DNA from: a virus | Taxonomy: Duplodnaviria > Caudoviricetes | Virus record (IMG/VR): IMGVR_UViG_3300035135_000663 | Location: 1-41,854 of that record | Strand: one strand, 5' to 3' | Length of the DNA stretch: 41,854 nt | Shown here: positions 1 to 41,854 of the stretch, piece by piece | Position numbering within the stretch: the first letter of the stretch is position 1 | Layout of the letters: each line of letters starts with the position of its first letter | The notes under the pieces: model-generated | The model's database searches: none | Seen by the model: only the letters and a program-made list of their open reading frames with translations | Told to the model about the DNA's origin: nothing | Translations under genes and position numbers: made by a program

Positions 1-97
1 ACAGCGTGAGCTTTGCGGGCATTATCACCAGCATGGATATTGCATCCACTGTTGGCGATTTGGTCGTTGCCACCTGCAACTTCGTCACCAGCGGCGC
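1..97. repeat. Terminal direct repeat (left copy), identical to 41758-41854; circular assembly overlap
   Basis: 97-nt exact match ACAGCGTGAG...CAGCGGCGC at both ends; an ORF reads through the join in frame. Confidence 0.97.
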
Positions 98-119
98 CAT
101 CACCTCCAACCTTGAATAA
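1..119 (+). CDS. 3' part of the major tail tube protein (joins 41454-41757)
   Basis: Frame continues ...SVSFAGIITSMDIASTVGDLVVATCNFVTSGAITSNLE*, stop TAA at 117-119. Confidence 0.85.
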   Translation, partial: SVSFAGIITSMDIASTVGDLVVATCNFVTSGAITSNLE

Positions 120-130
120 GGGTTAGGACG

Positions 131-391
131 ATGGCAGAGCGCAAAAAGCGTAAGCGTGGTCCCAACCTTAGTGTTGGCCGTGGCGAGAAGCTGCCTGCTA
201 GTAAAGGTGCTGGCCTGACCGCCAAAGGTCGGGCTAAGTACAACCGGGAAACGGGTTCTAATTTGAAACCGCCGGTTACAGGCAAGCCAAAGACAAAGGA
301 AGAAGCTGCCCGTAAGCGTTCTTTCTGCGCTCGAAGTCGTAATTGGACTGGTGAACGGGGTAAAGCGGCCCGTCGTCGATGGGGCTGTTAA
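131..391 (+). CDS. Small highly basic phage protein (DUF6321-like)
   Basis: 86 aa, K/R-rich, GLTAKGRAKYNRETGSNLK...RKRSFCAR...RRRWGC motif; AGGA upstream. Confidence 0.8.
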   Translation: MAERKKRKRGPNLSVGRGEKLPASKGAGLTAKGRAKYNRETGSNLKPPVTGKPKTKEEAARKRSFCARSRNWTGERGKAARRRWGC

Positions 392-411
392 TAACTCAAC
401 TCTGAGGTGTC

Positions 412-1863
412 ATGACTTACTCCGTTCCTGGTCTCGTTAGAACGCATCTCGTCAGCAGTTCCTACATGGGAAGTGTTGATAGTCCGTTCGTGCGAACAAG
501 GGCTGTGATCGACCAGATGAAGGGCTGGGAGATCATGAAAGCCGTTACAAGCGGGACGGAGTATCTACGCGAAAACTGCGAAACATTTCTGCCTCTAGAG
601 CCTCGTGAGGACTACTCCGCGTATTTATCGCGGGTTAATCGATCGGTTTTTACGCCTTATACGCAACGTCTGCTGCGGGCAGCCGCCGGGTTAATCCTGC
701 GGAAACCAATTAGCGTCCAAGGTGATCCGTATTGGACAGATGTCTTTAACAAGGATGTTGATGGTTGCGGCTCAGATTTAGATGAGTACGCTCGACGACT
801 CTTGATTTGTGCCCTGACATATGGGCACTGTCACACGCTGGTTGACTTTCCTGCGCCTTCGGGGGCGAGAAGTCTTGCAGAGGAGCGTGCTCTTAATCGT
901 CGGCCCTATTGGATTGAGGTGGATCCAACCAACGTCTACGGTTGGCGACTGGACCGCGAATCCAATTACGGAAACCTTACACAAGTTCGGATTGGGGAAA
1001 AGGCAGTAGTCCCTGACGGCGAGTTTGGAGAAAAGGTCTATGACCAAGTACGTGTCATCGAGCCAGGTCGTTATCGCATCTTCCGGCAAGAAGAGCAAAA
1101 GAAAGAGATGCAAGGGCAGTTCCCATATCCCTCTGCATTCGATCAATCCGACGCTACGTCGCAGTACGAGCTGGTTGAGTCAGGCGATTTTTCGCTTGGG
1201 CAGATTCCATTGGTAACGGTCTATGCAAATAAAACCGATACGTTGACCAGTAAGCCCCCGCTACTGGACATTGCTCATCTCAATCTGGCCCACTATCAGC
1301 GGCAAGCGGATCTTATCCACAGCCTCCACATCGCTTCGCAACCGATGCTCGTCCTTGAGGGCTGGGACGATCAAACGAAGGACATGGCTATCAGTGTTAA
1401 TTACGCGATGGCGACCCAGCCGGGTAACAAGGTCTATTACGTGGAGCCTGCGGCAAGCGCGTTTGAAGCGCAATCGGCGGAAATCCAAGAGTTACAGCAG
1501 CAGATGGCGACACTCGGCATCAGCACGCTGAGCCAACAAAAGTTTGTTGCTGAATCTGCTGATGCACGCCGTTTGGATCGGATTGACACCAATTCAATGC
1601 TGTCGATGGTGTCGATGGATCTGGAGTCCGGCTTGCAGAAGGCTTACAACATAGCTGCTGACTACTTGGGCCTTGAGCCGCCTGAGGTTAAGATCAGCCG
1701 TGACTTCGACTTGCAACGTTTGATTGGTCAGGACATTGCAGCGATGGCTCAGCTATTTGAAGACAACGTGATTGACCGTGAAGAGTTCCGCGACATGCTG
1801 GTGCAGGGTGAGATTTTGCCTACCGCAGCAGAGGCTGAAGAGAGCGGTACAGTAGAGGAGTAA
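412..1863 (+). CDS. Portal protein (DUF4055-type)
   Basis: 483 aa; FLPLEPRED..Y..R..RS N-terminus, PPLLDIAHLNLAHYQRQAD motif; lies before scaffold and capsid; GAGG RBS. Confidence 0.9.
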   Translation: MTYSVPGLVRTHLVSSSYMGSVDSPFVRTRAVIDQMKGWEIMKAVTSGTEYLRENCETFLPLEPREDYSAYLSRVNRSVFTPYTQRLLRAAAGLILRKPISVQGDPYWTDVFNKDVDGCGSDLDEYARRLLICALTYGHCHTLVDFPAPSGARSLAEERALNRRPYWIEVDPTNVYGWRLDRESNYGNLTQVRIGEKAVVPDGEFGEKVYDQVRVIEPGRYRIFRQEEQKKEMQGQFPYPSAFDQSDATSQYELVESGDFSLGQIPLVTVYANKTDTLTSKPPLLDIAHLNLAHYQRQADLIHSLHIASQPMLVLEGWDDQTKDMAISVNYAMATQPGNKVYYVEPAASAFEAQSAEIQELQQQMATLGISTLSQQKFVAESADARRLDRIDTNSMLSMVSMDLESGLQKAYNIAADYLGLEPPEVKISRDFDLQRLIGQDIAAMAQLFEDNVIDREEFRDMLVQGEILPTAAEAEESGTVEE

Positions 1864-1877
1864 TAGCTTTCGTTCCC

Positions 1878-1982
1878 ATGGGACTTCGTTTTGAGGAAAT
1901 CAATCCTCCCAAAAAAGAAGAAAAGCCCGCAGAAAAGAAGCCTGCCGCTAAAAAAGCAAAGACAAGTAAGGTAGAAGAGTAA
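1878..1982 (+). CDS. 34-aa Lys/Glu-rich peptide (not in ORF track)
   Basis: MGLRFEEINPPKKEEKPAEKKPAAKKAKTSKVEE* fills the portal-scaffold gap; TACAGT 30 nt upstream. Confidence 0.65.
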   Translation: MGLRFEEINPPKKEEKPAEKKPAAKKAKTSKVEE

Positions 1983-1996
1983 ATTCTTTTCTACTA

Positions 1997-2704
1997 ATGG
2001 AAGAACAAGTCATTCAGGAGACGCCCGTGGCGTCCTCTGAGCAGCCCGTGGCTGAGACTGCAAACACCGTCAACGTTGATGTTTCTGCTTACGAGCAGCA
2101 AATTCAAGCGTTGCAACAGCGTGCCAGCGAAGCTGAAGAAAAATTCCAAGGCATCAAAGGCAAGCTCGACGACGTTTACAAAAAACAAGACGAGCAGCGC
2201 CGCAAAACACTAGAGGATCAAGGCCAGTGGAAGGATCTCTGGGAAGAGGCCAACAAAACTGCTCAGGCCAAAGACCAGCAAATTGCTGAGCTAGAGCAGA
2301 AGCTGGCTGATCTTCGCAGCTCTAATGAGACTGCAGCGATGAAAACGTCTGCGCTGTCTGCCATCAGTCAGTCTGGTGCGATCAACGCTGCACAGATGCT
2401 GCAACTGGTTCAAGGCAACTTAAAAAAAGCAGAGGATGGCAGCGTCAAAGTGCTGAATGGTGGCGTTGAGGAAGACCTCAATGTTTACCTCGCCAAACTG
2501 AAAAACCCTGGCTCTGGCTTCGAACATCATTTCAAGCCAAGTGCTCAAGCTGGCATGGGCGCTAAGCCAACAACTGGAACTGCCGGTGCCTCAGGTGTCG
2601 CTAATCCTTGGGCAGAAGGTAGTATTAACTTAACCAGGCAAATGGCCTTGGAAGCTACCGACCCTGACCTTGCAGCTGTGCTCAAGCGAGAGGCCGGTAA
2701 ATAG
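1997..2704 (+). CDS. Capsid scaffolding protein
   Basis: 235 aa coiled-coil, LEDQGQWKDLWE motif, NPW near C-terminus, directly before major capsid. Confidence 0.85.
   Translation: MEEQVIQETPVASSEQPVAETANTVNVDVSAYEQQIQALQQRASEAEEKFQGIKGKLDDVYKKQDEQRRKTLEDQGQWKDLWEEANKTAQAKDQQIAELEQKLADLRSSNETAAMKTSALSAISQSGAINAAQMLQLVQGNLKKAEDGSVKVLNGGVEEDLNVYLAKLKNPGSGFEHHFKPSAQAGMGAKPTTGTAGASGVANPWAEGSINLTRQMALEATDPDLAAVLKREAGK
2014..2054 (+). promoter_or_regulatory. Twin hairpins with CCGUG loops in scaffold 5' coding region
   Basis: GACGC-CCGTG-GCGTC (2020-2034, extendable to 2014-2040) and CAGC-CCGTG-GCTG (2042-2054). Confidence 0.6.
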
Positions 2705-2740
2705 TCCCCGTGGGACACCACTTCGAGTCCGTGACTTGAA
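2704..2740 (+). promoter_or_regulatory. Twin hairpins with CCGUG loops in capsid leader
   Basis: GTCC-CCGTG-GGAC (2704-2716) and TTCGAGT-CCGTG-ACTTGAA (2722-2740). Confidence 0.65.
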
Positions 2741-2769
2741 ACCCCGCAAACCTCAACCCTGAATAAGAA

Positions 2770-3849
2770 ATGGCCGCACCATTTCAGAATTATTCCGGCG
2801 GTGTCCTTCTGGCGGACATCGTAAAAAGGAATAATCTCAGCACCTATGTGTCTGAGGCAATTAAAGAGCGCAGCTTGTTCATCAAGTCTGGCGCTGTGGT
2901 TCGTAACGCTCTTCTCGATTCACGAGATGGCGGTACTCGCATTCAAGTTCCTGAGTTCAACCCCGTGTCTCCCACTGAGGAGATCATGGACGGTACTGCA
3001 ACTTGGGGCACCAGCTCTGCCGGTTACCTGACTCCTCAAAAGATCGGAACCGGAACCCAGATCGCAACTATCTGTCACCGTGGCTTTGCCTACGCCGTGG
3101 ATGACGTTGCAGTTCTGGCTGCTGGTGAAGATCCCATGCTTCACATCCGTAACCAGCTGGCTGATGCCATCAACAAGCTGAACAGCGCACGTCTGTTCTC
3201 TCAGCTTGCTGGTCTGTTCGGTTCTGCCCTCTCTGGTAACGCTCTGGACAAAGCTGTTGCTGCCGCTTCCGGTGGTGCAGAAGCTAACTTCCTGAGTGCT
3301 GCCAACGTTGCTGAAGCTCGTTCAGTCCTTGGTGAGCGTGGCGAAGAGCTGGACACCCTGATCGTCCACCCCTCCGTCGCTTACTACCTGTATCAGGTAG
3401 GAATGCTGACCTTCTCCACTTCTGCACTGTCTGCTTCTGGCGCGGTGACCTGGGGTGGCGGTGGCGTCGGCATTGGCGCTCGCGAAGTTGGTGAGTTTGC
3501 CGGTATGCGCGTCATTGTTGACACTCAAGTCAACACTGTTGCACCTGGCACCTCCGGCCACCAGCGTGAGTTCTACTGCTACCTGACCAAGTCCGGCACC
3601 ATCCTTGAGGGTGTGCAGCAGGACCTTCGGATTGAAGCTGACCGCAACGTGCTGTCCAAGCAGGACGTGTTGTCTGTTGACTACCACTCCACCTATCACG
3701 TTATGGGTACTAAGTGGAGCAACGCTGCTGACAACCCGACCAATGCCGTTCTGGCTACGTCCGGTAACTGGGCCGCTACCTACGACATTGATCTGATCCC
3801 CATGGTTCAGCTCACCGTCAACAGCCCCCTGGATACCACCACCATCTGA
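2770..3849 (+). CDS. Major capsid protein
   Basis: 359 aa, strong codon bias, FIKSGAVVRN, LTPQKI, AAGEDPM..I..QLA, IEADRNVLS motifs; follows scaffold. Confidence 0.92.
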   Translation: MAAPFQNYSGGVLLADIVKRNNLSTYVSEAIKERSLFIKSGAVVRNALLDSRDGGTRIQVPEFNPVSPTEEIMDGTATWGTSSAGYLTPQKIGTGTQIATICHRGFAYAVDDVAVLAAGEDPMLHIRNQLADAINKLNSARLFSQLAGLFGSALSGNALDKAVAAASGGAEANFLSAANVAEARSVLGERGEELDTLIVHPSVAYYLYQVGMLTFSTSALSASGAVTWGGGGVGIGAREVGEFAGMRVIVDTQVNTVAPGTSGHQREFYCYLTKSGTILEGVQQDLRIEADRNVLSKQDVLSVDYHSTYHVMGTKWSNAADNPTNAVLATSGNWAATYDIDLIPMVQLTVNSPLDTTTI

Positions 3850-3865
3850 TCCTGATCAGAGCAAA

Positions 3866-3897
3866 GGCCCTACCATTAGGTGGGGCCACCTTCTTTT
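3866..3897 (+). terminator. Probable intrinsic terminator after capsid gene
   Basis: GGCCCTACC-ATTA-GGTGGGGCC stem-loop then ACCTTCTTTT. Confidence 0.6.
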
Positions 3898-3903
3898 CGC
3901 GCT

Positions 3904-4434
3904 ATGGCTGCCACGATCAACGCCACACTGAAGAGTGCGACAGCCAACAGCTATGTGACGCTGGCCGAAGCGAACACGTATTTTGAAACCGTCCCAAGCA
4001 GCACGCAGTGGGACAACAAGACTGACGACAAAAAAAATCGTGCATTGATCTCAGCTACCCGCTGGATCGACACGTTGAATTTTTACGGTGATCGTTGCGA
4101 TGAAAGCCAAGCGTTGAGCTGGCCGCGCAACAATTATCACGTAGATCGTGTTGAGCTTACTTGCTCTGCGATTCCAAACGACATTAAATACGCTACTTAT
4201 GAGTTAGCCAACGCACTGGCTAATGACACGGACTCGATTACAGGGACTACCGGCGATACGGGATTGTACGAATCTGTCAAACTCGGAGAGTTGGAGGTCA
4301 AGTACAACACTTCTAGTCAGGCTACTGGAACTGTTAACAACGTATTCGACGTTTATCCTTGGCTTCAGTCTTATCTCGGGGCTTATTGTTTGGGCGGCAG
4401 TGGCTCGTATTCTGTCCGCGTTGTGAGAGGTTGA
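3904..4434 (+). CDS. Head-tail adaptor (DnaT-like family)
   Basis: ANSYVTLAEANTYF, ALISATRWID, QALSWPR, IKYATYELA motifs; ATG 3904 preferred over GTG 3880. Confidence 0.8.
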   Translation: MAATINATLKSATANSYVTLAEANTYFETVPSSTQWDNKTDDKKNRALISATRWIDTLNFYGDRCDESQALSWPRNNYHVDRVELTCSAIPNDIKYATYELANALANDTDSITGTTGDTGLYESVKLGELEVKYNTSSQATGTVNNVFDVYPWLQSYLGAYCLGGSGSYSVRVVRG

Positions 4435-4435
4435 T

Positions 4436-4822
4436 ATGGCTGGAGCACTTGACAAGGTTTTCAAGGAAGCAGCGAAAGCAATCGTTGCTGATCTTGGTGA
4501 CGGCCTAGACACTGAAATCGATTACACCCGCAAGTTTGATGGGACGTATGACACAGCCAAGGGTACGTTTACGACATTCGACCGTCCGTACTTCAATTTG
4601 AAGTGCCCGATTGAGTTTGTTCAGGCAGATCCAGACGAAAACCGTGAGGAGCGTAGAGCCCGTATTTACGTTTCACCTGACCAAATTGGCGGCAATCAGC
4701 CTACGTTTCAGGATGAAATCGTTATTAAATATGCCGGATCTAGTCGCACTACGCAGATTATCGATGTGCGAACCTACAGCGGCGGACAAGAGTACCTGTA
4801 TATCGTCGAGGTCAGGTTCTAA
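4436..4822 (+). CDS. Head closure/stopper protein
   Basis: 128 aa, beta-rich, GTYDTAKG motif, follows adaptor. Confidence 0.65.
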   Translation: MAGALDKVFKEAAKAIVADLGDGLDTEIDYTRKFDGTYDTAKGTFTTFDRPYFNLKCPIEFVQADPDENREERRARIYVSPDQIGGNQPTFQDEIVIKYAGSSRTTQIIDVRTYSGGQEYLYIVEVRF

Positions 4823-5385
4823 TGGCTAAAAAAACAATTTTAAGTGACTTTGAAAACAAATTTTTCGACGATTTTGATAGATTTGTAAAATTTACTTATA
4901 CTCAGCTTTGTACTGACGTCAATTATGGTGGCGTTAGCCCTGCATATACCGGATATTTTGCGTCTAGCTGGCAAGTTGCATCTAGTGGTTACATAAAAAG
5001 AGAAGCTCCAGAGGTCAGTCAAAAAAGACGTTCAAAAGAGTTTCCATGGAGAGAAGTTTATGAAGATAACTGGAGGGCAAGAAACGCTGGAGCACCGTAC
5101 ACCAGGGCAAGAATTGCTCAGGAAGAAGTTCACGAACCGAGCGTAATGAAAAGAACGTTCAGTTTTCGCAAAGTAATCAGAATTGGCAATACCGCTGCGT
5201 ATGCGCCTTACGCTTTAAAAGCAGCCGAAAAAGGAAGTGTTGCGAAGTTTGTTCAAGGTGATTTGAGGAAACTTGTTGATAGATCTTTTGGAGATCGTAG
5301 AGACATGGCAGACCTTCAGGTTCAGACCGGTCCTACCAGGCCTGGCCAACGTTCTTACACTCGTGTTATGAGGGATCGAGACTAA
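4822..5385 (+). CDS. Neck/tail completion protein (HK97 gp10-like)
   Basis: SPAYTGYFASSW and IRIGNTAAYA motifs; position in neck module. Confidence 0.7.
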   Translation: MAKKTILSDFENKFFDDFDRFVKFTYTQLCTDVNYGGVSPAYTGYFASSWQVASSGYIKREAPEVSQKRRSKEFPWREVYEDNWRARNAGAPYTRARIAQEEVHEPSVMKRTFSFRKVIRIGNTAAYAPYALKAAEKGSVAKFVQGDLRKLVDRSFGDRRDMADLQVQTGPTRPGQRSYTRVMRDRD

Positions 5386-5813
5386 TGACGCTTGTAAACG
5401 CTCGTGCTGCTTTTGAAAAAGCTGTAACAGACGCTGTTGCTGCTGCCGATAGCAGTGTTTTGATGGCTTACGACAATGTGGCCTACACAACTCCCGGCAA
5501 AAGTAAAAAGTACGTTTTGATGCGTATAGATTTTGTCCAGTCAACGCTCCAAAACCATGGAGCGGCATCTGACTATTACAGCGGCGTCATTCAGTGCAAT
5601 GTGTACGTCCCACGAAACGCTGGCACGGCAGCGCTTGCAAGCTTGAGTGAAGCGGTCATTGACGGATTGACCTCAGTCAACGCCGCTAACTACACAGATA
5701 CCTTTAACTCTTCGCCACGTGTAAAGGACATAAATGGGCCAAGTCCTATCGAAAGAGATGGGGCTTCTCACTATTTGGCGATTATTTCTTGCCAATTCAC
5801 TGCTGTTGCATAG
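5385..5813 (+). CDS. Tail terminator protein
   Basis: 142 aa; YDNV, GVIQCNVYVPRNAG, ends ISCQFTA; position. Confidence 0.75.
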   Translation: MTLVNARAAFEKAVTDAVAAADSSVLMAYDNVAYTTPGKSKKYVLMRIDFVQSTLQNHGAASDYYSGVIQCNVYVPRNAGTAALASLSEAVIDGLTSVNAANYTDTFNSSPRVKDINGPSPIERDGASHYLAIISCQFTAVA

Positions 5814-5841
5814 TATAGTGCGGTAAGTAAAACTCTTTTGT

Positions 5842-6192
5842 ATGCGTGCTTCCGAGCTGCTGCGGAACAAGTTTGGCGTTAGCCAGCTTTACAAGCACGT
5901 TGTTGAGGACAACGGCGAAGCAGTGCTGGAGGTCTACTGGCACCCGTTGACGATTGCGGAGCGCGAGTCGATCCAAAAAAAGGCTGACGCTGAAGACGCA
6001 AACGACTTTGCGTTGAGCATGATGATTCAAAAAGCTCTCGATGCTGACGGCAAGCGTCTGTTTCAAGATGGCGAGAAGGCTGTCCTGAAAAACGCTGTTG
6101 AAGCATCAGTGCTGCAAGAGATTCAGCTAGCGATGCTGTCTTCTGGCGCGGAAAGCAAGGTGGAGGAAGCGAAAGCAGACCTGAAAAGCTAA
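5842..6192 (+). CDS. Tail assembly chaperone (gpG-like)
   Basis: 116 aa; PLTIAERESI, KALDADGKRLF motif; precedes tape measure. Confidence 0.8.
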   Translation: MRASELLRNKFGVSQLYKHVVEDNGEAVLEVYWHPLTIAERESIQKKADAEDANDFALSMMIQKALDADGKRLFQDGEKAVLKNAVEASVLQEIQLAMLSSGAESKVEEAKADLKS

Positions 6193-6382
6193 TAACGACT
6201 GGCTTTTCATGTTTTTTCTAGCCAAAGAGCTGGGAATGACGTTGGCCCAGTTGACGACTCATCTGACGCAAGAAGAGTTAATTGGCTGGGCGGCTTTCTA
6301 TGAGTTGAAAGCAGATGAAGAGCAACGAACGATGGATCGTGCCAAGACAGGCAGAAGGGCGCAGACAATGAGTGGGCGGTAG
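6185..6382 (+). CDS. Tail assembly chaperone extension (gpT-like), in the +1 frame
   Basis: Open frame KANNDWLFMFFLAKELGMTLAQLTTHLTQEELIGWAAFYELK...SGR*; LA.ELG.T...L...E...W pattern; alternative ATG at 6209. Confidence 0.75.
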   Translation, partial: KANNDWLFMFFLAKELGMTLAQLTTHLTQEELIGWAAFYELKADEEQRTMDRAKTGRRAQTMSGR

Positions 6383-6412
6383 ACTGGAGCGTAGGGTTCT
6401 GCGTTCCAGCCT

Positions 6413-8809
6413 GTGGCCAACTACAACGTAGATATTGACGTTGCAGTCAGAGGCTACAACCGTGTTGAGCAAACCCTTAAAAAGGTTGATCGTTTAATTG
6501 GAACGCCAAGGACACTAGAAATAAGTCCGTTTATAAATGTAAGGAAATTTCAGCGGCAACAGCAAAAAATTATTAGGGAAGCGCGTCGTGCTGGCGTTGA
6601 AGCAGCTGTTGCGTTTCAAGAAGCGTTTGAGCGCGAAGCAAGAATTGCTAGACAAGTTGCTGGTGCAGGCAGCCGAACGTTGCCAGGCACGACAGGTCCG
6701 TTTGGATTGCTTCCTGCTACAGCTGTTGGTCAGTTTCAGAGAGCTGCAGCTGCTGCTCGAAAGATTGATGAATCGTTTGCAAATGCAAAGCGTTCTATAG
6801 ATTCAATTACTAATCGGTTGGCGTTACCGCCTGGTGGTGGGGGGATTGCAGGACTGCTTCCACCTGCTGGTGGAACGGGACAGCGTGGCGGGGCAATCGT
6901 TCCATTTACTACGCCGACTCCGGGAATCAACCCAAATATGTATGCAAGCCCGATTGGGCCAATGGCCGCTCCCGGGTTTACTGTCCCATCAACAATGCAG
7001 GGCGTTGGAAGACGCTTTGGCGGAGCAGTAGCCGCTGGTGCTTTTCCATTGTTATTTGGAGGTGGAATTGGTCAGGCTGCTGGTGGTTTTATAGGCGGCC
7101 TAGGAAGCGGAAAAATGTTTTCGGGTCTTACTGTTGGCCTTCAGGTGCTTGGTGGCTCGCTGGATAAGCTTGCTGCGGATACACAGGCTGTTGCACTTGC
7201 ATCCCGAAACGCTGGAACGGCCCTTCAGTTGATGACTGAACGCAATCTGTTCAGCACAAAAGAAATTCAACGTCGTGCTGAAGAGCTGGCCAAGCTCGGC
7301 AAAGCAGAAGAGTTGGCGAGCCTGCTTACGTCTGAATTAGTAGAAAAACTTGGAGCAGAAGGTTTTGATGCGTTGCAAGACCTTGGTGATGAAACAGATC
7401 GTGTAAATAAACTTTGGAGCGAGCTGACAATTCAGCTTCAAGCTTTAATTGCTGGTCCGTTGTCCGACTTTTTGAGCCTTATTGGTGATCTGTTGCAAGA
7501 ACAGGTGCAGTTCAACAGATTGAATGCACTGCGAAAAGATTTAGCCGGAACAGAGGCAGGCGAAACACTGGAGCAAAGAATTAGAACAATTCAAGGAGAA
7601 GGCGCAAAACTTGAATTGCTTGGCGGTCAAGTAGTAGCAGATCCGTTTGCGGACACCCGAACATCTACAGCTTTGACTGGTGCGTTAGCAGATGAATTGT
7701 TTGAGGAGTTTAAGGGCAATAGGAAAAAGCCAACAAGAAGGTTGGGGCTTGATTTGGGTGGAACAACAAGGTCAGGCAAGACAGATGCACAACGTCTTGC
7801 TGACAGGGTTGCTGCTAGTGAGCGTGTAGCAAAAGCTGTTCAAAGAGAGGCTGATTCACTAGAAATAATCACGGGCCTGCGAGATCGCATGGCGCAGGCA
7901 GAGCTGATTGGCGACAAGCAAACAGCAAATCGTCTTCGTACATCCATTGAGATTGCTCAAATTGAAGAGCGTCGTGATGATGCGCTTGAAAGAATTAACG
8001 CTAAAGAAATTCCCGAAGAGATAAAGCAGAAAGAGCGCCTTGCGCTGAAGAATAAATTCTTGGCGCAGGTCGAGGAAGCACGGGCAGACGGTGCAAGGCG
8101 TTACGCTGAAATTATTCGAGACGAGCAGAACGAAGCGTTAAAAGATCAAGCCGACATTTTGAAGAAAAATTTTGATCTGCAAAAAGAAGAGCTTGAGAAA
8201 GCACAAGCGTTAGCCAAGGGCCTGACCGATATTGTCAGAGATGGCTTTGTTGATGGTATTAAAGCCGCTACAGATGAAACACGCAGCCTGAGTGATGCGC
8301 TAGCCAACATGTTGGATCGGTTGGCGGATAAGTTTTTAAATCTTGCTGCAAATCTTGCCTTCTACGGCAATCCGCAAGGCGATTTAAAGCAAGGGGCGGG
8401 GATTGTTGGATCGTTGCTTGGATCAGTCAGTTCGATTTTTAATCCAGTTTCATCTTTGATTGGGGCGGGCCAAAAGTATGGAGGAATGTCTCCAACTAAA
8501 TTTATACAGATGGGCGGTCCTCCCGCTTTGCCGCCTCTTCCCGGAAAAGCACTCGGCGGAGCGGTTGGAGCAGGAACACCGTATCTAGTTGGCGAAAAAG
8601 GCCCTGAGTTGTTTGTCCCTGGAGCGCAGGGCAACATCATTCCAAACAACGCAATGGGCGGGTCTAACATTGTGGTGAACGTGGATGCTTCTGGATCGTC
8701 TGTCGAAGGCGATTCTGATCAAGCCGCACAACTTGGCAAAATGCTTGGCGCTGCAGTGCAGGCTGAGCTAGTCAAGCAAAAACGTCCTGGTGGTCTCCTC
8801 GCAAGCTGA
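6413..8809 (+). CDS. Tail tape measure protein
   Basis: 798 aa, GTG start, Ala/Gly-rich helical; C-terminal ALGGAV..GTPYLVGEKGPELFVP and KRPGGLL as in lambda-like TMPs. Confidence 0.92.
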   Translation: MANYNVDIDVAVRGYNRVEQTLKKVDRLIGTPRTLEISPFINVRKFQRQQQKIIREARRAGVEAAVAFQEAFEREARIARQVAGAGSRTLPGTTGPFGLLPATAVGQFQRAAAAARKIDESFANAKRSIDSITNRLALPPGGGGIAGLLPPAGGTGQRGGAIVPFTTPTPGINPNMYASPIGPMAAPGFTVPSTMQGVGRRFGGAVAAGAFPLLFGGGIGQAAGGFIGGLGSGKMFSGLTVGLQVLGGSLDKLAADTQAVALASRNAGTALQLMTERNLFSTKEIQRRAEELAKLGKAEELASLLTSELVEKLGAEGFDALQDLGDETDRVNKLWSELTIQLQALIAGPLSDFLSLIGDLLQEQVQFNRLNALRKDLAGTEAGETLEQRIRTIQGEGAKLELLGGQVVADPFADTRTSTALTGALADELFEEFKGNRKKPTRRLGLDLGGTTRSGKTDAQRLADRVAASERVAKAVQREADSLEIITGLRDRMAQAELIGDKQTANRLRTSIEIAQIEERRDDALERINAKEIPEEIKQKERLALKNKFLAQVEEARADGARRYAEIIRDEQNEALKDQADILKKNFDLQKEELEKAQALAKGLTDIVRDGFVDGIKAATDETRSLSDALANMLDRLADKFLNLAANLAFYGNPQGDLKQGAGIVGSLLGSVSSIFNPVSSLIGAGQKYGGMSPTKFIQMGGPPALPPLPGKALGGAVGAGTPYLVGEKGPELFVPGAQGNIIPNNAMGGSNIVVNVDASGSSVEGDSDQAAQLGKMLGAAVQAELVKQKRPGGLLAS

Positions 8810-9153
8810 TGGCTACTTTCCCTTCAATCACGCCGACCTACGGCATTCAGAAAAAAAGTCAGCCAAAGTTCCGCAGGCAGCAGCTGGGTGATGGCTACGA
8901 AAACCGGATTACTTTTGGCCTAAATCAAAACCCAAAGACTTTTGATTTGACTTTTGTGGTATCAGAGGCTGATGCCGACACGATCGAAGATTTCTTAGAC
9001 GCAAGGGCAGCAAACAATATGGAGAGCTTTGACTTCACGCCACCTGGCGAGGCCAGCAGTTCTAAATTTGTTTGTGAAAGCTGGAGCAAGTCGATTCCTT
9101 ACTTAAATCGTGCCACGATCCAAACAACCTTCCGCCAAGTCTTTGAACCGTAA
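8809..9153 (+). CDS. Minor tail protein, lambda gpM-like (distal tail)
   Basis: LGDGYENRITFGLN, FDFTPPGE, TFRQVFEP. Confidence 0.9.
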   Translation: MATFPSITPTYGIQKKSQPKFRRQQLGDGYENRITFGLNQNPKTFDLTFVVSEADADTIEDFLDARAANNMESFDFTPPGEASSSKFVCESWSKSIPYLNRATIQTTFRQVFEP

Positions 9154-10064
9154 TGGCAGTTTCAGCATGGGCCGCTTCTACTGCATTTTCTGTTGGTGAC
9201 ATCCGCAGGGCAGTAACTGATCAGGCGACTGGCCTGTGGTTCCGCTGCACAGTTGCTGGAACGTCAGGTGGCAGCGAACCAAACTGGCCAACCGAAAGCG
9301 GGAATACAACTGAAGACAACACAGTTACCTGGACAGCTTTTCCAAGCGTTTACGAAGAGCTAAGCGTTCTCAACCCCAGCGCAATTATCGAGCTGTTTGA
9401 GTTGCGTCTAGATAATAACTTGCACGGCAGCTCTGACATTTTGCGCTGGCACTCAGGAATAAACGAGGCTGTAACTGGCAACATCGTGTGGAACGGGGAG
9501 ACGTACCAGCGTGTACCCGTAATGGCTGAAGGGTTTGAGTACAAAAACACTGGAACGTTGCCACGTCCAACGCTTACTGTCGATAACTCAAGCAGTTTGA
9601 TTACAGCCCTGCTTCTAGTCGTTAATGCCACGACGGTTGGCAATGACTTGGCAGGCGCAGAGGTTCGTCGCATCCGCACACTCAAGAAGTTTCTCGATGC
9701 AGCAAACTTTTCAGGAGGGAACAGCGATGCTGACCCTTACGCTGCGTTTCCCGAGGAGCGATGGTTTATTGATCGTAAAGCAGCTGAGAATCGCAACATC
9801 GTTTCTTTTGAGTTGGCGTCAAAGTTTGATGTGGCTGGGCAAAAGCTGCCTAAACGTCAGTGCATTGCCAATATCTGCCAGTGGGAATACCGCAGCAGCG
9901 AATGCGGTTACACCGACAGCAACTTTTTTGATGTGAACGACAACGCTGCAGCCAGCCTTGCTCAAGATCGTTGCGGCAAGCGTCTTAGTTCTTGCAAGTT
10001 GCGATTTGGGGAAACTGACCCGTTGCCGTTTGGATCGTTTCCCAGTGTTGGTTTGACCCAATGA
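9153..10064 (+). CDS. Tail tip protein, lambda gpL-like, with N-terminal extension
   Basis: IELFEL, LPRPTLTV, VRRIRT..KFLD, CQWEYRSSECGY, DRCGKRLSSC, LPFGSFP (Fe-S cysteines). Confidence 0.92.
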   Translation: MAVSAWAASTAFSVGDIRRAVTDQATGLWFRCTVAGTSGGSEPNWPTESGNTTEDNTVTWTAFPSVYEELSVLNPSAIIELFELRLDNNLHGSSDILRWHSGINEAVTGNIVWNGETYQRVPVMAEGFEYKNTGTLPRPTLTVDNSSSLITALLLVVNATTVGNDLAGAEVRRIRTLKKFLDAANFSGGNSDADPYAAFPEERWFIDRKAAENRNIVSFELASKFDVAGQKLPKRQCIANICQWEYRSSECGYTDSNFFDVNDNAAASLAQDRCGKRLSSCKLRFGETDPLPFGSFPSVGLTQ

Positions 10065-10774
10065 CGTTACCGCCAACGATCAAGGAACAGATCCTGCAGC
10101 ACGCACAGGCTGAGCAGCCAAAAGAGTGTTGTGGGCTTGTCTGTGTTGTCAAAGGTCGGCGGCGTTATTTCCCTTGTCGCAACCTGGCGGCAACGCCAGA
10201 CGAGCATTTTGTGATGGATCCGTTGGACTATGCCAACGCCGAGGATCATGGCGAGATTGTTGCCGTCATTCACTCGCATCCAACGATGAATCCAAAGCCA
10301 TCAGAGGCTGATCTCGTTGCTTGCGAAAAGACTGGCGTTCCATGGCACATCGTTAATCCGTTGACTGGGGAGTGGGGCTACTGCGAGCCGTCTGGATATG
10401 AACTGCCTTATGTGGGCAGAGTGTTCGCTCATGGTGTGGTGGATTGCTACAGCCTGTGCCGTGATTGGTACGCGAGGGAATGGGGCTTGCAGCTGAGAGA
10501 TTATGACCGTCGAGACCAGTGGTGGGAGCATGGTGAGAACCTGTATTTAGAAAACTTCCGTAACGAGGGTTTTCGCGAGATTCCGATTGAAGAGCTGCAA
10601 TGCGGTGATGCGTTATTGATGCAGTTATCTTCTCCCGTTCCAAATCATGCTGCGATCTATCTAGGAGATCAGCAAGTGCTGCATCATGTGCAGGGCAGGC
10701 TGTCTAGCCGTGATGTTTACGGCGGTTATTATTGGAAGAACACTGCCTGCGCCTTGAGGCATGAAAGTCGTTAA
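10061..10774 (+). CDS. Tail tip assembly protein, lambda gpK-like (JAB + NlpC/P60)
   Basis: PKECCG, HSHP....PS..D; DCYSL, NHAAIYLG, LHH. Confidence 0.92.
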   Translation: MTLPPTIKEQILQHAQAEQPKECCGLVCVVKGRRRYFPCRNLAATPDEHFVMDPLDYANAEDHGEIVAVIHSHPTMNPKPSEADLVACEKTGVPWHIVNPLTGEWGYCEPSGYELPYVGRVFAHGVVDCYSLCRDWYAREWGLQLRDYDRRDQWWEHGENLYLENFRNEGFREIPIEELQCGDALLMQLSSPVPNHAAIYLGDQQVLHHVQGRLSSRDVYGGYYWKNTACALRHESR

Positions 10775-11426
10775 GGTTTACGGCGCACTTCGCGAGCTGC
10801 TTGGTCAGTGTCGTTTTGAGCTTGATGTAGTTACGCCAGGGCAGGCGATCAAAGCATTGTGCGTCAACTTCCCGCAGCTGGAGCGGTGGTTGCTGAATAG
10901 CGAAAAAGATGGCGTTGCTTATCGCGTGACGGTAGGCAAGCAAAAGGCGACAGAAGAGGACGTAAGCCCGTTGCTGTTGCCGTTTGGCAGCCGAGAGGTT
11001 TTTAGCATCACCCCTGTGATCACTGGTGCGGGTCGGGGTCTTGGAACGGTGTTGCTTGGTGCGGCATTGATTGGTGTAGCAATTTTCTCTGCAGGTGCTG
11101 GATTTTCTTTAGCTGCTGGCGGTTTTACAACTACAGGTGTTGCTGCTTCAGGAGCCGTTGGTGTCATTGCTCCAGGCTTTGCCGCTGCAAGTGGTCTTGC
11201 GGCTATTGCTGGCAACATTGGTATCGGTTTGGTGCTAACGGGTGTCGCACAAATGCTTTCACCAACGCCGAGCGCACCAACCTTTCAAGATGCACAAACG
11301 CTTGAGTCTTTCTCGTTTAGCGGGATTGTGAACACAGCCCGTCAAGGCGGTCCAGTTCCTATCGTTCTTGGCCGCGCCTACGCTGGCAGCGTGGTGATCT
11401 CTAGTGGTCTGGACGTAGAGCAATGA
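10761..11426 (+). CDS. Tail assembly protein, lambda gpI-like
   Basis: VKVYGAL, PVITGAG, VAQMLSP, SFSFSGIVNTARQGGPVPIVLG. Confidence 0.9.
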   Translation: MKVVKVYGALRELLGQCRFELDVVTPGQAIKALCVNFPQLERWLLNSEKDGVAYRVTVGKQKATEEDVSPLLLPFGSREVFSITPVITGAGRGLGTVLLGAALIGVAIFSAGAGFSLAAGGFTTTGVAASGAVGVIAPGFAAASGLAAIAGNIGIGLVLTGVAQMLSPTPSAPTFQDAQTLESFSFSGIVNTARQGGPVPIVLGRAYAGSVVISSGLDVEQ

Positions 11427-14400
11427 TTGAAAAGCCTGTTGTCGGTAGTGGTGGTGGCGGCGGTGGTAAAGGCGGTGGCGGTGGTGGCGGTGGTACGCCT
11501 ACTGAAGATCCAGACACTCTTCAGTCAACACAATATGCGCGTGTTCTTGACCTAATTAGTGAAGGCGAGATTGATGGCATCGAAGATGGGCAAAAAGGTG
11601 TATTCCTTGATGGAACGCCAGTACAAAGCTCCAGTGGTAGCAACAATTTCAAGGGCTATACATTTGCTACACGAAATGGCACGCAGGATCAAACATACAT
11701 TCCAGATTCGTTAGGCCCTCAATCTGAAAAAGCGGTTGGTATTGAGGTCTTAAAGGACACGCCAGAAACACGCACGATCACTGACACTGATGTGGATCGG
11801 GTTAGGGTTACCATCCAAATTCCTCAGCTTCAAAAAATTGAAGATGATGGGGACATAAAGGGAACGTCAGTACAAATCCAGATACAAGTTCAATACAACG
11901 GTGGCGGTTACTCAACTGTTGTAAATAACACTATCAAAGGCAAAAGCAGTAGCAACTATCAGAAGGATTACATGATCACCCTTGCAGGATCGTTTCCTGT
12001 AGACATTCGCGTTGAACGCATCACAGCTGATAGCTCAAGCACAAAATTAGCTAACAGCACTGTTTGGCAAAGCTATACCGAGATTATTGATGAAAAGTTT
12101 CGTTATCCAAATAGCGCACTTTGTTTCCTTAAGTTTGATGCACGTCAGTTCCGCAGCATCCCGCAGCGTAAATATCTTGTTCGTGGAATCAAGGTCAGGA
12201 TTCCCCACAATGCAACTGTAGACACCACAACGCATTTAGGTCGAATCACATATAGCGGCCTATTCAATGGAACGCTTGGTGCTGCCACATGGACGAACGA
12301 TCCAGCCTGGCTGTTGTTTGACTTGTTGACGAACACTAGGTACGGGGCTGGTATCCCTGAATCCAGCTTGGATGTCTTTGATTTTTACAGCATCAGCCAA
12401 TACTGCAATACGCTTGTCAACAATGGCAAGGGCGGGCAAGAGCCAAGATTCTCTTGCAACATGGTTATCAATACACGGAAAGAGGTATATTCAGTAATCC
12501 AAGAGCTAACAAACCTGTTTCGAGGCATCAGCTACTACGGTGCTGGAGCGTTGGTTCTTAATCAAGACAGGCCAGCAGATTCCAGCTATCAGATCGGACC
12601 GTCCAACGTTATCAATGGCGAGTTCTTGTATTCAGGCACTGCCCTGAAGACTCGTCATACTTGTGCAACTGTTGCCTATCAAAGCTACGAAGACTTAGGT
12701 GAAGTCAAGTACGAATACGTTGAGATTGCAGATCAAGTTTCTAAATATGGCGTTGTCAATAAAGAGGTTCGTGCGATTGGCTGTTATTCGCAAGGTCAAG
12801 CGCACAGGCTCGGCAAGTGGCTGCTTTTAGCTGAAGCCAGCCTGACTGACACAGTTACGTTTTCTGTGTCAATGGAAAGCGGTCTGATTCTGCGCCCTGG
12901 AACGGTAATTGACATTGCCGATCCAGTTAAGTCTGGAACGCGGCGAAGCGGACGAATCAGCTCTGCCACTACAACGCAGATAACGATTGACAGCACTACA
13001 GATTTAGCGGTGACGCTGACTGAATCACCAACCATCTCGGTGATGATGCCTACAGGCTTGGTTGAAACAAGAGGCATCGATGCTATTGCCGGTGCTGTGG
13101 TTACAGTCAGCAGTCCGTTCTCTGAGGCACCCAACGCTCAATCTGTTTTCCTGATTCAAACCAACGATGTTCAATCAAATCAGTTCCGCGTCATCAACGT
13201 TGTAGAAGTAGAGGGTGATGGAACGTATGCCGTTACTGCGCTTCAGTACAACGAATCCATTTATAACGCTGTTGAAGAAGATCTTGACCTCACTCAGCGA
13301 GACATCAGCAGTCTCAGTGCCGCGCCTGACCCGGTAACGAACATCACCGGCAGCGAATATCTATACCAAGAGGGTCAAGGCGTACACGTTGGATTTAGCC
13401 TGAGCTGGACCTCACCGTCCCAAGGGGTTAGTGAGTACCAAGTTGCATACAGGGTTGATGACGATAACTACACGGAAATCACAACCTTGTCGCCATCAGC
13501 AAGCTTGCTTTCGCTAAAGCCAGGGACACTGCAGGTCAAAATCAACTCTCTTAACTTCATTGGCAAAAGCAGCACGATTGCAGAAGCTGAGTTCAACATT
13601 CTTGGGAAAACGGCACTGCCAGCAAATGTTCAAAACCTTTCCATTGAGTTCATCTCTGCCAACAGCGCACGCCTTAAGTGGGACCAGACAGTTGACCTTG
13701 ACGTGAAAGTCGGCGGCAAGGTTCATGTTCGCCATAGCGCCCTAACTGACGGCAACGCAACGTTCTCAAATAGCGTTGACCTAATCAACGCCATCCCTGG
13801 TTCATCAACTGATGTTGTTGTCCCTTTACTGGAGGGCGAATACATCGTCAAGTTTGCTGACGACGGTGGCAGGCTCAGCCCTGACGACACCAGCGTGATT
13901 GTTGACCTGCCTGATTCGCTGGGCAAGTTGATTGCCAAGAATCACCGGGAAGATCAACAGACTCCGCTTCCGTTCCAAGGCACGCACGTTGACACGTTCT
14001 ATAGCGATCAGTACGACGCCCTAACGCTTGATGGTGATGACCTGATCGACAGCGTTGCGGACTTTGATGCCATCACGGTGATGGACTTCTTGGGCGACAT
14101 CAAATCGCTTGGCACCTATACATTCTTGGACACCTTGGATCTGGGTCTTGCCCTTGATGCGGTTGAACTTCAGCGGCGTTTTGTCACTCGTGCCTTCCTG
14201 CCTGCAGACACTGTTGATAGCCGGACAGCCTTGATCGACACATGGTCCGATATTGACGGTGCAGCGGTCAACAATGTGAACGCTGAGCTGTATGTGCGTT
14301 CAACAAACGATGACCCCAGCGGTTCACCGACTTACGGCAACTGGATTCCGTTCAATAGCGGTACGTTTAAGGGCCGTGCGTTCCAGTTCAAGGCTGAGCT

Positions 14401-14743
14401 GATCAGCAGCAAGATTGACGAGAACATTTTGGTGGACGAGCTGGGCTACAAGATTGAGCTGAACCCACGCTTCGACCAGTCAAACGCAGCTATCGCTAGC
14501 GGCACGTCTACCAAGTCAGTGACGTTCGAGAAACCGTTTTTCGTTGGAACGGCAACGACTGGCGGCGTCAATGCCTTCTTGCCAAGCGTTGGTATTACGG
14601 TGCAAAACCTAGGTGCTGACGAGCGTTTCAACGTTTCCAACGTCAGCAGCACTGGTTTTGACATTGATGTGCTGAACGCAAGCAACGTCAACGTCGATAG
14701 AAACTTCACCTATACCGCTAACGGGTATGGCAAGGGGCAGTAG
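11423..14743 (+). CDS. Tail tip/central fibre, lambda gpJ-like host specificity protein
   Basis: 1106 aa; GSGGGG..KGGG, LDLISEGEI, YPNSAL, WTNDPAW, EPRFSCN, GQAHRLGKW, FN3-like C-terminal part. Confidence 0.93.
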   Translation: MIEKPVVGSGGGGGGKGGGGGGGGTPTEDPDTLQSTQYARVLDLISEGEIDGIEDGQKGVFLDGTPVQSSSGSNNFKGYTFATRNGTQDQTYIPDSLGPQSEKAVGIEVLKDTPETRTITDTDVDRVRVTIQIPQLQKIEDDGDIKGTSVQIQIQVQYNGGGYSTVVNNTIKGKSSSNYQKDYMITLAGSFPVDIRVERITADSSSTKLANSTVWQSYTEIIDEKFRYPNSALCFLKFDARQFRSIPQRKYLVRGIKVRIPHNATVDTTTHLGRITYSGLFNGTLGAATWTNDPAWLLFDLLTNTRYGAGIPESSLDVFDFYSISQYCNTLVNNGKGGQEPRFSCNMVINTRKEVYSVIQELTNLFRGISYYGAGALVLNQDRPADSSYQIGPSNVINGEFLYSGTALKTRHTCATVAYQSYEDLGEVKYEYVEIADQVSKYGVVNKEVRAIGCYSQGQAHRLGKWLLLAEASLTDTVTFSVSMESGLILRPGTVIDIADPVKSGTRRSGRISSATTTQITIDSTTDLAVTLTESPTISVMMPTGLVETRGIDAIAGAVVTVSSPFSEAPNAQSVFLIQTNDVQSNQFRVINVVEVEGDGTYAVTALQYNESIYNAVEEDLDLTQRDISSLSAAPDPVTNITGSEYLYQEGQGVHVGFSLSWTSPSQGVSEYQVAYRVDDDNYTEITTLSPSASLLSLKPGTLQVKINSLNFIGKSSTIAEAEFNILGKTALPANVQNLSIEFISANSARLKWDQTVDLDVKVGGKVHVRHSALTDGNATFSNSVDLINAIPGSSTDVVVPLLEGEYIVKFADDGGRLSPDDTSVIVDLPDSLGKLIAKNHREDQQTPLPFQGTHVDTFYSDQYDALTLDGDDLIDSVADFDAITVMDFLGDIKSLGTYTFLDTLDLGLALDAVELQRRFVTRAFLPADTVDSRTALIDTWSDIDGAAVNNVNAELYVRSTNDDPSGSPTYGNWIPFNSGTFKGRAFQFKAELISSKIDENILVDELGYKIELNPRFDQSNAAIASGTSTKSVTFEKPFFVGTATTGGVNAFLPSVGITVQNLGADERFNVSNVSSTGFDIDVLNASNVNVDRNFTYTANGYGKGQ

Positions 14744-14769
14744 ACTTAGGGCATAAAAGCAGATTTGTT

Positions 14770-15360
14770 GTGGCCACCCACGATTACAATCTTGCGAATG
14801 CCTCTGGAAGTGCATTCCGTAGTGATCTGAATAATGCGCTGGCGGCGATTGCATCGAACAACAGCAGCTCAACCGATCCAGCGACGACGCTTGCTCACCA
14901 GTGGTATTACGACACTGGCGACACCACGCTCAAGATCAGGAATGCCGCCAACAACGCTTATATCAACGTCAGTACTGTTGGTGGAGCGGAGACAGCCAAC
15001 CTTGGTCTCGCTCCAACAGCAAGCCCGACGTTCACGGGTGATGTGACGATCAGCAGCACAACTGCATTGCGGTTGCCTGTTGGAACGACGGCTCAGCGTT
15101 CTGGCTCTGCTGCTAACGGCGACATCAGGTACAACAGCACATCCTCAAGCTTTGAGGGTTATGCAGGCGGTGCCTGGGGCAGCATCGGTGGTGGTGCGAC
15201 TGGCGCAGGTGGTGACGCCTGCTTCTACGAGAATGACCTAACAGTCACAACCTCATATACCATTACGGCTAACAGCGGTGCCCATGCTGTTGGTCCGTTG
15301 GTGATCAACAGTGGTGTCACCGTCACGGTGCCCGCAACCAGCAATTTAGTAATCAGCTGA
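14770..15360 (+). CDS. Tail fibre/adaptor protein
   Basis: GTG start; FRSDLNNAL, LPVGTTAQR..GDIRYN...FEGY, GGGATGAGGD..FYEN motifs. Confidence 0.75.
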   Translation: MATHDYNLANASGSAFRSDLNNALAAIASNNSSSTDPATTLAHQWYYDTGDTTLKIRNAANNAYINVSTVGGAETANLGLAPTASPTFTGDVTISSTTALRLPVGTTAQRSGSAANGDIRYNSTSSSFEGYAGGAWGSIGGGATGAGGDACFYENDLTVTTSYTITANSGAHAVGPLVINSGVTVTVPATSNLVIS

Positions 15361-15362
15361 TC

Positions 15363-15824
15363 ATGCCAATCACTATTGACGGCGACGGAACAATCACAGG
15401 CGTCTCAGTTGGCGGCTTGCCTGACGGCATCGTCGATACCGACATGCTTGCGGCTGATGCAGTGACAGACGCAAAACAAAGTCTGAGTGGGGCGGCTAAA
15501 GCTTGGGTCAACTTTGATGGCACTGGAACTGTCGCCATCCGTGATTCGTTCAACGTTAGCTCCATTACCGATAATGGAACAGGTTTATACACCTTGAGTT
15601 TCACAAATCCGATGCCAAATGCAAATTATTGCTGGGCAGGATCGGTTGGCAGGACATCAGCTTCTACATCCACGGTAAGTACTATTGAATTACCGGACAA
15701 TGAGGCTTTAAGTACAAATATGACAACTACAAGCCTTAAAATTGATGTAGTTTCTGTAAATAGTGCTGAAAACAGATCAAACGCTGATCGTCAATTTATA
15801 AGCGTTATTGTTTTCGGAGGTTGA
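15363..15824 (+). CDS. Short tail fibre module
   Basis: AAKAWVNFDG..IRDSFNVSSITDNGTGLY fibre-tip motif. Confidence 0.7.
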   Translation: MPITIDGDGTITGVSVGGLPDGIVDTDMLAADAVTDAKQSLSGAAKAWVNFDGTGTVAIRDSFNVSSITDNGTGLYTLSFTNPMPNANYCWAGSVGRTSASTSTVSTIELPDNEALSTNMTTTSLKIDVVSVNSAENRSNADRQFISVIVFGG

Positions 15825-15827
15825 CCC

Positions 15828-16244
15828 ATGAAAATCATTTATGAAAACCCCGATGGCGGCGTTTCAATCGTCATTCCCACAGGTGATGTTCCGATTGAGA
15901 ATCTTCCTGCAAAGCTTGGGCTGACTGATTACGAAATCGTTGCTGACGATGCGATTCCTACGGATCGCACCTTCCGTGGTGCTTGGCGTAAAGACGGCAC
16001 ATCAGTCGTTGAAAACCTTGCGGCAGCTAAAGAAATCGCTCATGCAACCCGCCGCGCTAAGCGTGACGAGGAGTTCAAGCCGCATGACGATGTGATCGCC
16101 AAGCAGATCCCTGGTGCGGATACTGATGCAGCAGAAGCATCACGGGCGACAATTCGCACTAAGTACGCGACAATGCAAACAAGCATCGATGCTGCCAGCA
16201 CTACAGCTGAGATTAAAGTGGCTCTCAACGGAGGTGCAGAATGA
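15828..16244 (+). CDS. Fibre-associated/assembly protein
   Basis: IIYENPDGGVSIVIP, IPTDRTFRGAW, AKEIAH..RR..R motif; follows a fibre module. Confidence 0.65.
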   Translation: MKIIYENPDGGVSIVIPTGDVPIENLPAKLGLTDYEIVADDAIPTDRTFRGAWRKDGTSVVENLAAAKEIAHATRRAKRDEEFKPHDDVIAKQIPGADTDAAEASRATIRTKYATMQTSIDAASTTAEIKVALNGGAE

Positions 16245-16918
16245 CACTCAGACTCAACGGCAGCAGCTCAGGCTTTACTGAGATCAACGCACCTGCAGCA
16301 GCAGGCAGCAACACGCTTGTCCTGCCAACCAGCAACGGCAGCGCCAATCAAGTCTTAAAGAACGGCAGCACTGCTGGAACGCTTGAGTTTGCTGCGATTG
16401 ACAGGGTAAAACGTACCTATAGCGCAGAAGCAAGCATCACCAGTGGAGACACTGAAGTCGAATTTACTGGAATACCTGCAAATTTCTCACGACTTATGCT
16501 GGTTTTTCATGACATCAGTTTTTCTGGTTCGGATCAATTATTAGTGCAAGTAGGACACGCTGGTAGTGGTGGAACGTATTTTACTTCTAGTTATTTGTCT
16601 TACCGTGGTTCCATGGGCACTTCAGCTGTTTCAGGGTCTGGCAGCTTGACGACTGGATTTGCTGCTTTTCTCGGTTCTGCAGTTCAATCTCTTTTTGGCG
16701 TTATGGAAATAATTCCCGACAAGGCAAGCTCACCTACAAGGCTTTACCAAAACCATATGTCGATAAGACAGGACGGTAGTGCTTTGCGATTAGGTGCAGG
16801 TTATTCACCAGACATTAGTGCCGTTACGATTGATCGAATTAAAATGCGGCCTTCTGGTTCAAACACATTTGATGACACTGATGGTCGAGTTAGCCTGATT
16901 ACGGAGGTGATCGAATGA
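16241..16918 (+). CDS. Short tail fibre module
   Basis: LRLNGSSSGFTEINAPAAAGSNTLVLPTSNGSANQVL N-terminus; beta-rich C-domain (FTGIP). Confidence 0.7.
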   Translation: MTLRLNGSSSGFTEINAPAAAGSNTLVLPTSNGSANQVLKNGSTAGTLEFAAIDRVKRTYSAEASITSGDTEVEFTGIPANFSRLMLVFHDISFSGSDQLLVQVGHAGSGGTYFTSSYLSYRGSMGTSAVSGSGSLTTGFAAFLGSAVQSLFGVMEIIPDKASSPTRLYQNHMSIRQDGSALRLGAGYSPDISAVTIDRIKMRPSGSNTFDDTDGRVSLITEVIE

Positions 16919-17205
16919 CCTTGAACAAACGCAGCGTTAATGCCATCACTGGTGAGGTAACAGTCACTCCGTTGTCTGCGGAGGAGATTGCAGAACGCGA
17001 AGCCTATGAACGTGATGTTCAGCCTGGCGTTGATCTTGAGCTGTTGCGTGAAGAGCGCAATCGTCGTCTTGCCGAGACTGACTATCTGGCATTGTCTGAC
17101 GCTACTCTGAGCGAAGACATGCGGACTTATCGCCAAGCGTTGCGGGATCTTCCTGACAACACCAGCGATCCAGCAAACCCAACCTGGCCCGTAAAGCCTT
17201 CCTGA
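16915..17205 (+). CDS. Tail fibre assembly chaperone
   Basis: LREERNRRLAETD...YRQALRDLP...WPVKP signature. Confidence 0.85.
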   Translation: MTLNKRSVNAITGEVTVTPLSAEEIAEREAYERDVQPGVDLELLREERNRRLAETDYLALSDATLSEDMRTYRQALRDLPDNTSDPANPTWPVKPS

Positions 17206-17206
17206 G

Positions 17207-18343
17207 ATGTCAACGATCAAGGTCAACAAGATCGAGAACACCGCCACAGCTGATGGCGGCATCGCTATTGATGCTTCAGGGCACGTCACTGTTGACGGTC
17301 AACAGCTGCCGACTGCTGGAGCGTTGAGCAGCAGACGAATCAACATCAACGGTGCCATGCAAGTGGCGCAGCGGGGGACAGTTGTAAACGCTGGCAATGA
17401 ATATGCTGGGCCAGATAGATTCTTGTTTGCAAAAAATGATGGTGCGTTTACGATTTCACAAAGCACTGATGTCCCTAGTGGACAGGGTTTCAGCAATTCT
17501 TGGAAGGCAGATTGCACTTCAGTATCCGGCACCTCTGGCTCAAATTATGTTATTTTGCAACACAAATTTGAAGGTCAAGACTTACAACATTTGAAAAAAG
17601 GTTCTTCAAATGCCGAGTCAGTGACTTTACAGTTTTGGATTAAAACCAGCAAAACAGGAACATATATTGCTGAGTTGTTTGACAGTGACAACAATCGGCA
17701 AATCTCAAAATCTTATACTGTAAGTAGCGCTGATACTTGGGAGCATAAAACAATTACTTTCCCTGGCGATACATCAGGGGCATTAGACAATGATAACGCT
17801 GAATCGCTTGTCCTTAGTTTATGGTTGTTTGCTGGAAGTAGCTACACTTCTGGAACTTTGTCAACAACTTGGACGTCACTAGCCGATGCTGATCGTGCTG
17901 TAGGTCAGGTCAATGCAGGTGATAGCACTACTAATAACATTTATATCACTGGCGTCCAACTAGAAGTTGGCGAGAAGGCGACACCGTTTGAGCACAAGAG
18001 TTTCAGCCAAGAGCTAAACGACTGCCTTCGTTATTTCGAGAAATCTTATAACTATGGAACCGCCCCTGGGACAGTAACAGACGTTGGCATGATTGCTCTT
18101 AGGAAATCTTCTACCGAAAGCACTATTTACGACATAAACTTGATGTATACACACAAAAGAGCTGCCCCTACCGTTGTGCTTTATTCTCCAGGCTCAGGGT
18201 CATCAGGAAAAGCAGAGGTAGAAGCGGCTGATGAAACAGCGCAAGGAAGTGATATTGGCGAAAACAACGCCAGAGTCACAGGCACTAGCCAGGGCTCTGG
18301 TCAATACATAAGAGTCCACTACACTGCCGACGCGGAGCTTTGA
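17207..18343 (+). CDS. Tail fibre protein with carbohydrate-binding-like domain
   Basis: STIKVNKI; RRININGAMQVAQRG, PDRF, ITGVQLEVG..ATPFEH, EL..CLRYFEKSY. Confidence 0.8.
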   Translation: MSTIKVNKIENTATADGGIAIDASGHVTVDGQQLPTAGALSSRRININGAMQVAQRGTVVNAGNEYAGPDRFLFAKNDGAFTISQSTDVPSGQGFSNSWKADCTSVSGTSGSNYVILQHKFEGQDLQHLKKGSSNAESVTLQFWIKTSKTGTYIAELFDSDNNRQISKSYTVSSADTWEHKTITFPGDTSGALDNDNAESLVLSLWLFAGSSYTSGTLSTTWTSLADADRAVGQVNAGDSTTNNIYITGVQLEVGEKATPFEHKSFSQELNDCLRYFEKSYNYGTAPGTVTDVGMIALRKSSTESTIYDINLMYTHKRAAPTVVLYSPGSGSSGKAEVEAADETAQGSDIGENNARVTGTSQGSGQYIRVHYTADAEL

Positions 18344-18345
18344 TT

Positions 18346-18507
18346 ATGTACAAACAACTTAGAAATCTCGACACAAACGAAGTTCAAACAAACTGCATTT
18401 GCAGAGTTTCTGACGGTGCGACCATTCCGTTTGACTCTGGCAATAGGGATTATCAGGAGTACCTTGCGTGGGTCGCTGAAGGCAACACGCCTGACCCTGC
18501 CGATTAA
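18346..18507 (+). CDS. 53-aa fibre-associated protein (not in ORF track)
   Basis: MYKQL...IPFDSGNRDYQEYLAWVAEGNTPDPAD*; motif usually follows this fibre type. Confidence 0.8.
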   Translation: MYKQLRNLDTNEVQTNCICRVSDGATIPFDSGNRDYQEYLAWVAEGNTPDPAD

Positions 18508-18556
18508 CTTGGCTAGCCGCTGCCGCTTCCGATAGACTCAACCCAGGAGGTGCGTT

Positions 18557-18898
18557 ATGGCTGTCGCTCCAGGTACTTACAACTTCACGCTGCAGCGTCG
18601 GGCGGACTATTCGCTTGACTTGCAGTTCAAGGACAGCAATGACGCTGTAATTGACTTGACGGGATATACCGTTTACGCACAGGCTTGGAACGAAGGACGC
18701 ACCACAAAGTCAGCTGACTTCACGGTGACTTATACCAATCGCAGCAACGGGCAAATCAGTTTGAGCCTGACCGACACGCAAACGGCTGAGTTCCCTGATG
18801 AGTTGCGGTACGACGTGTTACTTGAAGACTCAGGCGGCAATCGCGAGTACTACTTAGAAGGAACAATTTTTGTCAGCCAAGGCTATACGTCGCCATGA
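18557..18898 (+). CDS. Tail fibre attachment/adaptor (Ig-like) protein
   Basis: AGGAGG RBS; IDLTGYTVYAQ, GQISLSLT, YDVLL, YYLEG. Confidence 0.7.
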   Translation: MAVAPGTYNFTLQRRADYSLDLQFKDSNDAVIDLTGYTVYAQAWNEGRTTKSADFTVTYTNRSNGQISLSLTDTQTAEFPDELRYDVLLEDSGGNREYYLEGTIFVSQGYTSP

Positions 18899-21552
18899 CC
18901 ACCGTAAACGTCACCACACAGAAAAACACTGTCGCAGTGACTGCAGCAGGTGCGACAACGGTTGTTGAGACACCAAAGACGACAACAGTTGAACTGACAA
19001 CTGGAACGCGGGGCGCAACTGGTGCAGCAGGCGCAGATGGAAGTGACGGTGCCGCCGCAACTATTTCTGTTGGTACGGTTTCAACTGGTGCAGCGGGTTC
19101 AAGCGCAACTGTGACAAACAGCGGCACAAGTAGTGCTGCGGTTTTTGACTTTGCGATTCCCCGTGGTGATACCGGCGCCACTGGAGCCACAGGCGCTACT
19201 GGCCAAGCGGGCAATGACGGTAGTGATGGTGCTGCGGCAACCATTGCTGTTGGCACCGTGTCTACGGGTGCGGCAGGTTCTAACGCCACGGTTACAAACA
19301 GCGGTACTTCGGCAGCAGCTGTTTTTGACTTTGAAATTCCTCGTGGAGCGACAGGTTTAGCGGGTGCTGACGGAAGTGATGGAACAAATGGAAGTGATGG
19401 CGCTGCCGCCACAATCTCTGTTGGCACAGTAAGTACCGGTGCTGCTGGATCAAGCGCGACTGTTATTAACAGCGGAACATCTGCTGCTGCTGTTTTCGAT
19501 TTTTCAATTCCTCGCGGTGATACCGGCGCCACCGGCGCCACCGGGGCAGCGGGGGCAGATGGTAGTAATGGGGTTGACGGCAGCGACGGTGCCGCAGCAA
19601 CCATTTCTGTCGGAACAGTAAGCACTGGTGCTGCTGGTTCTAGCGCCACTGTTACTAATAGCGGCACTTCAAGCGCAGCTGTTTTTGACTTTTCAATTCC
19701 CCGCGGTGCCACCGGAGCTACGGGCGCTGCAGGTGCTGATGGAAGCGATGGCGCTGCAGCGACTATTTCTATTGGAACGGTAACAACAGGCGCCGAGGGA
19801 TCTAGTGCAACAGTGACTAACAGCGGTACATCTGCCGCTGCTGTGCTTGATTTTTCTATTCCTGTTGGTGCAACGGGTGCAGCAGGCGCCGACGGCGGTG
19901 GCACGGTAACCAGCGTTGATGTTGCTGGTGGTACTGGCCTTTCGTCAACTGGTGGCCCAGTTACATCTAACGGAACAATTACTGTCAATCTTGACGATAC
20001 GGCTGTAACGGCTGGTAGTTATACGGCTGCAGATATTACGGTTGATGCGCAAGGTCGAATCACTGCTGCTGCAAACGGTTCTGGCGGTGGTGCGTCTGCC
20101 ATTGATGATTTATCAGATGCAACTACTAATAGCTCAGGACAAACTATTGGTATAGGCACTGGCGCTCTGGCTAATGATGATGGCACAACCAATAGAAATA
20201 CCGCGGTCGGCTATCAAGCCGCTAATACTCTCACCACGGCTTCTTCTAATTCGGCTTTTGGCTGGCAATCTTTATATAGTGCAAACTCTCACCTCAACGC
20301 TGCTTTTGGTGTTTATTCTTTAAAGAGCGCAACCACTGGTCAACGGAATACCGGCCTTGGAACTTATGCTGGTTACCAAACCACTACAGGCAGTTATAAT
20401 ACTTATGTCGGGTATATTGCTGGAGGTAGCAATACTACAGGTTCAAACAATACGTGCATTGGAAATGCCGCATACCCAAGTAGCAGTACGGTTTCAAATG
20501 AAATTACCCTAGGAAACTCAAGCGTTACAAGTTTCCGCATCCCTGGCTTGCAAAGTGGCGCGACTAATGGGCAAGTTCTTACATATAACTCCACCAATGG
20601 AAATCTTGAGCTTGCAGACGTTGGTGGTGGTGCAATCAATAGTCTGAGTGATGCCAGAACAAACAGTAACAGTCTTGGTTTAGGTTCAAACGCTTTAGGT
20701 ACGGGCAGTGGCAATAACAACACTGCTGTAGGTGTAAACGCTTTAGATGCTTTAACTAGTGGTACTACCAATACTGCTATGGGCGTTAATGCTTTAGGCA
20801 GCCTTACGACTGGTAAGAAAAACGTGGCGATTGGATACCAAGCCTGCAATGGTTTAACGATCGGAGAGTACAACGTTGCCATAGGCCAAGAAGCTATGTT
20901 TGCCAGTGGAACTGACCCCGACGATACTGTTTCTATTGGCTATAGATCTTTATTCCAGGTTACTGGAGATGACAATACATGTGTTGGTTTTTTTAGCGGA
21001 TATTCGGCCACTACTGGCGCTCAAAACAGTTGTTTAGGACATTTTGCTGGATATTGGCTCACTACAGGAACCCAAAATACTTTTATAGGTCGTAACTCTG
21101 GCGGTAGTCTTACTACAGGTTCAAATAACACTGCCATTGGCAATCAAGCTACACCAAGCAGCTCTTCAGTCTCAAATGAAATTACCTTAGGCAGCTCAAG
21201 TGTAACCGCTTTGCGTTGCGCTGTTCAAACAATTAGCAGCTTGTCTGACGGACGTGACAAGACGAATGTAGAAGAACTGCCAGAAGGCTTGGCATTTATC
21301 GATAGCTTGAAGCCTGTCAAATTTCAGTGGCAAACCCGTGAGGGCATCGAAAAGGATGGAACGTATGAAGCAGGTTTTATCGCGCAAGACCTGCAGTCTG
21401 CACAGCAAGCTGCTGACGCTGACTACTTAGGTCTGGTGATGGATGAAAATCCTGATCGCCTGGAGGCTTCGTATGGAAAGCTTGTGCCGATGCTTGTCAA
21501 AGCAATTCAAGAGCTAAAATCCGAAGTGGAACAACTCAAGGGCAATGTCTGA
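18895..21552 (+). CDS. Long tail fibre with collagen-like repeats and C-terminal intramolecular chaperone (peptidase S74)
   Basis: 885 aa; GXY runs, NTAVG-type beta-solenoid repeats, SDGRDK..., LKPVKF, GFIAQD, LVKAIQEL. Confidence 0.9.
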   Translation: MTTVNVTTQKNTVAVTAAGATTVVETPKTTTVELTTGTRGATGAAGADGSDGAAATISVGTVSTGAAGSSATVTNSGTSSAAVFDFAIPRGDTGATGATGATGQAGNDGSDGAAATIAVGTVSTGAAGSNATVTNSGTSAAAVFDFEIPRGATGLAGADGSDGTNGSDGAAATISVGTVSTGAAGSSATVINSGTSAAAVFDFSIPRGDTGATGATGAAGADGSNGVDGSDGAAATISVGTVSTGAAGSSATVTNSGTSSAAVFDFSIPRGATGATGAAGADGSDGAAATISIGTVTTGAEGSSATVTNSGTSAAAVLDFSIPVGATGAAGADGGGTVTSVDVAGGTGLSSTGGPVTSNGTITVNLDDTAVTAGSYTAADITVDAQGRITAAANGSGGGASAIDDLSDATTNSSGQTIGIGTGALANDDGTTNRNTAVGYQAANTLTTASSNSAFGWQSLYSANSHLNAAFGVYSLKSATTGQRNTGLGTYAGYQTTTGSYNTYVGYIAGGSNTTGSNNTCIGNAAYPSSSTVSNEITLGNSSVTSFRIPGLQSGATNGQVLTYNSTNGNLELADVGGGAINSLSDARTNSNSLGLGSNALGTGSGNNNTAVGVNALDALTSGTTNTAMGVNALGSLTTGKKNVAIGYQACNGLTIGEYNVAIGQEAMFASGTDPDDTVSIGYRSLFQVTGDDNTCVGFFSGYSATTGAQNSCLGHFAGYWLTTGTQNTFIGRNSGGSLTTGSNNTAIGNQATPSSSSVSNEITLGSSSVTALRCAVQTISSLSDGRDKTNVEELPEGLAFIDSLKPVKFQWQTREGIEKDGTYEAGFIAQDLQSAQQAADADYLGLVMDENPDRLEASYGKLVPMLVKAIQELKSEVEQLKGNV
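19006..19890 (+). repeat. Five tandem 162-189-nt coding repeats
   Basis: Unit (GXY)n-AAATISVGTVSTGAAGSSATVTNSGTS.AAVFDF.IPRG; AAATI starts near 19051, 19231, 19402, 19591, 19753. Confidence 0.9.
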
Positions 21553-21766
21553 CACTCCGACAGCAGAAGAGATTGCGCAGCACTATTCCGCTGCGATGGA
21601 CAGCGTGAATCTGATCAATGATCTGATAGCGCAAGACAGCCGCACCGATGAAGAGCAAGACACGGTGGATCGAAATGTCGATCACCTGCAGATCATGGTT
21701 GCCAAGGACTTTTGGACGACTGAGGATCTGACTCCTCTGAACAACGCAATCACCGCTGGTTCTTGA
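21545..21766 (+). CDS. Small acidic fibre-associated protein
   Basis: 73 aa, overlaps fibre stop; HYSAAMDSV..I, RNVDHL motif. Confidence 0.7.
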   Translation: MSDTPTAEEIAQHYSAAMDSVNLINDLIAQDSRTDEEQDTVDRNVDHLQIMVAKDFWTTEDLTPLNNAITAGS

Positions 21767-21957
21767 TGCAACGCCCTGACCCGATGATCGCCGCTAAGCC
21801 TGGAGCGGAAGATGTGCAGGCTATGGCGGCTAGGACGCTGTGGCTTGAAGAGCTGTACTTCCTTGATGGCCGCGACCAAATCAGCCACCCTCAGCGTGGC
21901 CTGTTTACTGGACTGGCTCTCAAATATCAGAACCTGCAATCAACTGACGGCATCTGA
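21763..21957 (+). CDS. Hypothetical protein
   Basis: 64 aa, coupled to previous stop; LY.LDGR...HP..G..TGL. Confidence 0.7.
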   Translation: MMQRPDPMIAAKPGAEDVQAMAARTLWLEELYFLDGRDQISHPQRGLFTGLALKYQNLQSTDGI

Positions 21958-22074
21958 TGAGGCTGCCTGGCATCTCTAACGCTGACTTTTACAAGTCGCC
22001 CTTGAGGTTTTTGAGGTTAATGGCAGCAGCGACTTGCCTAACGGTGTTCATGCTGCTGGAAAAACGGAGGACAC

Positions 22075-22200
22075 ATGGCCAAGTCACTTAACGGACAAAA
22101 CTTTGTTCCTAGTCGGCCCAAAAAGACTTGTCAAGGCAATGGATCACATTCTAAACCGTCACATGGACGGAAGAAGTATCGTGGCCAAGGAAAACGTTAA
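22075..22200 (+). CDS. 41-aa basic peptide (not in ORF track)
   Basis: GGAGG at 22066-22070; MAKSLNGQNFVPSRPKKTCQGNGSHSKPSHGRKKYRGQGKR*. Confidence 0.8.
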   Translation: MAKSLNGQNFVPSRPKKTCQGNGSHSKPSHGRKKYRGQGKR

Positions 22201-22211
22201 TCCTCTTTCCA

Positions 22212-22571
22212 ATGTTCAAACTTCTCATTGCGAGTGGTGTCGCCGTTTCAGCAGCTGTGCTGGCATCTCCTGCTCAAGCCGAAGGTTTTTACCTGAACCC
22301 TGAGTTCAACGCAGGCTGGTCTGGTTCAGACTTCACTGGATCTGTTTTTGAAGGTCACGTGGGCTACGAAAAGGATGGTCTTTACATCCAAGGTGGTCCT
22401 GCTATTGCTCAACCTGATGGCGGCGATGCTGAACTGGGCTTCTCCGGCAAGATGGGTATTGGAGCGGATGTCTCTGAATCCTTTGGTGTTTACGGCGAAG
22501 TTTCTGTCGCCAAGTTCGATGATGTGGACGCTGGCTACGGCCTGAAGGTTGGCGCAAAGTACGCTTTCTGA
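22212..22571 (+). CDS. Small outer-membrane beta-barrel protein
   Basis: Sec signal ending AQA, alternating beta strands, C-terminal GAKYAF (terminal Phe). Confidence 0.85.
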   Translation: MFKLLIASGVAVSAAVLASPAQAEGFYLNPEFNAGWSGSDFTGSVFEGHVGYEKDGLYIQGGPAIAQPDGGDAELGFSGKMGIGADVSESFGVYGEVSVAKFDDVDAGYGLKVGAKYAF

Positions 22572-22599
22572 GCTAGAACAAGTCTGCAGAGACGCATAC

Positions 22600-22638
22600 G
22601 CCCCTTCCTGGTTACACAGCAGGAGGGGGTTTTTCTTT
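22600..22638 (+). terminator. Intrinsic terminator after OMP gene
   Basis: GCCCCTTCCTG-9nt-CAGGAGGGGGT then TTTTCTTT. Confidence 0.8.
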
Positions 22639-22648
22639 GACACCCATC

Positions 22649-22879
22649 ATGCAAAAAGTTTTCAACGCAATGACCGTCGCATCCTTCGTGATGTCTGGAG
22701 CGCTGGTTGGTGGAACGGTGGTGCTTTACACGCGCATTCCGTCAATGGTTGAGAACTACGTCAGCAAGGTGAAGTCAACGCTGACGGAATCAATCTTGAA
22801 GCAAGTGCCCGTCCCAGAGATTCCTGAGATGCCAAAGCTGCCAACGCAGACAGGTCCTGCAATCAGGTCACCATTTTAG
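22649..22879 (+). CDS. Single-TM protein with Pro-rich tail
   Basis: MQKVFNAMTVASFVMSGALVGGTVVLY...VPVPEIPEMPKLPTQTGP. Confidence 0.75.
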   Translation: MQKVFNAMTVASFVMSGALVGGTVVLYTRIPSMVENYVSKVKSTLTESILKQVPVPEIPEMPKLPTQTGPAIRSPF

Positions 22880-23180
22880 TGTTGGCTGTTGGGTCGTCGT
22901 CATGAGCTTCAGGTCCAAAGCCTTCAGCCTTGATTTGCGCCATGTCTAGCTCTGGAGCGGGAGCTGCTGGTTTCTCGTCAAACGAAGCAAACCACTCTCG
23001 CAAGGCATCACCAGTTGGAGTGGATTTAGGCCATTTAATCCAACGCAAGATGGCTTTTGGATCGGTAAACAATCTGGCAGTTTTGCCTGACATTACGGTG
23101 TAGACGACAGGCGGACCTTCACGTCTGCGGTTACGTTCAATCCAAAGCTCTTTGCCTGCTGAAAACCGTTCTGACTTCAT
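22863..23180 (-). CDS. Hypothetical protein
   Basis: MKSERFSAG...; fills the gap exactly, tail-to-tail overlap; start at 23180 chosen to avoid overlapping the + gene. Confidence 0.6.
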   Translation of the reverse strand: MKSERFSAGKELWIERNRRREGPPVVYTVMSGKTARLFTDPKAILRWIKWPKSTPTGDALREWFASFDEKPAAPAPELDMAQIKAEGFGPEAHDDDPTANTKMVT

Positions 23181-23706
23181 GGAAGAAATTCGTGAGATAG
23201 ACGTGCCAGAGATCAACGTGGTGGTCAATCTGCCAGAAGTTGCAATACCAGCAGCACCACCAGTGACGCTGCAGATTGGTGTGCCGGTGATTGACTTGCC
23301 AGCGTTTGACCCATTGGATTTTGAGCCTGAGGTTCAAGCGCCAGCGCCTGTCACACCAAAGCCTAAAGCTGCTGATCCGCCAGCTGTAAAGCCGCCAAAG
23401 CTGCCAGTCAAGCTCCCCGAACAAGAGCAACCAGCAGCACCAGTGTTACCAATAACGTCAGAGCAAGAGCCAAAATCATTGCCTCAACAGGTCATTGAAG
23501 CGTTGCCCACGATTCCGCAGGCAACAACAGTTGCGGCATCATCAGTGATTGGTGTCACAGCTGGCTTGTGTACGCCATTTTTGCTGAAGTTAATTCGACC
23601 GATCATCAAAAAGGCCGCTCAGAAATTGCAGAAAGCTTTGGGCCGCCAACCAGTTCCAGAAGGAGTTAGTGCCCGACGTGCTCTTCAGAGGTCGTTGAGG
23701 GGATGA
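23179..23706 (+). CDS. Pro-rich protein with C-terminal hydrophobic segment
   Basis: MEEIREIDVPEI, PPVTLQIGVPVID, long Pro tract, ATTVAASSVIGVTAGLCTPFLLKLI then basic tail. Confidence 0.75.
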   Translation: MEEIREIDVPEINVVVNLPEVAIPAAPPVTLQIGVPVIDLPAFDPLDFEPEVQAPAPVTPKPKAADPPAVKPPKLPVKLPEQEQPAAPVLPITSEQEPKSLPQQVIEALPTIPQATTVAASSVIGVTAGLCTPFLLKLIRPIIKKAAQKLQKALGRQPVPEGVSARRALQRSLRG

Positions 23707-24463
23707 GATGCGTGTGGGGCGTTGGCGAATAAACGAGGACATCAGCGCAAACCTTTGCATAAGGTGATGACGGTTTAAATCTAATCCCCTCTTTCATGAG
23801 ATTTCCGCAAGTCTTTTTACGGGCAAGCTCAAAATCCAAGCGAAGGTTGGCAAGCTTTTGTTGCTGTATGGCCAGTTGAGTATCAGCTGCTGCTTTACAT
23901 CGCTCCTGTAAGCCGCCGTCCAGCGGGATTGTCGCTTGGATCGACATGCCGACATTCCAGTTGTAGTTGTCCTTTTGACCTGTCCTTGTGTCTTTGAAAA
24001 AGAGGACATCGCCTGGATTGTCCAATCGTCCGTCTTCATCCAGGTCACTCAAGTCATAAACAGGGTCTGGGAATGAAGACTCAAAGGGCCGACCGAATGA
24101 TTTTGCATTGTTCATGTATGGAGTAATGGTCAGCGTTGGGCCTTGGCATTGAATACCACCTCCGTAGGTATTTGAGATTGCATTGCCCTGCAGGACTTGC
24201 ACAGCCTGGTTTGACACCGATCCAGACGAAGTTGCTGTTGGAGCGGCAGTTGCAGAGACACCGCCAACGCCTTGAGCGTTGACTGGAGCGGCAAGAATTA
24301 TTGGGAGAAGGTAGAGACTGTGTCTGTAACGCTTTCGATTTCGGTGACACGTTGAATCGTTGTCACGCTTGAAAGCCCTGGCCCAGAGAAGGTTTCGACG
24401 AATTGAAACGCCTCGCCTTGATTGACAATTGACCAGTTTGGTCGCTCTTCTAAAGAGGTCCAT
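23666..24463 (-). CDS. Predicted exported protein (start uncertain)
   Basis: Signal-like LYLLPIILAAPVNA followed by GVGGVSATAAP..SSGSVSNQAVQ, CQGPT, C-terminal helices with Cys. Confidence 0.75.
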   Translation of the reverse strand: MDLFRRATKLVNCQSRRGVSIRRNLLWARAFKRDNDSTCHRNRKRYRHSLYLLPIILAAPVNAQGVGGVSATAAPTATSSGSVSNQAVQVLQGNAISNTYGGGIQCQGPTLTITPYMNNAKSFGRPFESSFPDPVYDLSDLDEDGRLDNPGDVLFFKDTRTGQKDNYNWNVGMSIQATIPLDGGLQERCKAAADTQLAIQQQKLANLRLDFELARKKTCGNLMKEGIRFKPSSPYAKVCADVLVYSPTPHTHLIPSTTSEEHVGH

Positions 24464-24690
24464 CCGTTGATCGTGCTGCTGGCGGCAGGGTTGATTGGAG
24501 CGTCAGGCATGACGTTGACGCCATTGACGCTGTATTCAAAGCCAGTGTCAAAGTTTTCACTGACGATTGTCTCGGTGACTTTAGAGGTGGTCTCTGTTCG
24601 AGACGTAAGCGTCCCGTTTGTGAAGTTAGGGACAACAGGAATAGCTTCTGCTGCTGGAGCGCAAAACAGCAGAAGCAAAAGCCAACGCAT
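24298..24690 (-). CDS. Predicted exported beta-rich protein
   Basis: Signal MRWLLLLLFCAPAAEA; IPVVPNFT.G, FQFVETFSGPGLS. Confidence 0.85.
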   Translation of the reverse strand: MRWLLLLLFCAPAAEAIPVVPNFTNGTLTSRTETTSKVTETIVSENFDTGFEYSVNGVNVMPDAPINPAASSTINGWTSLEERPNWSIVNQGEAFQFVETFSGPGLSSVTTIQRVTEIESVTDTVSTFSQ

Positions 24691-25181
24691 CAGTCAACGG
24701 TGATTGAGGTGACGATTTGTCCAATCGCAGTTGTTCCTGCGCCACCAGCGGTAATTGTCATTGCGCCATCAGTTGCAATCGTGCCAGCCAGGTTGGAAGC
24801 AACGCCACCAGAAGTTGTTGTGGTGTCTCCCAACATCGGCAAGCTTGGAACGACACCACTGGTCACCGTCGTTGCACTCGGTGTGGCATCACCTTCGATG
24901 TAGGACTCGGTGTAGCTGAAAGCGTCTCCCGCTGTTGTAACGCTGTACTGACCTGGCGTATAGCCGACAGCAGAACCAGCAGTGAGACTACCCAGAACAG
25001 GAGCAGAATCGAGGCTGACATTAGAACCACTGACAGCAAGCGTGCTGCCAATTCTTGAAGCCTGTGATGCTGCTCCATCAACACTTAGCTGGATAGAGGA
25101 CTGAATCTTGTGAGTGATGTCAGCTTGAGCGGGCAAGGCTGCTGCAAAAGTGATGCCCAATACCAGAAGTGCGCGGGTCAT
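24690..25181 (-). CDS. Predicted exported Ser/Thr/Gly-rich protein
   Basis: Signal ending AQA; DITHKIQSSIQLSVD, AGDAFSYTESY, AGGAGTTAIGQ. Confidence 0.85.
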   Translation of the reverse strand: MTRALLVLGITFAAALPAQADITHKIQSSIQLSVDGAASQASRIGSTLAVSGSNVSLDSAPVLGSLTAGSAVGYTPGQYSVTTAGDAFSYTESYIEGDATPSATTVTSGVVPSLPMLGDTTTTSGGVASNLAGTIATDGAMTITAGGAGTTAIGQIVTSITVD

Positions 25182-25444
25182 TTGATGCCAGCTTTGGTGT
25201 CTTTATTGTCGATGATAGTGGGCTTCTTATTCCCATTTCCATTGCCCTTGCGTTCAATTCCAAATGAAGCCATTGCTCCAGTAAGAAGCGATGCAACAAA
25301 GGTGTTGTCCATTTTCATCTGAGGGAAGATCCCTAGATAGGAAACGGTCAGCAGTGTGGCGCTCCAGAACAGCACAGCGCACTTGACGACATCAGCAACG
25401 CTGACGCCTTCCTTTTCATGGTTGTCATCCATCGGTTCTGCCAT
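25178..25444 (-). CDS. Two-TM membrane protein
   Basis: VLFWSATLLTVSY and DNTFVASLLTGAMASFGI hydrophobic segments; coupled to 25181. Confidence 0.8.
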   Translation of the reverse strand: MAEPMDDNHEKEGVSVADVVKCAVLFWSATLLTVSYLGIFPQMKMDNTFVASLLTGAMASFGIERKGNGNGNKKPTIIDNKDTKAGIK

Positions 25445-25470
25445 GATGCAGCAAGGGTTTGGAGCGGTTC

Positions 25471-25722
25471 ATGGTTGAAGTGTGGGCCGCCGTTGCTGGT
25501 GCGTCAATCACAGTTGCAGGTTTAGGAGTTTCAGGCGTCAACCGTCAGACGCGCCAAGGTCAAGACTCATTGATCCGCTTGACCGCTGCTGTGGACAATT
25601 TGTCTGGCAGGCTCGACATCTTGCATCAGGACATCAAGAGCAAAGAGGTTGAAGTCTTTGGGCGACTAAGCGAGCTGGAGCGAGCAGTGGCGCGACTGGA
25701 AGGTCATAGTGATCGGCACTAA
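25471..25722 (+). CDS. N-terminal hydrophobic plus coiled-coil protein (possible lysis accessory)
   Basis: MVEVWAAVAGASITVAGLGV, then RLSELERAVARLEG; GGAG upstream. Confidence 0.7.
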   Translation: MVEVWAAVAGASITVAGLGVSGVNRQTRQGQDSLIRLTAAVDNLSGRLDILHQDIKSKEVEVFGRLSELERAVARLEGHSDRH

Positions 25723-25749
25723 CGTATAAGTGCAATTCAAAGCAGTCCA

Positions 25750-25923
25750 ATGCTTTTAATTCTCAAACCAATTTTGATGACCGCCTGGAAATCAAGAGCG
25801 TTTAAGGAGTTGATTGTGGCGATGCTGGAGAAGATTGTCGCAAGAACCGACAACGATTTGGACGATTTGGCGGTGAAGCACGTCCGTCAAATGCTGTTGC
25901 CTGACACAAGAGTTGAAAAGTGA
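25750..25923 (+). CDS. 57-aa amphipathic protein, possibly holin-related (not in ORF track)
   Basis: MLLILKPILMTAWKSRAFKELIVAMLEKIVARTDNDLDDLAVKHVRQMLLPDTRVEK*, directly before lysin. Confidence 0.75.
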   Translation: MLLILKPILMTAWKSRAFKELIVAMLEKIVARTDNDLDDLAVKHVRQMLLPDTRVEK

Positions 25924-25926
25924 GGC

Positions 25927-26673
25927 ATGTCGGGCATCATCCAAATGATCCTGCTGCTGCTGGTCATGGGTCTTGCCCTGCTGCCGTTTTTCCAGTTTTT
26001 TCGTGGCACGCCCCACCAGTTGGCTGCAATTAAACAACTTGAGGAGTCAATGCCAGCGGAACTACTGGAGGAGCACGAGGCTGATTGGTTTCAGGCGTGG
26101 AAGGAGAGTGGATATGACCAGCAAGTCTTCATGCCTTATTTCAAGCAGCTCGACAATGAGACTGGAACGGGATACCGCGAGTGCTTCAGTTCAGCGGCTG
26201 CGATGGTGGCAGCGTTTTACAAGAAGGTTCGTACGGATGATGAGTACAACAAAGTACGTGCGAAATACGGAGACACCACTTCAGTAGAGGCTCAGCTAGC
26301 AGCGTTGCGGAGTTTGGGTCTGCAGGCTGAGTTTCGGAAGGATGGTGACGCTGACATGGTGGAGCTAGAGATCGAAAACGGCAGACCAGTACTGGTTGGC
26401 TGGTTGCACGCTGGAAACATGCTTCGTGGCGAACCACCAATGTGCAATGGCCTGGGTTGTGGTCATTGGAGCGTTATCAGCGGTTACGCGGGCAAGAACA
26501 GCAACGATCCAGAGTGGATCATGCAAGACCCTCGTGGCTACCCCGAAATGGAAAAGGGTGGCCACAGCAATCCGCATTTGGGACGTAACGTCCGTGTGAG
26601 GCAGGCAGCGTTTTACCAGCGTTGGCAGGCGGAAGGCCCTGGAACTGGTTGGGTGATTTTGGTGAACGAGTGA
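25927..26673 (+). CDS. C39-like cysteine peptidase, probable endolysin
   Basis: YFKQLDN..YRECFSS (Q..C), GRPVLVG, GHWSV (H), QDP (D); hydrophobic N-terminus. Confidence 0.8.
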   Translation: MSGIIQMILLLLVMGLALLPFFQFFRGTPHQLAAIKQLEESMPAELLEEHEADWFQAWKESGYDQQVFMPYFKQLDNETGTGYRECFSSAAAMVAAFYKKVRTDDEYNKVRAKYGDTTSVEAQLAALRSLGLQAEFRKDGDADMVELEIENGRPVLVGWLHAGNMLRGEPPMCNGLGCGHWSVISGYAGKNSNDPEWIMQDPRGYPEMEKGGHSNPHLGRNVRVRQAAFYQRWQAEGPGTGWVILVNE

Positions 26674-26706
26674 GTTCTCAGTAGGATTGATTTTTGCGTC
26701 CCAGGG

Positions 26707-27225
26707 ATGGCAGTTCTGTGTGATTGGGAGATCAAGGCTCGGTGCCGGAAAAGCCAAATGGTCGTCCCATTCGATGAAGAGCTGCTGAACCCAGCGAGTT
26801 TGGACTTGCGGCTGGGTGACTATTTGATGGTGGAGAGCATCTATAGCCCTGAGTTGGTGCGTATCAACATCGCGGACAAGACAGAAGATGACCCGTTCAT
26901 GCTTCAGTCCGGCGAGTTTTGCTTGGCTGAGACACTTGAGCTGTTTAACTTGCCCGACGACATCAGCTGCCAATTTGTTCTCAAGTCAAGCCGCGCACGA
27001 TCTGGTCTTAATCACCTGCTTGCTGGCTGGTGCGATCCAGGCTGGCACGGAAGCAAGCTGACGCTCGAATTGAAGAACGAACGACTGCATCATGCTTTGC
27101 CGCTTTGGCCTGGTTTGAAGATTGGTCAGATGGTGTTTCACATGATGTCCAACGTCCCAATGAAGAGCTATGCGGAGACAGGCCACTACAACAACCACTT
27201 GACAGTCATGCCGTCCGTGGCATGA
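26707..27225 (+). CDS. dcd: dCTP deaminase
   Basis: LNPASLDLRLG, LAETLE, KSSRARSG, DPGWHG.LTLEL.N, KIGQMVF. Confidence 0.93.
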   Translation: MAVLCDWEIKARCRKSQMVVPFDEELLNPASLDLRLGDYLMVESIYSPELVRINIADKTEDDPFMLQSGEFCLAETLELFNLPDDISCQFVLKSSRARSGLNHLLAGWCDPGWHGSKLTLELKNERLHHALPLWPGLKIGQMVFHMMSNVPMKSYAETGHYNNHLTVMPSVA

Positions 27226-27247
27226 ATTGATAAGAATCTTCAGGGCT

Positions 27248-27463
27248 ATGGGCTGGGCAGACTGGATGGTCGTCAACCAAACCCTTGAAGAGGAGTTGGA
27301 GTTGGAGCGTGCCGTTCGAGACGTTAAAAGCTGCGCTGACGAAGATGCCCTGAAGCAGTTGTGCGTGTCATTGGTACGGACCAACTGGCATCAGGCCAAA
27401 CTGCTGAAGCAAGCAGTCGGTCACATCGGTCAGTTTGACGAGTCGATGTCTTGGTCCGATTGA
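27248..27463 (+). CDS. Small helical-hairpin protein, NblA-like by eye
   Basis: 71 aa; TLEEELELERAVRDV...DALKQLCVSLVRTNWHQAKLLKQAV; ORF secure, family tentative. Confidence 0.55.
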   Translation: MGWADWMVVNQTLEEELELERAVRDVKSCADEDALKQLCVSLVRTNWHQAKLLKQAVGHIGQFDESMSWSD

Positions 27464-27735
27464 GTGAGCTTGTCCAGTCCAAGAGCTTCCCACGCTTTTT
27501 TAGCCTTGCCCTCGACTCTGGCGTTGATGGCTTCTTGGCGTTTGACCTGATCAAAGGCTTCAGCTTTCGCGAAAGCAGCTTGAGTGGTGTTCTCTTGAAT
27601 GTATTTGTAGGCGAGGTCGCGCAGCAGCACAGACGGTTTTATGTCGAACTTCTCGGTCAGTTTTAGGAACAGATCTCCTTTCGCAGGCTCAAACAGCACC
27701 TGGACATGCAGCCGATTGCCGTGCTTACTTGCCAC
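27430..27735 (-). CDS. Probable ribbon-helix-helix DNA-binding protein
   Basis: RLHVQVLF strand, then helix, IKPSVLLRDLAYKYI helix. Confidence 0.6.
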   Translation of the reverse strand: MASKHGNRLHVQVLFEPAKGDLFLKLTEKFDIKPSVLLRDLAYKYIQENTTQAAFAKAEAFDQVKRQEAINARVEGKAKKAWEALGLDKLTQSDQDIDSSN

Positions 27736-27759
27736 GCGCTAATACATTAAAGCCCGATG

Positions 27760-27969
27760 TTACCACGTTATGGAATTGTCGACCTTTTTCTTCCACGCAC
27801 TGCTTTGATTGGAACGAGAGGTTGTTCGCTGTGTGCGACAACCAGCTCTAACTTCTCTTGCACGCTCCAAGAACATTGCTGCTCGTTGGAGATCACCTGT
27901 CGTTGAAAGCTGAATCGCTTTGCTGAGACGCTCCATGATGATTTGACGCCCCGATCTCGGTTGCGGCAT
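27760..27969 (-). CDS. Small basic hypothetical protein
   Basis: 69 aa ATG ORF in the - strand run. Confidence 0.65.
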   Translation of the reverse strand: MPQPRSGRQIIMERLSKAIQLSTTGDLQRAAMFLERAREVRAGCRTQRTTSRSNQSSAWKKKVDNSITW

Positions 27970-28066
27970 GACTCATCGCCCCAGCAAGACTTTGGTGGAA
28001 CGTTAGCGCGTAGGACTCAGTGAGTACAATCCATTCAGCATTGTGCCGGAAGATTTGTACGTTCAT
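27893..28066 (-). CDS. Possible 57-aa hypothetical protein
   Basis: MNVQIFRHNAEWIVL...; ATGA-coupled to upstream stop, but overlaps next gene by 77 nt. Confidence 0.4.
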   Translation of the reverse strand: MNVQIFRHNAEWIVLTESYALTFHQSLAGAMSHAATEIGASNHHGASQQSDSAFNDR

Positions 28067-28320
28067 TTGTCAGCATTAAAGATGTGATGCAGTCTCTTGA
28101 ATTCATGAATTGGCGTTGAAGTAAGAATGCTGACCTCTACATTGCAGCGCAATGCGTTGATGACTTGTCGCTCCATGTAATCCATATTGGATTCATAGGT
28201 GACTTGTTCAACAGCAAGCGGCTTGTCGTCCATATCGAACGAGGTGAACCGCGTTATTGCTAGAGGACAGTGTTCGTCAGCGATCTGGCAGTAATGCAGG
28301 TGAACGTTTTTAGTCCCCAT
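28063..28320 (-). CDS. Hypothetical protein
   Basis: MGTKNVHLHYCQI...; start at 28320 overlaps end of preceding gene. Confidence 0.7.
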   Translation of the reverse strand: MGTKNVHLHYCQIADEHCPLAITRFTSFDMDDKPLAVEQVTYESNMDYMERQVINALRCNVEVSILTSTPIHEFKRLHHIFNADK

Positions 28321-28573
28321 CGCTGGAACGGAAGAGTTCGTTGAATACAGTGGCGACAAGGCTTTCAGCCTGTTGCCTATCCAGACCATAGCTGGATCGA
28401 CGACGAACCTTCGTAACAGCTTTATGAAAATCATTCGTGGTGATGCCGAGGTGGTTCGGTGGTTGCATCAGGCGTTCACGGATCAATTCTGACCTGTGAA
28501 TGCCTTTCTCTTTGGCTTCAGCAGAAAGGCTTTCGGCTAGCTCTTCTGGTAGAAGGGTTTCAACTTTTTTCAT
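28310..28573 (-). CDS. CopG-like ribbon-helix-helix protein
   Basis: MKKVETLLPEELAESLSAEAKEKGIHRSELIRERL. Confidence 0.8.
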   Translation of the reverse strand: MKKVETLLPEELAESLSAEAKEKGIHRSELIRERLMQPPNHLGITTNDFHKAVTKVRRRSSYGLDRQQAESLVATVFNELFRSSDGD

Positions 28574-28574
28574 C

Positions 28575-28600
28575 AAAGAAAGAGGGGGCTTTGTGCCCCC
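28575..28600 (-). terminator. Intrinsic terminator after the ParB-like/RHH pair
   Basis: - strand GGGGGC-ACAAA-GCCCCC then TCTTTCTTT. Confidence 0.7.
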
Positions 28601-28629
28601 AGTAAGACGACAAGTGATTTGAGCAAAAG

Positions 28630-28794
28630 CTAGTCTTGCCAAGACTTCTTGAGCACAGCAAGAATATAGTCGCTGCGTGACTTGTAGACAGACTTTTTGT
28701 AAAGGTTGTCAAGGTGTTCACGCTCTTCAGGTGTCATGCGAACGGGCACAACAACCTTGCTTCGCACGTAGTCTTTTTGAAGATCTTCTTTCAT
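28630..28794 (-). CDS. 54-aa ribbon-helix-helix protein (not in ORF track)
   Basis: MKEDLQKDYVRSKVVVPVRMTPEEREHLDNLYKKSVYKSRSDYILAVLKKSWQD*; ATGA-coupled to ParB-like gene. Confidence 0.8.
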   Translation of the reverse strand: MKEDLQKDYVRSKVVVPVRMTPEEREHLDNLYKKSVYKSRSDYILAVLKKSWQD

Positions 28795-29687
28795 TTGTCT
28801 GACAGAGCAAAGTGAAGGCCGTTAAAAACTCCAGTATTTATGAAAGGATTTTTTGCGTAAGATTTCAAGACAACAACATCTTTTTGAATAAAGAGGTTGA
28901 ATGCAGAGGAGGAACAGAGTCGATAGAAAGCCATGGAATTAGTGGGCTTCCTTGTAGCTTTGCACTTTAGCTTCAGGTCACGATAAACGATGGGACTCTT
29001 TTGTCCGTGGCTAACGGTTCCGCTGCAATCAGATCCTTTTCTAATCAATGAGAAGAAGTCTTTGACAAGATTGTAGTCTTGGCTGGCCTTTAAAAGCAGC
29101 GTTCCAGCGGCGCGTTCACAGGAATTGAGGCTAGTAGATCCATATTGTTCGTCAATCCATTCAAGTTCTTCGTACAGATGATTGTGCATCATTTTTACCT
29201 GATGGCGAACCATTGGGCTGGTAGATCTGACGACGTTTCCATCCTGCCAAGGAGTGATGAGCATTAAGCAAGTGGAGCCAACCGTTCTGGAAATCTTGTG
29301 ACCAGCAATGGTGAGGCGGTCATGAAGTTCTCTTTTGGAGCCGGAGTCAAGGTTCTGTCTTGAGTCGTTCGGCATATTTCTGGCGACCCAAAACACTTGG
29401 GCGAGTCCAGTCTTGACGACAGCGTTGAGGCGATGTTGTCCTTGAATGAGATTGCCGTCTTCGTCAAAGGCGATTGCGTCAGAAGTAAGTGTCCAGCTGT
29501 TCTGGCGCATCTCCTCCTCGTACCGCTTAACGACTGTGGGACGGAGCTTGCGGTTGACGATGTTGGCGCGGAGGTATTGAGCCGCGATTTCAGGAGAGAC
29601 TATCTCCTGTTTCATCGTTGCGTTTGGGCAGAAACCTGGATGTTCCACGGGTGAGATGAATTGATCACTCGTGAAAGCTACTGACAT
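28791..29687 (-). CDS. ParB/Srx-fold (DGQHR-like) protein
   Basis: VSPEIAAQYL..N..NR.L....V..Y...M....W, IAFDEDGNLIQGQHRLNAVV; ATG 29687 preferred over GTG 29717. Confidence 0.8.
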   Translation of the reverse strand: MSVAFTSDQFISPVEHPGFCPNATMKQEIVSPEIAAQYLRANIVNRKLRPTVVKRYEEEMRQNSWTLTSDAIAFDEDGNLIQGQHRLNAVVKTGLAQVFWVARNMPNDSRQNLDSGSKRELHDRLTIAGHKISRTVGSTCLMLITPWQDGNVVRSTSPMVRHQVKMMHNHLYEELEWIDEQYGSTSLNSCERAAGTLLLKASQDYNLVKDFFSLIRKGSDCSGTVSHGQKSPIVYRDLKLKCKATRKPTNSMAFYRLCSSSAFNLFIQKDVVVLKSYAKNPFINTGVFNGLHFALSDK

Positions 29688-29753
29688 CACGTGATAAGCA
29701 CTGACGCTTTGTGACACTACTTATGGTGTCACGCCTTATCACGAAGCTTTACG
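29651..29753. repeat. 10-bp-phased repeat array in two inverted arms, covering a - strand promoter
   Basis: nTGA at 29651, 29661, 29671, 29681, 29691, 29701, 29711; TCACG/TTACG at 29729, 29739, 29749; - strand GTGATA-N17-TAGTGT (29742-29714). Confidence 0.75.
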
Positions 29754-29900
29754 TGGCTTCTTGGCTGACTTTCGCTTTGCTGGCGGCCTGGCCTTTCTCA
29801 GCGCCCTAGCGCGTGACCGTTCCATTGCCGCATCAAGCGCTTCTTTGCGGCCTGGCGGTTCTGGTACGCCACCGCGCTTCAAGATTCCGCTCCAATCCAT
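29739..29900 (-). CDS. 53-aa basic protein (not in ORF track)
   Basis: MDWSGILKRGGVPEPPGRKEALDAAMERSRARALRKARPPAKRKSAKKPRKAS*. Confidence 0.7.
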   Translation of the reverse strand: MDWSGILKRGGVPEPPGRKEALDAAMERSRARALRKARPPAKRKSAKKPRKAS

Positions 29901-29926
29901 CTCTCACGCGTATAGATGTCAAATAG

Positions 29927-30130
29927 TGTCCCCACAGCCCAAATGCCAGTCGTACCAACGGATGTGCTTGGGGACACCATGGGGGGACAATCAGATTTGT
30001 CCCCGTTCCTCCTGAGTCAGCTCGATCTCAACCGCTCCATCCATCAAAGGGGGACACAGGGGCTTGTCCCCCTCGTTTTGTCCCCCATCAGAATCCGCTC
30101 CAGCACTGGCATACGTACCAAAGGGGGACA
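29927..30130. repeat. Putative replication origin: eight TGTCCCC/GGGGACA iterons in dyad symmetry
   Basis: Copies start at 29927, 29970, 29983, 29998, 30050, 30065, 30079, 30124; mirror-spaced about 30027-30028. Confidence 0.8.
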
Positions 30131-32243
30131 TCTTCTGAACCTCTCCGCACGCGAGGTTGGCTTTGTATTCCTTGGAACGAGAATTTTTTGGGACGAATGA
30201 GACGATCAGCTGTTGAGCTTCCAGCCGCTGGAGCGATTTTTTGATTGCAGCTGCAGAGCCAGCAATAACCGCATCAGCCAGCAGATCGGTCTTGGAACGG
30301 GATTCGGGATAAGCCGTCCGAAGGCGATTCAGCACCCGACCACGAACTGATGATGGAGCGGTGTCATCAGGGTCCATCTCAGGCGTGAAGTCAGAGATGT
30401 AGAAGTTGAGGTCATCGTCCTGACCAAGGATCAGATGGGTGCCAGAGCGGCCTGAGCGGCTCTTCTCCACCTCAATCAACCGTTCATGACGTTGAACTTG
30501 TTGCTGCTGCTTGGAGCGCTTCTGCGGATCAGTCTCTGGGCGTTTGAGGCTCCAGGTCTCGTCTACAGCGTCACGGATGGCTGAGGTGCCACGGAAGCCA
30601 CCGTTCTTGTTGGCATGGTGGATGATCAAGATCGTGGTGGCTGGGAACAGATCACCGTTGTTCTTGGTCAGCCAGTACAGCGGAGTGGCGAAGTCTGATT
30701 TGTTTTCATCGAACGCCTTGCCACCGGAGCAGCCAATCAACGAATCGATGACGACCAGCTTGGGCTTGTAGGTTTCCATCAGTTTGATGAACTGGGCGTA
30801 GCGCTGAAGCTGCCAGTCCGTCTGGATGTAGGTGTCGGAGGTGATGGGGAAGTCAGCTTCGATGAGCTGTTCCTTGAGCTGAATCAGAGGCTGATCACCG
30901 TTGAGCAGCAAGACAGGGCCTTGCTCGATTGGAACGGCAGCGCCACGAACCTTGAATGGTGTGCCAGTTGCGATGTGCTTTGCAAGCGCCCAGGCCGCTG
31001 TTGATTTGCCATCACCACCAGCGCCGTAGATGAGGATGACCGAGGGGTGGGGCAGAACATCAGGGATGAGGTAGCCACGCTTCTCTTCCAGCTCCATCAA
31101 CTTTTCAACAGTCATCAGAGATTGTGCTTTCTCGTAAGCGATCTGATCAACGATCAGTTTTTCAAGGGATGACTGATCGCGATAGCCCGCCTGGAGCGCA
31201 AGGGAATTGAGCTTGTAATTGACCTCAGCTGGGTTATCGATTTCAAGGATGCGCTTGGCACGGCGCATGACCTCCTCGAAGTCGAGAGTGGCCTGACGGT
31301 ATTCCTGAACTTTTTTCTCCTCAGCGGCTTTTACGATCTTTTTTGTATCTTCCGAAAATCGGTGCCTCTCTGGGTCAGCACGATCAGCCATCCAGATCAG
31401 GGTGCCAAGGCCAACACCAGAGCCCTTGAAGGAGTACCAAGTGTCCTCACAAGGATTCTCGCCATCAGCCCACTCATGGGCGAAGTCAGGGTCTTCTGAG
31501 GACCAAGCTGACCAGAGAACAAGACCGAGGTCGTTGGGCAGAGCGGAGTGAATCGCCATGCCAACCTTGACCCAGTGATCACGGCTGCCTTTGCCTTGGG
31601 TCGGAATGACCTTGAGGCAATCGTTGATGATCTGACAGACCTCATCTTGGGTCCGATCAGTGAAGTCAAGGTCGCGTTTGATCATGGCCTTAGGCGGCTG
31701 TTTCATCTCAGCCAGCAGCCAGTCAGGTGCGACAGGGATGCGGTTTAAATCACCTTCTAAATGGTATTGCCCTGGTACGGAAACTTTGCCACCGGGGTAA
31801 GCGCCATAGATAACGCCCTGACGTTTGCTGTTCCAGAGGATTTCGTAGTCATCGTCATCACCGAGGCCACGACCTTCGACTTCATTCCAGAGGTTTTCTG
31901 GAACGCGGAAGATGTACTTGGCGGCGTTTTTCTTGGTTGACGTGACCTTTGGAGCGCCTTCGAGGGTGTCACCCCAGCGAGCGATGACTTTGTTGAGGTT
32001 GCGATCAACGTCAAGGATGACGATGCCTTTGCCACGGATGCCAGTGAAGATGCCAACCGCTTGGATGTCAGGGTTTTGCCGAGCAGCGAGGGCAACATCT
32101 GCTGGACCCAGCAAGAAATCAAAGGATTCCTTGGTGGGGTTCTTGCCGCCTGCCAGCTTGCCGCCAGGCATCTTGGCCCCCTTGCGGTAGATGGCGGCGT
32201 AGACCAGCGCTTCAGGCAGCGCCTTGACGAAATCCGAAAACAT
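29991..32243 (-). CDS. Primase-polymerase (PrimPol + PriCT-2) fused to RecA-like/AAA_25 helicase, with probable C-terminal winged helix
   Basis: VGIFTG...IVILDVD; W.KVGMAIH...W..WS; Walker A GAGGDGKS; Walker B LVVIDSL; IIHHANK; RGTSAI; KSR. Confidence 0.92.
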   Translation of the reverse strand: MFSDFVKALPEALVYAAIYRKGAKMPGGKLAGGKNPTKESFDFLLGPADVALAARQNPDIQAVGIFTGIRGKGIVILDVDRNLNKVIARWGDTLEGAPKVTSTKKNAAKYIFRVPENLWNEVEGRGLGDDDDYEILWNSKRQGVIYGAYPGGKVSVPGQYHLEGDLNRIPVAPDWLLAEMKQPPKAMIKRDLDFTDRTQDEVCQIINDCLKVIPTQGKGSRDHWVKVGMAIHSALPNDLGLVLWSAWSSEDPDFAHEWADGENPCEDTWYSFKGSGVGLGTLIWMADRADPERHRFSEDTKKIVKAAEEKKVQEYRQATLDFEEVMRRAKRILEIDNPAEVNYKLNSLALQAGYRDQSSLEKLIVDQIAYEKAQSLMTVEKLMELEEKRGYLIPDVLPHPSVILIYGAGGDGKSTAAWALAKHIATGTPFKVRGAAVPIEQGPVLLLNGDQPLIQLKEQLIEADFPITSDTYIQTDWQLQRYAQFIKLMETYKPKLVVIDSLIGCSGGKAFDENKSDFATPLYWLTKNNGDLFPATTILIIHHANKNGGFRGTSAIRDAVDETWSLKRPETDPQKRSKQQQQVQRHERLIEVEKSRSGRSGTHLILGQDDDLNFYISDFTPEMDPDDTAPSSVRGRVLNRLRTAYPESRSKTDLLADAVIAGSAAAIKKSLQRLEAQQLIVSFVPKNSRSKEYKANLACGEVQKMSPFGTYASAGADSDGGQNEGDKPLCPPLMDGAVEIELTQEERGQI

Positions 32244-32253
32244 CGTGTATTAT
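32224..32253 (+). promoter_or_regulatory. sigma70-type promoter antisense to primase
   Basis: TTGACG (32224-29), N18, TATTAT (32248-53). Confidence 0.7.
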
Positions 32254-32259
32254 TCGAGA

Positions 32260-32323
32260 GTTGTGTGTATGATTCCCGACCATTTCTCGCTTGAGCTGGG
32301 CGAGAAGCGGTCGGGATTTTTTT
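32260..32323 (+). ncRNA. Predicted ~64-nt counter-transcribed RNA, antisense to the primase leader
   Basis: Promoter upstream; stem TCCCGACC/GGTCGGGA plus TTCTCGC/GCGAGAA (32274-32316) and T7 tract (32317-23); no ORF. Confidence 0.6.
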
Positions 32324-32329
32324 ATCCTA
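32324..32329 (-). promoter_or_regulatory. Probable -10 element for primase-helicase
   Basis: - strand GCGG-TAGGAT; no good -35. Confidence 0.5.
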
Positions 32330-32336
32330 CCGCAAC

Positions 32337-32366
32337 TTGACAAGCCCAACAGACCCGACCTAGCTT
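32337..32366 (+). promoter_or_regulatory. sigma70-type promoter for the rightward replication/recombination operon
   Basis: TTGACA (32337-42), N18, TAGCTT (32361-66). Confidence 0.65.
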
Positions 32367-32412
32367 TCTAGGGCGTCAGTTTTTGGCGCGGCAACTAAAG
32401 AGGCAACTCAAC

Positions 32413-33015
32413 GTGAATCTTTCCGATTCTTATCTCTCAATTCTCAACAGCGAAAACGAAGGAGGCTCTTCAACCGAGAGCTATCTGCGTTACACAAAGC
32501 TCGAACAGGGCAAGCCTGCAAATTTTGCATTGCTTGAGCAAGACCCGCTCTGCTACTGGCTTGTCTGGGGTGTTGATGCAAACGAGAAGATGAAACCTTT
32601 TCGTTTCATGACTCAACCAACGGCTGATGAAATCAAGCTCGAACTGGGCTCTGATTACAGCCAATGCCTCAACTATGACAAGACTGCAGTGCGTAAGCCT
32701 GTGGAATGCCTGACCTGGCCTGTTTACAACTGGGACACAAATTCAGTCCAAGTTCTTGAAGTTTCCCACGTTTCATTGGGACGGCAGTTTGCCAAGTATG
32801 GCCTGAACAAAAAGTACAGCAAAAATCTGCTGGACTGGGACTTCGAGCTGTCGAAGATCAAGGCTGACATGGTGCGGTACGAGCTGCTGATCGTTCCCCG
32901 TGACGAAGACGAGCACGATGAGGTCGCCATGGCGAAAGCCTGGAAAGCTGTCGAGCGAGATGGCTTCGATCTGAATCGGATCGTGGTCGGCGGTGATCCG
33001 TTCAGCGAGGGTTGA
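32413..33015 (+). CDS. Putative ssDNA-binding/annealing protein
   Basis: GTG start; WPVYNWD...VQVLEV, WDFELSK, ends DPFSEG; between primase and exonuclease; function inferred. Confidence 0.6.
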   Translation: MNLSDSYLSILNSENEGGSSTESYLRYTKLEQGKPANFALLEQDPLCYWLVWGVDANEKMKPFRFMTQPTADEIKLELGSDYSQCLNYDKTAVRKPVECLTWPVYNWDTNSVQVLEVSHVSLGRQFAKYGLNKKYSKNLLDWDFELSKIKADMVRYELLIVPRDEDEHDEVAMAKAWKAVERDGFDLNRIVVGGDPFSEG

Positions 33016-33018
33016 GCT

Positions 33019-33342
33019 GTGGAACTAAACGCTAGAAATGCGTTGGAATCCATAGATGAATCCTTGGATTGCATTGCTCGCAACCTTCCTGAGACTTCAA
33101 GGTTTGACACTGGTGATCTTGAGGCGGCCATTCTCAATGGATTTTCCAAGCTTGGTCCCGGCTTAGGAGGTCAATGGTTCGACAAAAGTTTGGAGAACAT
33201 TGACGACCACCTGAACGAGATCCGAGTCGCCACGGACATGCAAAGCGAGTACCTTCACGACATTCACGTCTCTCTACGTCATCTGGCTGAGTTAAAAGCT
33301 GGCCGCAAGCTTGACGGTTATTGGGCAGACATCGAGGACTGA
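33019..33342 (+). CDS. Hypothetical acidic helical protein
   Basis: 107 aa, GTG start 3 nt after previous stop, followed by terminator. Confidence 0.7.
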   Translation: MELNARNALESIDESLDCIARNLPETSRFDTGDLEAAILNGFSKLGPGLGGQWFDKSLENIDDHLNEIRVATDMQSEYLHDIHVSLRHLAELKAGRKLDGYWADIED

Positions 33343-33351
33343 AGTTGGAGC

Positions 33352-33375
33352 GGGGGCCTTGCGCCCCTTCTCTTT
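33352..33375 (+). terminator. Intrinsic terminator
   Basis: GGGGGC-CTTGC-GCCCCT then TCTCTTT. Confidence 0.7.
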
Positions 33376-33406
33376 GCATGTAAATTAGTCTCGGGTAGAT
33401 GCGTCC

Positions 33407-33568
33407 ATGGAACCACCCAAGACAGTTACAACATTCATGGAAGACGGCTGTGTCTCCGTGACTGTTGGTCATCTGACTGGGGTGGTTTCTAGCGCTCATC
33501 TCGTGGAGCCCAAGGAAAATCAGCTCCGTCAACGGTGGCTGGAAGAAAACGCCATCAATGACGACTGA
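33407..33568 (+). CDS. 53-aa hypothetical protein (not in ORF track)
   Basis: MEPPKTVTTFMEDGCVSVTVGHLTGVVSSAHLVEPKENQLRQRWLEENAINDD*; overlaps exonuclease start. Confidence 0.7.
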   Translation: MEPPKTVTTFMEDGCVSVTVGHLTGVVSSAHLVEPKENQLRQRWLEENAINDD

Positions 33569-34379
33569 AGCTGATCCGCAGAACATTTTGGCTTCGCTGC
33601 GTAACTGGCAGCTGGAGCAGGACAACTCAGGCAGATTCCGTGTTTACAGGGATCAACATGGACAGATTTACCACTCTGTCACCCATATCCTGAAGAACAC
33701 CGCCCCTCAATCACAGAAGGATGCATTGGAGCGTTGGTCACAGCGAGCTGGCAGTGCTTTGGAGCGTGACCTTGCTTGTGACCGTGGCACCGTTGCTCAC
33801 GAGCACTGTGAATATCTTCTCAAGACAGCAGCGAAGCTGGCTCGACAGAGCGCTAACAAGAAGGGTTCATGGAAGGTCTGGGATGATGGATTGGCTCGAC
33901 CTCCAAAGGCGATCACCAGCTGGGCACTCAAGAAGGCGAAGGAAGGCTCACCGCAAGTGGCGTGGCCAGCCCGTGAGTACGCCAGAGGTTTATCCGACTG
34001 GTTGGTAAGCGGAACAGTTACAGCTGTTCATGCCAGTGAGTTCAGCGTCAGCAGCGATGAAGGTTTTGCTGGAACGGCTGATGCCCTGATCGACACTCCA
34101 CTGGGCCTGACAATTTGCGACTTCAAGACCACCAGCAGAGAAGCTGACAAGCCAGAGGCGTGGCTGAAAGATCACCAGGACCAGCTTGGCGCTTACAGCT
34201 TGGCGTTACGTGAACGAGCCGGGATCCGTGTCAATGCTGGAGCGGTAGTGATTGCGAAGCCAAACGGTAATGTGCAGCTGCGAATGCTGAGTGAGCTGGA
34301 GATGAGGGGTTGCGAGGCTCGATGGACCGAGCGGAACAACTTGTATAAGGAGATGTTGTTGAGTGGCGAGGTTATGTAG
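33558..34379 (+). CDS. PD-(D/E)XK exonuclease
   Basis: YHSVTHIL, RGTVAH, SE, FAGTADAL, ICDFKTT, QLGAY. Confidence 0.88.
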   Translation: MTTEADPQNILASLRNWQLEQDNSGRFRVYRDQHGQIYHSVTHILKNTAPQSQKDALERWSQRAGSALERDLACDRGTVAHEHCEYLLKTAAKLARQSANKKGSWKVWDDGLARPPKAITSWALKKAKEGSPQVAWPAREYARGLSDWLVSGTVTAVHASEFSVSSDEGFAGTADALIDTPLGLTICDFKTTSREADKPEAWLKDHQDQLGAYSLALRERAGIRVNAGAVVIAKPNGNVQLRMLSELEMRGCEARWTERNNLYKEMLLSGEVM

Positions 34380-34555
34380 TGGAGGAAGCGTTAGAACTTA
34401 TCTATCGCGGTCAATGTAACGTTGCGGTGAAGGCAAAAGAAATAGGCGTCACAACCGAGGAGTTGAAACGCCTGTTCAGAGATTTTGCGGTCAAGCGCCC
34501 CATCGATGAGGATGTGTGGCGCGGAGACGTGGAGCTAGGTTGGCCTTGGGTCTGA
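34379..34555 (+). CDS. 58-aa possible HTH protein (not in ORF track)
   Basis: GTG coupled to exonuclease stop; NVAVKAKEIGVTTEELKRLF. Confidence 0.6.
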   Translation: MEEALELIYRGQCNVAVKAKEIGVTTEELKRLFRDFAVKRPIDEDVWRGDVELGWPWV

Positions 34556-34747
34556 GATGCACTCGTCCATGGCTCTGCGTTCGTAGTACCGTTTCAAACG
34601 TAAGCAATCATTGGCTTGGGCAAAGTTGCCCTGTTGTTCAAAAATGATTGCCCTAGCTGTTTCATAACGGATGGCTTTAGGCAACATGTCTGTTGGAACG
34701 CGGGAACCTTCAGGGGAGTAGCGGTTGCCATTGAGAATGCTGCTCAT
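34535..34747 (-). CDS. Hypothetical early protein
   Basis: 70 aa; ATGA-coupled chain. Confidence 0.7.
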   Translation of the reverse strand: MSSILNGNRYSPEGSRVPTDMLPKAIRYETARAIIFEQQGNFAQANDCLRLKRYYERRAMDECISDPRPT

Positions 34748-35007
34748 GAGTTGTACTTGCGGTTGTAAGCGGCGGTGTGCATTTCATCCAGGGTTACTGG
34801 AGGTTCACCACCGGTTTCATCCCAAAGATGTTGCGGTGTTGGATCGAAGTCAAGTTCATTTTCAAGTTGTGGAATGATCTCATCCTCCAAGAGCATTTTC
34901 ATCGAAGTAGTGAGATGTTGATCCATCATGTGGCGTTTGTCTTCGCGTTCAATGATGGCTTTGAGATCTTTGACGATCTGCTCAACATGGGTGTACTCGT
35001 TAATCAT
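34744..35007 (-). CDS. Hypothetical early protein
   Basis: 87 aa; DPTP...GGEPPVTLDEMH; coupled. Confidence 0.75.
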   Translation of the reverse strand: MINEYTHVEQIVKDLKAIIEREDKRHMMDQHLTTSMKMLLEDEIIPQLENELDFDPTPQHLWDETGGEPPVTLDEMHTAAYNRKYNS

Positions 35008-35366
35008 TTGAGGTCAGCAGGAGGTTCGATAGGTTCTTGGAGGATGATTGCAGCGATGCACATGGCAGCCACAACACCAGGCGTTTGATGCAGATGGAAC
35101 GGAAGCTTTGCTCCGTTGCTAAAGACCAACCCAGAGGAGGTTGCGAGGACGACATCATTCAACAATTCATCATTGGATTTCAAGTCTTCCCAATCTTCAA
35201 CAAGGTGCTGGCTAAAAACAAAGGCAGTGCCATAGCGTTTTGCTGCTGCTGTGCCTTCTATAACCTGTCCATGAACATGGTTTAGATCAATGCCAGCCTG
35301 TTCAAGTCCAGCTTGGAGAACATTTCTGAACTCCTCTACATTTTCAGAGAGTGTTGTGTTGGTCAT
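35004..35366 (-). CDS. Hypothetical early protein
   Basis: 120 aa; ATGA overlaps at both ends. Confidence 0.75.
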   Translation of the reverse strand: MTNTTLSENVEEFRNVLQAGLEQAGIDLNHVHGQVIEGTAAAKRYGTAFVFSQHLVEDWEDLKSNDELLNDVVLATSSGLVFSNGAKLPFHLHQTPGVVAAMCIAAIILQEPIEPPADLK

Positions 35367-35683
35367 TTGACGAAGTGCCAGAGGGGACGAGGGAGTTGTG
35401 CCAAGTAAGCCAGAACGTTGTCGAAGGTAATTGAAAACGTCTCGCCATGATCAGAAAAGACCTGGCAATCAGTTTCACTGCGAATCACGATCACGTCAGG
35501 CTCACCTTCACGTTGGTACGGATCCTCCACCTGCAACAGGATGTAAGGCTCAGTACCCCAAAGATTGAGATCTTTGGTTCCAGGTTGGGGGCCAGCAGAC
35601 CACCCAACGATCACCGAATCATGCTCACGTAGTTGATCGTGAAGATGAGTGAGTGTTGGTGCGTAAGTTTCAACAAGGTTCAT
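35363..35683 (-). CDS. Hypothetical early protein
   Basis: 106 aa; ATGA overlaps at both ends. Confidence 0.75.
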   Translation of the reverse strand: MNLVETYAPTLTHLHDQLREHDSVIVGWSAGPQPGTKDLNLWGTEPYILLQVEDPYQREGEPDVIVIRSETDCQVFSDHGETFSITFDNVLAYLAQLPRPLWHFVK

Positions 35684-35958
35684 GAATCCCAGTCGAGTTC
35701 GTCGATCAGTTGTGAAAGTGTTTTCAAGGATTGCAGACTGTCTAGCTGCATCCGTCCAGGCACCAGGGCCTTGGACAGATGCTCGGCGTCAGTGTTCTGC
35801 ACAAGGTCTTGCAACTCGTGGTGAACAAGCTTTGAGCAGAACTCAATGCGTTCTATCGGGCTGTGTTCAAGGTGAGTTGATGCCTTGGCTTTTGCTCTGC
35901 CCATGATGCAGGAGAGCAGTTGATTGATTGACCTGTCGGCCTGTTGCTTTGTGATCAT
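35680..35958 (-). CDS. Hypothetical early protein
   Basis: 92 aa; coupled to next gene. Confidence 0.7.
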   Translation of the reverse strand: MITKQQADRSINQLLSCIMGRAKAKASTHLEHSPIERIEFCSKLVHHELQDLVQNTDAEHLSKALVPGRMQLDSLQSLKTLSQLIDELDWDS

Positions 35959-35982
35959 GTGGAACGATGTGAGACAAACGTC

Positions 35983-36339
35983 TCAAAAGGTTTGAGACAA
36001 CCCGCCCATGCGGGCGAGTCTTTCGTACTCCCGCACAAGGCGGGAATAGTCTTGAACATTGCCTTGTTCAAAGGCATCGATGAGTAGCTGTTTTGTCATC
36101 CGCATTAACGGATCACGATCCTCCAGTGTGATTTGTGGAACGGGATCAGCTTCGATCTTGTGATCTTCAATCTCCCGTGCTTGGTCTGCGTCATCCACGT
36201 CGCGGTAAGCGGTCGGACGACTCAGACCGTACTTGCGTTGCAACGTGGCGGCCACGTCAGCCTTACGGCAACCAAGGTCTAGAAGCTTCTTAGCGTGGTC
36301 TAGGTGCGCTTGTTTGACCTCTGGCAGGCGTTTGCTCAT
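35983..36339 (-). CDS. HTH DNA-binding protein
   Basis: LLDLGCRKADVAATLQRKYGLSRPTAYRDV. Confidence 0.75.
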   Translation of the reverse strand: MSKRLPEVKQAHLDHAKKLLDLGCRKADVAATLQRKYGLSRPTAYRDVDDADQAREIEDHKIEADPVPQITLEDRDPLMRMTKQLLIDAFEQGNVQDYSRLVREYERLARMGGLSQTF

Positions 36340-36503
36340 GTCAACCTCCTATTCCGCTCACGGGCGTCAGGGATTGAATCCAGGTAGTCCTGCCATTCAG
36401 CCTGTCTCCGTCGTTCCTCAATCTCCTCCTCAGATTCAGGGGGCCATGGCTCCTGCAGTTCACACGGCAGGAGATCGTCGATGTCGTCAGTGCGGATGGT
36501 CAT
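36336..36503 (-). CDS. Small acidic hypothetical protein
   Basis: MTIRTDDIDD...YLDSIPDARERN; ATGA-coupled at both ends. Confidence 0.7.
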   Translation of the reverse strand: MTIRTDDIDDLLPCELQEPWPPESEEEIEERRRQAEWQDYLDSIPDARERNRRLT

Positions 36504-36709
36504 ACAGGCAGCCCCTCGAAGTAGTTGATGCAAGCTTCCACCGCGTCCTTCACGGCTTCGAACTGCACCTCATCATCCAGCTGGCAGGCGATGTCGGAAG
36601 CTAACTCCTGCGCCTTTGATGCCTGTTCATTGTTTGAAGCTGTCACCGCTAACAGCAGGGCTACCGCCAGAGCTGCCGCGTGGCTTTTCGGTTTGTAGTC
36701 TTGGGACAT
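36500..36709 (-). CDS. Hypothetical early protein
   Basis: MSQDYKPKSHAAALAVALLLAVTA...; AC-rich leader. Confidence 0.7.
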   Translation of the reverse strand: MSQDYKPKSHAAALAVALLLAVTASNNEQASKAQELASDIACQLDDEVQFEAVKDAVEACINYFEGLPV

Positions 36710-36727
36710 TGTTGTGGGTGTTGTTGA

Positions 36728-36904
36728 TTGGAACGAAAGGAATACCTCTCCCCGGATGAACTCGAATTGATCCTCGAAGCGTTGCACTGCTACAAGGGTT
36801 CATCGGATGGACGGAAGCACGCGGGTCGATTGACCTGGCTCCGGGAGAAGTTTGTGCGCTGCCGTGTGGAACGGACGACGATCCATTCGACAGCTGGTCA
36901 GTGA
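36728..36904 (+). CDS. Possible 58-aa counter-oriented protein
   Basis: TTG start; ERKEYLSPDELELILEALHCY...; exactly fills a gap and abuts the - gene stop at 36905. Confidence 0.45.
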   Translation: MERKEYLSPDELELILEALHCYKGSSDGRKHAGRLTWLREKFVRCRVERTTIHSTAGQ

Positions 36905-37081
36905 TCAGCGAATGGCGCGGATCCGGTCGAATAGATCGTGGATCTCGTCACTGGTCAGGAGAACCTTTTTGCCAGTGGAGTCGGTGAACATCAACGGCAC
37001 ACCAGCTATCACCGGTTGATTCTCTCCCCACTGCGCCATGGCACAGGTGAGGAACTTTGCTTCGTTGGCAGATAATTTCAT
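36905..37081 (-). CDS. 58-aa hypothetical protein (not in ORF track)
   Basis: MKLSANEAKFLTCAM...LTSDEIHDLFDRIRAIR*. Confidence 0.65.
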   Translation of the reverse strand: MKLSANEAKFLTCAMAQWGENQPVIAGVPLMFTDSTGKKVLLTSDEIHDLFDRIRAIR

Positions 37082-37083
37082 GG

Positions 37084-37461
37084 TCAGCAGATAGCAAGGG
37101 CTTGGGTCGGATAAACACTCTCAATCGGTGAACCGTTCAGATCCTCCGGCCGATACACGTACAGGGCACAACCTCTAGGGTCCGATTGGTGGTAGATCCT
37201 CAGGCCGAACCGTTGCGCAGTCTTGCGGGCACGATCCAACGCGTAGTCTTCAAAGTTGAATGTGGGGCGTCCTTTGGCTGTGTAGTCTCCCCACCTGTCC
37301 TTGCGGTAGAGGTGAGGTTCTCCCGTGTCGTCATCCCATTGAATGCGACCGTTGCACTCGTCTTCGCTCCACTTGTGGAGGATCTTTTCACAGTCGCGTA
37401 GCTTGCGCCACGCATAATCTGTCACCCCATAACGGGAGCGGATTCTGGTTCGGTTGCTCAT
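37084..37461 (-). CDS. Hypothetical early protein
   Basis: LHKWSEDECNG and YHQSDPRGCALY motif; ATGA-coupled start. Confidence 0.8.
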   Translation of the reverse strand: MSNRTRIRSRYGVTDYAWRKLRDCEKILHKWSEDECNGRIQWDDDTGEPHLYRKDRWGDYTAKGRPTFNFEDYALDRARKTAQRFGLRIYHQSDPRGCALYVYRPEDLNGSPIESVYPTQALAIC

Positions 37462-37679
37462 TGTTCGGTCTCCGTGTAGGTAAAGCTGCCAATAGTGTTG
37501 CCGTTCATGTCGCGGATTGGTTCGATCCACTTGCCCATGCGACAGCCGCCATCATCAGCAGCTGCTTCGGCTTGCATTCTGCGGCGTAGATCAATTAACA
37601 CCGTTGCGATCTGTTGGAACGTTTCGCAGTCGGTCTCACCGAACGCCGCGTTGTCGGTCTCGAATTGAAGTTTGAACAT
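37458..37679 (-). CDS. Hypothetical early protein
   Basis: F.TDNAAF...IRDMNGNTIG motif. Confidence 0.8.
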   Translation of the reverse strand: MFKLQFETDNAAFGETDCETFQQIATVLIDLRRRMQAEAAADDGGCRMGKWIEPIRDMNGNTIGSFTYTETEQ

Positions 37680-37680
37680 T

Positions 37681-37851
37681 TCAGGGGTAGGTCACAAAAT
37701 AGTTAGCGGTATCCGAAGGGATGCCAGACAATGCCAGCCGCCCGTTCTGCTCATCGCAGAAGTCCTCGGCATCGTCAGCACACCAGAAGCGGCCAACGTA
37801 TTGCGGGTCTGGTACGTCAACCGACCAGAACCTCACCAGGAATTCATCCAT
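37681..37851 (-). CDS. 56-aa hypothetical protein (not in ORF track)
   Basis: MDEFLVRFWSVDVPDPQYVGRF...ANYFVTYP*; TGATG coupling. Confidence 0.65.
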   Translation of the reverse strand: MDEFLVRFWSVDVPDPQYVGRFWCADDAEDFCDEQNGRLALSGIPSDTANYFVTYP

Positions 37852-38003
37852 CACCGCACCCTCACCACGCGTTGTGTGCCTGTTGTTTGCACTGGTACGT
37901 CAGCCAGGGACGCCAGACCGACATGCCATAGCGTGCCGATCATGCCAACCGTGAACAGTGCCATGCAGCCATCGTGGATGACCTTTTCAAGTGTTCGGCT
38001 CAT
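37851..38003 (-). CDS. Small single-TM protein
   Basis: MSRTLEKVIHDGCMALFTVGMIGTLWHVGLASLA... Confidence 0.6.
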   Translation of the reverse strand: MSRTLEKVIHDGCMALFTVGMIGTLWHVGLASLADVPVQTTGTQRVVRVR

Positions 38004-38004
38004 C

Positions 38005-38148
38005 TCAGCAGCCCTCCACGTACGCTTTGGCGCGTGAGACGTGCGGCTGCTTTTCAGCTCGCTTAACTGCTTCATACATGGTCGCGGCTTTCACCTCGAT
38101 CACATACCAACCCTTACGGGTCCGGATACATACAGGATGCAAGTCCAT
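38005..38148 (-). CDS. 47-aa hypothetical protein (not in ORF track)
   Basis: MDLHPVCIRTRKGWYVIEVKAATMYEAVKRAE...; AC-rich leader. Confidence 0.6.
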   Translation of the reverse strand: MDLHPVCIRTRKGWYVIEVKAATMYEAVKRAEKQPHVSRAKAYVEGC

Positions 38149-38286
38149 TGTGTTGGGTTTGAGTTGTTTGTGGTTGGTTTTCTCTCACGTTGCGACCGCA
38201 GCGGTGAAAACGTGCGATCTGGTGAGAATGTAGGCGACCGCTGGCAGGATTAACCCGTGTTGGCCGCCTGTTGTGTTGGTTCGGTG

Positions 38287-38541
38287 TCAGGCTGCGGCTT
38301 TGGCCTTGTCGATCGACTGCCCAAGCTCAAGGAAGGCAGCCGCTAGCTTCCGTTGCTTCTCCTCGCAGTCGCCGTCCAAGTGGCGATAACGGATGTAGGA
38401 GCAAACAGCGTCGAGCAGGTAAGCCTCGTCTAGGAAGCGGACCTCAACGGCGTTGTTCTCTCCTTGGATCGTGATGGAGGATGACACGATGGAGACTTGG
38501 CAACGTTGCCCGTCGTATCGGTCGGTCGTGAACTTGTTCAT
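38287..38541 (-). CDS. First early-region protein, hypothetical
   Basis: 84 aa; AC-rich leader CAACACACAACACACGCC-ATG. Confidence 0.75.
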   Translation of the reverse strand: MNKFTTDRYDGQRCQVSIVSSSITIQGENNAVEVRFLDEAYLLDAVCSYIRYRHLDGDCEEKQRKLAAAFLELGQSIDKAKAAA

Positions 38542-38592
38542 GGCGTGTGTTGTGTGTTGATCGAGAGTAGGTGTCTGCCCCTCTCAATCAAT

Positions 38593-38602
38593 ACAATACA
38601 CC
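38593..38602 (-). promoter_or_regulatory. Probable early promoter -10
   Basis: - strand GGTG-TATTGT at the head of the early gene run. Confidence 0.45.
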
Positions 38603-38653
38603 ATTTTCGACCCCTGATCGCCCTGATGTGACGATTTCTGATGTGGTTTTTTC

Positions 38654-38706
38654 ATTCTCAATAGTGGGTGCTTGTTGATTCTCAATAGCGGGGGTGCTAT
38701 TGCGAA
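38654..38706. repeat. ATTCTCAATAG direct repeats plus an inverted copy
   Basis: 38654-64 and 38678-88 (24-bp period); GCTATTGCGAA at 38696-706 is a 10/11 inverted match to 38679-89. Confidence 0.75.
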
Positions 38707-38771
38707 ACAGATTTTAGAGGTGCCAGTCCGGGGAACCTAAACATATATTCGACAAACAGTTCTTTTGTATT

Positions 38772-38799
38772 AAAAAAGCCCCCCAGTGTTGAGGAGCTT
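38772..38799 (-). terminator. Intrinsic terminator after the terS-like gene
   Basis: - strand AAGCTCCTC-AACACT-GGGGGGCTT then TTTT. Confidence 0.7.
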
Positions 38800-38834
38800 G
38801 GGTGACGGGGGTATGGGTCGAGTTTATCGAACTG

Positions 38835-39215
38835 TCAATCAGGCTTGTCCTGAATTTTGATGGTCAATTCAGGCGCTTGGATATTGACGGTTTCAACGGA
38901 CTCACCGATGACACGACCAATGGAGTCAAGCACTTGCGTTGCAGTTTGCAGCTGCCCCTTCTTCAGCGCCTGATGAAAGAGTTTGGTCCGCATGTGCTGG
39001 AGACGAGCCAGCATATTTTCGCGATCATTTTTCCAGTCTTCATCAACCAGCTGTTTTACGGCTGCCCAATCGCGCCAAGCAGTTTTAATTGAGACCTGTT
39101 CTTTGTCCGCGTGATCGTAAACAAGTGCCCGAGCGGACAAGCCATCCAGCTGGCGACGATACAAACGTCTGACACGGGCTTCTACAACAGCATCAGGCGA
39201 TCGTCCGACGGTCAT
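38835..39215 (-). CDS. HTH protein, candidate terminase small subunit
   Basis: 126 aa; GLSARALV...VSIKTAWRDW HTH, helical middle, beta tail; adjacent to but divergent from TerL. Confidence 0.6.
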   Translation of the reverse strand: MTVGRSPDAVVEARVRRLYRRQLDGLSARALVYDHADKEQVSIKTAWRDWAAVKQLVDEDWKNDRENMLARLQHMRTKLFHQALKKGQLQTATQVLDSIGRVIGESVETVNIQAPELTIKIQDKPD

Positions 39216-39307
39216 TGCCTTAATTGACTACCTTTCCTCGATACTACCCCTTGCTGGAGCGGTTTGAAGGGGGGTAGGGGTTGAAAACCTCCGTTATTGT
39301 GGAGCGC

Positions 39308-40561
39308 ATGGCAGTAAAAGAGCAACCAATTGAGCTTCGCTGGGCGCAAGGCGAAGTTTTCAAGTGCGACAAACGCTTCCGAGTGTTGGTTGCAGGCCGC
39401 AGATTCGGCAAATCGTACTTGGCCTGTGTCGAGTTGCTGCGTGGAGCGCTGAACGCACCAGGCGAAACGTTCTTTTATTGCGCTCCAACGTATCGAATGG
39501 CGAAAGATATTGCGTGGAGAGCGTTAAAAAAGCTGGTTCCGAAGGTTTGGATCCACACGAAGAACGAAACGGACCTACGAATCGAGCTAATTAACGGTTC
39601 AACGATCGAATTGAAGGGTACAGAGAACGCAATGGCGTTGAGAGGCCGCAGTTTGAGCGGCGTCGTACTGGATGAGGCTGCCTTTATGGAGCCAGAGGTG
39701 TGGTTTGAGGTGATTCGACCCGCTTTAGCGGATAAAGAGGGCTGGGCGTTATTTATTTCAACGCCTGATGGGACGGCCAGCTGGTTTTACGATCTGTGGT
39801 GTTATGTAGAGGAAGATCCGAAGGATTTATGGCGTCGATGGAGTTATACGACGATTGACGGAGGAAATGTCAGTAAGCAAGAGGTCGAAGCGGCCCGCGC
39901 TCAGCTTGATTCGCGCACGTTCCGCCAGGAATTCGAAGCGTCGTTCGAGAACCTCACCGGATTGGTCGCCATCAGCTTCTCCGACGACAACATCTCCCCC
40001 GACGCGAAGGACATCTCGATTCAACCGTTGTTGCTAGGCGTTGACTTCAACGTTGATCCGATGAGCGGCATTTGCGCCGTCAAGGATCAGGACACGTTGT
40101 ACGTGTTCGACGAGATCATGCTGACGGGCGGGGCCACGACCTGGGATTTTGCGGAAGAAGTTACCCGTAGGTATGGGGTGGATCGTCGGGTTATTGCCTG
40201 CCCTGACCCTACGGGCGGAGCCAGGAAGACCAGTGGTGTCGGCGTAACGGACCACGCAATCCTCAGGCGCAGCGGCTTTACAGTTCAAAGCCCCAGGTCA
40301 CCATGGAAGATCCGCGACAAGATCACCGCAGTCAACACAGGCCTAATGGATGCTTCTGGAACGCGAAGGGTCAAGATCCACCCACGGTGCAAGGAGCTGA
40401 TCAAGTCGTTGCGGACATTGACCTATGCCCCTGGGACGGGGCTGCCTAACAAAAACCTAGGAGTGGACCACGCTTTTGATGCTTTCGGGTATCTTGTGCT
40501 GCAGCAGTTCAACTTGGCCAAGCCTGAGGCCATGGGAACTACGTCATACCGCTTGTATTGA
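39308..40561 (+). CDS. terL: Terminase large subunit
   Basis: Walker A AGRRFGKS, LRGRSL..VVLDE, ISTP, FRQEFEASF, GVDFN, DHAFDA. Confidence 0.96.
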   Translation: MAVKEQPIELRWAQGEVFKCDKRFRVLVAGRRFGKSYLACVELLRGALNAPGETFFYCAPTYRMAKDIAWRALKKLVPKVWIHTKNETDLRIELINGSTIELKGTENAMALRGRSLSGVVLDEAAFMEPEVWFEVIRPALADKEGWALFISTPDGTASWFYDLWCYVEEDPKDLWRRWSYTTIDGGNVSKQEVEAARAQLDSRTFRQEFEASFENLTGLVAISFSDDNISPDAKDISIQPLLLGVDFNVDPMSGICAVKDQDTLYVFDEIMLTGGATTWDFAEEVTRRYGVDRRVIACPDPTGGARKTSGVGVTDHAILRRSGFTVQSPRSPWKIRDKITAVNTGLMDASGTRRVKIHPRCKELIKSLRTLTYAPGTGLPNKNLGVDHAFDAFGYLVLQQFNLAKPEAMGTTSYRLY

Positions 40562-40563
40562 GG

Positions 40564-40818
40564 ATGTTTCGTCCGCTCAACGCGCCTTGTTGTCCGAAGT
40601 GTGGATCTGAGGAATCAAAGGTGATGGGGCGTTATACGTCACAGGACAACGATTGTGTGCGTGAGCGGCGTTGTTTGGAGTGTGATCATCGCTGGAAGAC
40701 GCTGCAATCACCGGAAGAGGAGCTTCATCCATCAGTGCAGGTGCGTTTTTTCCGTTGGAACTCGCCTAGCGGCAAAAAACGCCGTGTGACGCTGGAATAC
40801 GGCTCCAAAGCTGTTTAG
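40564..40818 (+). CDS. Zinc-ribbon protein (NrdR N-terminal-like)
   Basis: CPKCG..SKV...RERRCLECDHRWKT; GAGG RBS; no ATP cone. Confidence 0.8.
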   Translation: MFRPLNAPCCPKCGSEESKVMGRYTSQDNDCVRERRCLECDHRWKTLQSPEEELHPSVQVRFFRWNSPSGKKRRVTLEYGSKAV

Positions 40819-40845
40819 ACTGAGTGCAACGTTGCATTTTGCGTC

Positions 40846-40947
40846 ATGCCTGGTCATTACGGAGCTGGCGGCAAGAAAAAGCCCAACGGCAAGAAAAAGG
40901 GCATGAAGAAGGGCAGCAAGAAGATGCGGTGCAGCTGTGGCAAGTGA
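40846..40947 (+). CDS. 33-aa Lys-rich peptide (not in ORF track)
   Basis: MPGHYGAGGKKKPNGKKKGMKKGSKKMRCSCGK*; TAGACT 30 nt upstream. Confidence 0.65.
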   Translation: MPGHYGAGGKKKPNGKKKGMKKGSKKMRCSCGK

Positions 40948-41137
40948 AAACGTCCCAGTAAACAAAACGCTTTACGCCCGCGTAAAAGCTGAGGCGAAGA
41001 AAAAGTTCGCGGTTTATCCGAGCGCGTATGCAAATGCGTGGCTGGTACGCGAATATAAAAAGCGTGGTGGCACCTATCGGAAGGCAATCAGTGGCGGAAC
41101 GAAAAAAACCACGAAAACCCGCAAAACCAAAAAGTAA
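40937..41137 (+). CDS. Small basic protein
   Basis: LYARVKAEAKKKFAVYPSAYANAWLVREYKKRGGTY motif. Confidence 0.8.
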   Translation: MASENVPVNKTLYARVKAEAKKKFAVYPSAYANAWLVREYKKRGGTYRKAISGGTKKTTKTRKTKK

Positions 41138-41393
41138 AGGCCGTGGTGGCCTTGGCCGATGGTTTGACGAGAAATGGGTCGATATAAAGACCGGGAAGCC
41201 TTGTGGCCGCTCCAAAGGAGAAAAACGGGATTATCCAGCATGTCGTCCGTCCAAACGTGTGTCCGACAAGACGCCAAAAACGACTAAAGAGATGAGTCCT
41301 TCGGAAAAAGCTCGTTTTAAAAAAGAAAAAACAGGGTCAAAGAAGATTTCTTATCAACATCGGCGGCGCAAGGCGAAAAAGAAGAAGTCCTAA
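41091..41393 (+). CDS. Small basic protein
   Basis: GTG start MAERKK...; GGLGRWFDEKWVD..TGKPCGR...YPACRP motif. Confidence 0.75.
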   Translation: MAERKKPRKPAKPKSKGRGGLGRWFDEKWVDIKTGKPCGRSKGEKRDYPACRPSKRVSDKTPKTTKEMSPSEKARFKKEKTGSKKISYQHRRRKAKKKKS

Positions 41394-41453
41394 GATGGCT
41401 TGTGGGTTGTGAGCGGTTAGAATCAACCGTATAGACCCTTCCTATGTCTACTC

Positions 41454-41854
41454 ATGGCCATCCTTCGCGGAGAGCAAGGTGCGGTCCAGTTTGACGCTGC
41501 TGGTTCTACCAACGCAACTATCGTTGGCACTCGCAGCTGGACACTGAACATCACCAAAGACACGCTGGACGTTACCGATCACGGTGACACCTTCCGTGCA
41601 TTTGTCGGCAGCATGATCAGCGGTTCTGGCACCGTTGAGCTGGTGTACGACCCAGATGCAACCGGTCAGGCTGCATTTATTGAAGACGTGATTACTGCTG
41701 CAGACCCTGCAGACGCCACGTTTGAGCTGTTTACTACCGGCACTACCTCCGGTACTGACAGCGTGAGCTTTGCGGGCATTATCACCAGCATGGATATTGC
41801 ATCCACTGTTGGCGATTTGGTCGTTGCCACCTGCAACTTCGTCACCAGCGGCGC
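41454..41854 (+). CDS. Major tail tube protein (140 aa across the circular join, ends at 119)
   Basis: MAILRGEQGAVQF...RSWTLNITKDTLDVT..GD..R.FV.....GSGTVELVYD; siphovirus tube-like pattern, high-expression codon bias. Confidence 0.85.
   Translation, partial: MAILRGEQGAVQFDAAGSTNATIVGTRSWTLNITKDTLDVTDHGDTFRAFVGSMISGSGTVELVYDPDATGQAAFIEDVITAADPADATFELFTTGTTSGTDSVSFAGIITSMDIASTVGDLVVATCNFVTSG
41758..41854. repeat. Terminal direct repeat (right copy)
   Basis: Identical to 1-97. Confidence 0.97.

Follow-up and report, generated by a model that had tools for sequence, protein, structure and literature searches.

The genome of an uncultured ocean phage (the window, the whole analysed stretch of 41,854 nt) carries a primase-helicase gene with an iteron cluster at its end, an antisense promoter/terminator unit opposite its leader, and a ParB-fold gene with an RHH gene beside a phased repeat array. 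Do these parts constitute a single plasmid-like maintenance module, as the first-pass annotation had proposed, and do they tell us how the phage persists? All of the parts it had listed were indeed found. The genome, shown to be complete by a terminal overlap of 97 nt and by direct terminal repeats (100%), represents a widespread family of marine phages, the hosts of which are probably cyanobacteria.

The primase-helicase Rep (750 aa; 29991..32243, minus strand) combines in a single reading frame a Prim-Pol domain (residues about 1-180; PF09250, with E 4.5e-6 when the N-terminal 200 aa were searched), a PriCT-2 domain (PriCT_2, residues 207-286) and a RecA/SF4-type helicase (AAA_25, residues 379-620), followed by a predicted winged helix (residues 630-695) and a disordered tail, whose coding stretch overlaps the predicted origin. 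The closest folds to the helicase are DnaB and RSF1010 RepA and not the SF3 (D5/P4) or MCM AAA+ enzymes. The parallel to the P4 alpha protein drawn earlier is thus a loose analogy. For the winged-helix segment no Pfam match was obtained; it shows a helix-helix-helix-hairpin order in the AlphaFold secondary-structure pattern (pLDDT 61-78), and MarR was the nearest named atlas cluster (0.75). The N-terminal 240 aa are 30% identical to Rep of the Synechococcus elongatus plasmid pANS (pUH24), which shares the PrimPol-PriCT2 part and shows no similarity beyond residue 286. In PrimPol motif II a His is usual; Rep possesses a Lys at this position and pANS Rep a Gln, and because of the Lys we describe Rep as a putative primase. 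Gp082 of Synechococcus phage S-CBS4 shares the RecA-type ATPase (28% over 283 aa) and the location divergent from an exonuclease and a dCTP deaminase, but it has a different N-terminal domain, and neither a repeat array nor such an antisense promoter was found in its region. The predicted divergent promoter of the window (TTGACA-N18-TAGCTT; 32337..32366, plus strand) would drive the exonuclease and a 210-aa gene (32383-33015). As the latter gave no family or phage match, we did not name it SSB.

The predicted origin (29902..30155) was delimited by repeat counts, shuffles and comparison with relatives. GGGGACA occurs ten times in the genome, and eight copies are clustered in 29927-30130 in the order -++-+--+ along Rep (29927-, 29970+, 29983+, 29998-, 30050+, 30065-, 30079- and 30124+), arranged around a dyad centre at about 30027 and flanked by inverted CGCG-containing boxes (29902-29915 and 30142-30155). 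The array straddles the stop codon, five sites lying within the Rep tail and three past the stop. In 40 dinucleotide shuffles the biggest 7-mer cluster per 210 bp comprised three to four copies, compared to the eight observed, and no other such cluster exists in the genome. A DNA-only search with the half-array yielded 85 loci, 82 of which matched the C-terminus of this Rep (one weakly). Judged by these repeats, the array likely acts as replication origin.

Short opposed iterons at the 3' end of the initiator gene are also known from the Pri-Rep-ori systems of SaPIs (e.g., PriRep5), where 6-12 iterons are present in opposite orientations on each side and the primase-helicase fusion has a C-terminal winged helix, which in Rep is predicted (PMC9371898). 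The SaPI helicases belong to the SF3/MCM AAA+ type, though, and, going by the SaPI organisation described in the accessible text of PMC9371898, the location of five out of eight sites inside the reading frame is particular to the phage. Moreover, SaPIs integrate, and this text describes no antisense unit for them. While SaPI and lambda origins are AT-rich, the central 45 bp of the phage array contain 47% A+T. This value, together with a strand-biased TGGARCG motif that shows no switch at the array, would suit another reading, namely that the repeats are Rep sites for autoregulation or for downstream genes and that the true origin lies elsewhere. We regard this as very improbable, as the array is unique in the genome, matches SaPI origins by lying at the 3' end of rep with opposed arms (PMC9371898), and travels with the block encoding helicase and winged helix.

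The linkage to this block also became evident from iteron variants. In 22 of 67 full-length Reps, TGGACA occupies all eight positions including the non-coding ones, and in the respective clade Lys668 of the predicted recognition helix is replaced by His or Gln. Across all loci, which are partly redundant, Lys or Arg at residue 668 was paired with GGGACA in 93 cases and His or Gln with TGGACA in 60, four loci being too short or too weak for typing. The T-type half-array was present twice in inverted orientation in 34/37 loci. The origin type tracks the helicase-winged-helix block (residues about 345-750), whereas recombination affects the half with PrimPol. However, on the helicase and winged-helix trees the G-to-T switch is a single event, and dozens of further residues also separate the GGGGACA and TGGACA clades; residue 668 is therefore a candidate determinant. 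Different helices are present in four distant Reps, whose identity to P0033 or to its own cluster is 43-47%, and three of these Reps revealed other repeated motifs at the same location. Searches seeded with two distant Rep homologues gave no viral loci.

At the other end of rep, a promoter on the plus strand (TTGACG-N18-TATTAT; 32224..32253) was recognized by motif and conservation. Its -35 region resides within Rep codons 5-7 and its -10 region ends 4 nt before the ATG; only three TTGAC-N17-19-TAnnnT sites exist in the genome, of which this is one. Anchored on the ATG, the -10 box was found in 60/60 distinct leaders versus 24/276 neighbouring-gene starts (15 of the 24 in one gene); anchoring on the Phe-Val codons missed it in three distant leaders. 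The complete motif TTGACR-N18-TAnnnT was retained in 44 out of 51 leaders, while seven had lost the -35 box. The Val6 codon is GTC in 49/49 cases, and among 25 conserved Val columns the codon is invariant in only two, Val6 and one inside the origin. The predicted transcript of about 64 nt (32260..32323, plus strand) is complementary to the Rep 5' leader and comprises a single-stranded 5' tail, a hairpin (32274-32316; z -4.3, followed by T7) and a U-run terminator. It stops 14-17 nt short of the Rep start codon. On the other strand the hairpin is significant as well (z -5.7), so that its strand preference has to be taken from the relatives. Hairpin and T-run occurred in 58/60 leaders, 7/13 consensus pairs disclosed compensatory changes (20 leaders), and non-canonical stem cells were G-U on the antisense strand in 92 cases versus 23 on the sense strand, even though the sense fold equalled or surpassed the antisense fold in 12/60 leaders. 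At its gathering score no Rfam family matched the RNA, the best hit at the site being sroE with 18.5 bits versus 51. A putative Rep promoter with the -10 box TAGGAT (32324..32329, minus strand; TAnnnT and A-run in 48/51 distinct leaders) faces the antisense promoter at a distance of 64 nt, and the Rep mRNA is predicted to begin in the A-run immediately ahead of the hairpin. The first-pass annotation is thus borne out for its antisense leader unit and its iteron-like origin, which are both real and kept throughout the family. These patterns suggest that the predicted small RNA likely acts as a brake on Rep. A search for papers joining antisense RNA, primase-helicase, phage and iterons, which covered few subscription papers, found none.

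Features of this unit recur in other systems, though in different combinations. In phage lambda, oop/pO likewise has its antisense -10 region a few bases away from the initiator gene's first codon and gives a short self-terminating RNA, iterons lie within the initiator gene, and a role in early replication silencing, predicted here, is shared too (PMC3985674; PMC3349717). Yet, OOP targets the end of cII, O is not a primase-helicase, and lambda has CI and an integrase. RNAII of pMV158 shares the single hairpin, the single-stranded 5' tail, the U-rich end and the position opposite the rep leader, and its RHH protein CopG has counterparts nearby in the phage (PMC4485353). According to the available description, pMV158 differs by its rolling-circle Rep and by a CopG gene upstream of and co-transcribed with rep, whereas the phage RHH genes lie downstream and would have a hypothetical role in Rep regulation. 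A similar leader hairpin, stable in the antisense (z -2.8) but not in the sense direction (z -0.2), is present in pANS. Finally, the copy number of the Synechocystis plasmid pSYSA is under the control of an antisense RNA that lies upstream of a primase-helicase Rep (asRNA1/Slr7037), although asRNA1, as described, is 153 nt long, has three stems and shares sequence with a distinct small gene that it overlaps (PMC9978351, PMC10079941).

The unit could also work by transcription alone, through collision at or occlusion of the Rep promoter or through insulation of the divergent early promoter, with an RNA that is inert in trans. The short distance between the opposed promoters would permit this, lambda pO reduces pR transcription in this way (PMC3985674), and a terminator by itself suffices to explain the U-run as well as the G-U bias between the strands. 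A terminator needs neither the conserved leader length nor the conserved 5' tail, however, and the stem base is fixed while upper stem and loop diversify, as would be expected of specificity groups. We thus hold a purely transcriptional function to be rather improbable and prefer an RNA that acts on the Rep leader.

The remaining parts form an accessory cassette. Its 274-aa protein (28791..29615, minus strand; phrog_5931; 298 aa if translation begins at an ATG further upstream) was assigned by structure match: the N-terminal domain with a GQHRLNA box is ParB/Srx-like, and the C-terminal half is helical and unrelated. With the N-terminal 100 residues, VIA Z values of 4.7-6.5 were obtained, the top seven hits being all of the ParB/Srx type and sulfiredoxin the highest. 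Foldseek was empty at E<=0.001, Pfam and NCBIfam gave no match, PADLOC nothing meaningful, and PDB sequence searches with the protein and both alignments nothing at E<0.08. The final gene encodes a 54-aa RHH-like protein (28630..28794, minus strand; sub-threshold NikA-like match, E 0.005) and is followed by a terminator-like hairpin (28584..28600, minus strand). The predicted operator/promoter (29652..29753, minus strand), a putative site of RHH autoregulation, contains seven TCA copies with an exact 10-bp period (29652-29714) and an inverted arm, GTGACAC-N8-GTGTCAC. The TCA run is unique in the genome, and 100 shuffles gave at most four copies. Such a phased array is equally compatible with centromere-like repeats and with an RHH operator. 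A conserved basic 53-aa ORF without family match (29739..29900, minus strand) lies directly after the origin, and a core 87-aa RHH protein (28310..28573, minus strand), a candidate phage transcription regulator, is kept across the close clade with or without the cassette.

It had been suggested that ParB-fold protein, RHH protein and array make up a non-canonical partition system alongside the replicon. Type Ib par loci have a similar order of array, large gene and RHH gene, and the GxxRxxA box of the ParB/Srx-like domain would also fit. A survey of the relatives argued strongly against it: 14 of the 15 complete relatives do not carry the ParB-fold gene, and among 60 loci 50 have nothing in the slot, while the other ten hold three different cargos, in one case a P63C-like gene with an RHH gene. 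Paralogous cassettes, each with its own promoters and operators, reside at other sites. Homologues occur in 81 phage records, one of them a Mycobacterium prophage, and the pair was also found in ordinary temperate and other phages. In addition, the C-terminal half is unlike ParB DNA-binding domains, no motor NTPase was detected, and no unassigned ORF of the region matched a ParM- or TubZ-type family. A partition function is hence hardly to be expected. Judging from these comparisons, the pair is a separate exchangeable cassette, which removes the argument for partition and leaves of the proposed single module only the core of Rep, origin and antisense unit.

Does this core signify plasmid life? 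The complete genome gave no matches to integrase, resolvase or ParA, as already noted in the first-pass annotation for integrase and ParA, and both are also lacking in relatives: no related virus record out of 29, of which 15 reach a completeness of at least 90%, has an integrase, and none of 19 has ParA or resolvase (ParA searched as PF13614, for which the window was negative too). In genome G017, matches to all three lie on contigs other than the Rep-bearing one and were left out of the phage gene counts. A phage-plasmid or carrier state would then do without canonical partition, the core setting a steady copy number, the core RHH proteins, which could be repressors, silencing lytic genes, and segregation being random. 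Several observations agree with it, namely the integrase-less family, the two core RHH genes downstream, the homology to the N-terminus of pANS Rep and its antisense-stable leader hairpin, and the antisense copy control of pSYSA (PMC9978351). Since there is no upstream gene, Rep is the only cis target of the RNA, as with RNAII of pMV158 (PMC4485353); in this respect plasmids are a closer parallel than lambda, and the idea stays in play. On the other hand, neither ParA nor, in the window and 15 relatives, an HTH_3 repressor was found. Among 72,556 plasmid records there was no full-length Rep relative, and a search of 185,579 species genomes, which finds close relatives only, gave just six MAG contigs, short ones of 8-31 kb from bins that belong to unrelated phyla and in no case to cyanobacteria. 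Above all, lambda has the same geometry, with pO/oop at the start of O and iterons inside O, and uses these devices in lytic growth, so that their presence does not imply plasmid life and this step of the earlier proposal is weak. Taken together, we consider a carrier state unlikely, though worth bearing in mind. A search of the phage-plasmid literature since 2021, again covering few subscription papers, found no papers. Four RNA runs from seawater, all belonging to a single study, cover the region as assembled contigs, which carry no information on strand, ends or level.

Thus, we favour as the probable explanation that these parts serve replication in a marine cyanosiphovirus with a lytic or pseudolysogenic life cycle, as a module of a self-loading primase-helicase, an array origin to which it is predicted to bind, and a predicted 64-nt antisense throttle. 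The winged helix of Rep would bind the GGGGACA sites, four per arm, with residue 668 reading the base preceding GGACA, a G in combination with Lys/Arg and a T in combination with His/Gln. Both arms would be loaded with helicase rings, and PrimPol would prime synthesis, possibly at TGGARCG sites. The promoter in Rep codons 5-7 would fire toward the Rep promoter, and its self-terminating RNA would pair with the Rep leader and lower Rep output by blocked ribosome entry, duplex cleavage and/or transcriptional collision, whereby origin firing would be paced or shut off. Diverging loops and iteron types may prevent cross-talk among co-infecting relatives. The cassette RHH protein likely represses its own promoter at the phased repeats.

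Isolates of marine picocyanobacteria are few. Tentatively, abundant integrase-less marine cyanosiphoviruses might persist in these hosts as low-copy replicons, held in check by the plasmid-type counter-transcript and by a self-loading RecA-type primase-helicase, and divided into incompatibility groups by a one-residue iteron code, but we deem this improbable at present. If true, low-copy persistence would be a lysogeny-like route in hosts with almost no prophages in their genomes. Wild Synechococcus can yield cyanophages upon induction, even though isolates have no prophages (PMC6157547), and a copy-controlled extrachromosomal state, which is possible on the present evidence, would address this open question. 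For the family itself, the data describe a compact replicon, about 2.5 kb in size, in widespread uncultured marine phages, with a predicted origin, a putative specificity switch and a predicted antisense RNA outside Rfam, and the predictions on all three can be tested with synthetic fragments.

The Rep protein of the phage (750 aa; 29991-32243, minus strand) contains Prim-Pol, PriCT_2 and AAA_25 domains. Fold matches of its structure model were DnaB and RSF1010 RepA, and in the model a helix-helix-helix-hairpin unit at residues 630-695 precedes a disordered tail. Over residues 45-286, the protein shares 30% identity with Rep of the S. elongatus plasmid pANS. By searching IMG/VR with Rep, 328 stretches were confirmed and 79 loci were kept for analysis.

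A symmetric iteron cluster reported at the 3′-end of rep by the first-pass annotation is indeed present. Eight of the ten GGGGACA copies of the genome reside within 204 bp spanning the Rep stop codon (inside the predicted origin, 29902-30155) and show dyad symmetry, while shuffled sequences yielded four at most. The centre of this predicted origin lacks AT-richness, which counts against a textbook origin. Of the 67 full-length Reps, 28 were associated with mostly GGGGACA, 22 with (C)TGGACA and 17 with TGGGACA iterons. Between the GGGGACA and (C)TGGACA groups the site offsets are essentially identical, and non-coding sites switch as well. The origin type follows residues ~345-750 of Rep, while the PrimPol half recombines, as judged from the single diagnostic column ahead of position 345 and from the T type falling into separate groups on the PrimPol tree. 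A DNA-only search with the half-array retrieved 85 loci, 82 of which possessed a matching Rep C-terminus. More distant Reps exhibited other recognition helices and other motifs at the equivalent place. Within the predicted recognition helix, residue 668 goes as Lys or Arg with GGGACA (93 loci) and as His or Gln with TGGACA (60 loci); four further loci were untypable, and the loci are partly redundant. Because this pattern goes back to a single evolutionary event with many co-segregating residues, residue 668 and the iteron type make up a candidate specificity code rather than a proven one. At the related locus L078, TGAGACA and TGGGACA sites are mixed and the predicted recognition helix carries a Gln-to-His exchange, possibly a second specificity shift in progress.

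Genome-wide, the most over-represented 7-mers were TGGAGCG (46 copies, 6.3 expected) and TGGAACG (47 copies, 8.8 expected). They show a strand bias of 72:21 without a switch at the origin, and over 10 kb this bias is kept in all 41 related loci. Of 56 origins, 48 retain one copy close to the centre, and three of four distant origins, whose iterons differ, contain TGGAACG as well. The 7-mers are candidates for a site recognized by the primase or for a Chi-like one; codon phase is a partial explanation.

At the other end of rep, the predicted mRNA start lies in an A-run downstream of a conserved TAnnnT box. Facing it is a predicted plus strand promoter (32224-32253), whose -35 region TTGACR lies within Rep codons 5-7 and whose -10 region is located immediately before the ATG. 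The -10 box was found in 60/60 distinct leaders versus 24/276 starts of neighbouring genes, and the full promoter in 44 of 51 distinct leaders. The Val6 codon of Rep was GTC in 49/49 cases, followed by a Lys or Asn codon in which AA is kept. The putative counter-transcript (32260-32323) contains a hairpin, and in 58 of the 60 leaders a T-run closes it. The promoter/terminator unit antisense to the Rep leader, which had been noticed before, was confirmed in the sequence. No Rfam family matched the unit. In the hairpin, 7 of 13 pairs covary across 20 leaders, the antisense strand folds more stably than the sense strand in 48/60 leaders, and G-U pairs among the non-canonical hairpin pairs are four times as frequent on the antisense strand (92 versus 23, counted in related, non-independent sequences). 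The pANS rep leader (L097:70-154) shows the same strand asymmetry, with a z value of -2.8 for the antisense hairpin versus -0.2 for the sense one and a U-run at the end, so that this plasmid may possess a counter-transcript, too. That the antisense promoter of the phage acts by transcription interference only is rather improbable.

Further elements were noticed in this part of the genome. Inverted repeats of the GCGTC/GACGC type surround the divergent early transcript start (32355-32380), recur in many relatives and are possibly an operator for a core RHH protein. A third RHH-like gene (27430-27735) gave a sub-threshold RHH_9 match. Among 24 distinct starts of this gene, 15 bear an antisense TAnnnT box, which may indicate a second convergent promoter. 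The 107-aa ORF (33019-33342) following the 210-aa gene is an accessory insertion, across which contigs from three RNA runs join.

The first-pass annotation had also included a ParB-fold gene and an RHH gene under a phased array (28630-29615, minus strand; array 29652-29714) in the replication module. The array is real and most plausibly an operator for the small RHH protein, and the N-terminal domain of the large gene is ParB/Srx-like by structure with modest scores. Membership in the same module did not hold up: of 60 loci, 50 have nothing in the slot between a 53-aa ORF and the core RHH gene (28310-28573, minus strand), and the ParB-like family is missing from 14 of 15 complete relatives. 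The ten filled slots contain close orthologues (four), a 35-38% paralogue (five) or a P63C-like gene (one); a small RHH-like gene comes next in all ten, and every inspected promoter region of filled slots had its own repeats. Paralogous ParB-like cassettes were found at other genomic sites, either downstream of the 210-aa gene (L004, L005, L006, L056, L057 and L059; RHH of 42-45 aa, TGACA/TGTCA promoter repeats) or further out (L013, L014 and L042), at second and third sites overall. The family is present in 81 phage records with varied hosts. That the ParB-fold and RHH proteins constitute a non-canonical partition system is hardly credible.

The DNA represents a complete 41.8-kb siphophage genome with direct terminal repeats (97-nt terminal overlap) and lambda-like tail genes. 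A cyanobacterial host is likely because of an OMP-like gene of cyanophage type, another gene whose 438 phage matches are nearly all from cyanophages, and an arrangement of ATPase, exonuclease and dCTP deaminase in common with Synechococcus phage S-CBS4. As noted earlier, no integrase was seen in the window; a tyrosine integrase was detected neither there nor in 29 related virus records. The window and 19 related records yielded neither ParA nor resolvase, and searches for an HTH_3 repressor in the window plus 15 related records were negative as well. The plasmid collection contained no full-length Rep relatives, and the six matches in species genomes all reside on short MAG contigs of unrelated phyla, most simply explained as mis-binned phage. 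Therefore, these results point neither to integration nor to canonical plasmid maintenance. The carrier state or phage-plasmid proposed initially appears unlikely. An 80-aa gene assigned to phrog_568 'plasmid stability' (22637-22879) was not counted for plasmid life; it sits among cyanophage-type late genes. Altogether, the initially observed sequence elements were confirmed, and their interpretation was supported only in part.

Related arrangements are known. According to PMC9371898, a winged helix of SaPI Reps binds 6-12 opposed iterons directly downstream of rep, but SaPIs have other helicase classes and an AT-rich origin centre. In lambda, as described in PMC3985674 and PMC3349717, the iterons lie inside O, and the pO promoter adjoining its first codon yields a self-terminating antisense RNA linked to replication control. 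RNAII of pMV158 has the same single-hairpin shape as the predicted Rep-leader antisense RNA (PMC4485353), and pSYSA provides a case of antisense copy control in cyanobacteria (PMC9978351). By analogy, the Rep-origin-antisense module may work like the SaPI, lambda, pMV158 and pSYSA systems, while being a member of none. It probably represents the origin and antisense throttle of a lytic or pseudolysogenic phage.
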